Below are positions 1 to 64,000 of a stretch of DNA of 64,000 nucleotides, in pieces. The stretch is taken from contig DIAS01000126.1 of assembly GCA_002415855.1 (NCBI GenBank), positions 26,981-90,980 on the forward strand, read 5' to 3'. The stretch's first letter is position 1. Every line of letters begins with the position of its first letter. A program made the translations under genes and the position numbers. The notes below the pieces were generated by a model. The model was not told where the DNA came from. It saw nothing but the letters and a program-made list of their open reading frames with translations, and ran no database searches. Source of the DNA: Bacteroidales bacterium UBA5072 (GTDB taxonomy: Bacteria; Bacteroidota; Bacteroidia; Bacteroidales; UBA10428).

Positions 1-19
1 TGAAAACTGAAAGCAGGAC

Positions 20-3000
20 ATGATGCACACTTTCAGCAAATACACATTGCTTACCTGTTTCCTTTACGGGATGTTCTTTGGCATAAGGACTGCAAGTCCT
101 CAAAACCAGAACCTGGTATTCAGGCACCTGTCCACTGAAGATGGATTGTCACAAAGTACCGTCCATGCCATTTACCAGGACCGGATGGGATTCATGTGGT
201 TTGGTACCAACATTGGGCTGGATAAATATGATGGTGTCACTTTCACGGGTTATCAATATAATGTAACTGATTCTATGACCCTTGCATCAAACTTTGTTGT
301 CGAAATATTCGAGGACAGCTATGGAACATTCTGGATTGGCAACGGCTATGCTGGTTTGAACCGATTTGACAGGGAAAAAGAGCTATTCTACAGGTATAGC
401 TATACGCCAGGTAAGCCGGGATGTATCAGCAACAACAATATCAGGGCTATTTTTGAAGATTCCAGGAAAAACCTCTGGATCGGAACAGCAGGCGGAGGGC
501 TGAATCTATATGACCGGGAGTCGGATTCCTTTATTCACTTCCGTCATGACTCGCTCAGTTCCTCAGATATAGGCACCAACTTTATTTCCTCCATTATCGA
601 AGACAAGAATGGTTATTTATGGTTTGGTTCCCAGGAGGGAATTCTGGTAAAGTATGATCCGCAAAGAAGGATAGGAAAGAGTTTTAAGCTCTTCAGTGAT
701 TATAGGGCCGACCTTTATAACACGACCTTCAGCCAGCTTTATATCGATTCGGAGAACGATATCTGGTTCGGGACCGAGAACGGACTTTATGTTTATGATC
801 AGGAAAAAGAAACCTTTCAGCATTTTGTCAAAGGGAATACCAACAAGAGTTTAAATGCAAATATGGTTGCTTCTGTATTGGAAGTGGAAAAGGGATTGTA
901 CCTCATTACCACGGACCATGGAGGAATGAACATTTATGATAAAAAATCGGGTACATTTAAATACCTGGTAAGTTCCAAACTTGACGAATCCTCATTGAGC
1001 AACAACCAGCTCTATTCTATCTACAGGTCTGCCGACGGCATAATCTGGATCGGAAGTTTTCAGGGCGGCATAAATATACTGGATGAAAATGCCAACAGGT
1101 TTCAGCAGTATAAAAACCTGGTTGATCCGTCTGAATTTCTAAACAGCAGGAATTCTGTGCTGACGATCTGCGATGACAAGGACAAAAACATCTGGATAGG
1201 AACAGACGGGCAGGGGATTGACATCATTGATCCAAAAACATTCCAGGTCCGGCGATTATCTGCCGGCAGGAATAACCCCAATTCCATTTTGGGTAACAGC
1301 GTTACGGAGATATACAGGGACAGGAATAACGATTTGTGGATCGGTACATACCTGCAGGGATTATCGAGATTAGACTGGAATACGAAACAAATGACGTATT
1401 ACCGGAATGATCTCAGGAATTCCAAAAGTATTGGAGGGAATAATGTGTGGACCATTCTTGAAGATGATGAAGGCATGCTGTGGATCGGTACCATGGGGAA
1501 TGGACTGGACAGATTGGACAGAAAAAGCAATGTTTTCACTCATTTTACAAACAATCCGAATGATCCGGAAAGCCTGAGCAACAATGATGTTTTCAAGGTT
1601 TTCCAGGACAAGGCCGGCCAAATATGGGCAGGTACAAGGAATGGCTTATGCCTGCTTGATAAGAAAAAAGGCAAGTTTACCCGGTTCATGCCCGATCATG
1701 ACAGAGAAAGCGGAATCTTCGGCGGATGGATCTATGATATCTTCCAGGACAGGTTGGGCAACCTTTGGATCGGAACCGATCAGGGTCTTAACCGCTACCA
1801 TCCTGAGGACAGTACCTTCGAACACTACCAGGCTAAAGATGGCATGAGTGGCAGTGCGGTGCTGACCATCACCTGCGATGCCGGCAATAATTTATGGATG
1901 GCAACCAATAAAGGGCTTTGCCGCTTCAATTACAGCCTGAAAGAGTTCCGCAATTTCAGTGTGGCCGGTGGCCAGCAGAGTAATGAATTTAACTATACTG
2001 CCGTCTTTTGCAGTTCGGATGGAATGATGTATTTTGGGGGTAAAACCGGTTTCGTTGTTTTTCATCCGGATAGTATCCGGGATATCCAGCGGATACCTCC
2101 GGTGTATTTTACACGTATTGCTGTAATGAATCAGCCTGTGGGACCTCGCCAAAAGAATTCAGTGCTTACCAAACATATAAATTTCGAAAAAACCATCACC
2201 CTGAAATACAAGCAATCGGTTATTTCACTTGAGTTTGCGGCACTTAACTATTCAAATCCCGAGAAAAACCAATACGCATACTGGCTCGAGGGTTTTGATC
2301 ACGGATGGAATTATATCGGGAACAAGCACGAGGTTACATACACCAACCTTAATCCGGGGAAATACCTGTTAAAGGTAAAAGGATCAAATAATTACAGCAC
2401 CTGGAATGAGGCAGGTACTACCCTGGAAATCATTGTTTTGCCACCCTGGTGGAAATCCTGGTGGTTTCAGGCCCTTTCTTACCTGACCCTTGCGGGATTA
2501 GTCCTCCTGCTTTTTTTACTGCGCATATCTTTTTACAGAAACCAGCAGAAGAAACTGATCGTGCTGGTGAAAGAAAGAACTTTTCAGCTGGAGGAAGTAG
2601 CTGTGACATTGGAAGAAAAACAGGAGGAGATCAATTCGCAGAACGAAGAACTGATGACACAAAGAGATGAACTTGAAAATACCAACAGTATCCTGATCGG
2701 TCAAAAGCAAAGGATACTTGAACAGAACCAGGAACTTGATAAACACCGGAACCAGCTTGAATTGCTGGTTGAGGAACGCACGCATGAATTGATAGAGGCC
2801 AAAGAGAAAGCTGAGGAATCAGACAGGCTCAAGTCATCTTTTCTGGCCAACCTTTCGCACGAGATCAGAACACCGCTGAATGCTATTGTGGGTTTTTCCT
2901 TGTTGCTGGGCGAAAAAAGGACAGACGACGAGGAACGTGATGAATACAACGCTATTATACAGAATAGCAGCAATACCCTTTTGGAACTAATCAGCGATAT

Positions 3001-3961
3001 CCTCGATATTTCCAGGATCGAGGCCGGGCAGTTGGAACTCGATCTTAAGGAAGTATCGCTCGAGGCCGTTATCAGTGACCTGGTGGGAATCTACGACCTG
3101 TTCATGAAACGTGAGGATATCGGCTCCAACAAGCCTGTACATTTCAGGGTAGCCATTGAGGATGTGATCCTGAAAACACAGTTGATCACCGATAAATTAA
3201 GACTTGAGCAGATCCTGTCGAACCTCATCAGCAATGCGATAAAATTTACCAGGGAAGGATATATAGAACTTGGATGCACCAAGGTAACAGGAGAGGAAAT
3301 GTTGGAGTTTTATGTTAAAGATACCGGTATTGGTATCAAGGAGGAGTACCAGCAGATCATATTTGAGCGTTTCAGAAAGGTAGAGGAAGACAAATCGCAC
3401 CTGCAAAGGGGAACAGGACTCGGACTGGCAATAACATCACAACTGGTAACCCTTCTGGGAGGAACAATTCGGGTTTTCTCAAGAGTTGGGGAAGGTTCTG
3501 TTTTTTACTTCACTATTCCCCTGATAAAGGCAGATACACCTTACATTCCAATTCAGAAGCTGAAAATGTCGAATATCGTCCCCGATTTTCTGGGCTGCCG
3601 GATTCTGGTTGCGGAAGATGATCTTTCAAATTTCCACTACATCGAAAAATTGTTGAAAAAGGCACATGCCAGTGTAATTCACGCCGAGAATGGTAAAGAA
3701 GTATTGCAGATTCTTCAGGTAGAACATGATATCCAGCTGATCCTCATGGACATAAAAATGCCGGAGATGGATGGCATTGAGGCCTTAAAGGAGCTGAAGA
3801 AACTGAACATTCAGATTCCGGTGATTGCCCAAACAGCCTATGCTTTAGCAGATGAAGTTGTGAAGCTGAAAAAGGAAGGATTTGCCGACTATATCTCAAA
3901 GCCTATTCAACGGGAACACCTGTATTCCGTTATTGAGAAATTCCTGCATCAGGTCTGTTAA
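20..3961 (+). CDS. Hybrid sensor histidine kinase/response regulator (periplasmic beta-propeller Reg_prop repeats + Y_Y_Y + TM + coiled coil + HisKA + HATPase_c + REC), no AraC output domain
   Basis: Repeated D-x-x-G-x-LWIGT-x-G-x-GL blades; Y_Y_Y 'YAYWLEGFD..W...YTNLNPGKY'; H-box 'FLANLSHEIRTPLNAI'; N/G boxes 'NLISNAIKFT', 'DTGIGI', 'GTGLGLAI'; REC 'ILVAEDD..LILMDIKMPEMDG..KP'. Confidence 0.95.
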   Translation: MMHTFSKYTLLTCFLYGMFFGIRTASPQNQNLVFRHLSTEDGLSQSTVHAIYQDRMGFMWFGTNIGLDKYDGVTFTGYQYNVTDSMTLASNFVVEIFEDSYGTFWIGNGYAGLNRFDREKELFYRYSYTPGKPGCISNNNIRAIFEDSRKNLWIGTAGGGLNLYDRESDSFIHFRHDSLSSSDIGTNFISSIIEDKNGYLWFGSQEGILVKYDPQRRIGKSFKLFSDYRADLYNTTFSQLYIDSENDIWFGTENGLYVYDQEKETFQHFVKGNTNKSLNANMVASVLEVEKGLYLITTDHGGMNIYDKKSGTFKYLVSSKLDESSLSNNQLYSIYRSADGIIWIGSFQGGINILDENANRFQQYKNLVDPSEFLNSRNSVLTICDDKDKNIWIGTDGQGIDIIDPKTFQVRRLSAGRNNPNSILGNSVTEIYRDRNNDLWIGTYLQGLSRLDWNTKQMTYYRNDLRNSKSIGGNNVWTILEDDEGMLWIGTMGNGLDRLDRKSNVFTHFTNNPNDPESLSNNDVFKVFQDKAGQIWAGTRNGLCLLDKKKGKFTRFMPDHDRESGIFGGWIYDIFQDRLGNLWIGTDQGLNRYHPEDSTFEHYQAKDGMSGSAVLTITCDAGNNLWMATNKGLCRFNYSLKEFRNFSVAGGQQSNEFNYTAVFCSSDGMMYFGGKTGFVVFHPDSIRDIQRIPPVYFTRIAVMNQPVGPRQKNSVLTKHINFEKTITLKYKQSVISLEFAALNYSNPEKNQYAYWLEGFDHGWNYIGNKHEVTYTNLNPGKYLLKVKGSNNYSTWNEAGTTLEIIVLPPWWKSWWFQALSYLTLAGLVLLLFLLRISFYRNQQKKLIVLVKERTFQLEEVAVTLEEKQEEINSQNEELMTQRDELENTNSILIGQKQRILEQNQELDKHRNQLELLVEERTHELIEAKEKAEESDRLKSSFLANLSHEIRTPLNAIVGFSLLLGEKRTDDEERDEYNAIIQNSSNTLLELISDILDISRIEAGQLELDLKEVSLEAVISDLVGIYDLFMKREDIGSNKPVHFRVAIEDVILKTQLITDKLRLEQILSNLISNAIKFTREGYIELGCTKVTGEEMLEFYVKDTGIGIKEEYQQIIFERFRKVEEDKSHLQRGTGLGLAITSQLVTLLGGTIRVFSRVGEGSVFYFTIPLIKADTPYIPIQKLKMSNIVPDFLGCRILVAEDDLSNFHYIEKLLKKAHASVIHAENGKEVLQILQVEHDIQLILMDIKMPEMDGIEALKELKKLNIQIPVIAQTAYALADEVVKLKKEGFADYISKPIQREHLYSVIEKFLHQVC

Positions 3962-3966
3962 ATAAA

Positions 3967-3990
3967 AAGAGGCTTTTGATAAAGCCTCTT
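3967..3990. terminator. Bidirectional intrinsic terminator between the hybrid kinase and tRNA-His
   Basis: Perfect 10-bp stem AAGAGGCTTT-tgat-AAAGCCTCTT immediately after the kinase stop, between convergent genes. Confidence 0.75.
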
Positions 3991-3992
3991 CG

Positions 3993-4067
3993 GGTGGATG
4001 ACCGGGCTCGAACCGGCGACCTCCAGAGCCACAATCTGGCGCTCTGACCAACTGAGCTACAACCACC
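3993..4067 (-). tRNA. tRNA-His (GUG), G-1 encoded, CCA not encoded
   Basis: Reverse complement GGTGGTTGTAGCTCAGTTGGTCAGAGCGCCAGATTGTGGCTCTGGAGGTCGCCGGTTCGAGCCCGGTCATCCACC: D-arm AGCTCAGTTGG, anticodon arm CCAGA-TTGTGGC-TCTGG, T-loop GGTTCGA. Confidence 0.97.
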
Positions 4068-4079
4068 ATTTTGGGAGGG

Positions 4080-4087
4080 CAAATTTA
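4080..4087 (-). promoter_or_regulatory. Bacteroidota primary-sigma -7 element for tRNA-His
   Basis: TAAATTTG on the minus strand (consensus TAnnTTTG) 12 nt upstream of the tRNA 5' end. Confidence 0.6.
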
Positions 4088-4229
4088 ATGATCTTTTCAA
4101 GTTTTAAAAATAAAAGACTGAAAAAAAAGATTCATATAACCAGCAACGATTCAGCATTTTAAGATTTTTGTCAGGATTTAGTGTGAAAAAGAGTATTAAT
4201 TTAGGCCACTTTCCAATAAATCAGATGAA

Positions 4230-5699
4230 ATGAGGGATCTTGAAAAATATTTTGGGCCTTTCAGAGAGCAGATCATTGGTAATGATGCTTTCTACGAGTC
4301 CCCCTATGGGAGAAAAAAAATCCACTATTTTGACTGGATTGCAGGGGGTCGTTTGTACAAGCCAATCGAGGACAAGATCACCCGTGTTTTTGGGCCATTT
4401 GTTGCCAATACGCATACTGAAACCTGTGAAGTCGGCACCCGGATGACACTATGCTACCGGTATGCGCATGAATTCATCAAGAAGCATGTAAATGCCGGGC
4501 CCAATGATGTGATTATTACCGCCGGATCCGGAATGACATCAGTGGTGAACAAACTGCAGCGTATCCTGAGTTTGCGTACGACCAATAAACGTATCCGGAA
4601 TGAATGCATGGACATCCACGACCGACCGGTAGTATTTATCACCCACATGGAACATCATTCCAACCAAACATCCTGGTATGAGACCATGGCCGATGTAGTC
4701 ATGATACCTCCAAGCGGGTCCCTGCTGATTGATCCGGAGGCCTTGCGTACTGCGATGAAGGGTTATGCTGACCGGAAATTCAAAATTGGGGCATTCACAG
4801 CCTGTTCCAATGTTACCGGCATTATTACACCCTATCATGAGATGGCCCGTATCATGCATGAGAACCAGGGACTTTGCTTCATTGACTTCGCAGCCTCAGC
4901 ACCCTATGTGGATATAAATATGCATCCGGCAGATCCCCTGCAAAAGCTGGATGCCATCTATTTCTCCCCTCACAAGTTTCTGGGAGGACCCGGGTCATCG
5001 GGTGTGCTGATTTTTGATTCCTCTTTGTACCATTCCGATGTTCCGGATGATCCTGGCGGGGGTACTGTCGATTGGACAAATCCTTGGGGTGAATACAAAT
5101 ACGTAGATGACATTGAATCGCGCGAGGATGGCGGCACCCCTGGTTTCCTTCAGGCCATCAGGGCTGCGCTGGCCCTTGAACTGAAGGAGAAGATGGGGAC
5201 CAGTCAAATCATGCGGCGCGAGGAAGAACTGGTGAGCAAGGCCATGGAAGGTCTGAGAAAAATAAAGGGTATCAACATTCTGGCGGGAAATGCGGAGCAC
5301 CGTCTGGGAATTATTTCCTTCTATCATCAGGACATCCATTTCAACCTGATCGTCAAATTGCTCAGTGACCGGTACGGCATTCAGGTCAGGGGTGGTTGCG
5401 TATGTGCCGGTACTTACGGGCATTTCCTGCTCCAGGTTACTTATGACCGCTCACACGAGATAACGGAAAAGATTAATCATGGTGACCTGTCAGAAAAACC
5501 GGGATGGGTAAGGGTTTCTCTTCACCCCGTAATAACAGATGAAGAATTGCGGTACTTTCTCATGGCTTTAAATGAGATCGTACAAAATCATCAGGAATGG
5601 AAAAAAGATTATATTTATAATCCGAAAAAAAATGAATTCGAGCACTGCTCCGCACCAGGTGTCACGCCCGGATGGTTGCAGGAATGGTTTAAACTGTAA
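4230..5699 (+). CDS. Class V PLP-dependent aminotransferase / cysteine desulfurase-selenocysteine lyase-like protein
   Basis: 'MEHHSN', 'SNVTG', 'DFAASAPY', PLP-Lys motif 'SPHKFLGGPG', 'GGTP', 'RGGCVCAGTYGH'. Confidence 0.9.
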   Translation: MRDLEKYFGPFREQIIGNDAFYESPYGRKKIHYFDWIAGGRLYKPIEDKITRVFGPFVANTHTETCEVGTRMTLCYRYAHEFIKKHVNAGPNDVIITAGSGMTSVVNKLQRILSLRTTNKRIRNECMDIHDRPVVFITHMEHHSNQTSWYETMADVVMIPPSGSLLIDPEALRTAMKGYADRKFKIGAFTACSNVTGIITPYHEMARIMHENQGLCFIDFAASAPYVDINMHPADPLQKLDAIYFSPHKFLGGPGSSGVLIFDSSLYHSDVPDDPGGGTVDWTNPWGEYKYVDDIESREDGGTPGFLQAIRAALALELKEKMGTSQIMRREEELVSKAMEGLRKIKGINILAGNAEHRLGIISFYHQDIHFNLIVKLLSDRYGIQVRGGCVCAGTYGHFLLQVTYDRSHEITEKINHGDLSEKPGWVRVSLHPVITDEELRYFLMALNEIVQNHQEWKKDYIYNPKKNEFEHCSAPGVTPGWLQEWFKL

Positions 5700-5703
5700 T
5701 GGC

Positions 5704-6894
5704 ATGGTACTAATTGAAGTAAATGACAAGCAAACCAGCAGGGAATTCCTGGAAGTTCCAAAGTTTTTGTACAAGGATGATCCGAACTGGACATGTCCGC
5801 TTGATATGGAGATTGAAAATACTTTCAATCCTGCGAGAAATTCATGTTTTAAGCACGGCGATGCCCGGCGCTGGATCATGAAAGACGAGCAGGGTAAACT
5901 GATCGGTAGAATAGCTGCTTTTTTTGATGAGAAAAAGGCAAATCATAATCCGCAACCCACAGGGGGTATTGGTTTCTTCGAGTGCATCAACAATCACGAT
6001 GTCGCTTACAGGTTGTTCAATGTGGCAAAGGAATGGCTGACGCAACAGGGAATGAAGGCCATGGATGGCCCGATTAACTTTGGTGAGAACTTTGTAAACT
6101 GGGGACTGCTGGTTGAAGGTTTCATGCCCCAGGGCTATGGAATGCCTTATAATTTTCCCTACTACAGGGAGATCTTTGAAAGTTATGGTTTTAAAACCTA
6201 TTTTGAGCAATACAGTTTTCATGACAACTTCAGCCGGCCTTATCCTGCTGCCATGCGAGCATTTGGTGAAAGGCTGTGGAAAAAGCCTGAATTCTCCTTC
6301 AGACATATCGAGATGAAAAACGCAGAGAAATACCTGCGTGATCTCGTGGTTATGTACGACAAGGTATGGTCTGACTTTCTGGAGAATTATACCCCGCTTA
6401 AATTTGAAGACCTGAACCAGATCTTTCAGGATGCAAAAGCAATGCTCGATGAGAGATTCATATGGTTTGCCTATCACAACGGCGACCCGGTGGGTTTCCT
6501 CATTGTTTTTCCTGATATCAATCAGGTATTAAGAAAACTTAAAAACGGCAAGCTTAATTTCTGGAATATACTAAAACTGTTGTATTATAAAAAGAAGGCA
6601 GTCACGCGCGGAAGATTGCTGTTATCCGGTGTCATACCTGAATTTCAACGTACGGGCGTGGTTGGGGGGATGTATATTAAGCTAACCGATTCCATGAGGG
6701 CATCCGGCATGGAAGAACTTGAGTTATCGTGGGTTGGTGATTATAATATAACGGTAAATCGTATGTACGGCCAGTTTGGGGCAACCAAGGAAAAAACCCA
6801 TATCACGTACAGGTACCTGTTTGATCCCGATGCTCCCTACCAGAGATTTGCCAACATGAGCAATAAATTCTCAAAAGACAGGAAAAAGGAGTAA
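5704..6894 (+). CDS. Double-GNAT acyltransferase of the YghO/bacterial ceramide synthase (bCerS)-like family
   Basis: 'LYKDDPNW..PL', 'GRIAAF', 'GFFECIN', 'GP..F...GLLVEGF', 'MPYNFPYY', 'GV.PEFQ..G', 'ELSWV...N'. Start moved from 5572 to ATG 5704, 4 nt after the upstream stop. Confidence 0.75.
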   Translation: MVLIEVNDKQTSREFLEVPKFLYKDDPNWTCPLDMEIENTFNPARNSCFKHGDARRWIMKDEQGKLIGRIAAFFDEKKANHNPQPTGGIGFFECINNHDVAYRLFNVAKEWLTQQGMKAMDGPINFGENFVNWGLLVEGFMPQGYGMPYNFPYYREIFESYGFKTYFEQYSFHDNFSRPYPAAMRAFGERLWKKPEFSFRHIEMKNAEKYLRDLVVMYDKVWSDFLENYTPLKFEDLNQIFQDAKAMLDERFIWFAYHNGDPVGFLIVFPDINQVLRKLKNGKLNFWNILKLLYYKKKAVTRGRLLLSGVIPEFQRTGVVGGMYIKLTDSMRASGMEELELSWVGDYNITVNRMYGQFGATKEKTHITYRYLFDPDAPYQRFANMSNKFSKDRKKE

Positions 6895-6900
6895 TTATAT

Positions 6901-6931
6901 TTTGTCGTTAGAAAATGATTACTTATTTTTG
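6901..6931 (+). promoter_or_regulatory. Canonical Bacteroidota sigma promoter for rpmE2
   Basis: TTTG (6901-6904), 19-nt spacer, TATTTTTG (6924-6931). Confidence 0.7.
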
Positions 6932-6968
6932 CAACCCATTTGAAATAGTTTGAATAAAGTATAAAGAG

Positions 6969-7235
6969 ATGAAAAAAGGAATACATCCCGAAACATACAG
7001 GCTGGTGGCCTTCAGGGACATGTCAAACGGTCATACTTTCCTTACCAGATCAACTGCATCGTCAAGAGAAACTGTTACACTTGAGGATGGTATTGAATAT
7101 CCGCTGGTTAAGCTTGAAATTTCCAATACTTCACATCCCTTTTATACAGGTAAGATGAAACTGGTTGATACTGCAGGACGTGTGGATAAGTTCATGAATC
7201 GGTACAAAAGTCATTTCGACAAGAAAAAGAAATAG
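6969..7235 (+). CDS. rpmE2: 50S ribosomal protein L31 type B (Zn-free, no Cys)
   Basis: '[19 protein letters not shown]', '[26 protein letters not shown]'. Confidence 0.97.
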
Positions 7236-7264
7236 TGGAGGTTTTCCTCCTGCGAGCATACAAG

Positions 7265-7300
7265 GCTCCGTTTCATCTGCTGGGAAACGGAGCTTTTTTT
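7265..7300 (+). terminator. Rho-independent terminator after rpmE2
   Basis: GCTCCGTTTC...GAAACGGAGC stem followed by T7. Confidence 0.8.
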
Positions 7301-7359
7301 ATTCCCCGGCCGAAACTGAAAATTATTGAGTAACTTTACGCCATACCCGGTTATATCCT

Positions 7360-8565
7360 ATGTCAGCCAACCACAGGAATTATATCGTTTTTGAAGATCT
7401 GCACCGTGACCATCTACTGCCCTTTGTTTTTACAAAGCCTGTTGCAGAAATTCGCATTGGTATCCTGACCATCAGGGAAAAATGGGAAAAATGGAGCGGG
7501 CAGTCATTCTCACATCTTACACAGGAATACCTGCAGGAGAAATTTCCGCTTGTATCCGGAGAGGAAAACATCGTCATCAACGGCTCGGTTACGCCAAATG
7601 CTTCACTGGTTTCTGAGATCCAGGAATTAAACTGCAACGAAGCCCTCGTCAGGGAAAACTTGCTTGTTGCTGCATGTCTTGACCGCTTTTCGCTTGAAAA
7701 CTTCGGCAGGCAGATACCTGAAGGATGCACGGTGAAACAGGTCCGCGCTGATTTTAGGCACATTTCAAAGCTGTGGCACATTTTTAAATTCAACGGAGAG
7801 GAATTGCAGTCTGACTTTTCCCTGATCACCGCCGGCCGGACCTCACAGCCCATCAGTACAACCAACCAGCTGATCAATCCCGAAAACATATTTGCAGAAG
7901 AGGGCGCCAGAGTAGAATGTTCAATAATCAATGCATCCACAGGACCTGTCTACATCGGCAGGAATTCGGAAATCATGGAAGGCGCGATTGTTCGCGGTTC
8001 ACTGGCCCTTTGCGAGGGTGCAAAGATCAAGATGGGGGCAAGGATTTACGGACCAACCACCATTGGCCCTTACTCCAAGGCTGGCGGGGAGGTGACGAAT
8101 ACTGTTTTCATGAGTTACACAAACAAGGTACACGATGGGTATATGGGAAATTCTGTGATCGGCGATTGGTGTAATATAGGAGCGGGTTCCAATACATCTA
8201 ACCTGAAAAACAACTACACCCTGGTAAGGTTGTGGAATTATGCGACGGGCAGGGAGGAGGAGACAGGGCTGCAATTCTGCGGATTGTTTATGGGAGACTA
8301 TTCAAGATGCGGTATCAATACCATGTTCAATACCGGTACAATTGTGGGGGTATCTTCGAACATTTACGGATCGGGGTACCCCGGTAGCTTTATTCCTTCT
8401 TTTTCGTGGGGAGGTGCGGCCGGATTTGAAACCTACAGGGTAGGGAAGGCCATTGATACCATTGGCAACGGACTTTCACGCCGCCAGCTGGAGTTTACCG
8501 AAACTGATAAAAAAATAATCAACCGTGTTTTTTCGCTTACGGGCCGTTATCGTAAATCCATATGA
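7360..8565 (+). CDS. GlmU-family putative sugar nucleotidyltransferase (NTP_transf_4 + left-handed beta-helix)
   Basis: 'LLPFVFTKPVAEIRIGILTIREKW', hexapeptide region 'GPVYIG..EIMEG..VRG', 'GAGSNTSNLKNNY', 'GLQFCGL.MGD'. Confidence 0.85.
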   Translation: MSANHRNYIVFEDLHRDHLLPFVFTKPVAEIRIGILTIREKWEKWSGQSFSHLTQEYLQEKFPLVSGEENIVINGSVTPNASLVSEIQELNCNEALVRENLLVAACLDRFSLENFGRQIPEGCTVKQVRADFRHISKLWHIFKFNGEELQSDFSLITAGRTSQPISTTNQLINPENIFAEEGARVECSIINASTGPVYIGRNSEIMEGAIVRGSLALCEGAKIKMGARIYGPTTIGPYSKAGGEVTNTVFMSYTNKVHDGYMGNSVIGDWCNIGAGSNTSNLKNNYTLVRLWNYATGREEETGLQFCGLFMGDYSRCGINTMFNTGTIVGVSSNIYGSGYPGSFIPSFSWGGAAGFETYRVGKAIDTIGNGLSRRQLEFTETDKKIINRVFSLTGRYRKSI

Positions 8566-8697
8566 TTTGAACATGTGATCAGCCGCCTCTTGTCGCAACA
8601 TGGCATGAAGATTGTCTGTAAGAAACAGAACAAAAGAATCGGCTCCCGGCTGACAATTTGTCTTTTAATTTGTTAATCTCACAAGTGGATTGTTTTT

Positions 8698-11154
8698 ATG
8701 AGTAAAATACAGGATAAGAAAAGAAACGAATTATTTCTGTCGTCACATGTTAATGAAGACACCGACTTTATCCCACTTATATCTGAAGAGGATGAGGAAA
8801 GCATTAGCCTTACCAAAGTTCCGGAAACATTGCCCATCCTCCCCCTCAGGAACACGGTTCTGTTCCCTGGCGTGATCATACCCATCACCGTTGGCCGCGA
8901 TAAATCCATGAAACTGGTCAGGGATCTTTATCAGAAGACCAAGATTATCGGAACGGTTGCGCAGAAGGACCCGAATGTTGATGATCCAGGCCCGGATGAA
9001 ATGTTTAAGGTAGGAACGGTTGCCCAGTTACTCAGGATCCTTGAAATGCCTGATGGCAGCACTTCCGTGATCATACAGGGAAAAAAGCGGTTCAGTATTA
9101 AGGAAGTCGTTGCTTCAGAACCTTATTATATAGCCAGGGTAAGTGCGCTCGAAGATGTCAAACCCCGCAGGAAGGACCATGAGTTTGAAGCCATTGTCGG
9201 CTCATTGAAGGACCTGTCGCTTAAAATCATCAAACTTTCCAGCAACATACCTCCTGAAACTTCTTTTGCCGTTAAGAATATTGAAAGTTCGGCTTTTCTG
9301 ATAAATTTTATCAGTAGCAACAGTGATATCAGGATGCTAGAAAAGCAGCATCTGCTGGAACAAAACAACCTGAAGAAAAGAGCCATTGCCTTGCTGCAAT
9401 ACCTGGCGCGTGAGGTTCAGATGCTTGAGCTGAAGCACGATATCCAGACCAAGGTCAAGATAGATATGGACCAGCAGCAACGGGAATACTTTCTGCATCA
9501 ACAGATGAAAACCATCCAGGACGAACTGGGTGGAAATCCTGTTGAACAGGAGATTGAAGAACTCAAGGCAAAAGCCAGGAAGAAAAAATGGAGCAGGGAT
9601 ACCGGAACTACTTTCTACAAGGAAGTAGACAAATTAACCCGTCTCAATCCGGCAACCGGTGAATACTCGGTTCAGCTCAACTATCTGCAGACATTGTTGG
9701 AACTGCCGTGGAATGAATATACCAGGGACAATTTCGATCTGAAGAGAGCGCAGAAAATCCTGGACAGAGACCATTTTGGCCTTGAGAAGGTCAAGGACAG
9801 GATCATTGAGCATCTAGCCGTACTGAAGCTGAAAGGGGACATGAAATCACCCATCATTTGCCTCTACGGGCCACCGGGTGTGGGCAAGACCTCGCTGGGG
9901 AAATCAGTGGCCAAGGCCCTTAACCGGAAATATATCAGAATGTCGCTCGGAGGTCTGCACGATGAGGCTGAAATTCGCGGACACCGCAAAACATATATCG
10001 GCGCCATGCCAGGACGCATAATCCAGAGTCTGAAAAAAATCAAATCAGCCAATCCGGTTTTCGTCCTCGACGAAATTGACAAGGTAGGCAGGGATTTTCA
10101 TGGCGATCCGGCCTCTGCTCTTCTGGAAGTTCTGGACCCTGAACAAAACAGCACCTTTTATGATAATTTTATCGAACTCGAATTTGATTTATCGAAGGTT
10201 TTGTTTATTGCCACCGCCAATACCACCAGTACGATCAATCCTGCATTACTTGACAGGATGGAACTGATCAATGTAAGCGGATACATCATAGAGGAAAAGG
10301 TCGAGATTGCCAGGCGGCACCTGGTACCCAAAGAATTGAAAAACCACGGGTTATCATCCAAAGCACTTTCTCTTTCGAAGAAAATACTGGAATACCTCGT
10401 CGAAAATTATACACGTGAATCCGGTGTCCGTGAACTGGATAAGACACTGGCAAAACTCGTCAGGGTTATTGCCAAGAAAGTGGCCATTGGCGAAAGTTAC
10501 AACAGGTATCTTTCCATCCCTGATTTAGAGCTGATCCTGGGTGCACCCAAGTACCTCAGCGATAAGTACCAGGGGAATGATATTGCAGGAGTCGTTACCG
10601 GTCTGGCCTGGACAGCTGCAGGAGGAGAGATCTTATTCATTGAAACCAGTCTTAGCAAAGGTAAAGGAAATCTCACCCTTACCGGTAACCTGGGTGATGT
10701 GATGAAGGAATCAGCCGTAATTGCCCTGGAATATATCAAGTCACACATCGAATTTCTCGATCTGTCACCCGACATCTTTGAAAACTGGAATATTCATGTT
10801 CACATCCCCGAGGGTGCCATACCCAAGGATGGACCTTCGGCCGGGATTACCATGGCAACATCCATGGCTTCCGCCATGACACAGCGCAAGGTTAAGAATC
10901 AGATTGCCATGACGGGTGAAATTACCTTACGCGGCAGGGTGCTGCCGGTCGGTGGTATCAAGGAAAAGATCCTGGCTGCCAAACGCGCCAACCTGAAGGA
11001 GATCATACTTTCTGAAGAGAACCGGAAGGACATTCAGGAAATTAATGAAATATACCTCAGAGGCCTCACGTTCCATTATGTCAGCAATATCATGCAGGTA
11101 TTCGAACTGGCATTGCTGAATGAAAAAGTGAATAAACCGGTCAAAATTGCCTGA
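8698..11154 (+). CDS. lon: ATP-dependent Lon protease
   Basis: '[14 protein letters not shown]', Walker A 'GPPGVGKTS', 'LDEIDK', catalytic 'PKDGPSAG' and 'GGIKEK'. Confidence 0.99.
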
Positions 11155-11237
11155 TACCGGTATGAAACTGCCTTTCGCCGATTTCTGATTTCTTATTTGG
11201 CAAACATGCCCTTACTTTAACTAAAATTTAAAAATAT

Positions 11238-11771
11238 ATGAAAATGGCACCAGGATTATTTTGGGGTGTGTTGCTTGTCCTGATTGGATTGGCAGCCATA
11301 TTTCGAGTGATTTTCGATGTAAATCTCTTCGGCGTTCTCTTCGCTTTCTTCCTGATTTTTGTGGGGATCAGCCTGCTGGTTGGCAAACCCTGGATGTTTC
11401 ACCAACAGAAAGGAGAACAAAATACCATGTTCGGAGAACAGAAGATGAATGATCAGCCGCGTGACAATGCAGAGTATAATGTGATCTTTGGACGGTCGGT
11501 GTATGATTTCAGGAGTATTCAATTCCCGGATAAGGAGCCGATCAGGATCAAGATCAATACTGTGTTCGGGAACTCTGTTATTCTGATCAACAAGAATACT
11601 GCAGTTAAGATAAAATCTGACGCAGTATTTGCCGGTGCTTCCATGCCCGACGGTAATTCCGTAGCGTTTGGCAGCATTCAGTATGCAACGGACACCTTCG
11701 CCGTTGCACTTAATCACCTGTATATTGATGCGCCGGTTGTGTTTGGTGCGTTGCAGGTAAAGGCCGAATAG
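11238..11771 (+). CDS. LiaF-like cell-wall-active antibiotic response membrane protein (N-terminal TMs + DUF2154-like beta domain)
   Basis: Hydrophobic 'FWGVLLVLIGL..LLIFVGISLL' then 'YNVIFG...D', 'NTVFG', 'VVFGAL' repeats. Confidence 0.65.
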   Translation: MKMAPGLFWGVLLVLIGLAAIFRVIFDVNLFGVLFAFFLIFVGISLLVGKPWMFHQQKGEQNTMFGEQKMNDQPRDNAEYNVIFGRSVYDFRSIQFPDKEPIRIKINTVFGNSVILINKNTAVKIKSDAVFAGASMPDGNSVAFGSIQYATDTFAVALNHLYIDAPVVFGALQVKAE

Positions 11772-11795
11772 CGTGCCGGAACCCTGGTACTGGAT

Positions 11796-11822
11796 AAACC
11801 CCGTCATTGGCGGGGTTTTTTT
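11796..11822 (+). terminator. Rho-independent terminator
   Basis: AAACCCCGTC-att-GGCGGGGTTT stem plus T-run. Confidence 0.8.
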
Positions 11823-11902
11823 AGGCTGTTACGAACCGGTAAAAGTTGTTTTATATCTGCAGATAAATCCTTAAGTTTACTGCAATCAATACACCTTTCC
11901 CC

Positions 11903-12376
11903 ATGTCGGATGATAAAATAAAAATCGCAGTATTTCCGGGGTCTTTTGATCCTTTTACCATTGGTCATGAATCGGTCGTGCGCCGGGCGCTTGATATGTT
12001 CGATAAGGTGATCATTGGTATCGGATTCAACACCACAAAATCCCGATTCTTCTCCATAGAAAGAACTACGGAAGCTATCCAGAGGGTATTCAAAGATACC
12101 AGAGGGAGGGTGGAGATTAAGGTTTTCAAAGGACTGACAGTTGATTTCTGCAAAAGTGAAAATTCCCGTTATATATTAAGAGGACTCCGTACTGCTGCGG
12201 ACTTTGAATATGAGCGAGCCATTGCGCAAACCAACAAAGCCATGTATCCCGAGATTGAAACTGTTTTTTTGCTTACGCTTCCCCAGCACACCTATGTTAA
12301 TTCCTCCATTATTCGTGAGATCATCAAACAGGGCGGAGATGCGAGCCTCTTCCTGCCCAGAGACTACAAGATATAG
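11903..12376 (+). CDS. coaD: Pantetheine-phosphate adenylyltransferase
   Basis: 'FPGSFDPFTIGH', 'RGLR..ADFEYE', 'NSSIIREI'. Confidence 0.97.
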   Translation: MSDDKIKIAVFPGSFDPFTIGHESVVRRALDMFDKVIIGIGFNTTKSRFFSIERTTEAIQRVFKDTRGRVEIKVFKGLTVDFCKSENSRYILRGLRTAADFEYERAIAQTNKAMYPEIETVFLLTLPQHTYVNSSIIREIIKQGGDASLFLPRDYKI

Positions 12377-12391
12377 CTGAAGCAAGAAGCC

Positions 12392-13807
12392 ATGCAAGCC
12401 TTACGTTCCCTATGGTTCATCTTCATGATTTGTCCTGCAGGTTATCCGGCAGTGGCCCAGCAAACAATCGTTGCCGGGCATGCGCCTTCATATGCCAACA
12501 CGGAACTCACCTTTTACAGCACCGCCGACTGGATCAGCGGAACGGAATCGATAGCCGGACATTGCAGGGTTTCCGACTCGGGTGATTTCCACCTGACTCT
12601 GCAATTGAACAGTACAACGCAGCTGCATTCCTGGCTGGGTATTTACCAGGGATATTTCTTCGCTGAACCGGGGAAAACATACCAGCTGGTGCTACCTGAG
12701 AGAAAGGAAAAATCGCCGGAAGATCTGCTGAATCCTTATTTCGAACCGGTCGAAATTCATCTGGGGCTTACCAACTTCAGCAGCGAAGATCTGAACATGC
12801 AAATCATGATGTTTGATGATGCTTTCATTCCCTATTATGATAAACATGTGAACAAGGTACATGTAAAGCCTGATCTTCAGAAGCTGGAGGACGACATCAG
12901 CCAGATTGAAGCTCCCTTTACGGGCTACACGGGTAGTTATTTCCATGAATACCGGCGATATCACTATGGGTTTCTGAAGTTGCTGGCCAATCAGCAAAGG
13001 GTACAAAGTCTGTCGGATGAATACTTCAACAACTATCCAGTGTTATATTCAAATCCCGCATATGCCGATCTGTTCAACCAGGTATTCAGCAAGTACTTCA
13101 TATTCCTTGGCCGGACTGAAGCAGGACAGCAGATCTATAAAGATATCAACCAGACAGGAAGTTACAGCGCTCTGAAAAAAACACTCATGAAATCAGGGAA
13201 TTTCAGCAATGATACCCTCACCGAACTGGTTGTGCTGAAGCAGTTGCATGATGAATTTTATGGCAGCCAGTTCTCACGGGCCGGACTGCTCAGGATTCTC
13301 GATACGCTCAGGCTTACTACGAACATTGAAGAGCATAAAAGCATTGCAAACATCATTTACCACAAGATTACGCGCCTGCTGGCCGGCTTTGAGCCACCGC
13401 AATTTGAACTATATGATACGGACAATAAACTGGTCAGGCTCTCTGATTACAGGGGCAAATATGTCTACCTGAACTTCTGTACCTGCCAGAGTTACACTTG
13501 TCTGAACGAGTTCAGCATGCTGGTCGATCTAAATAAACAATTCGGTGACAAGCTCTCCATCGTGACAATCGCTACGGATCCCATGGAAGAATTGCTCCGG
13601 CAATTCCTGTCGAGAAATAAGTACAACTGGAAATTCCTCCACTATGACAACCAGCCTGATATTCTTAAAGAATATGATATCAGGGCATTCCCGACATATT
13701 TCCTGATCGGGCCGGATGGCAAACTGATCTATTCGCCAGCGCTTTCCCCGGCCGAGAACTTCGGGCAGAGATTATTCGAGGTCATGAGAGCCAAGGGAGA
13801 TTTATAA
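12392..13807 (+). CDS. Exported protein with C-terminal TlpA/AhpC-TSA thioredoxin-like domain (non-canonical active site)
   Basis: Signal peptide; '[27 protein letters not shown]', '[17 protein letters not shown]'. Confidence 0.8.
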
Positions 13808-14416
13808 AAGGTCGTTGTATTTGAGGACATCGAGGACTGCCAGGTAAGTGTTCCCGGTTATGGTTCCCAGGTCCTCCCGGCTTATCCACCTGATCTCGGT
13901 AATATCCTCATCCAGCTGTGGGATGGGTTTTTCATCACCGGGGTATACCATTTCAAACCAGCTTGTCCTTTTTAATATGGTTTGTTCATCAATAAAATAG
14001 GAATGGTAAGTAGACAACATGGGATTGACAATCTCAAGACCGTGCAGACCGCATTCCTCTGTGACCTCTCTGATGGCAGCCTGTTCAAATGTTTCATTGC
14101 GGTTGACCTTCCCTTTTGGCAAATCCCATTTTCCGCGCCTTTTCATGATCAGGTATTTCCCTTCATTGTCGCGGACCAGTCCTCCTGCCGCATACACCTG
14201 CTGGAAACACGATTTGAACCGTTCCCGCAACTCATCAATATCATGGTGGAATATGAATAAGGTATCGATACGTTTCAGCTTCCAATAGAATGCAATGAGT
14301 TCTTTCAGGTCATCCACATTCCGGTACTTATAGAATAAGCCATGCCTCAGCTGAAAGTTCCGTATGAAGTCATCCGTCAGTAGTACAATCCTCTCGTTAA
14401 AAAAAACTTTGTACAT
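13802..14416 (-). CDS. NUDIX hydrolase
   Basis: Nudix box '[27 protein letters not shown]'. Confidence 0.93.
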
Positions 14417-14423
14417 TTACCAC

Positions 14424-15065
14424 ATGAAAAATAATGAAAATACCATCGCGAGCTTATTGTTACAATGCAAGGCCATTAAACTTAATCCTGAAAAGCCCTT
14501 CCATTGGGCCTCAGGCTGGTTATCACCTATATATTGCGACAACCGTAAAACATTGGCTTACCCTGATATACGAAACTTGATCAAATATAGTTTTGCAGAT
14601 TTAATAAAAGAAAAATACTTTTCAACAGAGGCAATTGCAGGCGTTGCTACTGGCGCAATAGCACAGGGTGCCCTTGTGGCCGACATGCTGGGTTTGCCAT
14701 TTATGTATGTTCGTTCTGAAGCCAAGGGCCATGGCCTTGAAAACCTGATTGAGGGAGATCCCAAGCCGGGTCAGAAGGTTGTTGTGATTGAAGACCTTAT
14801 TTCTACAGGCGGGAGCAGTCTCAAAGCTGTTAATGCTTTGAGGCAGTGCGGCTGTGAAGTTCTTGGTATGGCAGCTGTTTTTACCTATGGCTTTCCCGGG
14901 GCTCAGGAGAGCTTTAAACAAGCCGCCTGCACCCTTTATACGCTGAGCAATTATGAAGCCATGTTGGAACTTGCCCTGGAAACAGGGTACATAAAGAAGG
15001 AAAACATGGAGACACTTAGCGAGTGGAGGCATTCGCCGGAAACCTGGGGGAGAAACCTGCAATAG
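14424..15065 (+). CDS. pyrE: Orotate phosphoribosyltransferase
   Basis: 'WASGWLSPIYCDNR', 'GVATGAI', PRPP motif 'VVVIEDLISTGGSS'. Start set at ATG 14424 because the ORF-track start overlaps the NUDIX gene. Confidence 0.96.
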   Translation: MKNNENTIASLLLQCKAIKLNPEKPFHWASGWLSPIYCDNRKTLAYPDIRNLIKYSFADLIKEKYFSTEAIAGVATGAIAQGALVADMLGLPFMYVRSEAKGHGLENLIEGDPKPGQKVVVIEDLISTGGSSLKAVNALRQCGCEVLGMAAVFTYGFPGAQESFKQAACTLYTLSNYEAMLELALETGYIKKENMETLSEWRHSPETWGRNLQ

Positions 15066-15084
15066 AGCCATTAAGAAAAAACTT

Positions 15085-15495
15085 ATGTTAAAACTTGAAA
15101 GCAAAAACGGCACCGCAAATGGCAGTCAGTTGGCTGTTTATCAATACCTTTCCAATTTCAGGAATTTTGCCCACATGCTCCCTGCAGAGCAGCTCAACAA
15201 CCTGGAGGTTACCGGTGATACAATCCGGTTTGCGATCAGCGGGTTAGGAATGATCGGGTTAAAATTAAGCGAAAAAAAGCCATACGAGCAGTTCGTTGTC
15301 AGGGGAACCGAGGACAGCTCTGCGGATTTCACCATCTGGGTCAATATTGCAGCGGAATCTGAAAGGCAATCAAGGGTAAATCTTGTTCTGGAGGCCAATC
15401 TCAATATGTTTATCGAAATGATGGCCAGGGGGCCACTGCAAAAGTTTGCAGATATGATTATTGATAAGATTACCGCATTGGAGTTTAAGGAATAA
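15085..15495 (+). CDS. SRPBCC/START-like small protein (commonly next to pyrE in Bacteroidota)
   Basis: 'VYQYLSNFRNFAHMLP', 'LNMFIEMMARGPLQKFAD'. Confidence 0.65.
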   Translation: MLKLESKNGTANGSQLAVYQYLSNFRNFAHMLPAEQLNNLEVTGDTIRFAISGLGMIGLKLSEKKPYEQFVVRGTEDSSADFTIWVNIAAESERQSRVNLVLEANLNMFIEMMARGPLQKFADMIIDKITALEFKE

Positions 15496-15539
15496 CAGTC
15501 AGGAACTTCCGCATGAAAGACCGGCTTTGGCTGTGAAAA

Positions 15540-16298
15540 TTATGTGATAAACGTAATTTCTTTAAAGCCATAGTGCCTTAGCGTGCCATCATGTCGCAAT
15601 ACCATCAGTTCTCCCGATTCCGCCACATCTATGATTCTTCCTTCAAAGGTACCGGATGAATCACTGTAGGTTGCCCATTTATTCAATCCAAGGAGATTAT
15701 TCAGATACCTGGTCTTAATTTCAGGGAACCGTTCACTGTATAAGAGGGCAATGTGGCCATTCAGTGAGTGCAATAAACCAGCCAACATGTCTGGAATATC
15801 AAAATCGCGGCCGACAGCATTTCGGAGGGAGGCTGGATTTGGTATGCCAGGCGGGAATTCCCGCTGGTTAACATTCACACCGATACCCACAACCGAAGTA
15901 CGCAGGTTTCTGTCAAGTATAGAATTCTCAATGAGGATTCCCGCCACTTTTTGTCCCCTGAGCAGGATATCATTTGGCCATTTGATGGTAACAGGTTGTG
16001 CAAAAGGTAAAAGAAAATCGAGGAGGGCATTGGAAACACACATGCTGAGGTAAAACTGGCGCTCCGCTTGCAAAAATTCAGGGCGAAGAACAACACTGAG
16101 CAGGAGATTGCATCCGGCATCGCTGACCCAACTGTTACCTCCCTGTCCCTTACCATGTGTCTGATGACCTGCCAAAATTACAGTGCCCTCTTTCACCTGG
16201 GTGCTTCTTAGCAGTTGTGCTGCATAAATATTTGTCGAATCCACCGATTCAAGTTGTATCAAGGGATTCCCTATTGTAATATTTTTCATTTCAGTCAT
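15540..16298 (-). CDS. birA: Biotin--[acetyl-CoA-carboxylase] ligase (no HTH)
   Basis: 'SVDSTN', 'QTHGKGQGGNSW', 'IKWPNDI', 'KVAGILIE', 'GIGVNVNQ'. Confidence 0.95.
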   Translation of the reverse strand: MTEMKNITIGNPLIQLESVDSTNIYAAQLLRSTQVKEGTVILAGHQTHGKGQGGNSWVSDAGCNLLLSVVLRPEFLQAERQFYLSMCVSNALLDFLLPFAQPVTIKWPNDILLRGQKVAGILIENSILDRNLRTSVVGIGVNVNQREFPPGIPNPASLRNAVGRDFDIPDMLAGLLHSLNGHIALLYSERFPEIKTRYLNNLLGLNKWATYSDSSGTFEGRIIDVAESGELMVLRHDGTLRHYGFKEITFIT

Positions 16299-16428
16299 GT
16301 ATTGAATAAGGAGATCTTAAAGGGTCCTCTTTGGTATTGTAATTGTTACAAGAAAAATAGTGATAATATTTTACATGCACGTCATAAATACAAAGGTTGT
16401 TGAACCGCAGACGAATGGATAAATTCAC

Positions 16429-16436
16429 TATTTTTG
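16429..16436 (+). promoter_or_regulatory. -7 element for the rsfS-ftsH-cdsA-psd run
   Basis: TATTTTTG 8 nt upstream of the rsfS ATG. Confidence 0.5.
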
Positions 16437-16444
16437 TACCTTGA

Positions 16445-16819
16445 ATGTTAAAACAAGAAGGATTGGGAAATACCGGGCAATTGCTGCAATACATCATCGA
16501 GGGTATACTGGAGAAGAAAGGGAAAGAAGTAATCAATATCGACTTGAGAAAACTGGATTATGCAGCCTGTGATAACTTCGTAATCTGCCACGGGGAATCG
16601 GGGACACAGGTTAAAGCATTGGCGGGATCAGTAGAGGATAAGGTGGAGGAAAAGCTTGGATTGCGGGTAAAGCACAGGGAGGGACTTGAAAACGCAAGCT
16701 GGATATTGCTCGATTATGGTGACATTGTTGCACACATTTTTGTAAAGGAAGCAAGGGATTATTACAAACTTGAAGATTTATGGGGAGATGCGGACATCAA
16801 CCTGATACAGGAAGATTAA
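16445..16819 (+). CDS. rsfS: Ribosome silencing factor
   Basis: 'EKKGKEV..IDL', 'FVICHG.S..QV.A', 'WILLDYGDIVAHIF...R.YY.LEDLW'. Confidence 0.96.
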   Translation: MLKQEGLGNTGQLLQYIIEGILEKKGKEVINIDLRKLDYAACDNFVICHGESGTQVKALAGSVEDKVEEKLGLRVKHREGLENASWILLDYGDIVAHIFVKEARDYYKLEDLWGDADINLIQED

Positions 16820-16832
16820 TACGTTAAAAAGC

Positions 16833-18923
16833 ATGGAAGAAAATAACAAAGATCTGAAACAAAAAGCTGAAGAGGAAAAGAATAACAACGGGTCAAAGCC
16901 CCCGGGAAACAATATGCTGGGCAACAAGAAACCCCGGTTTAATGCCATGTGGATCTATGCCATAATTGGTGTTGCCATCATACTGATTTATTTTTTTGAT
17001 TCAGGCCAGGGACCAGTGGCAATTGACTGGAAGTTTTTCCAGAATGAATTGCTATTGAAGAAGGAAATTCAGAAGATTCTTGTTGTAAACGAACAGCACG
17101 CTGATATTTATATCAAGGAGGAGTACCTGAATCAGCCAAAGCACCAGAAGAACTTTACCAAAGGATTGAACGCCTTTACCAAAGCAGGGCCACACTATAC
17201 CATGCCGGTAGGGTCAAATGATATTTTCAAGAAGATGCTGGATGACGCCCAGGCAGGAATGCCTGAAGCCGACAGGATTTATCCCGAATTCGTTCGTAAA
17301 AGAACGTTTGGCGACACTTTTGTGATTTTATTGCCCATCCTTGCCTTAGTAATTCTTTACCTGGTTATTTTCAGAAGAATGGGTGGTGCCGGTGGTTCCG
17401 GAGGTGGAACCAACATTTTTAACGTCGGGAAATCCAAGGCCCGGATATTCGACAAGGATGAAAATATCAGGCTCGATTTTAAAGATGTAGCCGGTTTGGA
17501 AGAAGCAAAAATGGAAGTCAAGGAAATCGTGGACTTTCTTAAGAAGCCTAAAAAATATACTGATCTGGGCGGAAAAATACCCAAAGGAGCGCTACTGGTA
17601 GGACCTCCGGGGACAGGTAAGACCTTGCTGGCAAAGGCTGTTGCCGGGGAAGCACATGTGCCTTTCTTTTCACTGTCGGGATCCGATTTCGTGGAGATGT
17701 TCGTAGGCGTAGGAGCATCCAGGGTGCGCGATCTGTTTAAGCAAGCCAAGGAAAAAGCACCTTGTATTGTTTTTATCGATGAAATTGATGCCATTGGCCG
17801 GGCAAGGGGGAGGAATCCCAATCTGGGAGCCAATGATGAGCGTGAGAATACGCTAAATCAATTGCTGACTGAAATGGACGGGTTTGCCTCCAACGCGGGT
17901 GTGATCATACTGGCAGCCACAAACCGGGCAGACATTCTCGACAAGGCACTGCTGCGGGCAGGTAGGTTTGACCGTCAGATTTACGTGGAATTGCCTGACT
18001 TGAATGAACGACGGGAGATCTTCAAGGTCCATCTCCGGCCTATTAAATATGAAAAGGACCTTGAGATTGAGTTTCTGGCCCGTCAGACACCGGGTTTCTC
18101 CGGCGCTGACATCGCCAATGTATGCAACGAAGCTGCTCTGATTGCGGCCAGGAAGAATAAAAAATCGGTTCAGAAGCAGGATTTCCTTGATGCCGTAGAC
18201 CGGATCGTAGGTGGTCTTGAAAAGAAAAACAAAATCATTACCCTGCAGGAGAAAAAAACCATTGCCTATCATGAAGCAGGGCATGCCACTGTAAGCTGGA
18301 TGCTTGAGCATGCTAGTCCCCTCGTGAAAGTCACCATCATTCCCCGGGGAAAGTCACTGGGCGCTGCCTGGTATCTTCCCGAAGAAAGGCAGATCACCAC
18401 ACGCGATCAGTTGCTTGAGGAAATGACGGCAACGCTTGGCGGAAGGGCTGCTGAAGAAATAACTTTTGGCAAGGTTTCGACAGGTGCACTGAATGATCTT
18501 GAGCGCATTACCAAGCAGGCTTATGCCATGGTTACCTATTTCGGACTTAGCGAAAAGATCGGTAACCTGAGCTTTTATGATTCATCAGGGCAAAACGATT
18601 ACTTTTTTCAGCGGCCATACAGTGACAAGACTGCTGAACTGATTGATAAAGAAGCCAAGGAGATTATTGATTCACAGTATGTCCGTGCCATCGGTATTCT
18701 CAATGAGCATAAGGAAGGCTTAATTCAGCTGGCAGAGCAACTGCTTGAAAAGGAAGTGATATTTACGGAGGACCTGGAAAAGATCTTCGGCAAAAGGAAA
18801 TTTACAGTGGAAATGCCAGAGAAACCAAAAAAAAGCAGGAAAACAGGTAAGACAACCGGACCGGCAGGTTCAAAGAAATCCAAACTTGCCAAGGATCCGG
18901 AAAAGGTCAAACAATCTGCCTAA
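16833..18923 (+). CDS. ftsH: ATP-dependent zinc metalloprotease FtsH
   Basis: '[13 protein letters not shown]', 'FIDEID', SRH '[20 protein letters not shown]', 'HEAGH'. Confidence 0.99.
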
Positions 18924-18959
18924 ACAGTCAGAAGCATAGCATCCTAAAGATTCCTAAGC

Positions 18960-19781
18960 TTGAGAAACCTAATACAACGAACTCTTTCAGGCATTGTATA
19001 CCTGATATTGATTATCGGATCCCTCTTTCTCGGGAAGTATTTGTTTGCTGCTGTTTTCCTCCTTATCTGTATAATGGCCCTTGTTGAGTTCTATAACCTG
19101 ACAGGGCTGTCACGGGAATCGATGTATGTAATCCCCGGAGTGACAGCGGCAGGCTTGCTATTCATCCTTTCGTTCCTTGTTGCATCCCGTACAGCTGGTT
19201 TCCAATGGCTGTCCTTATCCGTTTTGGTGCCTGTTCTCCTGTTCATCGCGGCCTTGTATTCGAAGAAACCCGACCTGATCAAAGGTCTTGCTGTTACTTT
19301 TCTGGGCATAGGGTACATCGTGATCCCTTTGTCGGTCATGAATTACCTTGTATTTCCCGCGTGCAGCAATAATGGTTATACACACCGTGTTGTGCTGGGA
19401 ATTCTGGCGTTTGTCTGGATTAACGATACAGGGGCATACCTTGCCGGTACCTTGCTGGGACACCATAAACTGTTCCCGCGGATTTCACCCAAGAAATCAT
19501 GGGAAGGACTGATCGGGGGGGCATTCCTGACCCTGATACCGGCATTCTGGATGCATGACGTGATGGGGATTCTGACAAAAACTGACTGGATCGTTCTGGC
19601 CTGCATTGCATCATGTTTCGGAGTTTATGGGGACCTCAGCGAATCATGGATCAAACGTATCGCCGACAAGAAAGACTCCGGCTCCATTATGCCTGGCCAT
19701 GGCGGCGTACTTGACAGGATCGACTCCATACTTTTTGTGATGCCGGTTTCCTTTATATATTTGGTTATAGCAGGTAAGTAA
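18960..19781 (+). CDS. cdsA: Phosphatidate cytidylyltransferase
   Basis: 'WINDTGAY..G..LG.HKLFPRISPKKSWEG', 'DL.ES..KR....KDSG.IMPGHGGVLDRIDS'; TTG start. Confidence 0.96.
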   Translation: MRNLIQRTLSGIVYLILIIGSLFLGKYLFAAVFLLICIMALVEFYNLTGLSRESMYVIPGVTAAGLLFILSFLVASRTAGFQWLSLSVLVPVLLFIAALYSKKPDLIKGLAVTFLGIGYIVIPLSVMNYLVFPACSNNGYTHRVVLGILAFVWINDTGAYLAGTLLGHHKLFPRISPKKSWEGLIGGAFLTLIPAFWMHDVMGILTKTDWIVLACIASCFGVYGDLSESWIKRIADKKDSGSIMPGHGGVLDRIDSILFVMPVSFIYLVIAGK

Positions 19782-19800
19782 GAACATTAATCTTATCGTC

Positions 19801-20457
19801 ATGAGGATACACAAAGAAGGATTTGCCATATTGCTGTTGACACTTATCGTGGTCGCCAGCCTGAACATTGTTTTTTACTGGCTTATCAGGAATCACATCT
19901 GGCAAACAGTGCTTATTGTCCTGAGCGTGATCATGTTCCTGCTTGTAGTCTGGTTCTTCAGGAATCCGGAACGGAGTGTAATTCCTGATGAGGCGGTCAT
20001 CCTTTGTCCGGCCGACGGCAAAGTTGTTGTGATTGAGGAAGTGGTGGAAAGCGAATATTTTAAGGACAAACGGTTGCAGGTTTCCGTATTCATGTCACCG
20101 TTAAATGTACATGTAAACCGGTATCCTGTCAGTGGCCTCGTCAGCTATTTCAGGTACCATCCAGGCAAATACCTGGTGGCCTGGCATCCCAAATCGTCTG
20201 CACTGAATGAAAGATCTACCGTGGTTATCAGAGATGTAAAAGGACGGGAGATCCTCGTCCGACAAATCGCCGGTGCTGTTGCCAGGCGTATAGTGCCCTA
20301 TGCAGTGCAGGGTGAACAGGTAACACAGGGAGATGAACTCGGATTTATCAAGTTTGGTTCCCGTGTCGATCTGTTTCTTCCGCCAGATACAAAGATTGCA
20401 GTTAAGCTGGGGGATAAAGTCACAGGGAACCGAACGGTAATCGGAAGCTGGCAGTAG
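19801..20457 (+). CDS. psd: Phosphatidylserine decarboxylase proenzyme (short type)
   Basis: 'FFRNPER', 'PADGKV', 'FMSPLNVHVNR', self-cleavage motif 'KFGSRVD'. Confidence 0.95.
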   Translation: MRIHKEGFAILLLTLIVVASLNIVFYWLIRNHIWQTVLIVLSVIMFLLVVWFFRNPERSVIPDEAVILCPADGKVVVIEEVVESEYFKDKRLQVSVFMSPLNVHVNRYPVSGLVSYFRYHPGKYLVAWHPKSSALNERSTVVIRDVKGREILVRQIAGAVARRIVPYAVQGEQVTQGDELGFIKFGSRVDLFLPPDTKIAVKLGDKVTGNRTVIGSWQ

Positions 20458-20502
20458 CAGTGCAGTATGAGCACAACAGCTACTGCATATGCCTCTGCCT
20501 GG

Positions 20503-21690
20503 TCAGATGACTTTCAGCTCCTTCCCTACCTTAATAAATGATGCAATTGCTTTATCAAGGTTCTCACGCGTGTGTGCAGCCGATAGCTGAACGCGTATCC
20601 GGGCTTCTCCTTTCGGTACCACCGGGTAATAAAATCCGATCACATATATCCCTTCGTTGAGGAGGCGGGCTGCGAAATCCTGTGAAAGGCGCGCATCAAA
20701 CAACATTATCGCAACGATCGCTGATCTTGAAGGTTTGATGGTAAAACCGGCCCGGATGATCTCATTTCTGAAAAAATCGGTATTTTGGTGCAGTTTGTCC
20801 TGCAGTTCAGTTGTTTCACGCATCATGTCGAACATGGCGATCCCGGCCTTTGTGATCATGGGAGGCAGCGAATTAGAAAAAAGATAAGGACGTGAGCGCT
20901 GCCGGAGCATTTCAATAATTTCCTTTCGCCCTGTGGTAAAACCGCCGATAGCACCGCCGAAGGCCTTTCCTAATGTACCGGTGATGATATCCACTTCTCC
21001 GCGGATATTGTACAATTCCGTGACACCCCTTCCGGTATTGCCAACCACGCCAGCAGAATGGCATTCATCAACCATGACCAGGGCATCGTATTTTCGGGCC
21101 AGTTCGCAGATCTTATCCACCGGTGCAACATTGCCATCCATGCTAAACACGCCGTCGGTTACAATAATTCTGAAACGATTGGTACTGGCTTTTTTGAGCT
21201 GTTCTTCAAGATCTGCCATGTCGGCATTGGCATACCGGTAACGCTGTGCTTTGCTGAGCCGCACGCCATCAATTATGGACGCATGGTTAAGGCTGTCGGA
21301 AATAATGGCATCCTCTTCTCCCAGCAAGGGTTCAAATACACCGCCATTGGCATCAAAGCAGGCAGCATACAGGATGGTGTCCTCAGTTCCAAAAAAATCC
21401 GCAATCTTCTCCTCCAGCACCTTGTGCAGATCAGTGGTTCCACAGATGAACCGCACTGAAGACATGCCGTAACCGTGGGTATCGAGCGCCTCACGGGCAG
21501 CTTTCATCAGCACAGGATGTGAAGACAATCCGAGGTAGTTGTTGGCACAGAAGTTCAGTACCTCTTTACCATCAGCAAGCCTGATAAGTGCATCCTGGGG
21601 CGATACAATGGTGCGTTCCCTTTTATAAAGGCCGGCTTCCTCAATTGCTTTCAGTTCCTGCTGCAGGTGATTCTTGATTTTCCCGTACAT
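20503..21690 (-). CDS. kbl: Glycine C-acetyltransferase (2-amino-3-ketobutyrate CoA ligase)
   Basis: 'NFCANNYLGL', 'SVRFICGT', 'LNHASIIDG', 'TGTLGKAFGG', 'RQRSRPYLFSN'; downstream of a threonine dehydrogenase. Confidence 0.96.
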   Translation of the reverse strand: MYGKIKNHLQQELKAIEEAGLYKRERTIVSPQDALIRLADGKEVLNFCANNYLGLSSHPVLMKAAREALDTHGYGMSSVRFICGTTDLHKVLEEKIADFFGTEDTILYAACFDANGGVFEPLLGEEDAIISDSLNHASIIDGVRLSKAQRYRYANADMADLEEQLKKASTNRFRIIVTDGVFSMDGNVAPVDKICELARKYDALVMVDECHSAGVVGNTGRGVTELYNIRGEVDIITGTLGKAFGGAIGGFTTGRKEIIEMLRQRSRPYLFSNSLPPMITKAGIAMFDMMRETTELQDKLHQNTDFFRNEIIRAGFTIKPSRSAIVAIMLFDARLSQDFAARLLNEGIYVIGFYYPVVPKGEARIRVQLSAAHTRENLDKAIASFIKVGKELKVI

Positions 21691-21701
21691 GGCTTATGTA
21701 A

Positions 21702-22655
21702 TTAAATGGTGAATGTTTTCCTGATTTCTGCAATCATCCTGTCGGTAATATGTTCCAGGTCGTATTTGGGTTTCCAGACAATACTGGTACGGAGTTCCTG
21801 GTCATCGATGCTGCTGGGCCAGCTTTCGGCTATCAGCTGTCGGAAATCAGGCTTGTAGGTGATGTCGAATCCGGGAATATGACGGCGGATATCTACGGCC
21901 ACCTGGCGCGGTGTAAGGCTTGGACCGGTAATATTATAGGAGGAATGACAGGTCAGATTTGCGTGATCTGTTTCCATAAGCCTGATTGTAGCATTGATGG
22001 CATCATCCATGAACATCATCGGAAGTGAAACATCCTCACCCAGAAAGCAGGTATAATTCTTTTTCCTGACTGCTTCGAAATAAATCTCGACCGCCCAGTC
22101 GGTAGTTCCTCCCCCGGGCTCTGTCTTGTAACTGATCAGTCCCGGGTAACGCAGACTCCGGATATCGATGTTGTAACGCTTGTGGTAATACTCACACCAG
22201 CGTTCACCTGCCAGTTTACTGATCCCGTAAACTGTGGACGGCTCCATGACGGTCAGCTGAGGGGTGTTCTTCCTGGGGGTGGTACTGCCAAAAACGGCAA
22301 TAGAGCTGGGCCAGAAGACTTTTCGAACATCTTCGACAAGCTTGGCAACCTCAAGAATGTTCATCAGGCTGTCCATGTTGATATGCCAGGCCTGTGTCGG
22401 AAGCTTTTCTGCATTACCCGAAAGTACAGCGGCAAGGTGGTATATTTGTGTGATCTTATTGCGAATGACAAAGTGAATGAGGTGTTTATCATCCATAACA
22501 TCGAGCAGCTGAAAAGGACCACTTTCCTTGATATCAGCAGGAGCATCCTTTACGTCAGTGGCAAATACGTTTGCGTTGCCGTAAATCCGGCGTAATTCCA
22601 TTGTCAGCTCTGAGCCAATCTGTCCGGCAGCACCAATTATCAATATCCTTTCCAT
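21702..22655 (-). CDS. L-threonine 3-dehydrogenase, extended-SDR type
   Basis: 'IIGAAGQIG', 'PSSIAVFG', 'YGISK', 'RYPGLIS...PGGGTTD', 'IAESWP.SIDD'; operon with kbl. Confidence 0.9.
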   Translation of the reverse strand: MERILIIGAAGQIGSELTMELRRIYGNANVFATDVKDAPADIKESGPFQLLDVMDDKHLIHFVIRNKITQIYHLAAVLSGNAEKLPTQAWHINMDSLMNILEVAKLVEDVRKVFWPSSIAVFGSTTPRKNTPQLTVMEPSTVYGISKLAGERWCEYYHKRYNIDIRSLRYPGLISYKTEPGGGTTDWAVEIYFEAVRKKNYTCFLGEDVSLPMMFMDDAINATIRLMETDHANLTCHSSYNITGPSLTPRQVAVDIRRHIPGFDITYKPDFRQLIAESWPSSIDDQELRTSIVWKPKYDLEHITDRMIAEIRKTFTI

Positions 22656-22733
22656 GCTTTAGTTTTGATTTCGAAGTTAAACTAAAACCGATCCTAAAAA
22701 AAATGACCTTTGGCAGGAAAAATTATCGTAACT

Positions 22734-22764
22734 TTTGAAACGATAAACAAATGTTGTATATTTG
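22734..22764 (+). promoter_or_regulatory. Bacteroidota sigma promoter for the ROK-nagB operon
   Basis: TTTG (22734-22737), 19-nt spacer, TATATTTG (22757-22764). Confidence 0.7.
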
Positions 22765-22785
22765 TTTATTCATTGAATAAACAAA
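22761..22785. promoter_or_regulatory. Candidate ROK-family operator (11-3-11 palindrome)
   Basis: TTTGTTTATTC-att-GAATAAACAAA, perfect arms, overlapping the -7 element and ending 1 nt before the ROK ATG. Confidence 0.6.
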
Positions 22786-22786
22786 C

Positions 22787-23974
22787 ATGCCTGTCAGCGC
22801 GGATTTTTATTCTCTCACAGAAAACAGCCATAGGCTTGTGCTTAACCTGATCCGGATCACCGGGGAAATCTCCGGTGCAGAAATTGCCAGGAATACAGGG
22901 TTTCAGCCATCAACCATTTTGTATGTTCTAAGGATACTCGATAAGAAAGGCTTTATCGATATCAGTCGCACCGGCAGTTCCACAGAAAGGGGAGGGAAGA
23001 AACCGGTATTGTGGAAGATCAAACCCGGGATCGGCAGGATGCTGGGCGTTGAAGTACTGCGCAATAAAATCCGCTATGTGAAGCTTGATTTTGCCGGAAC
23101 ACTCTATGAACAAGGAGAGAAGCCACTTCCGGCAGCTTTTACCGAAGGGAACATTTTGGAAACACTGGCAACGGTGATTCAGGATATTATGCCCAACAAT
23201 GAGCTGAACAGCAAGTCATTTCTGGGGATTGGAATTGGCGTGCCCGGGCTCGTAAACAGCGATAAGGGAATCTTGCAGTATTCTGCCCTGCTGCAGGTGA
23301 AAAACATCGCGATAGGCGATCAGCTTTCAAGGATACTGGGCAAGCCCGTATACGTGGTCAATGATGCCAATGCCGGAGCCTTAAGCATTTCATGGTACAA
23401 TGATCAGGTAAGTGAAAAACTCCCGGAACACATTGTTTACCTTACCTACAACAACGGATCCAAAAACCTGGGTGCCGGGCTGGTAATTGACCATGAGCTC
23501 TATACGGGGATTGCCGGAACTGCTGGGGAGATCTTCAATCCGTTACCTGATCTGGGAGAGCTGATCAAGACTTCCATAAAGAAAATCGGCCACCAGCATG
23601 CGTTATTGGCTGATAACGACCGACCTGAAAAGGTATCATTCCGTACCCTTGTAGAATACGCCAATAAAGGCTGTAAACTGTCATCACTTACGGTTGATAA
23701 AGTATGTGATTTTATAAGCGAAGAAATTGCCAGGCTTGCCGGGTTGCTGAATCCAAATCTCATCGTTTTGGGTGGTGACATAACCTGCAGCAATGAATTG
23801 CTTTCCGGTCGAATACTTCCGCGGACAGCCAGGAAAGCCAGCAAAATGATCAAAATGGGTTTTGTATTGCCGGAGATCTGTTTTTCGTCCTATGGCGAGT
23901 ATTCCGTTGCCATTGGTACAACAGCCATGATCCTGCGGAAAGTAATAAAAAGTCAAAATTATAAATCCAGATGA
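22787..23974 (+). CDS. ROK-family transcriptional repressor (NagC/XylR-like)
   Basis: N-terminal wHTH 'ISGAEIARNTGFQPSTI', 'GGKKP', ROK motifs 'GIGIGVPGLV', 'NDANAGAL', 'GAGLVID..LYTG..G.AGEI'. Confidence 0.9.
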   Translation: MPVSADFYSLTENSHRLVLNLIRITGEISGAEIARNTGFQPSTILYVLRILDKKGFIDISRTGSSTERGGKKPVLWKIKPGIGRMLGVEVLRNKIRYVKLDFAGTLYEQGEKPLPAAFTEGNILETLATVIQDIMPNNELNSKSFLGIGIGVPGLVNSDKGILQYSALLQVKNIAIGDQLSRILGKPVYVVNDANAGALSISWYNDQVSEKLPEHIVYLTYNNGSKNLGAGLVIDHELYTGIAGTAGEIFNPLPDLGELIKTSIKKIGHQHALLADNDRPEKVSFRTLVEYANKGCKLSSLTVDKVCDFISEEIARLAGLLNPNLIVLGGDITCSNELLSGRILPRTARKASKMIKMGFVLPEICFSSYGEYSVAIGTTAMILRKVIKSQNYKSR

Positions 23975-23975
23975 T

Positions 23976-26369
23976 ATGAAATACAACACATCAAGCAAGG
24001 TAGAAGATTACTACAACAGTATTCACAAGGATTTTGATTTGAGCAGATCCTATCATAAAATTCCGCTGATCGTGGTGGATAATTATGTTGAGCTTGGGCA
24101 GCTGACGGCCTTGCGGTTTCTCGAATGGGTGTGCCTGAATCCGGGTGGGGTCATTGCTCTTCCTACCGGTAAAACACCCGAATTCTTCATCAGATGGGTA
24201 CAGTTTTACATGGCCAACTGGAAGAAGGAATTAAATGATGGTATACTGGCCAGGATCGGACTCGACAAGAAATTGCAGCCCGACATGAAATCGTTGCATT
24301 TCTTTCAGCTTGACGAATTTTTCCCGATCAGACCGGAGCATGAAAGATCGTTTACCTATTTTGTGAAGAATTTCTATATGGATGGTTTTGGTTTTGATCC
24401 CAAAAAGGTTCACCTGATCAACACTTTTGACATTCCTGAAAAAGCCAGGAAGGAATTTGGCAAGATCCAGAACCTCGATGAGGTATTCCCCGACGGGGTT
24501 ATTGATCTGGGCTTGCGCATCCAGAAACCGAACAACGAAAGGGATCTGTTGAAGCAGAAAACAATTAAAATGTTCGATCAGTTCTGCCAGGATTATGAAG
24601 ATGATATTCAGCAACGGGGTGGAATCGGGTTTTTCCTGGGAGGTATCGGTCCCGATGGCCATATTGCATTTAATGTTAAAGGATCGGCCCATCATTCACA
24701 CACACGGCTCACCAACATCAACTATGAAACACAGGCAGCGGCTGCGGCTGATCTGGGTGGTATTGAACTGGTCCGCAAAAAGGCAGTGATCACCATCGGA
24801 CTTCATACCATTACCTATAATCCCGACACAGTGGCCATAATCATCGCTGCAGGTCAGTCGAAATCCGAGCAGGTTTACAATGCGGTAGAAAAGGATCCGT
24901 CCATAACCTACCCGGCTACCAGTTTGCAGAAACTGAGAAATGCCCGTTTTTTTGCCACACGCAGTGCCACCAGTCTCCTTACCCTGAGTGAGAAGAATAT
25001 CAAACAATTATACACAGAGAAAAAACTTCCGGCGAATTATTATGAAAAACTGATTCTTGATGGCGCCGACAGATCCAAGCTTTCACTGGTTGAAGCATCC
25101 AGATCCGATTATGAAAAGAAATCAGCCGATATTCCCGAATGGCGGATTGCCTGCGAAATCAGTGGCAAACCGTTGGACAAGCTGAGCGAAGAAATATACA
25201 GAAGCTTATCCGACAAGCTCCAGTATGGCATCAACGTCCCGGATAACCAACGGATCCTGCACACGGCTCCGCATCACGATGACATTGAGCTGGCTTATTT
25301 CCCGCTGTTGCATCACCTGGTACGGTCACCCAACAATGAGAACTATTTTGTATACTGCACAAGCGGTTTTACAGCAGTTACCAATTTCTATGTGCTGGAA
25401 CGGCTCGAAAACCTGCAGAAGCTCATCCTGACGGGAAGAATCAGTGATGGGCAGACCATCAGCAGGCTGGCAGACTATGGTAACGCCCAGGATGATATTA
25501 CCGGGTATCTGAATGGTATTGCTTTACAGGATACAGACCTTCAGTACTTTCATCTCAGCAAGCGGCTTACCCGGTTGTTTCTGAATGAGCTCAAGGTAAA
25601 AGATCTGAACAAGGTGGCAGCTTATGTGGGGGACCTCATCACACAGCTCAAGGGTATTGAACCAGGACGGTCGGAGCCTGCCATATTCCATCTGATTAAG
25701 GGATGGCTGAGGGAATATGAAGCCGAGCTGGTCTGGGCCTATTTTGGTATAGACATGGATCATGTTTCCCATTTGCGGTTACCCTTTTATTCTGCCAATA
25801 TCTTCCCCGAATATCCAAACTTTGAACAAGATGTTCAACCCATCATCGGACTGCTCGAGAAGATCAAGCCCACGATCATTACGCTGGCCCTGGATCCCGA
25901 GGGAAGCGGTCCGGACACGCACTATAAAACACTGATTGCCTTATCCGACGCCATTGATAAATACGCATCAGGCCGACCGGAGATGAATCTCCGCGTTTGG
26001 GGATATCGCAATATCTGGTCGCGTTACCGGATTGATGAGGTAAATAAAATTATTCCCACCTCGTTGAATTCATTCGCCGTGCTTCACAACATGTTCAACA
26101 GTTGTTTCCTGAGCCAGAAATCAGCCTCATTCCCGAGTTTTGAACTGGACGGGACTTTCAGTGAGCTGGCACAGAAAATTTGGGTGGAACAGCACAACCA
26201 CCTGGTTGATCTTATGGGTCAGGAGTTCTTTTATGACAGTCCGAATCCTATGTTACGGCGCAGCTATGGTGCAATTTACCTGAAGGATATGAGTTACAAG
26301 GAATTCAGTGATTATCTGATACCGGTCAGGCGTCTGCTGAAGTCCAAGGAATACCTGGGAGGTAACTAA
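23976..26369 (+). CDS. Glucosamine-6-phosphate deaminase (NagB-like) fused to a PIG-L/LmbE-type deacetylase domain
   Basis: 'LPTGKTP', 'QLDEF', 'GGIGPDGHIAFN', 'ITIGL', 'PATSLQ'; C-half 'HTAPHHDD', 'YCTSG', 'DPEGSGPDTH'. Confidence 0.82.
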   Translation: MKYNTSSKVEDYYNSIHKDFDLSRSYHKIPLIVVDNYVELGQLTALRFLEWVCLNPGGVIALPTGKTPEFFIRWVQFYMANWKKELNDGILARIGLDKKLQPDMKSLHFFQLDEFFPIRPEHERSFTYFVKNFYMDGFGFDPKKVHLINTFDIPEKARKEFGKIQNLDEVFPDGVIDLGLRIQKPNNERDLLKQKTIKMFDQFCQDYEDDIQQRGGIGFFLGGIGPDGHIAFNVKGSAHHSHTRLTNINYETQAAAAADLGGIELVRKKAVITIGLHTITYNPDTVAIIIAAGQSKSEQVYNAVEKDPSITYPATSLQKLRNARFFATRSATSLLTLSEKNIKQLYTEKKLPANYYEKLILDGADRSKLSLVEASRSDYEKKSADIPEWRIACEISGKPLDKLSEEIYRSLSDKLQYGINVPDNQRILHTAPHHDDIELAYFPLLHHLVRSPNNENYFVYCTSGFTAVTNFYVLERLENLQKLILTGRISDGQTISRLADYGNAQDDITGYLNGIALQDTDLQYFHLSKRLTRLFLNELKVKDLNKVAAYVGDLITQLKGIEPGRSEPAIFHLIKGWLREYEAELVWAYFGIDMDHVSHLRLPFYSANIFPEYPNFEQDVQPIIGLLEKIKPTIITLALDPEGSGPDTHYKTLIALSDAIDKYASGRPEMNLRVWGYRNIWSRYRIDEVNKIIPTSLNSFAVLHNMFNSCFLSQKSASFPSFELDGTFSELAQKIWVEQHNHLVDLMGQEFFYDSPNPMLRRSYGAIYLKDMSYKEFSDYLIPVRRLLKSKEYLGGN

Positions 26370-26374
26370 AAGAA

Positions 26375-26417
26375 AAAACACCCTTCAGGCAACCAGTGAC
26401 CGCCTGAAGGGTGTTTT
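26375..26417. terminator. Bidirectional intrinsic terminator
   Basis: Perfect 16-bp stem AAAACACCCTTCAGGC / GCCTGAAGGGTGTTTT, 11-nt loop, between convergent genes. Confidence 0.85.
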
Positions 26418-26423
26418 CTGGTG

Positions 26424-28544
26424 CTAATAAAATTCCCGGCGGTTGTCTTTTATCTTGGCCAGTTCCTTCAAAGCCTCGTAAGCACTGTAATTTGTTTTTG
26501 CCGCATAACTGCGCTCTACGTAGTTCCTGGCCAGTTCGGTTCCTGTTTTAACCTCGGCTTCGGTCGGGTCTGTACTGTTGTTAACAGCGAGAACATAGAC
26601 ACCGTTTTCACCGATGATTGGTTCCGAAATTTCGTCCTTTTCGAGGGCTAAGGCAGTGGCAATAACCTGCGGTTCAATTCCGGCATTTCCAAGGGACGAA
26701 GAAGTAAATCTGAGGCCGGTGACAGGTTCAACGGGTAATCCCAGACTCCTTGACAGTCCTTCGATGGTTTTTGCCGAGGCCCTCCTGGATTCTATTTCAG
26801 CCACAATCTTTTCAGCTTTCCTTTGCTGTCTGACCCTGTTTTCCACGTCAGCCCTAACGTCAGCAAGCGGCGCAGGACCCTCCTCTCTGACTTTGTCCAC
26901 CACACCCACAACATATTTGTTCCCGAATTTGAAAACGGCGGAAATATCATGTTCTTCTGCCTTATAGGCCCAACTTACCAAGGCCCGTGCCGATTCGAGG
27001 TCATTCACCTTTTTGTCCATCGGGGCCAGGTTTAAAGCAGTACGCGTACTGGCAGAGAGCTTTTCGGTCTCGATCGCCTTGTTGAATTTTTCATAGGAAT
27101 TGTTCATGCCTGCAAATTCATTGGCTTTTACGTAATAACCATGGTCGGTTTCCTCACTTGCAATTACCGTCTTCACCAGTGTACCAATCTGTACCTTTTT
27201 TGTTGGCCTCGACTGATCCTGTATCTGAATAATATGTAATCCGTACTGGGAGGGAACGATCTTCAGATCACCCGTTTTGCCCAGGAAACAACTGTCGTTG
27301 AATGACTGAACCATCTGACCTTCTTTGAACCAGCCAAGGTCTCCGCCGGTCTGCGCCGAACCATCCGCAGAGTAAAGCATAGCCAGGGTGGCAAAGCTGG
27401 TTCCGCCCTTGATCAGGTTAACAAGACTATCGGCCATATGAAAAATCTGTTGTGCGTTGTTCTGTGAAGCGCGCAACAGAATGTGGCGAGCCTTTACCGA
27501 ATCAGGTAAATATTTGACGGCAGCAAGCCGAGATGCCCTGAAGGCAGTGCCGTCAAAATACGGGCCATAAACAGCACCCTGCTGGCCGGCACTGAACATG
27601 AAACTGCCAATTGAGTCGGGCAGTTCTCCCTGAGCATAATTCTTTGAATCGAAAGGTTCATCGGATTCCATGCTCACAAACTGACTTACATTATCCGTCT
27701 TTTCAAAATCGGGCAGGAGATCGTTGAGTGCCTGGCTGGCCGCCTGCTTGTCAGCCTGGGAAGGTGTGACTTCAAAATAAACATACCGGATGTCACGTGA
27801 TTCCTTCTGTTTGAAAAGATTGATGTTCTCTTTGTAGTACTTTTTGATATCCTTTTCGGTAACGGTAATGGCGGAATCTGGCAAGGTATTAAAACCCTTA
27901 ACAATAAAATTGACATCCACGGCCCTCGCTGCTTCCTTTTGCTGCAGGGAGGCTTCAAATCGGGTGGCATACAATCCTTTTCTGATCAGGTTAAGGTACT
28001 TGATATTCTTGCGCTGCCTGAAGATCTCATTCTCGATATAGAGGTAGTACTTTTTATCTTCTGAAGATTCATCTTCCGTACTGATTCTTTGCATAAAGGC
28101 ATTGAGTGCCTGACGGTTAAGCACACCGGTCTGCTGGTCGGTAAATAACTGTGCAATAGCAGGGTGAGGATTCTCGCCCATGATGAGGTTCCGAAGCTCC
28201 TCTTCGGAAACGTCAATACCCAGCTTGCTGTATTGCTTCTCCAGGAGCATATCCTGAATCATGTTCTCCCAGGTAACATTCCTGATCTGATCCATGGTTG
28301 CTTCATCAAGACTGGTTTGCCCTGACTGCAGTTTCTGCATCTGCTCGAGCTTATTGACAAGGGTCTCAAAATCGGTATAGGGAACTGATTTACCGGAAAC
28401 CTCGGCAATTTCATACTTGGACCGTGTAAAAAGGGAACCGCTTGAATCCAGAAAATCACTCAATACAAATGCCAGTAAAGACAATCCTATCACAATAGCC
28501 AGGAGGAGTCCGGCCTTAACTCTCAGTTTTTCTAATATTGCCAT
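26424..28544 (-). CDS. ppiD: Periplasmic chaperone/peptidylprolyl isomerase PpiD-like (SurA_N + parvulin rotamase)
   Basis: 'MAILEKLR..GLLLAIVIGLSLLAFVL', 'ARHILL', 'SADGSAQTGGDLGWF', 'SQYGLHII'. Confidence 0.88.
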   Translation of the reverse strand: MAILEKLRVKAGLLLAIVIGLSLLAFVLSDFLDSSGSLFTRSKYEIAEVSGKSVPYTDFETLVNKLEQMQKLQSGQTSLDEATMDQIRNVTWENMIQDMLLEKQYSKLGIDVSEEELRNLIMGENPHPAIAQLFTDQQTGVLNRQALNAFMQRISTEDESSEDKKYYLYIENEIFRQRKNIKYLNLIRKGLYATRFEASLQQKEAARAVDVNFIVKGFNTLPDSAITVTEKDIKKYYKENINLFKQKESRDIRYVYFEVTPSQADKQAASQALNDLLPDFEKTDNVSQFVSMESDEPFDSKNYAQGELPDSIGSFMFSAGQQGAVYGPYFDGTAFRASRLAAVKYLPDSVKARHILLRASQNNAQQIFHMADSLVNLIKGGTSFATLAMLYSADGSAQTGGDLGWFKEGQMVQSFNDSCFLGKTGDLKIVPSQYGLHIIQIQDQSRPTKKVQIGTLVKTVIASEETDHGYYVKANEFAGMNNSYEKFNKAIETEKLSASTRTALNLAPMDKKVNDLESARALVSWAYKAEEHDISAVFKFGNKYVVGVVDKVREEGPAPLADVRADVENRVRQQRKAEKIVAEIESRRASAKTIEGLSRSLGLPVEPVTGLRFTSSSLGNAGIEPQVIATALALEKDEISEPIIGENGVYVLAVNNSTDPTEAEVKTGTELARNYVERSYAAKTNYSAYEALKELAKIKDNRREFY

Positions 28545-28637
28545 GTAGAACTATGCTTAAAATGTTCAAAAAAAATCGGGTACGAATATAGCAATTAATC
28601 TCATTTAAAAGAATGAAATAAAAAAAATAGCAATCCC

Positions 28638-29909
28638 TTATTCATGCAGGGTTTTGAGTTGGACCAGCTCAATACGTGTACGGCTTACTTTCAGTATCCT
28701 GATCTCATATTTCTCGGTAACGATTTTATCGTTCAATTTTGGAATGTTCTGGTGCTGAAAGATGATATAACCTGCCAGCGTGTCATATTCTTCCGATTCG
28801 GGAAGGTTGAGGTTGTATTTTTCATTGAGGTAGTCAATTTCAAGCCGGCCGGAAAAAATATACTGCCCCTTATCCGGGTTCTTTTCGATAAATTCATCCA
28901 CATCATGTTCATCGTCTATTTCTCCGAAAATTTCTTCCATGATATCTTCAATGGTAAGCATACCGGAGATCCCGCCAAATTCATCCACCACAACTGCAAC
29001 ACTCCTGTGTTCCTGAATGAATTTTTTCAGGAGTTTATTTGCCGGCATGGTTTCCGGAATATAGGAAACCTGGATCATCATGGAGGTTACGGAAGGCGGA
29101 TTTTTAAACAATTCCTTGGAGGTTACATAACCAATCATGTTATCGATGTTCTCATCGTAAATCAGGATTTTCGAAAATCCAGTTTCCACGAATCGCTGGC
29201 GCAGGTCATCAATGGAATCCTTAACATTCAGGGCAACAATTTCAGTTCGCGGTATCATGCAGTCCCTTACCTTGACATTCGAAAAATCAAGGGCATTCTG
29301 GAAGAGTTTGATTTCATCCTTTTCTTCGCTGTTGGCATCGCCTTTTTTGTCCTGGCTCTCATCAATGAGGTGATTCAGGTCCACCTTCCCGAAAACCATG
29401 TTGTCGTACTGGTTTACGGAATCCAACCTGAGTATGGATTTCAGGATCAGGTTGGAAAGCCTGTGTGTCAGTCCGCTTATGGGATAAAGCACGATAAAGA
29501 CAAGCAGGAGGGGAAACGACATGAAACGCAGAGCAAGGTTCGGATTGATTCTTACCAGGGCTTTGGGTAAAAACTCAGCCACTACAAGGACAATCAGGGT
29601 TGATAAAAGGGTCTGAATAGCCAGGACACCGAATTCGGTGAAACCAACCCGGCTGATGGCAGGCTCGAGCCACCTGGCCATAAAGATACCATAGATAACG
29701 ATGGCGATGTTGTTGCCAAGCTGGATGGTGGCAATGTACTGTCCCGACCTTTCCTGAAAAATGCCGATAATACGCGAGGAAAACAGGCCCTGTTTCCGTT
29801 CAAGTTCGAGCCTGAGTTTATTGGATGCGAGAAAGGCAATTTCCATGCCTGCAAAGAATGCAGCCAGCAGCAAAGACAACAATATTACCAAAGCCTGGTT
29901 CATGATCAC
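28638..29909 (-). CDS. Hemolysin/CNNM family membrane protein (DUF21 + CBS pair + CorC_HlyC)
   Basis: 'AFFAGMEIAF', 'AEFLPKAL', 'VRDCMIPR', 'VVVDEFGG.SG.LTIEDIMEEIFGEIDDEHD'. Confidence 0.93.
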   Translation of the reverse strand: MIMNQALVILLSLLLAAFFAGMEIAFLASNKLRLELERKQGLFSSRIIGIFQERSGQYIATIQLGNNIAIVIYGIFMARWLEPAISRVGFTEFGVLAIQTLLSTLIVLVVAEFLPKALVRINPNLALRFMSFPLLLVFIVLYPISGLTHRLSNLILKSILRLDSVNQYDNMVFGKVDLNHLIDESQDKKGDANSEEKDEIKLFQNALDFSNVKVRDCMIPRTEIVALNVKDSIDDLRQRFVETGFSKILIYDENIDNMIGYVTSKELFKNPPSVTSMMIQVSYIPETMPANKLLKKFIQEHRSVAVVVDEFGGISGMLTIEDIMEEIFGEIDDEHDVDEFIEKNPDKGQYIFSGRLEIDYLNEKYNLNLPESEEYDTLAGYIIFQHQNIPKLNDKIVTEKYEIRILKVSRTRIELVQLKTLHE

Positions 29910-29924
29910 TTGTTAATTTTAAGC

Positions 29925-30533
29925 TCAGGGATCCTGATCTTCGGGAGGAAGGTCATCCCTGACATTTATTCTTCCTTTGTAACCTTTCATCCACCACTTT
30001 GAAAGATCCTCCCTGGCTTCAAAGCCATATTCACCGTAAAAAACCCCATCCTGATTTGTAATGGTGGAAAATTTGTCGGAATAGATGCGCTTTTCTTTCT
30101 GGTCCCAGAAGATTTCCTCGGTCTCCAGTTTTTCTCCTGTGCGCTGATTCTCAGCCAGCACCTGACTCCTGCCCTCCCACAGCTGCTTCTTTTTATACAG
30201 GATTGCATAATTGGCCTGAATATAGGATTCAGGATTACCGGCCAGATCGTAAAAAATCACCTTTATCCCCTTGGGAAATTCGGTGTAGGGATCCTCCTTG
30301 CGGTTGAAATCATTGGCCTCGGGCGCTATGATCTTCCCTTTCAGCAGACCTGAATCGGTATAGGAGATCTCTATATTAAATCCGGAAACGTCGGGCAGAT
30401 CTACTTTGTTAGTCAATGCATTAATAGTCTCAATATCGTTCTGACAGGATACCAGGATGCCGTAAATGAAAACCGTCAGAAGCGGCATCATTATTCTTCT
30501 GATCCTTTGCCGTTTGATATTCAGCGTATTCAT
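29925..30533 (-). CDS. lptC: LPS export ABC transporter periplasmic protein LptC
   Basis: Lipoprotein-like 'LVSC', 'YTEFPKGI.V.FY', 'LETEEIFWDQ', 'IYSDKF'; conserved coaX-lptC-tlyC-ppiD synteny. Confidence 0.82.
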   Translation of the reverse strand: MNTLNIKRQRIRRIMMPLLTVFIYGILVSCQNDIETINALTNKVDLPDVSGFNIEISYTDSGLLKGKIIAPEANDFNRKEDPYTEFPKGIKVIFYDLAGNPESYIQANYAILYKKKQLWEGRSQVLAENQRTGEKLETEEIFWDQKEKRIYSDKFSTITNQDGVFYGEYGFEAREDLSKWWMKGYKGRINVRDDLPPEDQDP

Positions 30534-30543
30534 GTTTATCTTC

Positions 30544-31266
30544 TCATGTGTTGAATTCCAGAATGAAATTCAGTCCCTTTAGTACCAGTTCCGGAATTGC
30601 AAAGATGGTTCTTTTCAGTTCAGAAACAAAGAAACTGGCATCTCCTCCGGTAATGATGAATTTGCAGTCCGCATATTTTCCGGCGAAATCATCCATATAC
30701 CCGTTGAGTTCATAGGCTATGCCCTGCTGAACTCCTGCTGCAATGGCCGTACGGGTGTCTGTTCCGAACTTCGGATAGCCGCTGTCGCGGTTCATGAGAG
30801 GCAACTTTGCGGTATATTCATGCAATGCCCTGAAACGTATCTGTAAACCTGGAGAGATATTCCCTCCTTGGTATTCCCCGTTTGCGCTGACAAAATCTAT
30901 CGTGATGGCTGTTCCGGCATCAATTACCAGCAAGTTACTGCCCGGAAATAAATACCGGGCTCCGGCACAGGCAGCTATTCTGTCGCGCCCCAGGGTTTCG
31001 GGCGTTCTGTACTTAATCGTCAGGGGCAAGGGTGTGGTGTGATCGAGCAAGATCATTTTTTTAAACACTGTGGCATGGGCATTCATTAAGGCAGGATATT
31101 CCGTGCTTACGGATGATACAATTGCCTTATCCGCATGTCTCCTGCTGATGATGTTGCCGAAGTCCACAGGGTCTTCCCTGGGGAACCGGTAATTTTCGAT
31201 GATTTCTCCCTGTTCAAACCAGGCAACTTTGATCAGGGTGTTGCCAATATCAGCTACCAGATTCAT
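30544..31266 (-). CDS. coaX: Type III pantothenate kinase
   Basis: 'DIGNT', 'TLGRDR', 'VIDAGTAITID', 'GGNISPG', 'ITGGDA'. Start set at MNLVADIGNT (31266). Confidence 0.95.
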   Translation of the reverse strand: MNLVADIGNTLIKVAWFEQGEIIENYRFPREDPVDFGNIISRRHADKAIVSSVSTEYPALMNAHATVFKKMILLDHTTPLPLTIKYRTPETLGRDRIAACAGARYLFPGSNLLVIDAGTAITIDFVSANGEYQGGNISPGLQIRFRALHEYTAKLPLMNRDSGYPKFGTDTRTAIAAGVQQGIAYELNGYMDDFAGKYADCKFIITGGDASFFVSELKRTIFAIPELVLKGLNFILEFNT

Positions 31267-31363
31267 GGTTCTGCTCTTTCCGATTTGCCTGTCAAAGTTA
31301 TCGAATTGCTGATGCTTTTCAAAATGTGAGAATTTACATACATGGTTCTGCCGGAAATCAAAA

Positions 31364-32806
31364 TTACTGATCAGGTGCAAGCAAGCCGGCAATTGACTTT
31401 AATTTTATCAATCCCAGGGCCATTGACAGCAATGCTGCCATAAGAAAATATAATCCTAGTGAATAGATCCAGAATACCGGCAGGTTGCTGATCAGCACAC
31501 TGCCTGCCGCTACCAGGCTTATGAAAACGGCCAAACGTATCAGGAGCCTGAAGTCGGTCTTCAAGCGGAATATGCGTTTGACCAGGATGATCTGGTACAG
31601 TGAGGTAAAGAGCTGGGTTGCCATATTGGCAATGGCAGCGCCAATGACGCCGTATTTCCTGATCAGCACGACGTTCAGTGTAAGATTTATCGATACTGCA
31701 ATCAGGGCCATGGTATTGAGTTGAAAAAGACTTCCGTTGGCTGTCAGCAGCGTGCCAAATATATAAGTAATACACATGCCCAGGAAACTGAAGATAAGGA
31801 TGCCAAATACCCTGGCAGAGTGCTGCACATGCTCGTTATAAAGGACATCAATGATATCGGAACGGTATGCCAGGCAGCCAAAGGTTATGGTAATGGCCGG
31901 AACCATAAGCAACATGAAGGAAAGACGCGTCAGGTTTTCTATGGATTCACCCTGCTTGATCATTTTTGAAAAAACCGGCAGGAGTATCAGGGTAAACAGG
32001 TAACCGTAATTGGATAATATTTCGATGATCCTGAAACTCTGAGCGTAAATACCGGCCTGCTCCTTGCCGTTTACCAACATTTTACCCAGCAGTACCGAAT
32101 CGATCCTGAGGTACGCAGCCATCAGCAGTATGAGCATTGCATATGGAAGACTGCGGCGAAGCAGGGAACGATAATAGCGCAGATCAAACATGAAGCGGAC
32201 AGGCTCTGTCTTCGAAAAAACCATGCTGAAAGCCAGGGCTGCCCCGATCAGGTAAGCAGCTGTTTGCGAATACACCAGCCATTCGATCCTGAATACGTGT
32301 CGGGTCACAGGATCAAGTAGCAGGAAACCGCAAATAACAACTACAACAAAACGGTCCACTACCGAGATAATGCTGTCGGCCCTGAACATGTGCATACCGC
32401 CGAGGTTTGCCCTGAAATAAAGAATGAAACTCGCCAGGAACTGATTAAAAAGCAAAACCAGCAGTAATTTATATTCTTCCGCCTGCCAGCCCATAAAATA
32501 GCCGACAAGGGAGCATACTGTGAAATAAATGATGCCCAGGATAATCTTTAAGGGAAGAACGGTAGAAAAATACCTGTTCAGGAGGTGGCTGTGACGGGCA
32601 ATCTCTCGTCTGCTGAAGTTCTCGATGCCCAGGTCGAGCAGTATCTGAAAAATCAGGGAAAAATTAAGCAGGATGAAATAACTGCCATACTTGCTGGCCC
32701 CTACGGCATTTTGCACTCCGACATCAATGCCAAAGGCATAAATTGGCTTAATTAACAAATTTAGAAAAAGAAGGAGGGCAAGATTCGTGACAAATTTCCT
32801 TTTCAA
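31364..32806 (-). CDS. Wzx/MOP-family oligosaccharide flippase (polysaccharide biosynthesis protein)
   Basis: About 14 TM helices, 'NLLIKP', 'LDLG', 'YLRIDSVLLG', 'GIYAQSFR', 'YGVIGAAIA'. Confidence 0.85.
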   Translation of the reverse strand: MKRKFVTNLALLLFLNLLIKPIYAFGIDVGVQNAVGASKYGSYFILLNFSLIFQILLDLGIENFSRREIARHSHLLNRYFSTVLPLKIILGIIYFTVCSLVGYFMGWQAEEYKLLLVLLFNQFLASFILYFRANLGGMHMFRADSIISVVDRFVVVVICGFLLLDPVTRHVFRIEWLVYSQTAAYLIGAALAFSMVFSKTEPVRFMFDLRYYRSLLRRSLPYAMLILLMAAYLRIDSVLLGKMLVNGKEQAGIYAQSFRIIEILSNYGYLFTLILLPVFSKMIKQGESIENLTRLSFMLLMVPAITITFGCLAYRSDIIDVLYNEHVQHSARVFGILIFSFLGMCITYIFGTLLTANGSLFQLNTMALIAVSINLTLNVVLIRKYGVIGAAIANMATQLFTSLYQIILVKRIFRLKTDFRLLIRLAVFISLVAAGSVLISNLPVFWIYSLGLYFLMAALLSMALGLIKLKSIAGLLAPDQ

Positions 32807-32830
32807 AGCAACTGAAAATTATTTTCTTTA

Positions 32831-32838
32831 CAAAGGTA
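32831..32838 (-). promoter_or_regulatory. -7 element for the flippase gene run
   Basis: TACCTTTG on the minus strand about 25 nt upstream of ATG 32806. Confidence 0.55.
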
Positions 32839-32881
32839 GGAAGTTTTAAATATTCTGCGTGAACTAATACCCAATATTGGA

Positions 32882-33481
32882 TTGCTGAAGAGTTTTCACA
32901 AATCCGGAATTTATGAGGCTGGCTGTGACGAAGCCGGAAGGGGTTGCCTGGCGGGACCGGTATTTGCGGCTGCCGTGGTGCTGCCCTGGAATTTCAGGCA
33001 TGAACTGCTTAACGATTCCAAGCAAATAAGCGCCCGGGTCCGAGACAGTTTGCGAAAGGTCATTGAGAAAGAGTCACTGGCCTGGTCTGTGGCATGGCTG
33101 GATAATGAAAGGATCGATGAACTGAACATCCTCCGGGCTTCTATCTTCGCGATGCACAAAGCCTTGGATCAGCTAAAGATCCGGCCCGCGCATATCCTGG
33201 TCGACGGGAATCGCTTTTATCCTTATCATGAGATACCCCACCTGTGCGTAGTGAAAGGAGATGCCACCTATGCTTCCATTGCCGCGGCATCGGTACTGGC
33301 CAAGACCTGGCGTGACGAATACATGGTCTCCCTGCACAAGGAATTCAGTTATTACGGATGGGACCGGAACAAGGGTTACCCCACTGAAGAGCACCGCACT
33401 GCAATTCATAAATTCGGCATTTCGCCTTACCACCGAAAAAGTTTTTCGCTTTTTCGGAAGCAGCTTGAATTAAATTTTTGA
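32882..33481 (+). CDS. rnhB: Ribonuclease HII
   Basis: 'GCDEAGRGCLAGPV', 'LNDSK', 'ILVDG', 'SIAAASVLAKT.RD', 'KGYPT..H'. Confidence 0.97.
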   Translation: MLKSFHKSGIYEAGCDEAGRGCLAGPVFAAAVVLPWNFRHELLNDSKQISARVRDSLRKVIEKESLAWSVAWLDNERIDELNILRASIFAMHKALDQLKIRPAHILVDGNRFYPYHEIPHLCVVKGDATYASIAAASVLAKTWRDEYMVSLHKEFSYYGWDRNKGYPTEEHRTAIHKFGISPYHRKSFSLFRKQLELNF

Positions 33482-33518
33482 TTTTTGCATAATTAATATC
33501 AACCGTAAATTTTCAACT

Positions 33519-35672
33519 ATGAAAAAACTTTTATGCCTTGTAATAGGTTTGTTGATGGCCTTCCAGTTTAGTCTTAAGGCCGATGAGGGGATGTGGCTTT
33601 TACCGCTTCTTCAGAAGTTAAACATAGATACCATGCATTCCCTGGGTCTTAAACTTTCTGCTGAAGATATATACAGTATCAACCAGGGCAGTCTTAAGGA
33701 TGCAATCGTTATCTTCGGCGGTGGTTGTACAGGAGAGATCGTGTCGGAGGAGGGCTTGTTGCTGACCAACCATCATTGCGGTTATGATGCCATACAAAAC
33801 CACAGTTCAGTTGACCATAACTACCTCGAAGATGGTTTCTGGGCGATGGACCGAAAAGAAGAACTGACCAATCCCCGGCTTTCCGTTACTTTTCTTGTGA
33901 GGGTTGAAGATGTTACCGATGCTGTTGTTCAGGAGCTATCGGATACAATAAATGAAACCAAAAGAAATCAGATCATTTCCCAGATTTCAGATTCCATAGT
34001 GAAAGCAGCCATAGACGGAACACATTACGAAGCCTCCGTGGAATCACTGTTCGGAGGGAACAATTTCTACCTCTTTGTGTATGAGGTTTATCAGGATGTA
34101 AGACTCGTCGGTACTCCTCCTTCATCGATCGGCAAATTCGGATATGATACCGATAATTGGATGTGGCCGCGTCATACGGGTGATTTCAGTGTATTCAGGG
34201 TATACAGCGGACCTGATGGAAAACCGGCCAAATACAGCCCCGACAACATTCCCCTGAAACCCCGGCATTCCCTTCCGATTTCGCTGAAGGGACTTAAAAC
34301 TGATGACTTTGCCATGGTCATGGGTTATCCGGGTTCAACAGACCGGTATATGACATCATTTGAGATCAAGGAACTCGTCGAAATTACAAATCCCAATCGA
34401 ATAAAGATCAGGGGATTGCGACAGGATATCCTGTTGAAGGACATGATGGCTGACCAAAAAGTAAATATACAGTATGCTTCCAAATATTCCGGATCATCCA
34501 ATTACTGGAAGTATTCCATTGGCCAGAACCAGGGCCTTAAAAAACTGCATATTCAGGAAAACAAGGAACTACAGGAAAAAGAGTTTACCAATTGGGTGAA
34601 TGCCGATGAACAACGTAAAGAAAAATACGGTCCGGCCCTTGACCTGATCCGAAGTTCTTTCGAGAAAAGGGCAAAATTCGCGCACGTATTTCAATATACC
34701 TATGAATGTTTCTTTAGTTCAGCAGAATTAATTGCAATCGCTCTCAGGGCAAACGGTCTATACAATGCAATGCTTCGGGAACCTGAGAATCAGGACCTGA
34801 TTGATTCACTGGCCCGGCTTTATAAAACAAGGTGGGAGGATTTCAACGAAGAATACAATGCTGCCACTGATATGAAAGTAATTCCCGCAATTTTGCAATT
34901 ATACAGCGATAATGTGCCTGAAGAATTCCACCCGGGAATTTATGACCTGATCAAAACCAAATATAAGAATGATTTCAACCGTTATACAAAGGACCTGTTT
35001 GCAAAATCAATATTTGCCGATAAACAGCGGTTTGAGATTTTCATCCAACATCCTACAGCCAAAGTACTGCAAAAGGATCCCGTTTTCCAGGCCGCACAAT
35101 CAATCCTGGAGGTCTACAGAAGCGTATATATGCAGCAATCGGCCTTTGATGAGGATTTTGAAAGAGGACACAGGCTTTATATCGCCGGATTGCTCGAGAT
35201 GAATCCCGGCAAGGTCAGCTATCCCGATGCCAATTTCACCATGCGATTGACTTATGGTACAGTTCAGGATTATTATCCGCGTGATGCAGTTCATTATGAC
35301 TATTTTACAACCCTCGACGGTGTCATGGAAAAAGAAGACCCGGATAACTGGGAGTTTGTAGTTCCCCAGAAGCTTAAAGATTTATACAACAGCAAGGATT
35401 TCGGTCGTTATGGCATGAATGGAAGGATGCCCGTATGCTTTATCACCAACAACGACATCACAGGTGGCAATTCGGGAAGTCCCGTAATCGACGGAGAAGG
35501 CAATCTGGTCGGACTGGCCTTTGATGGCAACTGGGAGGCCATGAGCGGTGATGTTGTTTTTGAACCGGCTTTGCAGCGGTGCATTTGTGTGGATATCCGG
35601 TATGTGCTGTTTGTCATGGACAAATATGCCGGAGCATCCCATCTGGTAAATGAAATGAAGATTGTGATGTAA
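33519..35672 (+). CDS. S46 family dipeptidyl-peptidase (DPP7-type)
   Basis: 'DEGMW', 'TNHHC', 'NWMWPRHTGDF', catalytic 'TGGNSGSPV', 'FDGNWEAMSGD' (Gly at the S1 position, as in DPP7 rather than DPP11). Confidence 0.93.
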   Translation: MKKLLCLVIGLLMAFQFSLKADEGMWLLPLLQKLNIDTMHSLGLKLSAEDIYSINQGSLKDAIVIFGGGCTGEIVSEEGLLLTNHHCGYDAIQNHSSVDHNYLEDGFWAMDRKEELTNPRLSVTFLVRVEDVTDAVVQELSDTINETKRNQIISQISDSIVKAAIDGTHYEASVESLFGGNNFYLFVYEVYQDVRLVGTPPSSIGKFGYDTDNWMWPRHTGDFSVFRVYSGPDGKPAKYSPDNIPLKPRHSLPISLKGLKTDDFAMVMGYPGSTDRYMTSFEIKELVEITNPNRIKIRGLRQDILLKDMMADQKVNIQYASKYSGSSNYWKYSIGQNQGLKKLHIQENKELQEKEFTNWVNADEQRKEKYGPALDLIRSSFEKRAKFAHVFQYTYECFFSSAELIAIALRANGLYNAMLREPENQDLIDSLARLYKTRWEDFNEEYNAATDMKVIPAILQLYSDNVPEEFHPGIYDLIKTKYKNDFNRYTKDLFAKSIFADKQRFEIFIQHPTAKVLQKDPVFQAAQSILEVYRSVYMQQSAFDEDFERGHRLYIAGLLEMNPGKVSYPDANFTMRLTYGTVQDYYPRDAVHYDYFTTLDGVMEKEDPDNWEFVVPQKLKDLYNSKDFGRYGMNGRMPVCFITNNDITGGNSGSPVIDGEGNLVGLAFDGNWEAMSGDVVFEPALQRCICVDIRYVLFVMDKYAGASHLVNEMKIVM

Positions 35673-35711
35673 TTTACGGGATATACCAAGTGGTATACCA
35701 ACAGAAAACTT

Positions 35712-36296
35712 ATGCAGGTCAGAATCATTGATATTATCTCGGTTTTCATGGTGCTTTTTGCTGTAATTGATATTACGGGCGCCATTCCCTATATTCTGGA
35801 GCTTAAAAGGAAATCGGGTGATATCGATGCCGGAAAGGCTACCTTGGTTGCCTATGCTATCCTGTTGCTGTTCCTGTTCATCGGGGAGCCTTTTCTGCAG
35901 TTGTTCGGTGTTGATATTTCTTCGTTCGCTATTGCAGGATCATTCGTACTGTTATTTCTCGGATTGGAAATGGTTCTGGGTATAGAATTTTTCAAGTATG
36001 AGACACTGAAGCACTCATCCATATTTCCACTGGCTTTCCCGTTGATCGCAGGCGCCGGAAGCATGACGACCATTATTTCGCTAAAGGCGGCGTACAGCAT
36101 GTGGACCATATTTTTTGCCCTGAGCCTCAACATGATCCTGGTGTATGTGGTACTGAAAGCAACCAGGCTGGTGGAAAAGATCCTCGGACCAACAGGTATT
36201 CTTATTCTCACCAAGGTATTCGGGATCATCCTGCTGGCAATAGCCATCCGGTTGTTCCTTTCGAATACAGGCATACATTTGCCCAATGTCCCATAA
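35712..36296 (+). CDS. MarC family membrane protein
   Basis: 'LFAVID..G.IP', 'FG.D.SSFAIAG', 'PLAFPLIAGAG..TT', 'K.FG..LLAIA'. Confidence 0.9.
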   Translation: MQVRIIDIISVFMVLFAVIDITGAIPYILELKRKSGDIDAGKATLVAYAILLLFLFIGEPFLQLFGVDISSFAIAGSFVLLFLGLEMVLGIEFFKYETLKHSSIFPLAFPLIAGAGSMTTIISLKAAYSMWTIFFALSLNMILVYVVLKATRLVEKILGPTGILILTKVFGIILLAIAIRLFLSNTGIHLPNVP

Positions 36297-36744
36297 AATC
36301 ACACTGTATTCCGACGGGGCCGCGAGTGGTAATCCCGGCCCCGGCGGATTTGGCGTAGTACTGATTTCAGGTAACCACCGCAAGGAAATCTCCGAAGGCT
36401 ACAAAATGACCACTAATAACAGGATGGAGTTGCTGGCCGTAATCAGGGGTCTCGAAGCGCTGAAAGCCGGTAATTGTCAGGTAACCGTTTATACCGATTC
36501 ACGGTATGTTGCCGATGCGGTTGAGAAAGGCTGGGTTTTCACGTGGGAAAGGAAAGACTTTAAAGGCAAGAAAAATACAGATCTGTGGAGAAGATTCTTA
36601 AGGGTTTACAGAAAACATCAGGTTCAAATGGTCTGGATAAAGGGTCATGCTTCCATCCCGGAAAATGAAAGATGTGATTCCTTGGCGGTTAAAGCTTCAC
36701 AGGGCATTGATCTCTTAACGGATCAAGGGTATATCGCCGGGTAA
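36286..36744 (+). CDS. rnhA: Ribonuclease HI
   Basis: 'YSDGAASGNPGPGG', 'TTNNRMELLA', 'YTDSRYV', 'N.DLW', 'WIKGHA..PENERCD'. Confidence 0.97.
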   Translation: MSHKITLYSDGAASGNPGPGGFGVVLISGNHRKEISEGYKMTTNNRMELLAVIRGLEALKAGNCQVTVYTDSRYVADAVEKGWVFTWERKDFKGKKNTDLWRRFLRVYRKHQVQMVWIKGHASIPENERCDSLAVKASQGIDLLTDQGYIAG

Positions 36745-36813
36745 ATTCTTGCTCCCCTCTGAAACAATCTGCTGTAAAAATTCGTTTTATCAGCAGCATG
36801 TAATCCCGCAAAA

Positions 36814-37386
36814 ATGAAGGATCAGAAGGAGGCAGAACAATACCACTTAACCCATTCGCATTTGGAAAATAATACCATATTACACTTTGAAGGCATCATT
36901 CAATACGAGACAATTGGGGAGCTGATACATACCTTTAAGCAAAGAATCCATGCCATAGGTGTTCAGGTGGGAACTTATAAAAGAATTCTGCTTGTGATGA
37001 TCGAGGTGCTGGAAAACATCATGAAGCACAGTGAGGGTTGTCCGGAGAAATCCCGTGAAGGTCATCAGAACCCCGTGCCGGTCTTCTCTATCAGAAAATC
37101 TGACAACCAGTTTGTCGTTATTTCTTCCAACCCGATCAAAGGGATAAATATCCAGGCTTTCAAGAACCAGCTCGATTTTCTGAACACACTTGACCAGCAG
37201 GGCCTGAAAGAATTCTATAAAAGGACCATTACCAACGGCCTTTTTACAAATCGGGGCGGTGCTGGACTTGGTCTCATCGAAATTGCCAAAATATCCGGTA
37301 ACAGGATAATTTATGCTTTCGAGCCGGTTGATGAGCATTGCTACCGGTTCGATATGACCGTAACAATTAATGATTCAAAAAATTAA
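36814..37386 (+). CDS. SiaB-family protein kinase (DUF6272-like GHKL-type Ser/Thr kinase)
   Basis: 'MIEVLENIMKH', 'SSNPI', 'GGAGLGLIEIAKISGNRI.YAF'; adjacent to a SiaC-like gene. Confidence 0.75.
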   Translation: MKDQKEAEQYHLTHSHLENNTILHFEGIIQYETIGELIHTFKQRIHAIGVQVGTYKRILLVMIEVLENIMKHSEGCPEKSREGHQNPVPVFSIRKSDNQFVVISSNPIKGINIQAFKNQLDFLNTLDQQGLKEFYKRTITNGLFTNRGGAGLGLIEIAKISGNRIIYAFEPVDEHCYRFDMTVTINDSKN

Positions 37387-37404
37387 CTGATTTATATCTG
37401 CAGC

Positions 37405-37803
37405 ATGCTACCTTTTTATTCCGGAGCCTCCGATTCAGCACCGAAAGCCGAATTCAGCCACCATACCGGATTATTTGAACTTACCGGCGTTTCGCGTCCT
37501 GAAAATGTTTCGGCTTTTTATAGCCAGCTGATCGACTGGCTCAGGACATTTGAACAGGAATGTCGTAAATCCGGGAAATGGCTCTCACCGGCCATTACAG
37601 TGAATTTTAAACTCACTTATTGCAATTCTGCCTCATCAAAGTACATCTACCAGATGCTCGAAATCATTACCTCCTGGAAAGAATTCGGGATAAATCCTGT
37701 AATAAACTGGTATTACGATGAAAGTGATGATAAAATGCGTGACGACGGGCAGGACCTTTCGGATGCCCTGGAATATGATTTCAATTATTTCGCGTTGGAA
37801 TAA
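37405..37803 (+). CDS. SiaC-family regulatory phosphoprotein (DUF1987-like)
   Basis: 'G.S.PENV..FY..L..WL', 'F.L.Y.NS.SSK', 'INWYYD..D..M...G.D'. Confidence 0.8.
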   Translation: MLPFYSGASDSAPKAEFSHHTGLFELTGVSRPENVSAFYSQLIDWLRTFEQECRKSGKWLSPAITVNFKLTYCNSASSKYIYQMLEIITSWKEFGINPVINWYYDESDDKMRDDGQDLSDALEYDFNYFALE

Positions 37804-37813
37804 AATACAAAAC

Positions 37814-38221
37814 TCAGCGAGCCGCTATCTGATCTTCCCGGTACAGGATATTCCATTCACTGAGCACATTCACGGCATGTTTGACCTCACGCCTGCAGTC
37901 ATCGTCTGACAGATAATACTTTTTGCTGAATGTATCAACAATATATTCTATCCGCTGCTTCCGGAAGGCAGCCATGATAAGATCTGCGTAAAAATCAGTG
38001 AACTGATGCTTGACATCCAAACCTTCCTTGTCCTTGGCAAATACAATTACCTCTCCGTTTGACATCCGCTTGATTTTGCATTCGGGATTGAGTTTGATGC
38101 TGCCCCCGTAAAACGACTTGGGTGAATTCCCGGCTTCTGCGGCCATTACAACTACCATCAGCAACACCAGGATTGCTGAAAGCCGTAAAGGCAGAACTGG
38201 TAAAATGGTCTTGGTCTTCAT
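37814..38221 (-). CDS. Exported hypothetical protein with PqqD/RRE-like winged-helix domain
   Basis: Signal peptide (MKTKT..hydrophobic..AEA) followed by 3 short strands and 'IEYIVDTFSKKYYLSDDDCRREVKHAVNVLSEWNIL', which resembles PqqD helices 2-3. Confidence 0.55.
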   Translation of the reverse strand: MKTKTILPVLPLRLSAILVLLMVVVMAAEAGNSPKSFYGGSIKLNPECKIKRMSNGEVIVFAKDKEGLDVKHQFTDFYADLIMAAFRKQRIEYIVDTFSKKYYLSDDDCRREVKHAVNVLSEWNILYREDQIAAR

Positions 38222-38446
38222 AGAGAGAGATTTTTATACTAACAGAAAAACTACAGGAATGTTTATCTGCCAAAATAAAAACGCTGAAATCAGGGTTTAA
38301 TTGTATATAATAAAAGTGATCAAAGATATAAAACGATGGTTAAAAAATCAATTTTTGTTGATAAAACAGCAAAATTCATACACCAAATTTAAGATGGAAA
38401 AATGTTGCAAATAACCATAAATTGAGATAGATTAAGACGATATTTT

Positions 38447-39751
38447 ATGGGTTACATGAAAGTCGTCATCGTACATTATCATCTTAATCCCGGAGGTGTT
38501 ACAAGGATCATCGGGTCACAGATCAGGGGGCTTCAAACCTTACCCGGAAAAATTGAATTGTGTGTACTGTGCGGAAATGACAGGGGAGAGTCGGATATTC
38601 CGCAAGCTATAATTCAGGTTCATCCCGCATTGGACTATCTGGATTACGCTATGAGTGAAGAAAACTTCCTGGAGGCTGTTCAGGTGATAACCGCAGTATT
38701 AAAAAGAAATCTTACCGGTGAGGCTATTCTACATGTTCATAATGCAAATCTCGGTAAGAATCCTGCTTTGACGCTCGCTGTTTATGAACTGGCAAAGGAA
38801 GGATACCCGGTCATCAATCATAGTCATGATTTTCCGGAAGCAAGGCCCCGAAACATGGAATTGCTCGGGAAATGGATCCCCGAAGCTTCTTTATTGCCGC
38901 TGTCCGAGATCCTGTACCCCCCGTTCCCCGGGTATCATTTCATATCGCTGAATTCCTGTGATTACCGGCAAATTATCGAAAAGGGCATGGATGCATCCCG
39001 GATTCATCTTCTTCCCAACCCGGTTTCCTTTCAGAAGCTTGTGGCACCCTCCGGCAAACACCAGTTAAGAAGGAGGATCTGCAAAGTTCTTGGGTTTGAT
39101 CCATCCCGAAAAATATGCACCTATCCCGTACGCGCCATAGCACGCAAGAATCTGGGTGAGTTTCTGCTTCTTGCTGTTTTATTCAGAAACGAAGCGTCTT
39201 TTACAATAACCCTTCCCCCCAAGAATCCCTTGGAATTGACTGGCTATGAACGGTGGAAAGGAATCTGCCTCCACAATGGGATCGATGTAAAATTTGAGTC
39301 AGGGGTGGTCGTTGACCATGAAGAATTGATCTGTATTTCCGATTTTTGTATAACGACCAGCGCACGCGAAGGATTTGGAATGGTTTATCTCGAACCCTGG
39401 CTTGCAGGAACACCGGTGATCGGGAGAGATCTGCCGTGCGTCACAAATGACCTGATAGCACAAGGGTTAGAATTCCCCAGGCTTTACGGGCATATTCTTA
39501 TTGAAACCCCTGAGGGTATGATAGATTTTAAAGATCTCCCGAAGGACGACCAGGAAATGACAGTAATACAGCTTGCCAGCCAGGAACCGGCCAGGAATAA
39601 GTTACTCAGGAATAATACCTGTTTGACAAATTTCCTGGAGGATATCCCGGCGGAAGTAATATACAGGAACCAGCAAATCGTCGAAAATAAATTCTCACCC
39701 GAAAAATATGGAGCGGAATTACTTGCAATATATCACAAAGTTTCTGAGTGA
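38447..39751 (+). CDS. GT-B (GT4-like) glycosyltransferase
   Basis: 'HYHLNPGGVTRII', 'HVHNANLGKN', 'HSHDFPE', 'YPVRAIARKNLGE', donor-binding 'EGFGMVYLEPW'. Confidence 0.82.
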   Translation: MGYMKVVIVHYHLNPGGVTRIIGSQIRGLQTLPGKIELCVLCGNDRGESDIPQAIIQVHPALDYLDYAMSEENFLEAVQVITAVLKRNLTGEAILHVHNANLGKNPALTLAVYELAKEGYPVINHSHDFPEARPRNMELLGKWIPEASLLPLSEILYPPFPGYHFISLNSCDYRQIIEKGMDASRIHLLPNPVSFQKLVAPSGKHQLRRRICKVLGFDPSRKICTYPVRAIARKNLGEFLLLAVLFRNEASFTITLPPKNPLELTGYERWKGICLHNGIDVKFESGVVVDHEELICISDFCITTSAREGFGMVYLEPWLAGTPVIGRDLPCVTNDLIAQGLEFPRLYGHILIETPEGMIDFKDLPKDDQEMTVIQLASQEPARNKLLRNNTCLTNFLEDIPAEVIYRNQQIVENKFSPEKYGAELLAIYHKVSE

Positions 39752-40628
39752 TTCATCGGAAATGATGCCGGAGCCGACGCTGCTGAAGCCGTTGGTAGAG
39801 CCTGATGGTACTATTAAAGCGGTTGCATTTGATGTTTATGGTACCATCCTGATTTCAGCATCCGGTGATATCGATGAATCGGTAATCTCCGCGGAGAACT
39901 TTAAGGCGGCTTTGGATGCTTCGGGCATTGTGCTTGCTGAAACAGTACTTGAACCGGAGATGTTCTTTACAGAGGTGTTGGAGGAATTCAAGAATTTGAT
40001 CAAAACCTTTCACCAGACAGCGCGATCCGACTGTAAGCCATATCCGGAAATCAACATCCTCGAGATATGGGAGAAGATCATCATGGACAATAACAACAGG
40101 AACAGGCTCATACTCAGTGGTCCCCTGTGCATTAAATGCTTTACCTTTGTTTTTGAGGTACTCAGCAACCGGATCTATCCAATGCCGGGTATGAAAGATG
40201 TAATCAATAACCTGGCAGAGAGGAAATTCCCGCTGGGTCTTATTTCCAACGCGCAGTTTTATACACCCGTTATCCTTAACTTCTTCCTGCATGATACCAT
40301 CACAGAATCCGAACAGGTAGAACCCTTTGATCCCGATCTTACGATTTTCTCCTACCAGCATCAGCGCTCAAAACCCGATGCTGTTCTATTCGAACATTTT
40401 AAAACGCAATGCCGGAATAAATTCGGGATTCATCCCGATGAGATCTTATTCATCGGCAATGATATGCTCAGAGATGTATTCCCGGCCCGGATGGCAGGTT
40501 TTAAGACTGCACTGTTTGCCGGTGACACCAAGTCGCTGAGATTACGTCCTGAACTGTCTGATCTAAAAGGAATTACACCGGATTATGTCATCACCGAATT
40601 ACGTCAACTGTTTAAAATATTACTGTAA
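39708..40628 (+). CDS. HAD-superfamily phosphatase (possible sugar-glycerate-phosphate phosphatase)
   Basis: Motif I 'FDVYGT', II 'LISNAQ', III 'KPD', IV 'FIGNDMLRD'. Confidence 0.88.
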   Translation: MERNYLQYITKFLSDSSEMMPEPTLLKPLVEPDGTIKAVAFDVYGTILISASGDIDESVISAENFKAALDASGIVLAETVLEPEMFFTEVLEEFKNLIKTFHQTARSDCKPYPEINILEIWEKIIMDNNNRNRLILSGPLCIKCFTFVFEVLSNRIYPMPGMKDVINNLAERKFPLGLISNAQFYTPVILNFFLHDTITESEQVEPFDPDLTIFSYQHQRSKPDAVLFEHFKTQCRNKFGIHPDEILFIGNDMLRDVFPARMAGFKTALFAGDTKSLRLRPELSDLKGITPDYVITELRQLFKILL

Positions 40629-42082
40629 TGGACATTTCTCATCTTAACTATGGCATCATCCATTCCCTCATCGGGAAGAATGACGGGGTTTCAATTGTGA
40701 TCGACCAGTCGGTGATTGCTATGGTAAAAAGTCTTGGTATTCAGCTGGGAAATATCCATTTTTTGGCTGCCCATTCCTCACCCCGGTTTAATGCGCAAAC
40801 GCATGATGTTTTCTGGCATAAGAATGAGATACATTCCACCATCATCAGGAACTTCAGCCAGCCAGCTGATAACGGAACACTGGATAAGCTTATTCATGAG
40901 AACGCACTCGTGGCCAAGGACATTATCGCCGAGTTTGTTCAGCGGAACAACATCGACATCATCATTGCCCATAATACTTCACATCCCTACAATTTTATTA
41001 CGGCAGTAGGCCTGGGTTATTATTTTGAATCATTGCGTGAAAACAACATCATCTGGCCAAAAATTCTCGTTTGGTGGCACGATTCATATTTTGAACGCAA
41101 GCAGTTTGAAAATCCAAACCCGGTCATTCAGAAGTACCTGAAATATTTGCCTGGCACATATGTCGACGGCATCGTATTCATCAATTCCACCCAGCCCGAA
41201 CTCGCAAGAAAGGTCTTTAAAAAATACAGCACCAACAGGCTGGATGAGTATTTCAGGGACCGTACCGCAGTGATTCCCAATACGCACGATGTTACCTGGG
41301 ACTGGGAGAAATATAACTGGGAAGGCTATGATTTAAACTATCCCCCGCAGGATATTTACAACAGGTCCTTTTTCAAGAACATCGGCTTGACCGCCATGGT
41401 GGAATCAGCCGGTTTTACCATGAGCGATACGGTTATCCTTTTGCAGCATACACGGATCGTCCCGCGAAAAAAGATTGAATTTGCAGTCGACCTGGCCTTT
41501 GAGCTGGAGAGGAGGTTCCAGAAAGCCGGAAACAGAAAGTGTATAGCCTTACTTGTCAGCGGCCATTCAGGAGACGAACAGGTAAAGTACAAGGAATTCC
41601 TTGCGGAATATTTTGCATTGAAAAAGGAAGAATATTCCGGTTCTCCTGTTTTCCTGGTATTTGGTGAACACAGGATACTCTCGCACCGGGATATCATTGT
41701 GGATAAAAAATATTATGATTTTTTTGAAATACCGGGAATAATTTCTGCGACGGGAGGGATTGGTACCTACTTCAGCCAGGTGGAAGGATTTGGGAATAAC
41801 CTGCTCGAAATGCTGGCAGCGGGGTTACCTGTAGTTATTAACAAGTATCATGTTTTCAGATCGGATCTCGAACCGCTGGGCTTTGAGCTGCCACATGTGG
41901 AAGAGAATATCCTGGATCCGGAGATTATTGAAACAACTTATAAACTTGTCACAGACTACAAATTTCGCAATCAGGTTGTCAGTCACAATCTCAAAATACT
42001 GGATGAGAAGCTTGGCCACAGGGTAATAGCTGAATTGCTTGCTCCGCTTATCAATAATATCTTTACACGCGGGTTGCGATAA
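40628..42082 (+). CDS. GT4 glycosyltransferase, MggA/MggS (mannosylglucosyl(phospho)glycerate synthase)-like
   Basis: N-terminal 'G..DGVS', 'WWHDSYFER', 'LLQHTRIVPRKKIE.AVDL', 'EGFGNNLLE'; start overlaps the HAD stop (TAATG). Confidence 0.7.
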   Translation: MDISHLNYGIIHSLIGKNDGVSIVIDQSVIAMVKSLGIQLGNIHFLAAHSSPRFNAQTHDVFWHKNEIHSTIIRNFSQPADNGTLDKLIHENALVAKDIIAEFVQRNNIDIIIAHNTSHPYNFITAVGLGYYFESLRENNIIWPKILVWWHDSYFERKQFENPNPVIQKYLKYLPGTYVDGIVFINSTQPELARKVFKKYSTNRLDEYFRDRTAVIPNTHDVTWDWEKYNWEGYDLNYPPQDIYNRSFFKNIGLTAMVESAGFTMSDTVILLQHTRIVPRKKIEFAVDLAFELERRFQKAGNRKCIALLVSGHSGDEQVKYKEFLAEYFALKKEEYSGSPVFLVFGEHRILSHRDIIVDKKYYDFFEIPGIISATGGIGTYFSQVEGFGNNLLEMLAAGLPVVINKYHVFRSDLEPLGFELPHVEENILDPEIIETTYKLVTDYKFRNQVVSHNLKILDEKLGHRVIAELLAPLINNIFTRGLR

Positions 42083-42094
42083 CATTTGACCGGT

Positions 42095-43825
42095 ATGGAA
42101 GATGCAGCAAAGTACGGACAGCAGCACGCGGATATGGCGGAATTTGCAGGTATGATCGCAAGGCATTTACAGGGTATTTATAAAACCGGGTTTAGTGAAG
42201 GACTGGTAAACCGGATACTGAAGCTTGCAGACCAGCGGCATGAGGCAAAACCACTTTGGAATGAGCGCGAAATGGTATTGATCACTTACGGCAACGGAAT
42301 TGTCATGCCTGACAGGAAACCACTGCAGATTCTCCTGGACTTTCTTCGTGAAAGGCTGGCGGGGAAAATTACATGCGTCCATATTCTGCCATTCTTCCCT
42401 TATACCTCCGATGACGGATTTTCGGTAAGCGATTACATGAATGTTGATCCGGCGCTGGGCAGCTGGGCTGATATAACAGCCATTGGAGCTGAATTTGGTC
42501 TGATGACCGACCTCGTCATAAATCATGTATCAGCCAGCCACCCCTGGTTCAAAAACTACCTGGCAGGCAAAGACCCCGGGAAGGACTTTTTTATAGAATC
42601 AGAGCCTGACACTGATTACAGCCAGGTGGTCAGGCCCCGAAGCACGCCCTTGTTTACCGGGTTTGAATCACCCAGGGGGACGAAGAAAGTATGGACCACG
42701 TTCAGCAATGATCAGGTTGACCTGAACTTCTCAAACCCGGAGGTCCTGATTGAAATGATCAGGATTTTGCTGTTTTATGTAAGCAAGGGAGTACGCATCA
42801 TTCGCCTCGATGCCATTGCCTTTCTCTGGAAGGAGAGAGGAACAACCTGTCTGCACCTGCCTGAGACCCATGCGATTGTAAAGCTTTTGCGGGATGTTGT
42901 TTCTTATGTGAGCCCCGGCACCATAATCCTGACGGAGACAAATGTGCCGAATACGGAAAACTGGAGCTATTTTGGCAATGCCGACGAAGCCCACATGGTT
43001 TACCAGTTCAGCCTGCCGCCCTTGCTGCTGCATGCTTTGTTTACCGGCAACTCAGAGCACCTGAACCAATGGGCAGGCAGCATACCCGAACTCAATGCGA
43101 ACCAGACCTTTCTGAATTACACCGCATCTCATGACGGCATTGGCATCAGACCACTTGAAGGGTTGCTGCCGGACCGTGAGATCCTGCAATTGCTTGAAGC
43201 CATGTCAGCTTTCGGAGGGATGGTCAGTTACAGGAGTAATCCTGATGGATCTCAGAGTCCTTACGAGATTAACATCACCTTTTTAGACGCCATGAAGGGC
43301 GATATAAACGGGCCGGATGAGTTCCAGGAAGCAAGGTTCATCTGTTCACAAACGATCATGATGTCCCTGAAGGGAATACCCGCGTTCTATTTCAATAGTC
43401 TCACAGGTACTGCAAACGATCATGAAGGTGTCAGGGCAACAGGAAGAGCCCGCAGCATTAACCGCAAGCAGTGGCGTGCGGATGAACTTGTGTCACTTTT
43501 GTCAACTGATACCATGCACAGCAGGATATTTAAGGAGCTGATTCGTCTTGTCGGGATTAGACAGGGCTGTTCTGCATTTCACCCCGGAAGCAGGCAGGAG
43601 GTGCTGCCGCTTGGTGAACAGGTGGTTGCTTTTAAGAGGTTCAACACAGCAACAGGTGACAGTATCATTTGTATTTCCAATCTTGCAGTGAGGCAAGTGG
43701 ATATTCAAACATCGTTGGTACGGATAAAAAATGGATACGATCTGATATCCTGCCGGAATTTGCAGCAACAATCAGATCGTATCCGAATAAATGCCTTTCA
43801 GACTTTATGGATTGCTGAAAGTTAA
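42095..43825 (+). CDS. GH13_18 phosphorylase, glucosylglycerate phosphorylase (YcjM-type)
   Basis: 'LITYG', 'HILPFFPYTSDDGF', 'DLVINH', nucleophile 'RLDAIAFLWK', acid/base 'TETNVP', 'ASHDGIG', 'YEINIT'. An alternative TTG start lies at 42086. Confidence 0.85.
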   Translation: MEDAAKYGQQHADMAEFAGMIARHLQGIYKTGFSEGLVNRILKLADQRHEAKPLWNEREMVLITYGNGIVMPDRKPLQILLDFLRERLAGKITCVHILPFFPYTSDDGFSVSDYMNVDPALGSWADITAIGAEFGLMTDLVINHVSASHPWFKNYLAGKDPGKDFFIESEPDTDYSQVVRPRSTPLFTGFESPRGTKKVWTTFSNDQVDLNFSNPEVLIEMIRILLFYVSKGVRIIRLDAIAFLWKERGTTCLHLPETHAIVKLLRDVVSYVSPGTIILTETNVPNTENWSYFGNADEAHMVYQFSLPPLLLHALFTGNSEHLNQWAGSIPELNANQTFLNYTASHDGIGIRPLEGLLPDREILQLLEAMSAFGGMVSYRSNPDGSQSPYEINITFLDAMKGDINGPDEFQEARFICSQTIMMSLKGIPAFYFNSLTGTANDHEGVRATGRARSINRKQWRADELVSLLSTDTMHSRIFKELIRLVGIRQGCSAFHPGSRQEVLPLGEQVVAFKRFNTATGDSIICISNLAVRQVDIQTSLVRIKNGYDLISCRNLQQQSDRIRINAFQTLWIAES

Positions 43826-43843
43826 TATCCTGAAAAGGTAGAA

Positions 43844-44356
43844 TTAGTTCTTATAAGCCATATCCTGCAGGGATTTGCTGACAATCAGGTTGTATTTCTC
43901 AGCATTGCCTGTGTTCATTACAAACCTCAGTTTATCCTGTTCCATAAAGAAATCTATGGCAGAACCCGAATTGATCATGCCTTTTCTTTCTGTAATAATG
44001 AGACTGTTTGATCCCTGAAGCTTGCTGATCACTTCGTTCAACCGTGAAATTTTACCATCACCGACAAAAACAATATGGCAACGTGAAACACTCTGAGGAT
44101 CATCGAATTTCTTAACAATGATGGGTTGAGATCCAACTTTTTTATTGGCCACAAAGGCAATTAGGCTGTTATAGATCTCATTGTCACCTACCACACCAAT
44201 AATAAATTCGCCGGAAGAACTTCCTGCGGGCCACTGGATAAGGCGTGAGAAATTGTAAATGAACATGGTCTGTGCCTGGCTGACACTGCTGACCTGGGAA
44301 TGCCCGAATCCAACGCTCAGCAGAATCAATGCGATAAGTAAAACTCCTTTCTTCAT
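43844..44356 (-). CDS. YfiR-family (DUF4154-like) periplasmic protein
   Basis: Signal peptide, 'FIYNFSRLIQWP', 'IGVVG', 'CHIVFV', 'LIITE', 'I.F....KLRF.MN...A'. Start set at MKKGVLL (44356). Confidence 0.8.
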   Translation of the reverse strand: MKKGVLLIALILLSVGFGHSQVSSVSQAQTMFIYNFSRLIQWPAGSSSGEFIIGVVGDNEIYNSLIAFVANKKVGSQPIIVKKFDDPQSVSRCHIVFVGDGKISRLNEVISKLQGSNSLIITERKGMINSGSAIDFFMEQDKLRFVMNTGNAEKYNLIVSKSLQDMAYKN

Positions 44357-44510
44357 CAATATTTGATTTAGTTTTCCTATTTTACGGTATAATGCGGAAA
44401 AGGTTCTCAACACTGTATAATAAAAAAAGGTGATATACATCACCTTTTGAAAAAAGTTGAATAAAACCTCAACTGGCTATGTCTTTTAGGCCAATAAAAA
44501 AAGGGATATT

Positions 44511-44621
44511 CTATCCCTTTTTGGTTTCACGTTTTTCTTTCTTGGCAGCCCTTTTTTCTTTTAAACTCAGTTTAGCCGCCTTCTTTTCTTTTTCTTTAGT
44601 AGGGGATTTCTCTTTGGACAT
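44511..44621 (-). CDS. Small Lys/Glu-rich basic protein, 36 aa (MSKEKSPTKEKEKKAAKLSLKEKRAAKKEKRETKKG); below the ORF-track cutoff
   Basis: Manually translated ATG 44621 to TAG 44511; AT-rich upstream context; fills an otherwise empty gap in the co-oriented minus-strand run. Confidence 0.7.
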   Translation of the reverse strand: MSKEKSPTKEKEKKAAKLSLKEKRAAKKEKRETKKG

Positions 44622-44689
44622 ATTTCTAGGATTATGTTTTTACAAAAATAGAAAATGCTTCAGAAAAATAATTACAGAAACCTGAAAAC

Positions 44690-47317
44690 TTATTGTTCAA
44701 GTTTGAGTATTTGTTCACCTATGCCGATTTTATATCCAGCAGAGAACATTTGGATTGTGCCGTGCTTGTCGCACAAAATTACCAAGGGCAGATTGTCTTT
44801 AAGCCCTTTGCCATAAATGGCATCTGCAGCCTTAAGTAAATTGTCCTTATAGTCGATACCTGCAAGATAATCCGAGGGCAGGGTGTAGGCATCCAGCACA
44901 CTGAGCCCTGATCGTTTATCGGCGGATGCCAGGAACAGGAACCTTGTGTTCCAGTTGTTGAAATGATCCACATAGGCACCAAGGTCATTCAGGATATGCC
45001 TGGATGGTTCAAGTCCCGGATCAAGTAATACCACAACCAGGTTCTTTTCCGCTGTAAGCGTTGCCAGGCTTTCCGGTGATGAGTGTTCCGGAATAACGGC
45101 CAGCAGCCTTTCCAGGTTCAGTTTTCCAATCACTGGTAATTCTCCGGTTTTTTCCCGCAGCTGAACAGGTAACCTGGTTACACGGCCTGGTTCTATGGTG
45201 AAGTAGGTCAGCGTGCTCAGGACTGATCCGTTTTCCAATCGGTTCCCGGAGATGAGCACATATCGCCCGGTATCGAGCGGAATCGAATGAAAGCTTTCCG
45301 CCTGACGTCCCTCTTCAAATTCAAGGGTACCATAATGACCATCCCGGAGCATTCCGATCGTAAAATGTGTATAGTATCCCGGTGGAACCGGGTTATTCCC
45401 GGACCCTGTCAGCGTCAGAAACCCCTGTACGGTCCGCTCGGCTGGTTTGTCAAAGGAGGCTCTGGTCCATTCACCGTTATGCAGGTATTCTGGAAAACGG
45501 TCCACCGGATTCATCCGGGCCGGAATGCCAAATGTACGGCAGACCGCAACGAAAAAGATATCTCTTGATTGCAGGTCTGCCACTCGCAGATTGTAAACAC
45601 CGACAGGCGTAAGTGGGGCCCTGGAGTGCTGATTGGCGCGTTCATCAATGCGGATATTCTCTTTTATCCAGCGAATGAGGACTGCCATATCCGTTTTAAC
45701 CGAAGGCTCCAGGAACGACATCTTTTTCCGCAGGAAGCTGCGCCAGGGAGACAGATTCTCCAGGTCGATCCGGGGTGAAAGAATATACTTTACGAACGTT
45801 TCGCGGTTGATTCCTTCAACAGCAAGTGATTCCCTCAGATGGTCGGTGAGAACAGCTTCACGGGCATCGCTGCAATCCTTGTCGGATAGCACGCTTGCAA
45901 GGGCCAGAACGTAGCTGCGGTAATTCTCTGAGTTTTTTTCAAGATAGGCAGAAATTTGAGGCCAGTTGCCATAGCTTTTTTCAATGAGCCTCCAAACCGT
46001 GTCGCAGTCGAGTTGAAGCCGCTTAGCCAGAACAGTAGCCCAGATGCTGTCTTTGAAGGTGCTCATGTAAGCATTGCGCAAAGAATCCTCCTGCAGAAGG
46101 CGCAGGTCATTCTCTTTTCTTTTCTGGGCGCTGATCTGGTTATCCGTTTTGATGGCATGGGGAGGGACAATGTCATAGCATTCGGTGTGGGGCATTTGTG
46201 CAGTTTTATTTAGTACCAGCACCAGTGTGTCGGTTTCCAGGACGGTTATCTTCCGGTAATTGAACAATCCTTTTTTTGAAGTCCAGATCATCAGGTCGCC
46301 CATGCCAGTGGTCAAATGTGCCCGACCCTTTTTATCGGTATATTTTGTTGCAATGGGAAAGAATTCAGCATAGTTGTAAAGCTTGAATTCAACTTTTGCA
46401 CTTTCAGCAGGCCTGCCGTCGGGATTCTTTACAACCACAGTAATTGTTTTAACCGGAGCGTAATTTGCAGTAAGGTTCAGCTCTGAGAACCGATCAGCTT
46501 CATCAACAACCTCTTCCTTTCCGAAATAGCGGCCGTATACCCTGGTATGCAACAACATGATGCGTCGCGACTGCTCGCTGAACCAACCCATATTCAAGGC
46601 TGGTTCCGGTTCGCATGCACCCATATAATGCCATGCACCGTTGATCCATACCTCAACCCAGGCATGGTTATCATCCGTATGAGCCCAGCGTGGTGTATAA
46701 ACCTGCCGTGCCGGGATACCGGCTGTCCGCATTGCAGATACCGTAAAAGTGGATTCCTCGCCGCAACGGCCGAATGTCTTTTTTATCGTGCACAACGGGG
46801 CACTGGTGCGTGCATCGGTTCCCCTGTAGTTTACTTTTTCATGGCACCAGTGGTTTATCTCGAGCGCAGCATCTGTCATATTCATGTCTTTGACGCGTTC
46901 TTTGATTTCCTGGTACATGACCAGCCGGAAAGAATCAAGGTTTTCGTTATTGACCCGCAACGGAAGAACGAAATGAAGAAAAATATCTTCCGGGATTCCG
47001 CTGCTCCAGGGCATTTGTTTTCGGGCTTTCAGACATTGCCTAACATTCGACAGAAAAAATGATGGCGGATAATCAGCCAGGTCGCTCAGGGGCATGTAAG
47101 CATACAGAAATTCAAGAGCCTGCCTTTCATCGTCAGCCATTTTCTGGTTGAATATATCCCACAAGGGTAACTGACTGTTTGCAGTGAGTTGCTTCTGGAT
47201 CAGTATCATCCGTTGAATATCGGCCTTGCGTGATGGCGATTGGATCAATTCCTCCTCTTTCCTGCATCCGAAAATCAACAAGAGGAATAATGCCGTGGTT
47301 ACGCTGAATCTGTTCAT
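44690..47317 (-). CDS. Lipoprotein with transglutaminase-like core (PNGase-like motif), a degenerate second TG repeat and a thioredoxin-like tail
   Basis: Lipobox 'LIFGC'; 'FLHFVLPLRVNNENL', 'GRCGEES', 'NHAWVEVW', 'WHYMGACEP'. Confidence 0.8.
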   Translation of the reverse strand: MNRFSVTTALFLLLIFGCRKEEELIQSPSRKADIQRMILIQKQLTANSQLPLWDIFNQKMADDERQALEFLYAYMPLSDLADYPPSFFLSNVRQCLKARKQMPWSSGIPEDIFLHFVLPLRVNNENLDSFRLVMYQEIKERVKDMNMTDAALEINHWCHEKVNYRGTDARTSAPLCTIKKTFGRCGEESTFTVSAMRTAGIPARQVYTPRWAHTDDNHAWVEVWINGAWHYMGACEPEPALNMGWFSEQSRRIMLLHTRVYGRYFGKEEVVDEADRFSELNLTANYAPVKTITVVVKNPDGRPAESAKVEFKLYNYAEFFPIATKYTDKKGRAHLTTGMGDLMIWTSKKGLFNYRKITVLETDTLVLVLNKTAQMPHTECYDIVPPHAIKTDNQISAQKRKENDLRLLQEDSLRNAYMSTFKDSIWATVLAKRLQLDCDTVWRLIEKSYGNWPQISAYLEKNSENYRSYVLALASVLSDKDCSDAREAVLTDHLRESLAVEGINRETFVKYILSPRIDLENLSPWRSFLRKKMSFLEPSVKTDMAVLIRWIKENIRIDERANQHSRAPLTPVGVYNLRVADLQSRDIFFVAVCRTFGIPARMNPVDRFPEYLHNGEWTRASFDKPAERTVQGFLTLTGSGNNPVPPGYYTHFTIGMLRDGHYGTLEFEEGRQAESFHSIPLDTGRYVLISGNRLENGSVLSTLTYFTIEPGRVTRLPVQLREKTGELPVIGKLNLERLLAVIPEHSSPESLATLTAEKNLVVVLLDPGLEPSRHILNDLGAYVDHFNNWNTRFLFLASADKRSGLSVLDAYTLPSDYLAGIDYKDNLLKAADAIYGKGLKDNLPLVILCDKHGTIQMFSAGYKIGIGEQILKLEQ

Positions 47318-47359
47318 GGGTATCTGCTATTTGTCAGGTTTCTAATCACAGTCAGCATG

Positions 47360-49627
47360 TTATTGAGGAATTGCCGAAAACGGCCTGTCTTTGATATCAG
47401 ATCCAAACCCCGCGTTTGGACTGGGTCCCATTTCAAACACCAGATGGCCTCCCTCAATAATTTGCCTGTATGTGATGTATGATTTCGTATAGGGTTTGTC
47501 ATTCAGCATGGCTGACTGGATATACAGGTTCTCCCCACTGATATTGAGGGCTTTCACGACAAAGCTCTTCCCATGGGGCAGCATTAAGGCGGCCTCATCA
47601 AAAAGGGGGCTTCCGAATACAAAAACGCCGTTGGCCGGATTGACCGGATAGAGTCCCAAGGCGGAGAGGATGTACCAGGCTGACATCTGGCCGCAATCTT
47701 CGTTCCCACATAATCCATCCGGTTTGTCGGAATAAAGTGCCTGCATAATGGACCTGGCTTTTTCCGCCGTTTTCCATTGCTGTCCTGCGTAGGCATATAG
47801 ATAAGCGATATGATGGCTTGGTTCATTGCCGTGGGCATATTGTCCTATGAGTCCTGAAATATCGGCAGAGGCCTTCTCGCCCATGTCGCCTTCCACAACA
47901 AAGAGACTGTCGAGTTTGGCCAGGAATGGCCCGTCTCCTCCAAAGAGTCGGATCAGTCCTTCCACATCGTGCGGGACGAGCCAGGTATATTGCCAGGCGT
48001 TCCCTTCGGTATAATCACCCCATTCGTGTATTGACTGAAACGGGCTGAAGGGCTCACGGAACTTTCCGTTATCCAGTTTTGCACGCATAAAATGTGTCAC
48101 TGGGTCAAAATATTGCTGATAAAAGGTGGCGCGTTTCGAATAATACTCGTAATCCTCCATCTTGCCCAATGCCAGTGCCATTTGTGCAATACACCAGTCG
48201 GAAATGCAGTATTCCAAAGCTTTGGAAACGGATTCTCTTTCTTTGTCAGCAGGGATAAATCCCTTTTCTTTCAGGAATCCCACCCCATAATCATCGCGTG
48301 AGGATGAGACTTTCATGGCTTCAAAAGCCAGTTTAGCATCAATGCCACGGAAGCCTTTAAACCAGGCATCCGCGATGATCGGTACCGCACTGTATCCCAC
48401 CATGCAGTCGGTTTCATTGCCCATCAGATGCCAGACCGGTAGTTTACCCTGTTGTTTGTAAATAGTCAGCATGGTATTCACCATGTCATTTACCCTTTCG
48501 GGCTGGGTCAGCGTAAAGAGGGGATGTGCAGCCCGGTAGGTATCCCAAAGAGAAAAAACCGAATAGGTCCGGAAACCTTGATCGGGATGAGCCTTCCCGT
48601 CGGCTCCCCGGTAATCACCATTGCTGTCACAAAAAAGGGCCGGATGAATGTAACTATGAAACAGTGCAGTATAAAAGGTTCTCAGGAGTGCTACGTCTTT
48701 CCCTTTTACACGGATCTTACCCAGCTCTCTGTTCCAGGCTTGTTTTGCCGCGTCAGCTGCTTCCTCGAAGTTCCATTCCGGTAGTTCACCTTGCAGGTTT
48801 GCCATTGCATTTTCGCAACTTACCGGAGAAATGGCTATTTTGAGTAGCACCGGTTCATCTTGGCTGGCACCGAAGGTCAGTATTCCCGTCAGTTTGCCTG
48901 ACCGGGCAGAATCACCCGGCACAAAAAGGTCATTGTCGAAAAGCTCAAATTTTTCCACAGGACAGGATGTCTGGATTACAAAAAACACACGTTGGTCCTT
49001 TGCCCAGCCGGTGGAAAAGCGATAGCCCTCCCAGGTTGCAGGGTTAATTCTCCGGATAAAGGTTTCCGCAGGCTGATCCCAGCCTATGCCTTCTGCCAGG
49101 TTTATGGCAATGTGCGCCTCCCGGGTTGACGGAAAGGTGTACCGGTGGAAGGCCACTCTTTCCGTTGCCGTCAGCTCCGCCAGAATATCAAAATCTTTAA
49201 GCCTGACAGCATAATAACCTGTTGTTGCTTGCTCGTCAGCATGACTGAATCTGGAGGCATATCCTGAGAGGGGCTTATCGGCGGTTCCCGGGCTGGTCTT
49301 TACTTTCCCGGTAAAAGGGGTGATCAGGATATCACCAAGGTCACCGATTCCGGTTCCGCTCAGGTGCAACTGTGAAAATCCGGTGATTATGCTGTCGGAA
49401 TAATGGTAACCCGAACACCAGTCCCACCCTTTGATATAATTTACCGGTCCGGTCTGAACTGCGCCAAAAGGGACACTGGCTCCCAGAAAAACATGACCGT
49501 GATAGCCGGTTCCGATCATCGGATCGACATAGGCAGTAAAATCAGTTCCCCGCTGAGGATCCCCGGCACAGGAAAGGCAGGCCGCAGCAACTGCAAGGAC
49601 AACTGACCACGAAGAGAAATGCTTCAT
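47360..49627 (-). CDS. GH92 alpha-mannosidase (alpha-1,2-mannosidase-like), lipoprotein
   Basis: 'VDPMIGT', 'GASVPFG', 'FSLWDTYRA.HPL', 'M.G...VP..ADA', 'S..LEY..SDW', 'EGNAWQY.W.VPHD', 'HGNEP.HH', 'GNEDCGQMSAWY'. Confidence 0.95.
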   Translation of the reverse strand: MKHFSSWSVVLAVAAACLSCAGDPQRGTDFTAYVDPMIGTGYHGHVFLGASVPFGAVQTGPVNYIKGWDWCSGYHYSDSIITGFSQLHLSGTGIGDLGDILITPFTGKVKTSPGTADKPLSGYASRFSHADEQATTGYYAVRLKDFDILAELTATERVAFHRYTFPSTREAHIAINLAEGIGWDQPAETFIRRINPATWEGYRFSTGWAKDQRVFFVIQTSCPVEKFELFDNDLFVPGDSARSGKLTGILTFGASQDEPVLLKIAISPVSCENAMANLQGELPEWNFEEAADAAKQAWNRELGKIRVKGKDVALLRTFYTALFHSYIHPALFCDSNGDYRGADGKAHPDQGFRTYSVFSLWDTYRAAHPLFTLTQPERVNDMVNTMLTIYKQQGKLPVWHLMGNETDCMVGYSAVPIIADAWFKGFRGIDAKLAFEAMKVSSSRDDYGVGFLKEKGFIPADKERESVSKALEYCISDWCIAQMALALGKMEDYEYYSKRATFYQQYFDPVTHFMRAKLDNGKFREPFSPFQSIHEWGDYTEGNAWQYTWLVPHDVEGLIRLFGGDGPFLAKLDSLFVVEGDMGEKASADISGLIGQYAHGNEPSHHIAYLYAYAGQQWKTAEKARSIMQALYSDKPDGLCGNEDCGQMSAWYILSALGLYPVNPANGVFVFGSPLFDEAALMLPHGKSFVVKALNISGENLYIQSAMLNDKPYTKSYITYRQIIEGGHLVFEMGPSPNAGFGSDIKDRPFSAIPQ

Positions 49628-49648
49628 ACAGGCAGTCTCGGTGATGGA

Positions 49649-50512
49649 TTAGTATTGATGAAAGGCCTCGGATATAAATGCAAGAACCTCCGGAAACGAT
49701 TCCCGCCAGTAGGTCCAGGTATGTCCGCCGTCGCGTATCCTGAATTCATGGGGTATTTCCTTTTTGCGCATGGCAATGTGAACAAGCGAATTCCCCTCGT
49801 AAAGGAAGTCATCATCCCCGCAATCTATATACCAGCGAACAGCTTTCTTCTGGTCATCGGGAATGCTGTCGAGCAGGGGCAGCACGCTGTGTCGTTTGTA
49901 ATAGGCTTCAATTTCAGCATCAGTGACATTTGTAATACCACGTTCCACGTAGTTTTTTCTGGCTTGCTCAAGCGAAAGAGCACCGGTTGATGCACTTAAT
50001 GGGCAAGCTGAAGAGAACATCTCGGGATGATGCAGGGCATACATAAAGGTTCCGCCGCCACCCATTGATAGTCCTGCCACAGCCCTGTACCGTTTTTCTC
50101 CTTTGATGCGGTATTGCTTTTCAATGAAGGGAACGAACTCCTGAAAGAAAAAGTCCTCGTAAAGCCATTCCCCCTTAATATCGTTGAAATATCCGCGCTG
50201 GCCGGTGTTGGCATCAGGCATAACAACGATCATGGGAGTAGCTTTGCCCTGGTTAATGGCCTCGTCAGCAATGTGCAGCACTTCACCAAACTGCACCCAA
50301 CCGGTCTGATCATCTCCGCCGCCGTGCAGCAAATAAAGCACGGGATAGCTGCGCTGCGAGGTTTCGTAATCAGGGGGGAGGTAAATGGCATACTTTCGGT
50401 CCATTTTCAGAATTTTGCTTGTCATCGACAGGTTATCCATAACCTTGCCGGTTTGAGCAGCCAGCATTGCGGGCAATACAGCTGCCAGCCCAAGTGCAAC
50501 CAGTTTTTTCAT
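49649..50512 (-). CDS. Exported alpha/beta-hydrolase esterase (CE1/Esterase family)
   Basis: 'YLPPDY', 'YPVLYLLHG', 'VVMPD', nucleophile 'GLSMGG', 'DCGDDDFL', 'GGHTW.YW'. Start set at MKKLVALG (50512). Confidence 0.9.
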   Translation of the reverse strand: MKKLVALGLAAVLPAMLAAQTGKVMDNLSMTSKILKMDRKYAIYLPPDYETSQRSYPVLYLLHGGGDDQTGWVQFGEVLHIADEAINQGKATPMIVVMPDANTGQRGYFNDIKGEWLYEDFFFQEFVPFIEKQYRIKGEKRYRAVAGLSMGGGGTFMYALHHPEMFSSACPLSASTGALSLEQARKNYVERGITNVTDAEIEAYYKRHSVLPLLDSIPDDQKKAVRWYIDCGDDDFLYEGNSLVHIAMRKKEIPHEFRIRDGGHTWTYWRESFPEVLAFISEAFHQY

Positions 50513-50614
50513 GATATGTTTGGTATATGTTGGTGGAAGAAGTGAATGGTGCGCATTTAAACAGTAAGTATAACCATTATCGGGAACATTTGCAAAGTTG
50601 ATCATGCAGCTGCC

Positions 50615-51232
50615 TCAGGGGTATTTGCCCGCGAAGACCGTATAGGACCTGTTATTGTTCACCATGTAATGATAATCCTCAGCCAGCCGGATCAGGTTCT
50701 TGCGGCTGGGTTTCCTGATGCCGGCAATCTTTGGTTCCATACCAGGGGCGTCTTTCATATATATACTCAGGATTCCTATGTGCTGTTTTGACTGGTAGGC
50801 CTGGGGAATTTTGTTTTTAAAAATTACTTTGTTTTCATAAGGCAGCTCGATCAGTCCTGATCCGTCCTTTTCAAGATAATAGTGTTCACCCCGGGTATCA
50901 CGTAAATAATACATGCTGATCCTGGCGAGGATCAGAAATTCCAGGAATGCTTTTTTGCCGCCGATATCCCGCGAAACATAGTATTTTCCGCCACTAATCC
51001 GGTATCCCAGTAAATCTCCCGGGAAGAGATCAACCATTCCCGGTTTTCCTGCTTCCCTGAAGTAGCAGCTTTGACCCATCAGCAGCTCGGAACGGTTATC
51101 AATATCACCATATACAGTATCGCCGCTAACCATGATGACATAACCGGTGCGAAAGTCGGCCTGGGCCAGAAGGCTCTGATAGGCCAGCAGAAAACATGCA
51201 ATCAGCATGTACCTTGAAAAATAGACTGCCAT
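50615..51232 (-). CDS. Exported hypothetical protein
   Basis: Signal peptide; 'GYVI..SGDT.YG.I', 'FLE.L...RIS.YY', 'YYLEK' pattern seen in Bacteroidota outer-membrane-associated proteins. Confidence 0.6.
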   Translation of the reverse strand: MAVYFSRYMLIACFLLAYQSLLAQADFRTGYVIMVSGDTVYGDIDNRSELLMGQSCYFREAGKPGMVDLFPGDLLGYRISGGKYYVSRDIGGKKAFLEFLILARISMYYLRDTRGEHYYLEKDGSGLIELPYENKVIFKNKIPQAYQSKQHIGILSIYMKDAPGMEPKIAGIRKPSRKNLIRLAEDYHYMVNNNRSYTVFAGKYP

Positions 51233-51488
51233 TACGAATCCTGTTTAAAGGTTTTATCGGGTTTCGCCCTGTCCGGCTTCCATTATGGTTGATTTGCAAA
51301 TAAAGTTAGTTATTTTTTGAAAAGAAGCCGGGGTTAGTAAATATGGAAATTAAATGCTCCGTAGCCTATGTCAATGCGACCTGATGAAACACTTCCCCAC
51401 CTGTGAATTGACAGATTCCTATGCTTGCTTCCTTATCACCTGATCAATTATGTCTTCTTTATATACAGTTAACCAAGACAATTAATCA

Positions 51489-52613
51489 TCACAATACGGA
51501 TATCCCGATGATTTTTCCTATTCCAAATGTGACCGCTGCTGCGGCCAATCCGAAAATCACCTGCCTGAACCCTGAATACCAGACGCCTCTGCCTGTGAAC
51601 AATGTAATGGAGGCCCCGATCAGGAACAATCCCAGTGCGCTTAGCCCGGTACTGAACAGTACGGCCTGCAAACCACCGGTAAAGAAGAAAGGTATGACAG
51701 GAATAATGGCTCCCAGCGAAAATAGCAGGAACGAGGCAAGGGAGGCCTCAAAGGCTGACCCTTTCAAATCTTCTGCATTGATGCCCAGTTCCTCCTTAAC
51801 CAGCACTTCGTGGGCATGATCTTTGTTTCTGATGATCTCCTTCGCCATTTCCCGGGCCTGGCTTTCCGGTATTCCCTTGGTGATATAAATGATGGCCAGT
51901 TCCTTCTCTTCTCCGTCGGGATTGACTTCCAGCTCTTCCATTTCAAGCTCCATCTGGTTCTCATAAAGCTCCTGCGAGCTTTTTACCGAGATCCATTCAC
52001 CCAGTGCCATGGACAGCGCACCCGCCAGCAGGCCTGCAATCCCGGCCAGCAGCACTTCTTTTTGTCCGTTCGTGGCTCCTGCAATACCCATCACAAGACT
52101 GAAATTCGATACCAGACCGTCATTGCCCCCTAGTACTGCAGCTCTCAGGGCGTTACCACCTACGGAACGGTGTCGTTTTTCAAACCTGGCCAGATTGGAT
52201 CCTGAGATCCTGGTTTGTGAATTCAGGATGTTTTTCAGAATGGTCACATGGGCTGTATCAGAAATACTTCCGGCTTGCTTTTCACGCTTTCTCGACTTCA
52301 ATATCGAGGCAGAGAGACTCTTTTCGGTGTCGAGCAGCACACCAAGAACATAATCATATCCCAGCACCCCGCCGATAGTTTTCAAAACCCTGGCCCTCGC
52401 AGAGGGGCCCGGCATTTGCGATGCATCAAGGTTTTGCTTTTTCAGGAACGCCAGCGCATGGCCCTTTTCTATTTCACTCATCTGGTGAAAAACGGCTGAA
52501 ATGGTTTCATCGGTTTCATGCGCTGCCAGTAACCTGTACAAAAAGGCTGCATCTACCTCCGTCTGGATGTTTTTTAGTGTCATAAAGGATAATAGCTGAT
52601 TTTCTGTTACCAT
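51489..52613 (-). CDS. VIT1/CCC1 Fe/Mn transporter with N-terminal ferritin/rubrerythrin-like domain
   Basis: 'E.DAAFLY..LA...E..H'; 'LRAAVLGGNDGLVS', 'AGALSMALGEWISV', 'GA.IP.IPFF'. Confidence 0.9.
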   Translation of the reverse strand: MVTENQLLSFMTLKNIQTEVDAAFLYRLLAAHETDETISAVFHQMSEIEKGHALAFLKKQNLDASQMPGPSARARVLKTIGGVLGYDYVLGVLLDTEKSLSASILKSRKREKQAGSISDTAHVTILKNILNSQTRISGSNLARFEKRHRSVGGNALRAAVLGGNDGLVSNFSLVMGIAGATNGQKEVLLAGIAGLLAGALSMALGEWISVKSSQELYENQMELEMEELEVNPDGEEKELAIIYITKGIPESQAREMAKEIIRNKDHAHEVLVKEELGINAEDLKGSAFEASLASFLLFSLGAIIPVIPFFFTGGLQAVLFSTGLSALGLFLIGASITLFTGRGVWYSGFRQVIFGLAAAAVTFGIGKIIGISVL

Positions 52614-52681
52614 AAAAATAGAAAATAATTACCTGTGCAAGGACTAAATTTCATAATATTGAATCCAAATGTGTGTTCCAA

Positions 52682-53479
52682 ATGAAAGCAAATCCCGGAC
52701 TAAACCCTGATCGTGCACTGTCCTTGCCTTGTGTGCTCCTCATCCTGGTATTTCACTTGTTCTTTTCTGGTATACAGGGCCGGGATCCGGTTTTCAGGGC
52801 AGTTGTACTGACCGAAACGGGGGGGCAGCATGGCCCTTTTACAGATGCAGCCCGCGTGTGGCTCAATAAACTGGCAAGTGACAGCAATTTTACCATCGAT
52901 TATATCAGTAATACAGACCAGATTAATGATGATTTCCTGTCACAGTATCAGGTCTTCATTCAGCTCGATTTTCCGCCGTATAACTGGAATGAAAAGGCAG
53001 CAGCGGCATTTGAGAGATACATCATCGAAGGGAAAGGCGGAGGCTGGGTAGGATTTCACCATGCCACTTTACTCGGGGAATTCGATGGCTACTCCATGTG
53101 GAACTGGTTTTCCGGCTTCATGGGAGGAATCCGTTTCGACAATTATATCGCAGGACTTGCGGCAGGGACAGTTCATACGGAGGACCAAAGCCATCCTGTG
53201 ATGAAGGGAATGCCGGCTTCATTCGTGATTGCGGATGAGGAATGGTACACCTGGGATAAAAGCCCGCGACCCTGCGTTCATGTTCTGGCCAGTGTGGATG
53301 AATCAAGCTATTCCCCTTATTCCGACATTACCATGGGAGATCATCCCGTGATCTGGACTAATGAAAAGGTAAGGGCCAGGAATGTCTACATCTTCATGGG
53401 ACACCACCCCGGACTGTTTCAGAACGGAGCCTATACCATTCTGGTGCGAAATGCAATCTTCTGGGCTGCAGGGGAATAG
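52682..53479 (+). CDS. ThuA-like domain protein
   Basis: 'GWVGFHHA', 'HP.MKG.P..F...DEEWY', 'VLASVDE..Y', 'MGDHP.IW', 'MGH'. A GTG at 52673 is an alternative start. Confidence 0.82.
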   Translation: MKANPGLNPDRALSLPCVLLILVFHLFFSGIQGRDPVFRAVVLTETGGQHGPFTDAARVWLNKLASDSNFTIDYISNTDQINDDFLSQYQVFIQLDFPPYNWNEKAAAAFERYIIEGKGGGWVGFHHATLLGEFDGYSMWNWFSGFMGGIRFDNYIAGLAAGTVHTEDQSHPVMKGMPASFVIADEEWYTWDKSPRPCVHVLASVDESSYSPYSDITMGDHPVIWTNEKVRARNVYIFMGHHPGLFQNGAYTILVRNAIFWAAGE

Positions 53480-53509
53480 ATGGTTATAAATCCGACCAAA
53501 GCATGAACC

Positions 53510-54586
53510 ATGAGAACTTTATTTGCCATATTGCTGTTTGGCCCATGGATCGGATTAAACGCGCAAAGGATGCCCGGAACTTACTCTGTGGGCAGGATCA
53601 TGGCGCGTGTCCCTGATTCACTTACCTACTCGGTAAATGACCTGGCCGGTTATATCAATCAGAACTTCATGGATGAGAAGGATAAAACGCGCGCCATTTT
53701 TACATGGATCACCCGCAACATCCGTTACAATTTCGACAGCCTCTTCAGCATCCGCGATTATCCTCCTCCGGAGGAGATCTCGGAAAGGGTCCTGCAAACG
53801 AGGGTAGGGGTTTGTCTGCATTTTGCCAGCCTGTTCTGTGAACTGGCCAACCAAGCAGGCATTAAGGCATATGTCATTCAGGGATACACACGGCAAAACC
53901 GGGTGGTGGATTATCTTCCTCATGTATGGTGTGCCGGATTCATAGATTCTACCTGGTACCTCTTTGATCCTACCTGGGGATCAGGTTATTATCGTGTACA
54001 CCCCGAAGATCTGATCCGATCGCATATGCCTTTTGATCCGATGTGGCAGTTCCTTGAACATCCTTTGACCTGCAAGGAGTTTTATGAGAATAATTACAGG
54101 GAGCGCTGGAAAAGGCCGGTTTTTCATTATACCGATACCTTGCGAGATTATGAGCTGGCTTCGGAGATGGAAAGAAATGTTTCAGCAGCACGCAGAATAG
54201 AACAGGATGGTGACTGCAACTCCTTCACCGCGGCCAAACATCTTGTCCTTCAGGGCAACATTGAGTACCTCCGCAACAAGAGCAATGCGGAAAAGTATGA
54301 TTCGGCAGTTGACCTGTATAATCAGGCAATCAGGAGGCTCAATAAGGTTATTGAATACGGCAACAGACAGTATCAGCCCGAAGCGGATTTTGCCGCGATG
54401 AGGCTGGCACTCGACACGGTTGAATTATTGTTAACGCGCACCGGGATTACGTTGTCAGGGATCAGGGATCCGATCGAGAACGCTGTTGTTTCGATTGCCG
54501 GGCTGCAGGCATCCATAGCGGGTACCTGGCAGGTATTGGTTGAACAGAGGGCCGCCCTGCAGGGCCATTTCAGGAGAAATGATTGA
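53510..54586 (+). CDS. Transglutaminase-like (KY/Cyk3-type) exported protein
   Basis: 'RAIFTWITRNIRY', triad Cys 'GVCLHFA', His 'HVWCA', Asp 'LFDPTWG', 'SHMPFDP.WQ'. Confidence 0.82.
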   Translation: MRTLFAILLFGPWIGLNAQRMPGTYSVGRIMARVPDSLTYSVNDLAGYINQNFMDEKDKTRAIFTWITRNIRYNFDSLFSIRDYPPPEEISERVLQTRVGVCLHFASLFCELANQAGIKAYVIQGYTRQNRVVDYLPHVWCAGFIDSTWYLFDPTWGSGYYRVHPEDLIRSHMPFDPMWQFLEHPLTCKEFYENNYRERWKRPVFHYTDTLRDYELASEMERNVSAARRIEQDGDCNSFTAAKHLVLQGNIEYLRNKSNAEKYDSAVDLYNQAIRRLNKVIEYGNRQYQPEADFAAMRLALDTVELLLTRTGITLSGIRDPIENAVVSIAGLQASIAGTWQVLVEQRAALQGHFRRND

Positions 54587-54623
54587 GCACTAAACAGTTT
54601 ATGGACACAGGCAAAAGCCTGTG

Positions 54624-56366
54624 CTACTGCAATTCGATAAAGCCAAGGTTGAATCCTCCTTTTTCTGCCAAAACCTTCAGGGTATGTTTTCCCCTGGTGA
54701 GGTTGACACTCCCCAATGAGACGGTTTCCCAGGCCTGGCTTCCGCCGGTTCTGTCAACTGTAACTCCGTCTGCTACCGGTACATCATCCCACATCAATTT
54801 CATACTTCCTGTATTGTTGCTGACTGCAACCCGGGCAGAAATCCGAAAACTGCCCTCCCGGTTCACTGTAACGGTGAAACTTAGCCATTCACCATCTTCA
54901 ACCGACATGACATTGAATCCGTTGGTGAAGCCGGTACTATCCTGGCAGATTTCAATGTCCACGCCATCATTACGGTATTTCCGGCCCCTGTTACCGGTCT
55001 TTTTACCTTCTTCACCTGTATTTTCCATGTCTGCATCATGATAGGCATATTCCGGGTAACCCATGTCGAAATCGGATGCATAGATCCGTCCGGGTATTGA
55101 ATTCCCTGAGAAAGGAATGGAAGATTTATCCTCCGGCTGCCTGAACATTGCATCGATCACGTCTTTGTTGAACCTGCAATTTTCAGCTTTGAGGTTTTCG
55201 GCAATTTCGAAAAGTACCTTGGTGGCAAGCTCCCTGGTTGGCCTTCCGGAGCTCTTGTTCCAAAAGTCCACGATCTGCTGGTACTCTTTGGGGGCAACGA
55301 TCAACATCGGGCATACCACCGAGTTGATCTTCTTCAGCGGCCACCAGGCCCAGCCAATGTGGTTTTTCTCCACAAGGGAAATGCAATCGGTAAACCATTT
55401 ATCGGAATTTTCCCCGCTTTCGCCGAGCCATACAGGTATGTTGAATTTATCTCGCAGGGCAAGGATCGCGTTCAGTGCTTCCTGTCTGTTGGGACTCCAG
55501 TACTTGTGAAAGCTCAGCACCATGTTCTTGTCGTCAGGACCCTCGAATCCCCTGTAGTTGTTGCCCCAGCCATTTCCCTCGATGATAATGATGTGGTTGT
55601 TGTCCACCTCCCGGATGGCTTTGGTTATTTCGGAATACAGATCCCAGAGGGGTTTGTTCAGTGTATCCTCGAGGCCGTTCTTGTTTTTCCCCTCAAATGT
55701 CCAGTTGGGCTCATTGATCAAATCGTAGCCGCCAATATTGGGTTCATTGGCGTACCGCTCGGCAAGCTTTTTCCAAAGCGCAACTGTCTTTTCCCGGTTA
55801 AGGGTGCTTTCCCAGAGCGATGGTTTGGTTTCATCATAGTCTGAAATATTGGCATCCTTGCCTTGACCCCCGGGGGCCGCATGCAAGTCCAGTATCAGGT
55901 AGAGATTGTTCGCTTTGCACCATGCCAGCAGACTGTCAGTCATTGTGAATCCACGGGTCAGCCAGGTATTTTGTCCCCCGACAGGTTCTTTCTCAATAGG
56001 CAGGGTGAACAGGTTGTAATGCATGGGCAGGCGGATGCTGTTAAAGCCCCATTTGGCAAGCGAATCCACATCAGCTCTTGTCATGTGGTTCTGAAGCCAA
56101 AGGTCGTAGAATTTATCACAGTTCTCCTGTCCGATCAGGTCGGTGATACGGGCTTTGATGGAATGCTGCATGCCTTTGTTGTTTATCTGCAGCATATAAC
56201 CTTCCTGAAGCATCCATCCTCCAAGGCCCATTCCCCTTAGGATCACTTCGTTGCCTTTCCCGTCGATGATTCTGGAGCCATCGGCTTTTAAAAATCCCTG
56301 TCCGTGTATCGTTGGTGTTCCCAGGGATAAAAGCAAAAATCCGATTAACAAAAATCTGTTCTTCAT
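54624..56366 (-). CDS. GH5 glycoside hydrolase with C-terminal CBM6-like module
   Basis: 'LRGMGLGGW', 'IRLPMHY', 'LDLHAAPGGQ', acid/base 'INEP', nucleophile 'WLGESGEN'; C-terminal 'GEWL..TV......ARVA...TGG..AWET..G.H.L'. Confidence 0.92.
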   Translation of the reverse strand: MKNRFLLIGFLLLSLGTPTIHGQGFLKADGSRIIDGKGNEVILRGMGLGGWMLQEGYMLQINNKGMQHSIKARITDLIGQENCDKFYDLWLQNHMTRADVDSLAKWGFNSIRLPMHYNLFTLPIEKEPVGGQNTWLTRGFTMTDSLLAWCKANNLYLILDLHAAPGGQGKDANISDYDETKPSLWESTLNREKTVALWKKLAERYANEPNIGGYDLINEPNWTFEGKNKNGLEDTLNKPLWDLYSEITKAIREVDNNHIIIIEGNGWGNNYRGFEGPDDKNMVLSFHKYWSPNRQEALNAILALRDKFNIPVWLGESGENSDKWFTDCISLVEKNHIGWAWWPLKKINSVVCPMLIVAPKEYQQIVDFWNKSSGRPTRELATKVLFEIAENLKAENCRFNKDVIDAMFRQPEDKSSIPFSGNSIPGRIYASDFDMGYPEYAYHDADMENTGEEGKKTGNRGRKYRNDGVDIEICQDSTGFTNGFNVMSVEDGEWLSFTVTVNREGSFRISARVAVSNNTGSMKLMWDDVPVADGVTVDRTGGSQAWETVSLGSVNLTRGKHTLKVLAEKGGFNLGFIELQ

Positions 56367-56400
56367 GCCATTATGATTATGTTCCGTTCATTGCTGCCCT

Positions 56401-56961
56401 TCACCCATTTCCTGCAACCTGTGTGTCTTTTGTCCCTGATCCCTGTTCCAACTCCGGATTGATCTTGGCATACCTGACCTCATCCCACAGTTGGCCTTCT
56501 TTAAAAACAGACTTCCTGAAAATTCCCTCCTTTGTATAGCCGCATTTTTCCAGAACCTTTTGGGAAGCAGTGTTATATTCGTAAACCCCGGTATGTATCC
56601 TGGCAAAACCAAGCACCCTGAATCCATAGTCCGTGATTAAATTCACGGCAGCTGTCATAATTCCCTTGTTCCAATAAGGTTCGCCAAGAAAATATCCTAT
56701 CTCAGCCGTTCTCCGGTAAACATTCTCACAAGGCGAAAGGCTGATGTTGCCAACATGCTCACCCTTGAATTCAATGGCAAAAAAGGAACTGTGGTGCATG
56801 AAATGCCGGATGAAATCCGAGGCATCCTCAATGGTGTATGGAAAAGGAAATCCATCCCGCAGGTTGCGGCCGATCTTTTCATTGTTGGCCAGTTCAGCAA
56901 GACGGGGGGCATCGGATTCCCGGAGTGGGCGGAGGGATATATTACCGGATACCAGTTCCAT
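56401..56961 (-). CDS. RimL/RimJ-type GNAT N-acetyltransferase
   Basis: 'LRP...DA', 'AEIGYFLGEPYWNKGIMT.A', 'N.AS.KVLEKCGY..EG'. Confidence 0.92.
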   Translation of the reverse strand: MELVSGNISLRPLRESDAPRLAELANNEKIGRNLRDGFPFPYTIEDASDFIRHFMHHSSFFAIEFKGEHVGNISLSPCENVYRRTAEIGYFLGEPYWNKGIMTAAVNLITDYGFRVLGFARIHTGVYEYNTASQKVLEKCGYTKEGIFRKSVFKEGQLWDEVRYAKINPELEQGSGTKDTQVAGNG

Positions 56962-56962
56962 A

Positions 56963-58756
56963 TTATTCCACGATTACTAATTTATCTTTCGGATATTTTA
57001 CCGAATACCTGAGCACAAATTCTTTGGTCTCATTGGGCTTCAGTTGGATTTCCCAGGTAACCTCACCGGTATCTCTGTTCATTGCTCCACCGGCCAGATC
57101 AATTACTTCAACCTGTATTTCTTTGGTGGTGGAAACCGGGACCTGGTCAGTTACACGTGCCGTGATGGCATATGCTTTGTTGTTCCTGACGGTAATTTTC
57201 CAGGCCATGGATTCCTTTTTATTGGTTCCGATGAACTGGGTTTCGGAATATTCCTTCAGCTTTTCGCGCTTGATGCTGATGTTGTTGTCGATCCCAAAAG
57301 ATAGTTCAAGGGTATCGCTGAATTGCCGCGTATTCAGCATGGAAGTGCCCACAAATGAGTTCTCGAGGTAAATATTTGCTTCTCCATCCATGAGCTCTGC
57401 TTTGTACCAGTCGGGAATCCTGCCCACCAGAAATACGTTTTCAGCCAGTTTTGGCAGGGTCTGGTACTCATAGTCCGCTTTCAGCTCAGTCTGCCTGAAA
57501 TTGATTGTATTGAGCTTGTTGTTCGACAGGATGGTCTGCGGAGCGTCAACGGTAAACTCATTGGAGGTTTCCCTTTTGGTAGTGATGGTGATGGGTACGG
57601 ACGATTTTTCCTCTTCACCCTTGGTGGTGATGACTACTACACCGTTTGCTCCCCTTGAACCATAGACGGAAGTAGCTGAGGCGTCCTTAAGTACATCAAT
57701 CTGCCTGATGTTGTTCGGATCCAGGTAGGAAACATCGTCCTGTGGCACTCCATCAACCACATACAGGGGATTCCCTGTGCCCTTCAGGGAGGATATTCCC
57801 CTGACCATTACCGGACTGTTCTCTTCCATCACTTTGTCGTCAGCAATTGCAAGCCCTTCCGCCCTGCCGGATACAGCTCCCTGAATCTGAGGATAATAAA
57901 ACTGCAGGTAATAGGGGATCATTTCCGGGATCTGGGCCGACTGGTCGGTCTTTGCAGTGGAAAGTACCAGGTCCACTTCTTTCCAGTCAATCCCGGTGTT
58001 TTGCAGAATATTGGCCTTGTAATAGACTGTTAGGGGATTCTGGGTGCCGGTAAACCGGATATCATAAGCAGGATACCAGGAAGCCCCGTCGACCAGGTAA
58101 CTGAAATCAATCCCGGCGGTATTGGCCTTTCTGGTATCAACTGTAATGATTATGGTGCCTGACGGAAGATCGGTCCTGTTGTTAAGGGTAATCAGCTGGT
58201 TATTCAATTTCGAAATCTCTTCGGAATAACCCCTGATTAAGCGTTGTCGTCTGAGAATCTCAAGGTTGCATGTTTCCAGGTTGCTGCCGTAAAGGACGTT
58301 CATGGTTTTGAAAACCTCGGGGTTTACAGGTTGGTCCTTACCCAGAATCACCTTGTTCGATTTCAGAAAATCGAGCTTGTCTGTCAATATCCTGATCCAG
58401 GTTTCTTCATCCTCGGTTTTTGCTTTCAGATCTTCCAGGTTGTCAGTGATCTTCTGTATTTCCTCACTTTTTCCCAGCTCATCGAGGTAATTATTCTGAT
58501 GCTGCACACTGAGAATGACATAGGAGCCGTCGCCGTTTACCCGTATGCTTTTCTTGTTGATATAGGGTGAGAGATTTTTAAAATACAGGATCATTTTCCC
58601 CTGCTGGAGGTCAAATTGTGCATGGTGTTCAATCTGGGCGCCACTTTTATACACGGTGACTTTGCCTATGGATGAAGGGATTGTTTTTTCAACCTGCGCT
58701 GTTATCACCAGGGCAAATATCAGATGAAGCAGGAACAGAAAGGTTATTTTCTTCAT
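56963..58756 (-). CDS. DUF4140/DUF4139 (MuiA-like) protein with an inserted TonB-dependent receptor plug module
   Basis: 'VTVYKSGAQI', 'SYLVDGASWYP.YDIR', 'QNTG.DW..V.L.LST', plug 'VRG..S....NPLYVVDG...I..I.VLKDASATSVYGSRGANGVVVITTK', C-terminal 'V.DQVPVS..IQV...G.V.W..L'. Confidence 0.85.
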   Translation of the reverse strand: MKKITFLFLLHLIFALVITAQVEKTIPSSIGKVTVYKSGAQIEHHAQFDLQQGKMILYFKNLSPYINKKSIRVNGDGSYVILSVQHQNNYLDELGKSEEIQKITDNLEDLKAKTEDEETWIRILTDKLDFLKSNKVILGKDQPVNPEVFKTMNVLYGSNLETCNLEILRRQRLIRGYSEEISKLNNQLITLNNRTDLPSGTIIITVDTRKANTAGIDFSYLVDGASWYPAYDIRFTGTQNPLTVYYKANILQNTGIDWKEVDLVLSTAKTDQSAQIPEMIPYYLQFYYPQIQGAVSGRAEGLAIADDKVMEENSPVMVRGISSLKGTGNPLYVVDGVPQDDVSYLDPNNIRQIDVLKDASATSVYGSRGANGVVVITTKGEEEKSSVPITITTKRETSNEFTVDAPQTILSNNKLNTINFRQTELKADYEYQTLPKLAENVFLVGRIPDWYKAELMDGEANIYLENSFVGTSMLNTRQFSDTLELSFGIDNNISIKREKLKEYSETQFIGTNKKESMAWKITVRNNKAYAITARVTDQVPVSTTKEIQVEVIDLAGGAMNRDTGEVTWEIQLKPNETKEFVLRYSVKYPKDKLVIVE

Positions 58757-58909
58757 GGTATTGTAATTATGGCTAAATATAGTAAATTATGTAGGCGAAA
58801 TCCCCTTGTTTGTCTATTTTCTCCCCGGAATGTAATGACCCTCCTGTAGATTTACATATATTGCATATATTTATTTTTTCAAATTATAACAACTTCTATA
58901 ATTTAAAAT

Positions 58910-60316
58910 ATGAAAGAAAAATCAAGCAAAGGATTAAACCGTCGTGATTTCCTCGGGTTATCAGCTCTTGGACTGACCGGTCTTACCATTCTTCCCAGTT
59001 ATGTGATGAATGGTATACGTGTTGCGCCGAGTGATCGGGTTGTAATGGGTTTCATCAGCGGTGGACAGCAGGCAATCAACGATTTTTCGGGTTTTGCCAA
59101 AGTTCCCGGTGTACAGGTAGCTGCAATCTGCGATGTGGACAGCATGAAAATGCAACGGTTTAAGAAGCGTGCTGAAGCCTGGCAATCTGCACAGGGTGTA
59201 GCACCCCGCTGCGATATGTATGAGCAGTACGAGCGGTTGCTCGACCGGATGGATATTGATGTTGTTGAGGTTTGTACTCCTGACCACTGGCATGCACTGC
59301 AAACCATTCATGCCTGTCAGGCAGGTAAGGATGTTTATGTGCAAAAGCCTTTGTCATTCACCATCCAGGAAGCCTTAAAAATGACTGATGTGGCCAATAA
59401 ATGTAAAAGGATTGTTCAGGTGGGAAGCCAGCAGCGTTCGAGCAAGGAATTTCAGAAAGCCATTGAACTTGTCCAGAACGGTTCAATCGGGCATATTGTA
59501 AAGATCTATGCCAAGGTAGGAGATCCCCCGAAACCCTTTGACCTGCCCGAGGTACCTGTTCCCGGTAATCTGAACTGGAACCTTTGGCTGGGGCCGCTCA
59601 ATGATGCCAAAATTCATTATAATCCTGATCTGTGCCCTCCGATTTCTCTTGAACCCGAAGAAAGAGAAAAGTTGTGGGGTGCCTGGCGCTGGTATCGTGA
59701 AACCGGAAACGGATTCACCGCCGACTGGGGAGCTCATATGTTTGATATTGCCCAGGCAGCGATCGGTATGGATGGTTCAGGACCGGCGGTAATTACACCA
59801 AAGGGATACAAAGGACAGGCTTATCTGACCTTCAGGTACCTTAATGGTATTGAAATGACAGAACAAGCATACCTCGAGGATATGCCCAATGCCCAGGGGA
59901 TTAAATTTATCGGTACTGATGGCTGGATTGAAGTAGCACGTGGCTACCTGGCCTGTTCCAAGGCTGATCTTGTACCCGCTGAGCTTGCAGGAAGACGTCC
60001 GAAAAACCTGACCCCTGAAGAACGCAAGAAAATGTTCGAAGAAATGCAGAAAGCTGCTGCCAAGGGTGGCGGAAGTTTTGAAATCAATTCGGGCCACATG
60101 CAGAATTTCATCGATTCGGTTCGTTCACGCCAGAAACCGATTGCTTCCATTGAGGTTGGTGCCAGCACAGCCATTCTTTGCTGCCTGGGGAATATGGCAA
60201 CCGAATTAGGCCGTCCTGTGAACTGGAATCCTGCCACGCTGAGTTTTGGAACTGATACCGAAGCTGCAAACCACAGGCTCAACTGTTATGAGTACAGGAG
60301 ACCTTACAAGTTGTAA
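58910..60316 (+). CDS. Tat-exported Gfo/Idh/MocA family NAD-dependent oxidoreductase
   Basis: Twin-Arg 'NRRDFL', 'CDVD', 'TPDHWH', 'DVYVQKP', 'QVGSQQRS', 'DWGAH..D'. Confidence 0.92.
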   Translation: MKEKSSKGLNRRDFLGLSALGLTGLTILPSYVMNGIRVAPSDRVVMGFISGGQQAINDFSGFAKVPGVQVAAICDVDSMKMQRFKKRAEAWQSAQGVAPRCDMYEQYERLLDRMDIDVVEVCTPDHWHALQTIHACQAGKDVYVQKPLSFTIQEALKMTDVANKCKRIVQVGSQQRSSKEFQKAIELVQNGSIGHIVKIYAKVGDPPKPFDLPEVPVPGNLNWNLWLGPLNDAKIHYNPDLCPPISLEPEEREKLWGAWRWYRETGNGFTADWGAHMFDIAQAAIGMDGSGPAVITPKGYKGQAYLTFRYLNGIEMTEQAYLEDMPNAQGIKFIGTDGWIEVARGYLACSKADLVPAELAGRRPKNLTPEERKKMFEEMQKAAAKGGGSFEINSGHMQNFIDSVRSRQKPIASIEVGASTAILCCLGNMATELGRPVNWNPATLSFGTDTEAANHRLNCYEYRRPYKL

Positions 60317-60340
60317 TTTATCATACTGATAAAATAGCAG

Positions 60341-60463
60341 AGAGGCTGTCTCAAAAGCAGGATAATGATCCTATTTCGACTCCGCTCAATATGACAATCA
60401 ATTGATAACCAAATGTCAGACTGAGCGAAGTCGAAGTAGGTTACAGCATTTGAGACAGCCTCT
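60341..60463. repeat. Nested inverted-repeat element (REP/MITE-like)
   Basis: Outer perfect 15-bp IR AGAGGCTGTCTCAAA / TTTGAGACAGCCTCT; inner 27-bp IR (23/27) 60370-60396 / 60414-60440; central palindrome ATCAATTGAT. Confidence 0.75.
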
Positions 60464-60464
60464 T

Positions 60465-61772
60465 TTATTTCAGCACTTCCAGTTCAACAGGGATGCCGGA
60501 CATTTTCAGGAAGGTATCAGCAAAATCTCTTTGCATGTCTGCCGGCATATTCCTTACCCGGGCAGCAAAATGGTTGGCTCCCGGAACCATGTAAAGCCTG
60601 GAGTTGACTTTTTCTGTAACATTTACCCGGCAGGCTGACCATGTGTCCCTGTCTCCGTAAATGTAAATAAAATTATCCCCGTGCTCTGCAAGCCATGAGC
60701 TGATCCTGTCCATCAGGGAACTGTCAAATGATCGATAGGTTAATGATTTTGGCGGAAAGCTCCCGGAAGGATTGTCCGTATCGATGTAATGCAGGTATTT
60801 CCTGAACGGTCTGGCATCATAACCGTAATATCCACCCTCGGTCACTGATTGATAAAAATGCACCCTGTTATCCTGCAGTTCCTTATCTGCAAAGGATTCC
60901 AGGTCGATTATGTCAAGCAGGTGACTGACATATTCATCAGTGGATTTCCCGAGGGGAATGTCGCTGCACGATTTATACCCGACCTGCCAGAATGAAAATG
61001 GGTATTCCAGCACCGTGTATTCGAAAGCTTTGCCAATGCTCCCCAGGTAACCGAATTCAAGTCTCCGCCCCCTGGCGTACCACTGCAGCCTGTCAAGTAC
61101 TTCTTTTTCGTGCTTTAACAGGTAAACCTGAAAGTCGAAGATCCGGTTGTGACATTCATCTGTGCCGATCGTGTCTAAAAAATCATAGATCCTCTTGTCT
61201 TCAAGGCCATCAATGATAGGGGCTACGTAAGGCACAGAAACCTCCACATCTTCAGGATAGTAATATTTGTAAATGATAGCCGTTTGACCTCCTCTGCTGA
61301 TCCCTGTGCTGAACCACTTCCCGGTATATAATTCCTTAAAAAGCCGGTTTATACGATGCAGATCAGCAGCAACCTGCTCATAGGTAAGGTACTCCCAGGG
61401 CAGGGAGTCGGGAGCTGATTGACCGTAAAACCGGTACTCAATGTTAAGCTCATTGGCATGCAGCATCCGTACCAGTTCGTTCCTGGCCTTGTATAAAGCA
61501 TACCCGTTTATATTCATTACCGTAGGACTTTCGAAACCTTTGTGGGTAAGGAGGACCTGCTGACCAAAACTCCCTTTTTCGGGATGCTGATGGTCCAGGG
61601 GTTGCCGGATTGTCAGTGCGTACTGCAGTATGGGCTCCCCGGGTTTGGAAGTCTTTTTAAAGGTCACATCCGGCAGATTGAACAAAGCCTGTTCCAGCAA
61701 AGATTCATCAGTCTGTGCTGAACCGGATAGCAGGCTAAGGAGGCTGAATAACAGGATGTAAAGTGTTCTCAT
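60465..61772 (-). CDS. S28/S37 (PS-10-like) serine aminopeptidase, exported
   Basis: 'QPLDHQHP..GSF.Q', 'IEYRFYG.S.P', nucleophile 'GISRGG', 'YIYGD.DTWSA'. Start set at MRTLYILL (61772). Confidence 0.85.
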   Translation of the reverse strand: MRTLYILLFSLLSLLSGSAQTDESLLEQALFNLPDVTFKKTSKPGEPILQYALTIRQPLDHQHPEKGSFGQQVLLTHKGFESPTVMNINGYALYKARNELVRMLHANELNIEYRFYGQSAPDSLPWEYLTYEQVAADLHRINRLFKELYTGKWFSTGISRGGQTAIIYKYYYPEDVEVSVPYVAPIIDGLEDKRIYDFLDTIGTDECHNRIFDFQVYLLKHEKEVLDRLQWYARGRRLEFGYLGSIGKAFEYTVLEYPFSFWQVGYKSCSDIPLGKSTDEYVSHLLDIIDLESFADKELQDNRVHFYQSVTEGGYYGYDARPFRKYLHYIDTDNPSGSFPPKSLTYRSFDSSLMDRISSWLAEHGDNFIYIYGDRDTWSACRVNVTEKVNSRLYMVPGANHFAARVRNMPADMQRDFADTFLKMSGIPVELEVLK

Positions 61773-61897
61773 ACCGGCAAGGGATTGGTATTGATGTGAT
61801 TTATAGCGGCAATTTATATTAATTTCTTGAAGAAAGGTATGACCTTTGTAACAAAACAACTGTTGAATCGTCCCATTGTCATAAAAACCTGTTGCTG

Positions 61898-64000
61898 ATG
61901 CGTTCTATTTCACCCCGAATTCCCTTTTTAGTCATTGCATCCGTTATTACCATTACCAGTTTTCCTCAGAGCCTGAAAGGACGCCTGACGGACAGGAAAG
62001 ATCTCCCGGTGCCCTACGCTGCGGTTTATGATGAAACAACCTATGTCGGAACCACCAGCAATGCAGATGGCTTTTATGATCTTAAGCTGGAACCCGGGAA
62101 GCATTCCATCGTGTTTAAAGCCATGGGTTACTTTCAGGTCCGGAAACAAATCACAACAGCTGACCAGACGATCACCCTCAATATTCAGCTTGACGAGCAG
62201 GCAATTCAGGTAAAGGAGGTGGTGATAACCCCGGGGAAGGAAGACCCTGCTTACCCCATCATGCGAAAAGTGATAGGCCTTGCCCCCTACCATCTGAACC
62301 AGGTAAAGGAGTACACTGCGGATGTTTATCTCAGGGGCACCATCCATTTGATCAGTATTCCCAAGATCATTGCAAAACATACTGAAATCAACGGGCAAAA
62401 GAACGTATTGAAAAGCGGTGATGTATTTTTGCAGGAATCCATTAACCAGATACAGTTCCATGCCCCCGACAAATATGATCAGCAAGTTATATCCTTTCAC
62501 AGCACATTCCCCGGAGAAAATGAGGATGTGAATCCGATGGGATTCATCCGGGCAAGCTTTTATCAGCCGAAAATAGATGAATTTATTTCTCCACTGGCAC
62601 CCAATGCATTCAGCTTTTATACTTACCGCTATGAGGGTTTCTTTGATGAAGGGAAAAATGTAATTTTTAAAATAAAGGTTACACCCAAACGCAACAGCCA
62701 GCAGTTGATGAAGGGATACCTTTATGTGGTTGATAAACTCTGGTGTTTACATTCGGCAGATGCTTCCGTGCATATGTTCTTCGGTGATCTGAGCTACAAA
62801 ACAATATATTCACCTGTTAAGAGCAATGCCTGGCTTCCCATCAGCTACCAGTTTTATGTAAACGCTGCAATCATGGGCATTAAGGCTGATTATAAGTACG
62901 CCAGTTCGGTGAAATTTCAACAGGTAGTGCTGAATGAAAAAAACACCGTGGAGTCGCTCAGGAATAAAGAACCCGAGATGAAAGAAGAAGCACAAAAAGC
63001 TGCAGCTACTGATCCTAAAAAAATAAAAACGCACCAGGAGATTGAGGCGCTGATGACGAAGGAGGAACTGACCAACCGGGATATGGTAAAACTGGCGAAC
63101 CTCATGGCCAAAGAGGCACCTGAGGACTCCGCCAGGGAGAAGTCCCTTGAAATAAAGTCAAACGAGGCAAAGGTCACTGTTGAGAAAGACGCCCTCAAAA
63201 AGGACACGGCGTATTGGAATTCCATGCGACCGATTCCTCTAACTTCTGTTGAGGCATTAATACCCGGGGTTAAAGACAGCACGCTGGTCCATCCGAAGGA
63301 CACAATTCCTGCCGGGGATTCAGCCAGCACCAAAAAGACGCCGAAGAAAATTGCCAGGGTTGCCAACTTCATCACAAACGGCGCAGGATTTTGGGCTTTC
63401 GATTCGACCCTGCGAATCAATTACGAGGGGCTCATCGGGATTAAAAAGGTAGATTTTAATACGGTTGATGGCTTTATATTCAGGCAAACCTTTGGTCTTG
63501 AGCAGCGAATTGACTCTGTGCACAAACTGGGGATCAACCCCGGTATTGCCTATGCTTTCAGCAGAGAAAGGGTGATGTGGTGGACGGATGTACGGTATGG
63601 CTATTCTCCTATGCGGGGAGGGCAATTGCACTTCCATATCGGAAGCGAATCAGCCGATTATAATTCCGAGACGGGCATTAATTCTACCATCAATTCACTT
63701 GCCTCCTTGTTCTTCAGGCGCAACTACATGAAGCTGTACCAGCAAAACCAGGCGTACCTCTCCAATTACATTGATCTGGCAAACGGACTGAACCTGAGTG
63801 TAAAGGTAGGATACCTGACTGCCCAGCCTTTATCAAACCATTCGGATTATTCCTTCTTTTATGCGGAGGAAAGGGAGTATTCACCGAATGTACCCAGTGA
63901 TGATCCTGAGAAGGTAGCACGAAATGTATACCACGAGGAGGCATACTGGGATGCCAGGCTGGAATTCACCCCACAGTATTACTACAGGGTCTGGGGCGGG
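61898..64000 (+). CDS. CarboxypepD_reg-like + DUF5686 outer-membrane protein (truncated by the window end, so absent from the ORF track)
   Basis: ATG 61898: MRSISPRIPFLVIASVITITSFPQSLKGRLTD...GTTSNADGFY.LKL..G..SIVF..MGY; 'EVVITPGKEDPAY.IM', 'Y.ADVYL.G'. Frame checked by eye at spots only. Confidence 0.8.
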   Translation, partial: MRSISPRIPFLVIASVITITSFPQSLKGRLTDRKDLPVPYAAVYDETTYVGTTSNADGFYDLKLEPGKHSIVFKAMGYFQVRKQITTADQTITLNIQLDEQAIQVKEVVITPGKEDPAYPIMRKVIGLAPYHLNQVKEYTADVYLRGTIHLISIPKIIAKHTEINGQKNVLKSGDVFLQESINQIQFHAPDKYDQQVISFHSTFPGENEDVNPMGFIRASFYQPKIDEFISPLAPNAFSFYTYRYEGFFDEGKNVIFKIKVTPKRNSQQLMKGYLYVVDKLWCLHSADASVHMFFGDLSYKTIYSPVKSNAWLPISYQFYVNAAIMGIKADYKYASSVKFQQVVLNEKNTVESLRNKEPEMKEEAQKAAATDPKKIKTHQEIEALMTKEELTNRDMVKLANLMAKEAPEDSAREKSLEIKSNEAKVTVEKDALKKDTAYWNSMRPIPLTSVEALIPGVKDSTLVHPKDTIPAGDSASTKKTPKKIARVANFITNGAGFWAFDSTLRINYEGLIGIKKVDFNTVDGFIFRQTFGLEQRIDSVHKLGINPGIAYAFSRERVMWWTDVRYGYSPMRGGQLHFHIGSESADYNSETGINSTINSLASLFFRRNYMKLYQQNQAYLSNYIDLANGLNLSVKVGYLTAQPLSNHSDYSFFYAEEREYSPNVPSDDPEKVARNVYHEEAYWDARLEFTPQYYYRVWGG

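Follow-up and report, generated by a model that had tools for sequence, protein, structure and literature searches.

The operon described here lies in a 64,000-nucleotide stretch of a Bacteroidales genome (Bacteroidales bacterium UBA5072, contig DIAS01000126.1; hereafter the window) and encodes two glycosyltransferases (GT#1 and GT#2), a HAD-superfamily hydrolase and a GH13_18 phosphorylase. [quoted passage not shown] A preliminary description proposed a GpgS-less glycerate-glycoside pathway and knew of no characterised example in Bacteroidota; our literature search likewise found no report of such a system in Bacteroidota.

Re-reading of the open reading frames and their junctions confirmed four co-oriented, tightly coupled genes (Table 1). 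The stop codon of GT#1 (TGA, 39749–39751) lies downstream of the HAD start codon (ATG, 39708), resulting in a 44-nt overlap; the HAD and GT#2 genes meet in the sequence TAATG (40626–40630); and the GT#2 stop codon (TAA, 42080–42082) precedes the GH13_18 start by 3 nt (TTG, 42086) or 12 nt (ATG, 42095). Since the flanking genes on both sides (37814–38221 and 43844–44443) are located on the opposite strand, the limits of the operon are clear. Between position 38221, where the preceding minus-strand gene ends, and the start of GT#1, the sequence is AT-rich, as previously described, with a GC content of 0.335 versus about 0.45 in the surroundings. A single σ70-like match within this region (38284–38311) was not above chance expectation, and a Bacteroidetes-type promoter was not established there. 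Given that GT#1 homologues are 431 aa long, the true start of GT#1 is probably 38456 rather than 38447.

Table 1. Coordinates of the operon and its upstream region (numbering of the window)
Feature	Position	Strand	Remarks
GT#1	38447..39751	+	434 aa ORF; likely true start 38456
HAD-superfamily hydrolase	39708..40628	+	306 aa ORF
GT#2	40628..42082	+	484 aa ORF
GH13_18 GGaP (predicted)	42086..43825	+	579 aa ORF, TTG start; alternative ATG at 42095
AT-rich divergent intergenic region	38222..38446	.	presumed operon promoter region

The operon is real and conserved. In a synteny survey of 80 related loci, as the preliminary description had suggested, the order GT1-HAD-GT2 was kept in 71, and the frames of GT1 and HAD overlapped by 29–44 nt in all 63 loci in which this could be measured, indicating that the arrangement is not due to chance. 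Wider gene content was compared in 45 long loci. All of them contain the HAD gene and both paralogous glycosyltransferases, and their conserved content consists of pathway genes only, with no conserved methyltransferase, acyltransferase, flippase, membrane, export or polymerase genes. The GT#2 family occurs in 231 GTDB species genomes; the best 80 of these 231 carriers are Bacteroidales by title, except for one 'Clostridia' and one 'bacterium'. Cultured carriers include Draconibacterium orientale and Maribellus sediminis, which makes the pathway proposed below open to experiment.

The GH13_18 protein contains an alpha-amylase domain above the Pfam cut-off and aligns through residues 24–576 with E. 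coli YcjM (43% identity, 460 bits), annotated and characterised as a glucosylglycerate phosphorylase (GGaP). The catalytic RLDA...TETN...SHDG residues are retained in this alignment, in which the stretches IILTETNVP and SPYEIN are matched to IITETNVP and SPYEIN of YcjM. A (T/S)ETN motif and a loop-A Glu, present here in LTETN and PYEIN, respectively, are the diagnostic features of GGaPs (PMC7178133). Thus, the identity to a characterised enzyme and the presence of both diagnostic motifs strongly support the prediction that the GH13_18 protein is a GGaP (EC 2.4.1.352). Known GGaPs include those of E. coli (YcjM), Meiothermus silvanus and Spirochaeta thermophila (Franceus 2017, as reviewed in PMC7178133), and GGaP genes are associated with gpgS and glycerate kinase genes (PMC7178133). 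The protein studied here shares with YcjM-type enzymes the full-length identity, both motifs and this genomic association, but it differs from the known GGaPs in being encoded in an operon with two MggS-like glycosyltransferases and a HAD hydrolase.

It is highly improbable, in our view, that the cluster is unrelated to glycerate and instead makes or remodels a surface polysaccharide or solutes of the sucrose, trehalose or glucosylglycerol type, in which case its GH13 protein would be a phosphorylase of sucrose or glucosylglycerol. The generic GT4 matches of both glycosyltransferases (e.g., LPS galactosyltransferase, VpsD and TreT) would be in line with such a role, as would the sub-threshold matches of the GH13 protein to the sucrose phosphorylase model TIGR03852 (192.8, cut-off 334) and to the TreS N-terminal model. 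Nevertheless, the TETN motif and loop-A Glu are GGaP-specific, and the 460 bits against YcjM contrast with 146–190 bits against the PDB chains of sucrose phosphorylase, glucosylglycerol phosphorylase and SPP. The gpgS and glycerate kinase genes embedded in the clusters of relatives, and the lack of conserved membrane, export or polymerase genes, also argue against it.

The term GpgS-less applies to the operon but not to the genome, since a full-length GpgS homologue (397 aa) is encoded on another contig. This protein matched the Methanococcoides-type model NF040724 with 280.8 bits (model positions 2–396 of 402; equivalog cut-off 700), and no family besides the two GpgS models was matched; the matches to GpgS proteins in the PDB were weak. 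The in-cluster GpgS copies of relatives, which score 343–369 bits with the same model, are separated from it by a very long branch. In 46 of the 80 related loci gpgS is located between GT#2 and the phosphorylase gene, and 23 loci have no in-cluster gpgS. All 21 genomes with the cluster that were examined by way of their loci contain exactly one GpgS homologue. Among 301 sampled Bacteroidales, 21 carry both GT#2 and GpgS, none GT#2 only, two GpgS only and 278 neither (Fisher p = 2e-30). Furthermore, a glycerate kinase gene (PF02595, 503 bits) is found 3–1592 nt downstream of the GH13 gene in 23 loci; in the genome studied here it lies on the operon's own contig, 25 kb away. No homologue of Ggs was identified.

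Pfam GT1/GT4 matches were all sub-threshold for both glycosyltransferases. The sole named relative of GT#2 is NF041101 (mannosylglucosylglycerate synthase, MggS), matched with 64.8 bits over residues 265–424 (model positions 221–368 of 431), mostly in the C-terminal domain. NF041101 was the top family for all 25 diverse GT#2-family members (best E 1.7e-124). NF041101 is the best named family for GT#2, but the score is far from the equivalog cut-off of 640. GT#2 is accordingly classified on sequence grounds as a distant MggS relative and not as an MggS equivalog. The MggA/MggS-type motifs initially ascribed to GT#2 are present (DGVS, TRIVPRKKIE and EGFGN) and are invariant or nearly so throughout its family. 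With 411 representatives in 1.84 billion at E<1e-3, this family is a small one. Residues G20, V21, R280, K281, E386, G387, G389 and N390 are invariant, as is the E-x7-E donor-binding motif (E386...E394). Outside this group, GGaP-like GH13 genes adjoin distant GT#2 homologues at two loci (L112 and L115). The L112 pair is accompanied by a sodium:solute symporter, and its genome (G322) has neither GpgS nor an operon-type HAD. We propose that GT#2 glycosylates non-phosphorylated glucosylglycerate.

These gene pairs also bear on a different division of labour, in which GpgS, GT#1 and HAD alone would be biosynthetic, whereas GT#2 and GGaP, along with glycerate kinase, would be degradative: GT#2 would strip the outer sugar, either as a phosphorylase of the retaining GT4 type or as a transferase working in reverse, and GGaP would then phosphorolyse glucosylglycerate. 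We consider this improbable. Family GT4 does include a retaining trehalose phosphorylase, which speaks for such a role; we know of no phosphorylase in the clade of GT#2, and its invariant E-x7-E motif points the other way. A degradative role would agree with the L112 pair in a genome devoid of GpgS and of the operon-type HAD, with the succession of GGaP and glycerate kinase in 23 loci, and with the R. baltica MggS-like protein, which, like its SPase, showed no activity in published assays (PMC3736172). On the other hand, NF041101 includes a demonstrated Leloir synthase, the Thermotoga maritima homologue, which according to PMC3736172 forms mannosylglucosylglycerate (MGG) from GDP-mannose and glucosylglycerate.

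GT#1 is a divergent retaining-type GT-B enzyme and a remote paralogue of GT#2. Its AlphaFold (AF2) model (pLDDT 92.9) has a GT-B fold whose top Foldseek matches (GlgM, WaaG, HepE, BshA, SPS and MshA) are retaining GT4/GT5 enzymes, and hhalign aligned GT#1 with the GT#2 family over 385 columns (probability 99.15%, E 3.9e-19). NF041101 was matched weakly by 23 of 25 GT#1-family members and by GT#1 itself with 11.5 bits (cut-off 640), as for a distant relative and not an equivalog. No named specific relative of GT#1 was found, the homologue names in JGI being generic. An MggA-like role is proposed for GT#1, which would glycosylate glucosyl-3-phosphoglycerate (GPG); its adjacency to HAD resembles in gene order the mggA-mggB adjacency reported from other bacteria (PMC3736172). 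Pfam, the GT-B model of GT#1 and the YcjM homology thus uphold the families originally assigned to the operon, i.e., two GT-B glycosyltransferases, a HAD protein and a GH13_18 enzyme.

The HAD protein scored above the Pfam cut-offs for Hydrolase, HAD_2 and Hydrolase_like and belongs to a separate, atypical family of C1-cap (subfamily I) proteins with the unusual motif I F-D-V-Y-G-T. Invariant positions in this family are D42, Y44, G45, T46, S180-N181, K222, G250-N251-D252 and D256. They comprise the nucleophile Asp42, S180 of motif II, K222 and the GNDxxxD motif, with Asp+2 replaced by the invariant Tyr. Phosphatases carry Asp+2 as general acid/base within motif I, DxDx(T/V). In fold, the AF2 model (pLDDT 91) comes closest to L-2-haloacid dehalogenases, PH0459 and cis-epoxysuccinate hydrolases, with phosphatases next. 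Both the Tyr at Asp+2 and dehalogenases as the closest folds count against a phosphatase role. No MpgP/GpgP-type HAD-IIB phosphatase was detected in the genome, and apart from the operon HAD no dedicated candidate for a phosphatase was found. We propose that it plays an MggB-like role, dephosphorylating the phosphorylated glycoside.

With no other GpgP/MpgP-type phosphatase in the genome, the HAD protein could equally serve GPG. In that case, GpgS and HAD would make glucosylglycerate, and GT#1 and GT#2 would add one sugar each. This would yield a triglycosyl-glycerate or, with glycerate as the starting unit, an oligosaccharide or a primer for glycolipids, much like the diglucosylglycerate of mycobacterial MGLP; phosphorylase and glycerate kinase would salvage glucosylglycerate. 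We regard this sequential elongation as unlikely. The paralogous pair present in all 45 long loci is more than one extra sugar needs, and glucosylglycerate is known as a primer of larger molecules (PMC3736172; see also PMC4555173); yet the conserved GT#1/HAD frame overlap better fits a glycosyltransferase-then-phosphatase order, the pairing of distant GT#2-like genes with GGaP alone suggests that GT#2 acts directly on glucosylglycerate, and the cluster has no conserved methyltransferase, acyltransferase or flippase.

The core triad of an mggS-like glycosyltransferase, a HAD and a sucrose-phosphorylase-like gene was reported earlier as an operon (mggS-like/mggB/spasE) of Rhodopirellula baltica, which accumulates MGG and in which gpgS and mggA are unlinked (PMC3736172). 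The preliminary description named R. baltica but left out this operon. The R. baltica genes are rb1005 (GpgS), rb5546 (MggA) and rb12347 (MggB) (Cunha 2013, PMC3736172), and a non-phosphorylating route beside the phosphorylating one has been proposed for it (PMC3736172). Together with the gpgS located by the genome search advised earlier, the same gene set is present here: one operon holds genes for an MggS-like glycosyltransferase, a HAD of ~35 kDa and a GH13_18 protein resembling sucrose phosphorylase, with an unlinked gpgS encoding a GpgS of the roughly 400-aa type in both genomes. The HAD and R. baltica MggB are likened by superfamily, size (~35 kDa) and operon partners, not by sequence, and with 65 bits the kinship of GT#2 to MggS is remote. 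Unlike in R. baltica, a second, paralogous glycosyltransferase gene precedes the HAD gene and is predicted to be translationally coupled to it, and most Bacteroidales relatives have an in-cluster gpgS, often with glycerate kinase. In Petrotoga mobilis, MGG is made by two routes, one through GpgS-MggA-MggB and one through Ggs-MggS (Fernandes et al. 2010, cited after PMC3736172), and the logic would be the same here, with a phosphorylated route (GpgS, a glycosyltransferase acting on GPG and a phosphatase) and a direct glycosyltransferase acting on glucosylglycerate. Differences from P. mobilis are the GH13_18 phosphorylase inside the operon, the other type of phosphatase and the lack of an identified Ggs, so that the direct route would have to obtain its glucosylglycerate either through the phosphorylase or by dephosphorylation of GPG.

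GpgS being encoded elsewhere in the genome makes the operon a variant of a known pathway. In summary, the GGaP, the MggS-like GT#2, the co-occurrence with GpgS and the linkage to glycerate kinase identify it as the Bacteroidales version of the R. baltica/P. mobilis MGG gene set, and the glycerate-glycoside pathway first suggested is corroborated by the GGaP clade, NF041101 and the gpgS and glycerate kinase genes in the clusters of relatives. We consider it fairly probable that this conserved gene set makes and recycles a glucosylglycerate-derived, MGG-like cytoplasmic solute. Against this reading stand the inactive MggS-like protein and SPase of R. baltica, the GT#2 and GpgS scores below the equivalog cut-offs, the long branch of GpgS, the generic affiliation of GT#1 and the atypical HAD. 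GpgS, assigned from its full-length HMM match, would form GPG from NDP-glucose and 3-phosphoglycerate; GT#1, whose gene is translationally coupled with that of HAD, may add a second hexose to this phosphorylated intermediate; HAD would remove the 3-phosphate; and GT#2 may glycosylate glucosylglycerate in its non-phosphorylated form. The GH13_18 enzyme would interconvert glucosylglycerate plus Pi and glucose-1-phosphate plus D-glycerate, and glycerate kinase would convert glycerate into phosphoglycerate.

A bolder, rather doubtful proposal is that GT#2 and GGaP form a self-sufficient, GpgS-independent anabolic module, in which the GH13_18 enzyme makes glucosylglycerate from glucose-1-phosphate and D-glycerate, and GT#2 caps and traps the product. 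If true, this would be the first physiological case of a biosynthetic GH13_18 phosphorylase, and the Bacteroidales cluster would provide two full pathways leading to a single diglycosyl-glycerate, the second running through GpgS, GT#1 and the HAD with Tyr in place of Asp+2. GT#1 and GT#2 would then represent new subfamilies within the MggA/MggS superfamily, each specific for its acceptor.

The operon comprises, in order, genes for a first glycosyltransferase (GT#1), a HAD protein, a second glycosyltransferase (GT#2) and a GH13_18 phosphorylase. Reading of the ORFs agreed exactly with the preliminary description, which had placed four co-oriented genes at these positions, and the junctions read from the sequence bore out the tight coupling that it had claimed. 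The GT#1 and HAD reading frames have 44 nt in common, TAATG contains both the stop of HAD and the start of GT#2, and the gap from GT#2 to the GH13 gene measures 3 nt to a TTG start or 12 nt to an ATG. The intergenic region upstream of the operon is AT-rich, as had been noticed, with a measured GC content of 0.335. Since both neighbouring genes lie on the opposite strand, the operon is well delimited. Given that GT#1 homologues are 431 aa long, the true start of GT#1 is probably at position 38456 rather than 38447. Promoter and terminator scans of the operon region returned no matches above chance, and no RNA sequencing run matched the locus; the DNA runs matching it are soil and wetland metagenomes. 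A convergent gene encoding a DUF4154 YfiR/HmsC-like protein ends 18 nt past the GH13 stop and is kept in close relatives only.

Features of the operon, of its own genome and of the distant loci considered here
Feature	Position	Strand	Basis or match
GT#1	38447-39751	+	ORF reading
HAD	39708-40628	+	ORF reading
GT#2	40628-42082	+	ORF reading
GH13 phosphorylase	42086-43825	+	ORF reading
DUF4154 YfiR/HmsC-like gene	43844-44443	-	PF13689, 109.6 bits
GpgS homologue, own genome, contig C3	19153-20343 (L003:1222-2415)	-	NF040724, 280.8 bits
Glycerate kinase homologue, own genome, contig C124	95830-96981	+	
Symporter, GT#2-like and GGaP-like genes, locus L112 (GCA_001799195.1)	2579-7275		
GT#2-like gene and neighbours, locus L121	8001-17485		

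The GH13 protein shares 43% identity (460 bits, residues 24-576) with YcjM of E. coli, which has been characterised as a glucosylglycerate phosphorylase (GGaP), and reaches just 127-190 bits against the solved sucrose, sucrose-6F-phosphate and glucosylglycerol phosphorylases. With the sucrose phosphorylase equivalog model it scored 192.8 bits, under the cut-off of 334. Both sequence marks of GGaPs given in the Franceus/Desmet review, the (T/S)ETN motif and the Glu of loop A, are present in the protein, as LTETN and PYEIN, respectively. These sequence comparisons argue strongly that the GH13 enzyme is a GGaP.

The only specific named relative of GT#2 was the NCBIfam model NF041101 (mannosylglucosylglycerate synthase), which it matched at 64.8 bits (cut-off 640) and which was also the best match for 25 of 25 diverse members of the GT#2 family. 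The motifs DGVS, TRIVPRKKIE and EGFGN, to which attention had been drawn at the outset, proved invariant or nearly so in this family. The family is small (411 representatives at E<1e-3 among 1.84 billion proteins), and a PDB sequence search returned no match with the single GT#2 sequence and one marginal match with its profile. GT#1 gave generic GT4 matches only, all below threshold, and the source names of its homologues are generic ("glycosyltransferase involved in cell wall biosynthesis"). In a profile-profile comparison, the GT#1 and GT#2 families aligned over 385 columns (probability 99.15%, E 3.9e-19) with N-terminal motifs in common, and they are far nearer each other than either is to any PDB GT4 (about 1e-4); judged from these profiles, GT#1 is a remote paralogue of GT#2. 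The AlphaFold model of GT#1 (pLDDT 92.9) has a GT-B fold whose nearest structures are retaining GT4/GT5 enzymes, with GlgM, BshA, MshA and sucrose-phosphate synthase, and also WaaG and HepE, among the top matches. The first four of these act on small acceptors. A less likely alternative to action on separate acceptors is that the two glycosyltransferases work in sequence and extend the product into a longer glycoside or a primer.

Outside the group, the gene neighbourhoods of nine distantly related GT#2-like representatives were inspected; most of their contigs were too short or had no partners, and no operon-type HAD was found beside any of the nine. Distant GT#2-like genes (31-42% identity) adjoin GGaP-like genes on two contigs. 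[quoted passage not shown] One of the less likely explanations is that GT#2 and GGaP form a degradative pair. At loci L121/L122, one distant GT#2-like gene (31% identity) lies beside an MGH1-like (mannosylglycerate-hydrolase-like) GH63 gene, a GT5 glycogen-synthase-like gene, a GH57 gene and genes for a PHP protein and an APH-fold kinase, and this set may represent a different glycoside module.

The HAD protein has a bona fide HAD fold according to Pfam. In its family, motif I (residues 41-54 region) reads as an invariant F-D-[VI]-Y-G-T followed by S-x-S-G-D, with a Tyr at the Asp+2 general acid/base position of phosphatases, as in L-2-haloacid dehalogenases, and motif IV (GNDxxxD) resembles that of Mg-dependent phosphatases. 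In fold, the AlphaFold model (pLDDT 91) most resembles dehalogenases and cis-epoxysuccinate hydrolases and, after them, phosphatases, and the source names of the homologues are generic ("putative hydrolase of the HAD superfamily"). No MpgP/GpgP-type HAD-IIB phosphatase was found in the window's genome, so the operon HAD is the sole dedicated candidate found.

When a single genome of each GTDB species was scanned for GT#2, relatives turned up in 231 genomes. The best 80 of these 231 are all Bacteroidales by title, except for two oddly labelled MAGs, and include the cultured carriers Draconibacterium orientale, D. aestuarii, D. mangrovi and Maribellus sediminis. When the synteny of the best 80 loci was mapped by tblastn, the order GT#1-HAD-GT#2 was present in 71. 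A gpgS gene separated GT#2 from the GH13 gene in 46 loci, and GT#2 directly adjoined the GH13 gene, as in the window, in 23. The frame overlap between GT#1 and HAD recurred in 63 of 63 measurable loci, and the four or five cluster genes are the only ones conserved across 45 long loci. One locus in a MAG titled 'Clostridia bacterium' (SABY01000038.1) holds a complete Bacteroidales-type five-gene cluster whose GpgS is nested among Lentimicrobiaceae; the contig was probably mis-binned or the MAG mislabelled, rather than the cluster transferred across phyla.

In 23 loci, a glycerate kinase gene (PF02595, 503 bits) follows 3-1592 nt downstream of the phosphorylase. The window's own genome encodes a homologue on the same contig as the operon, some 25 kb further downstream and outside the window, which is 54% identical to the copy placed directly after the phosphorylase in 23 related loci. 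Like the GGaPs of the Franceus/Desmet review, whose discovery followed from association with gpgS and glycerate kinase, the Bacteroidales cluster is associated with both genes. Of 301 evenly sampled Bacteroidales genomes, 21 had GT#2 and 23 had GpgS, and all 21 GT#2 genomes carried GpgS (Fisher p = 2e-30). Among the explanations considered, the least likely is one in which glycerate plays no part in the pathway. The predicted carriers, which come chiefly from sediments, wetlands and marine settings, make up about 7% of the Bacteroidales species sampled; GT#2 was found in 0 of 400 other Bacteroidota genomes that were sampled separately and evenly across the phylum.

The system had been proposed to be GpgS-less, which holds for the operon itself but not for the genome or the pathway. 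A gpgS search of the 4.5-Mb assembly (195 contigs, 92.6% complete) revealed a GpgS homologue of 397 aa outside the window, on contig C3, which matched NF040724 (Methanococcoides-type GpgS) over its full length, under the strict cut-off of 700 bits. It had no other family match and weak matches to solved GpgS structures. All 18 of the 18 tested genomes in which GT#2 directly adjoins the GH13 gene encode a single GpgS, which is unlinked and shares 62-90% identity with the C3 copy, and genomes with gpgS between GT#2 and GH13 have the in-cluster copy only. In the GpgS tree, the unlinked and in-cluster groups are each tight internally, and about 4.8 substitutions per site separate the C3 copy and its 18 clade-mates from the in-cluster copies of other Bacteroidales. 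A simple translocation of gpgS was rejected in view of this very long branch; the unlinked gene could be the product of relocation with rapid divergence or of replacement by a different GpgS lineage. Separately, an uncultured Draconibacterium MAG (OY781113.1) keeps GT#1-HAD-GT#2 with gpgS and GH13 absent locally. Its GpgS, of the in-cluster type, is encoded at a distance of about 300 kb, and the cluster seems to have broken up independently there.

The architecture is not without precedent. Rhodopirellula baltica possesses an operon-like set of an mggS homologue, mggB (HAD) and a sucrose-phosphorylase-like gene, with gpgS and mggA unlinked (Cunha et al. 2013, PMC3736172). A non-phosphorylating route via the phosphorylase and MggS was proposed there, and activity of the MggS homologue and the phosphorylase could not be shown (PMC3736172). 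The likeness lies in the triad of mggS-like GT, HAD and GH13 genes, with HAD and GT#1 as candidate counterparts of MggB and MggA. In contrast to R. baltica, the Bacteroidales cluster has an additional paralogous GT, and gpgS and glycerate kinase are added to it, ancestrally or in most relatives. As for Bacteroidota, the literature searched contained no report of glucosylglycerate or mannosylglucosylglycerate (MGG), in agreement with the preliminary description.

The reading as a glycerate-glycoside pathway stands, and the best-supported view is that the cluster would both make and recycle an MGG-like solute derived from glucosylglycerate. GpgS would make glucosyl-3-phosphoglycerate, GT#1 would glycosylate this phosphorylated intermediate, and the HAD protein would dephosphorylate the product. 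GT#2 would glycosylate free glucosylglycerate, which GGaP and glycerate kinase would link to glucose-1-phosphate and phosphoglycerate. The family assignments of GGaP and GpgS are the only ones that rest on direct sequence tests; we infer which acceptor each GT takes, that the HAD protein acts as a phosphatase, what the sugars are and which way GGaP runs.

Glycerate-based glycosides such as glucosylglycerate and MGG are rare solutes, known from a few thermophiles, planctomycetes, cyanobacteria and actinobacteria. The cluster predicts such a solute in Bacteroidales, which extends known biology rather than introducing a new principle, and the existence of cultured carriers makes the prediction directly testable. 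It likewise gives a way into three enzyme families that are uncharacterised, namely GT#1, GT#2 together with the R. baltica-type "MggS-like" proteins, and the HAD without Asp+2. The interest of the finding is moderate and has three grounds: it would extend glycerate glycosides to Bacteroidales, it brings in these three families, and cultured relatives are available for tests. It could also help to settle the in vivo role of GGaP.
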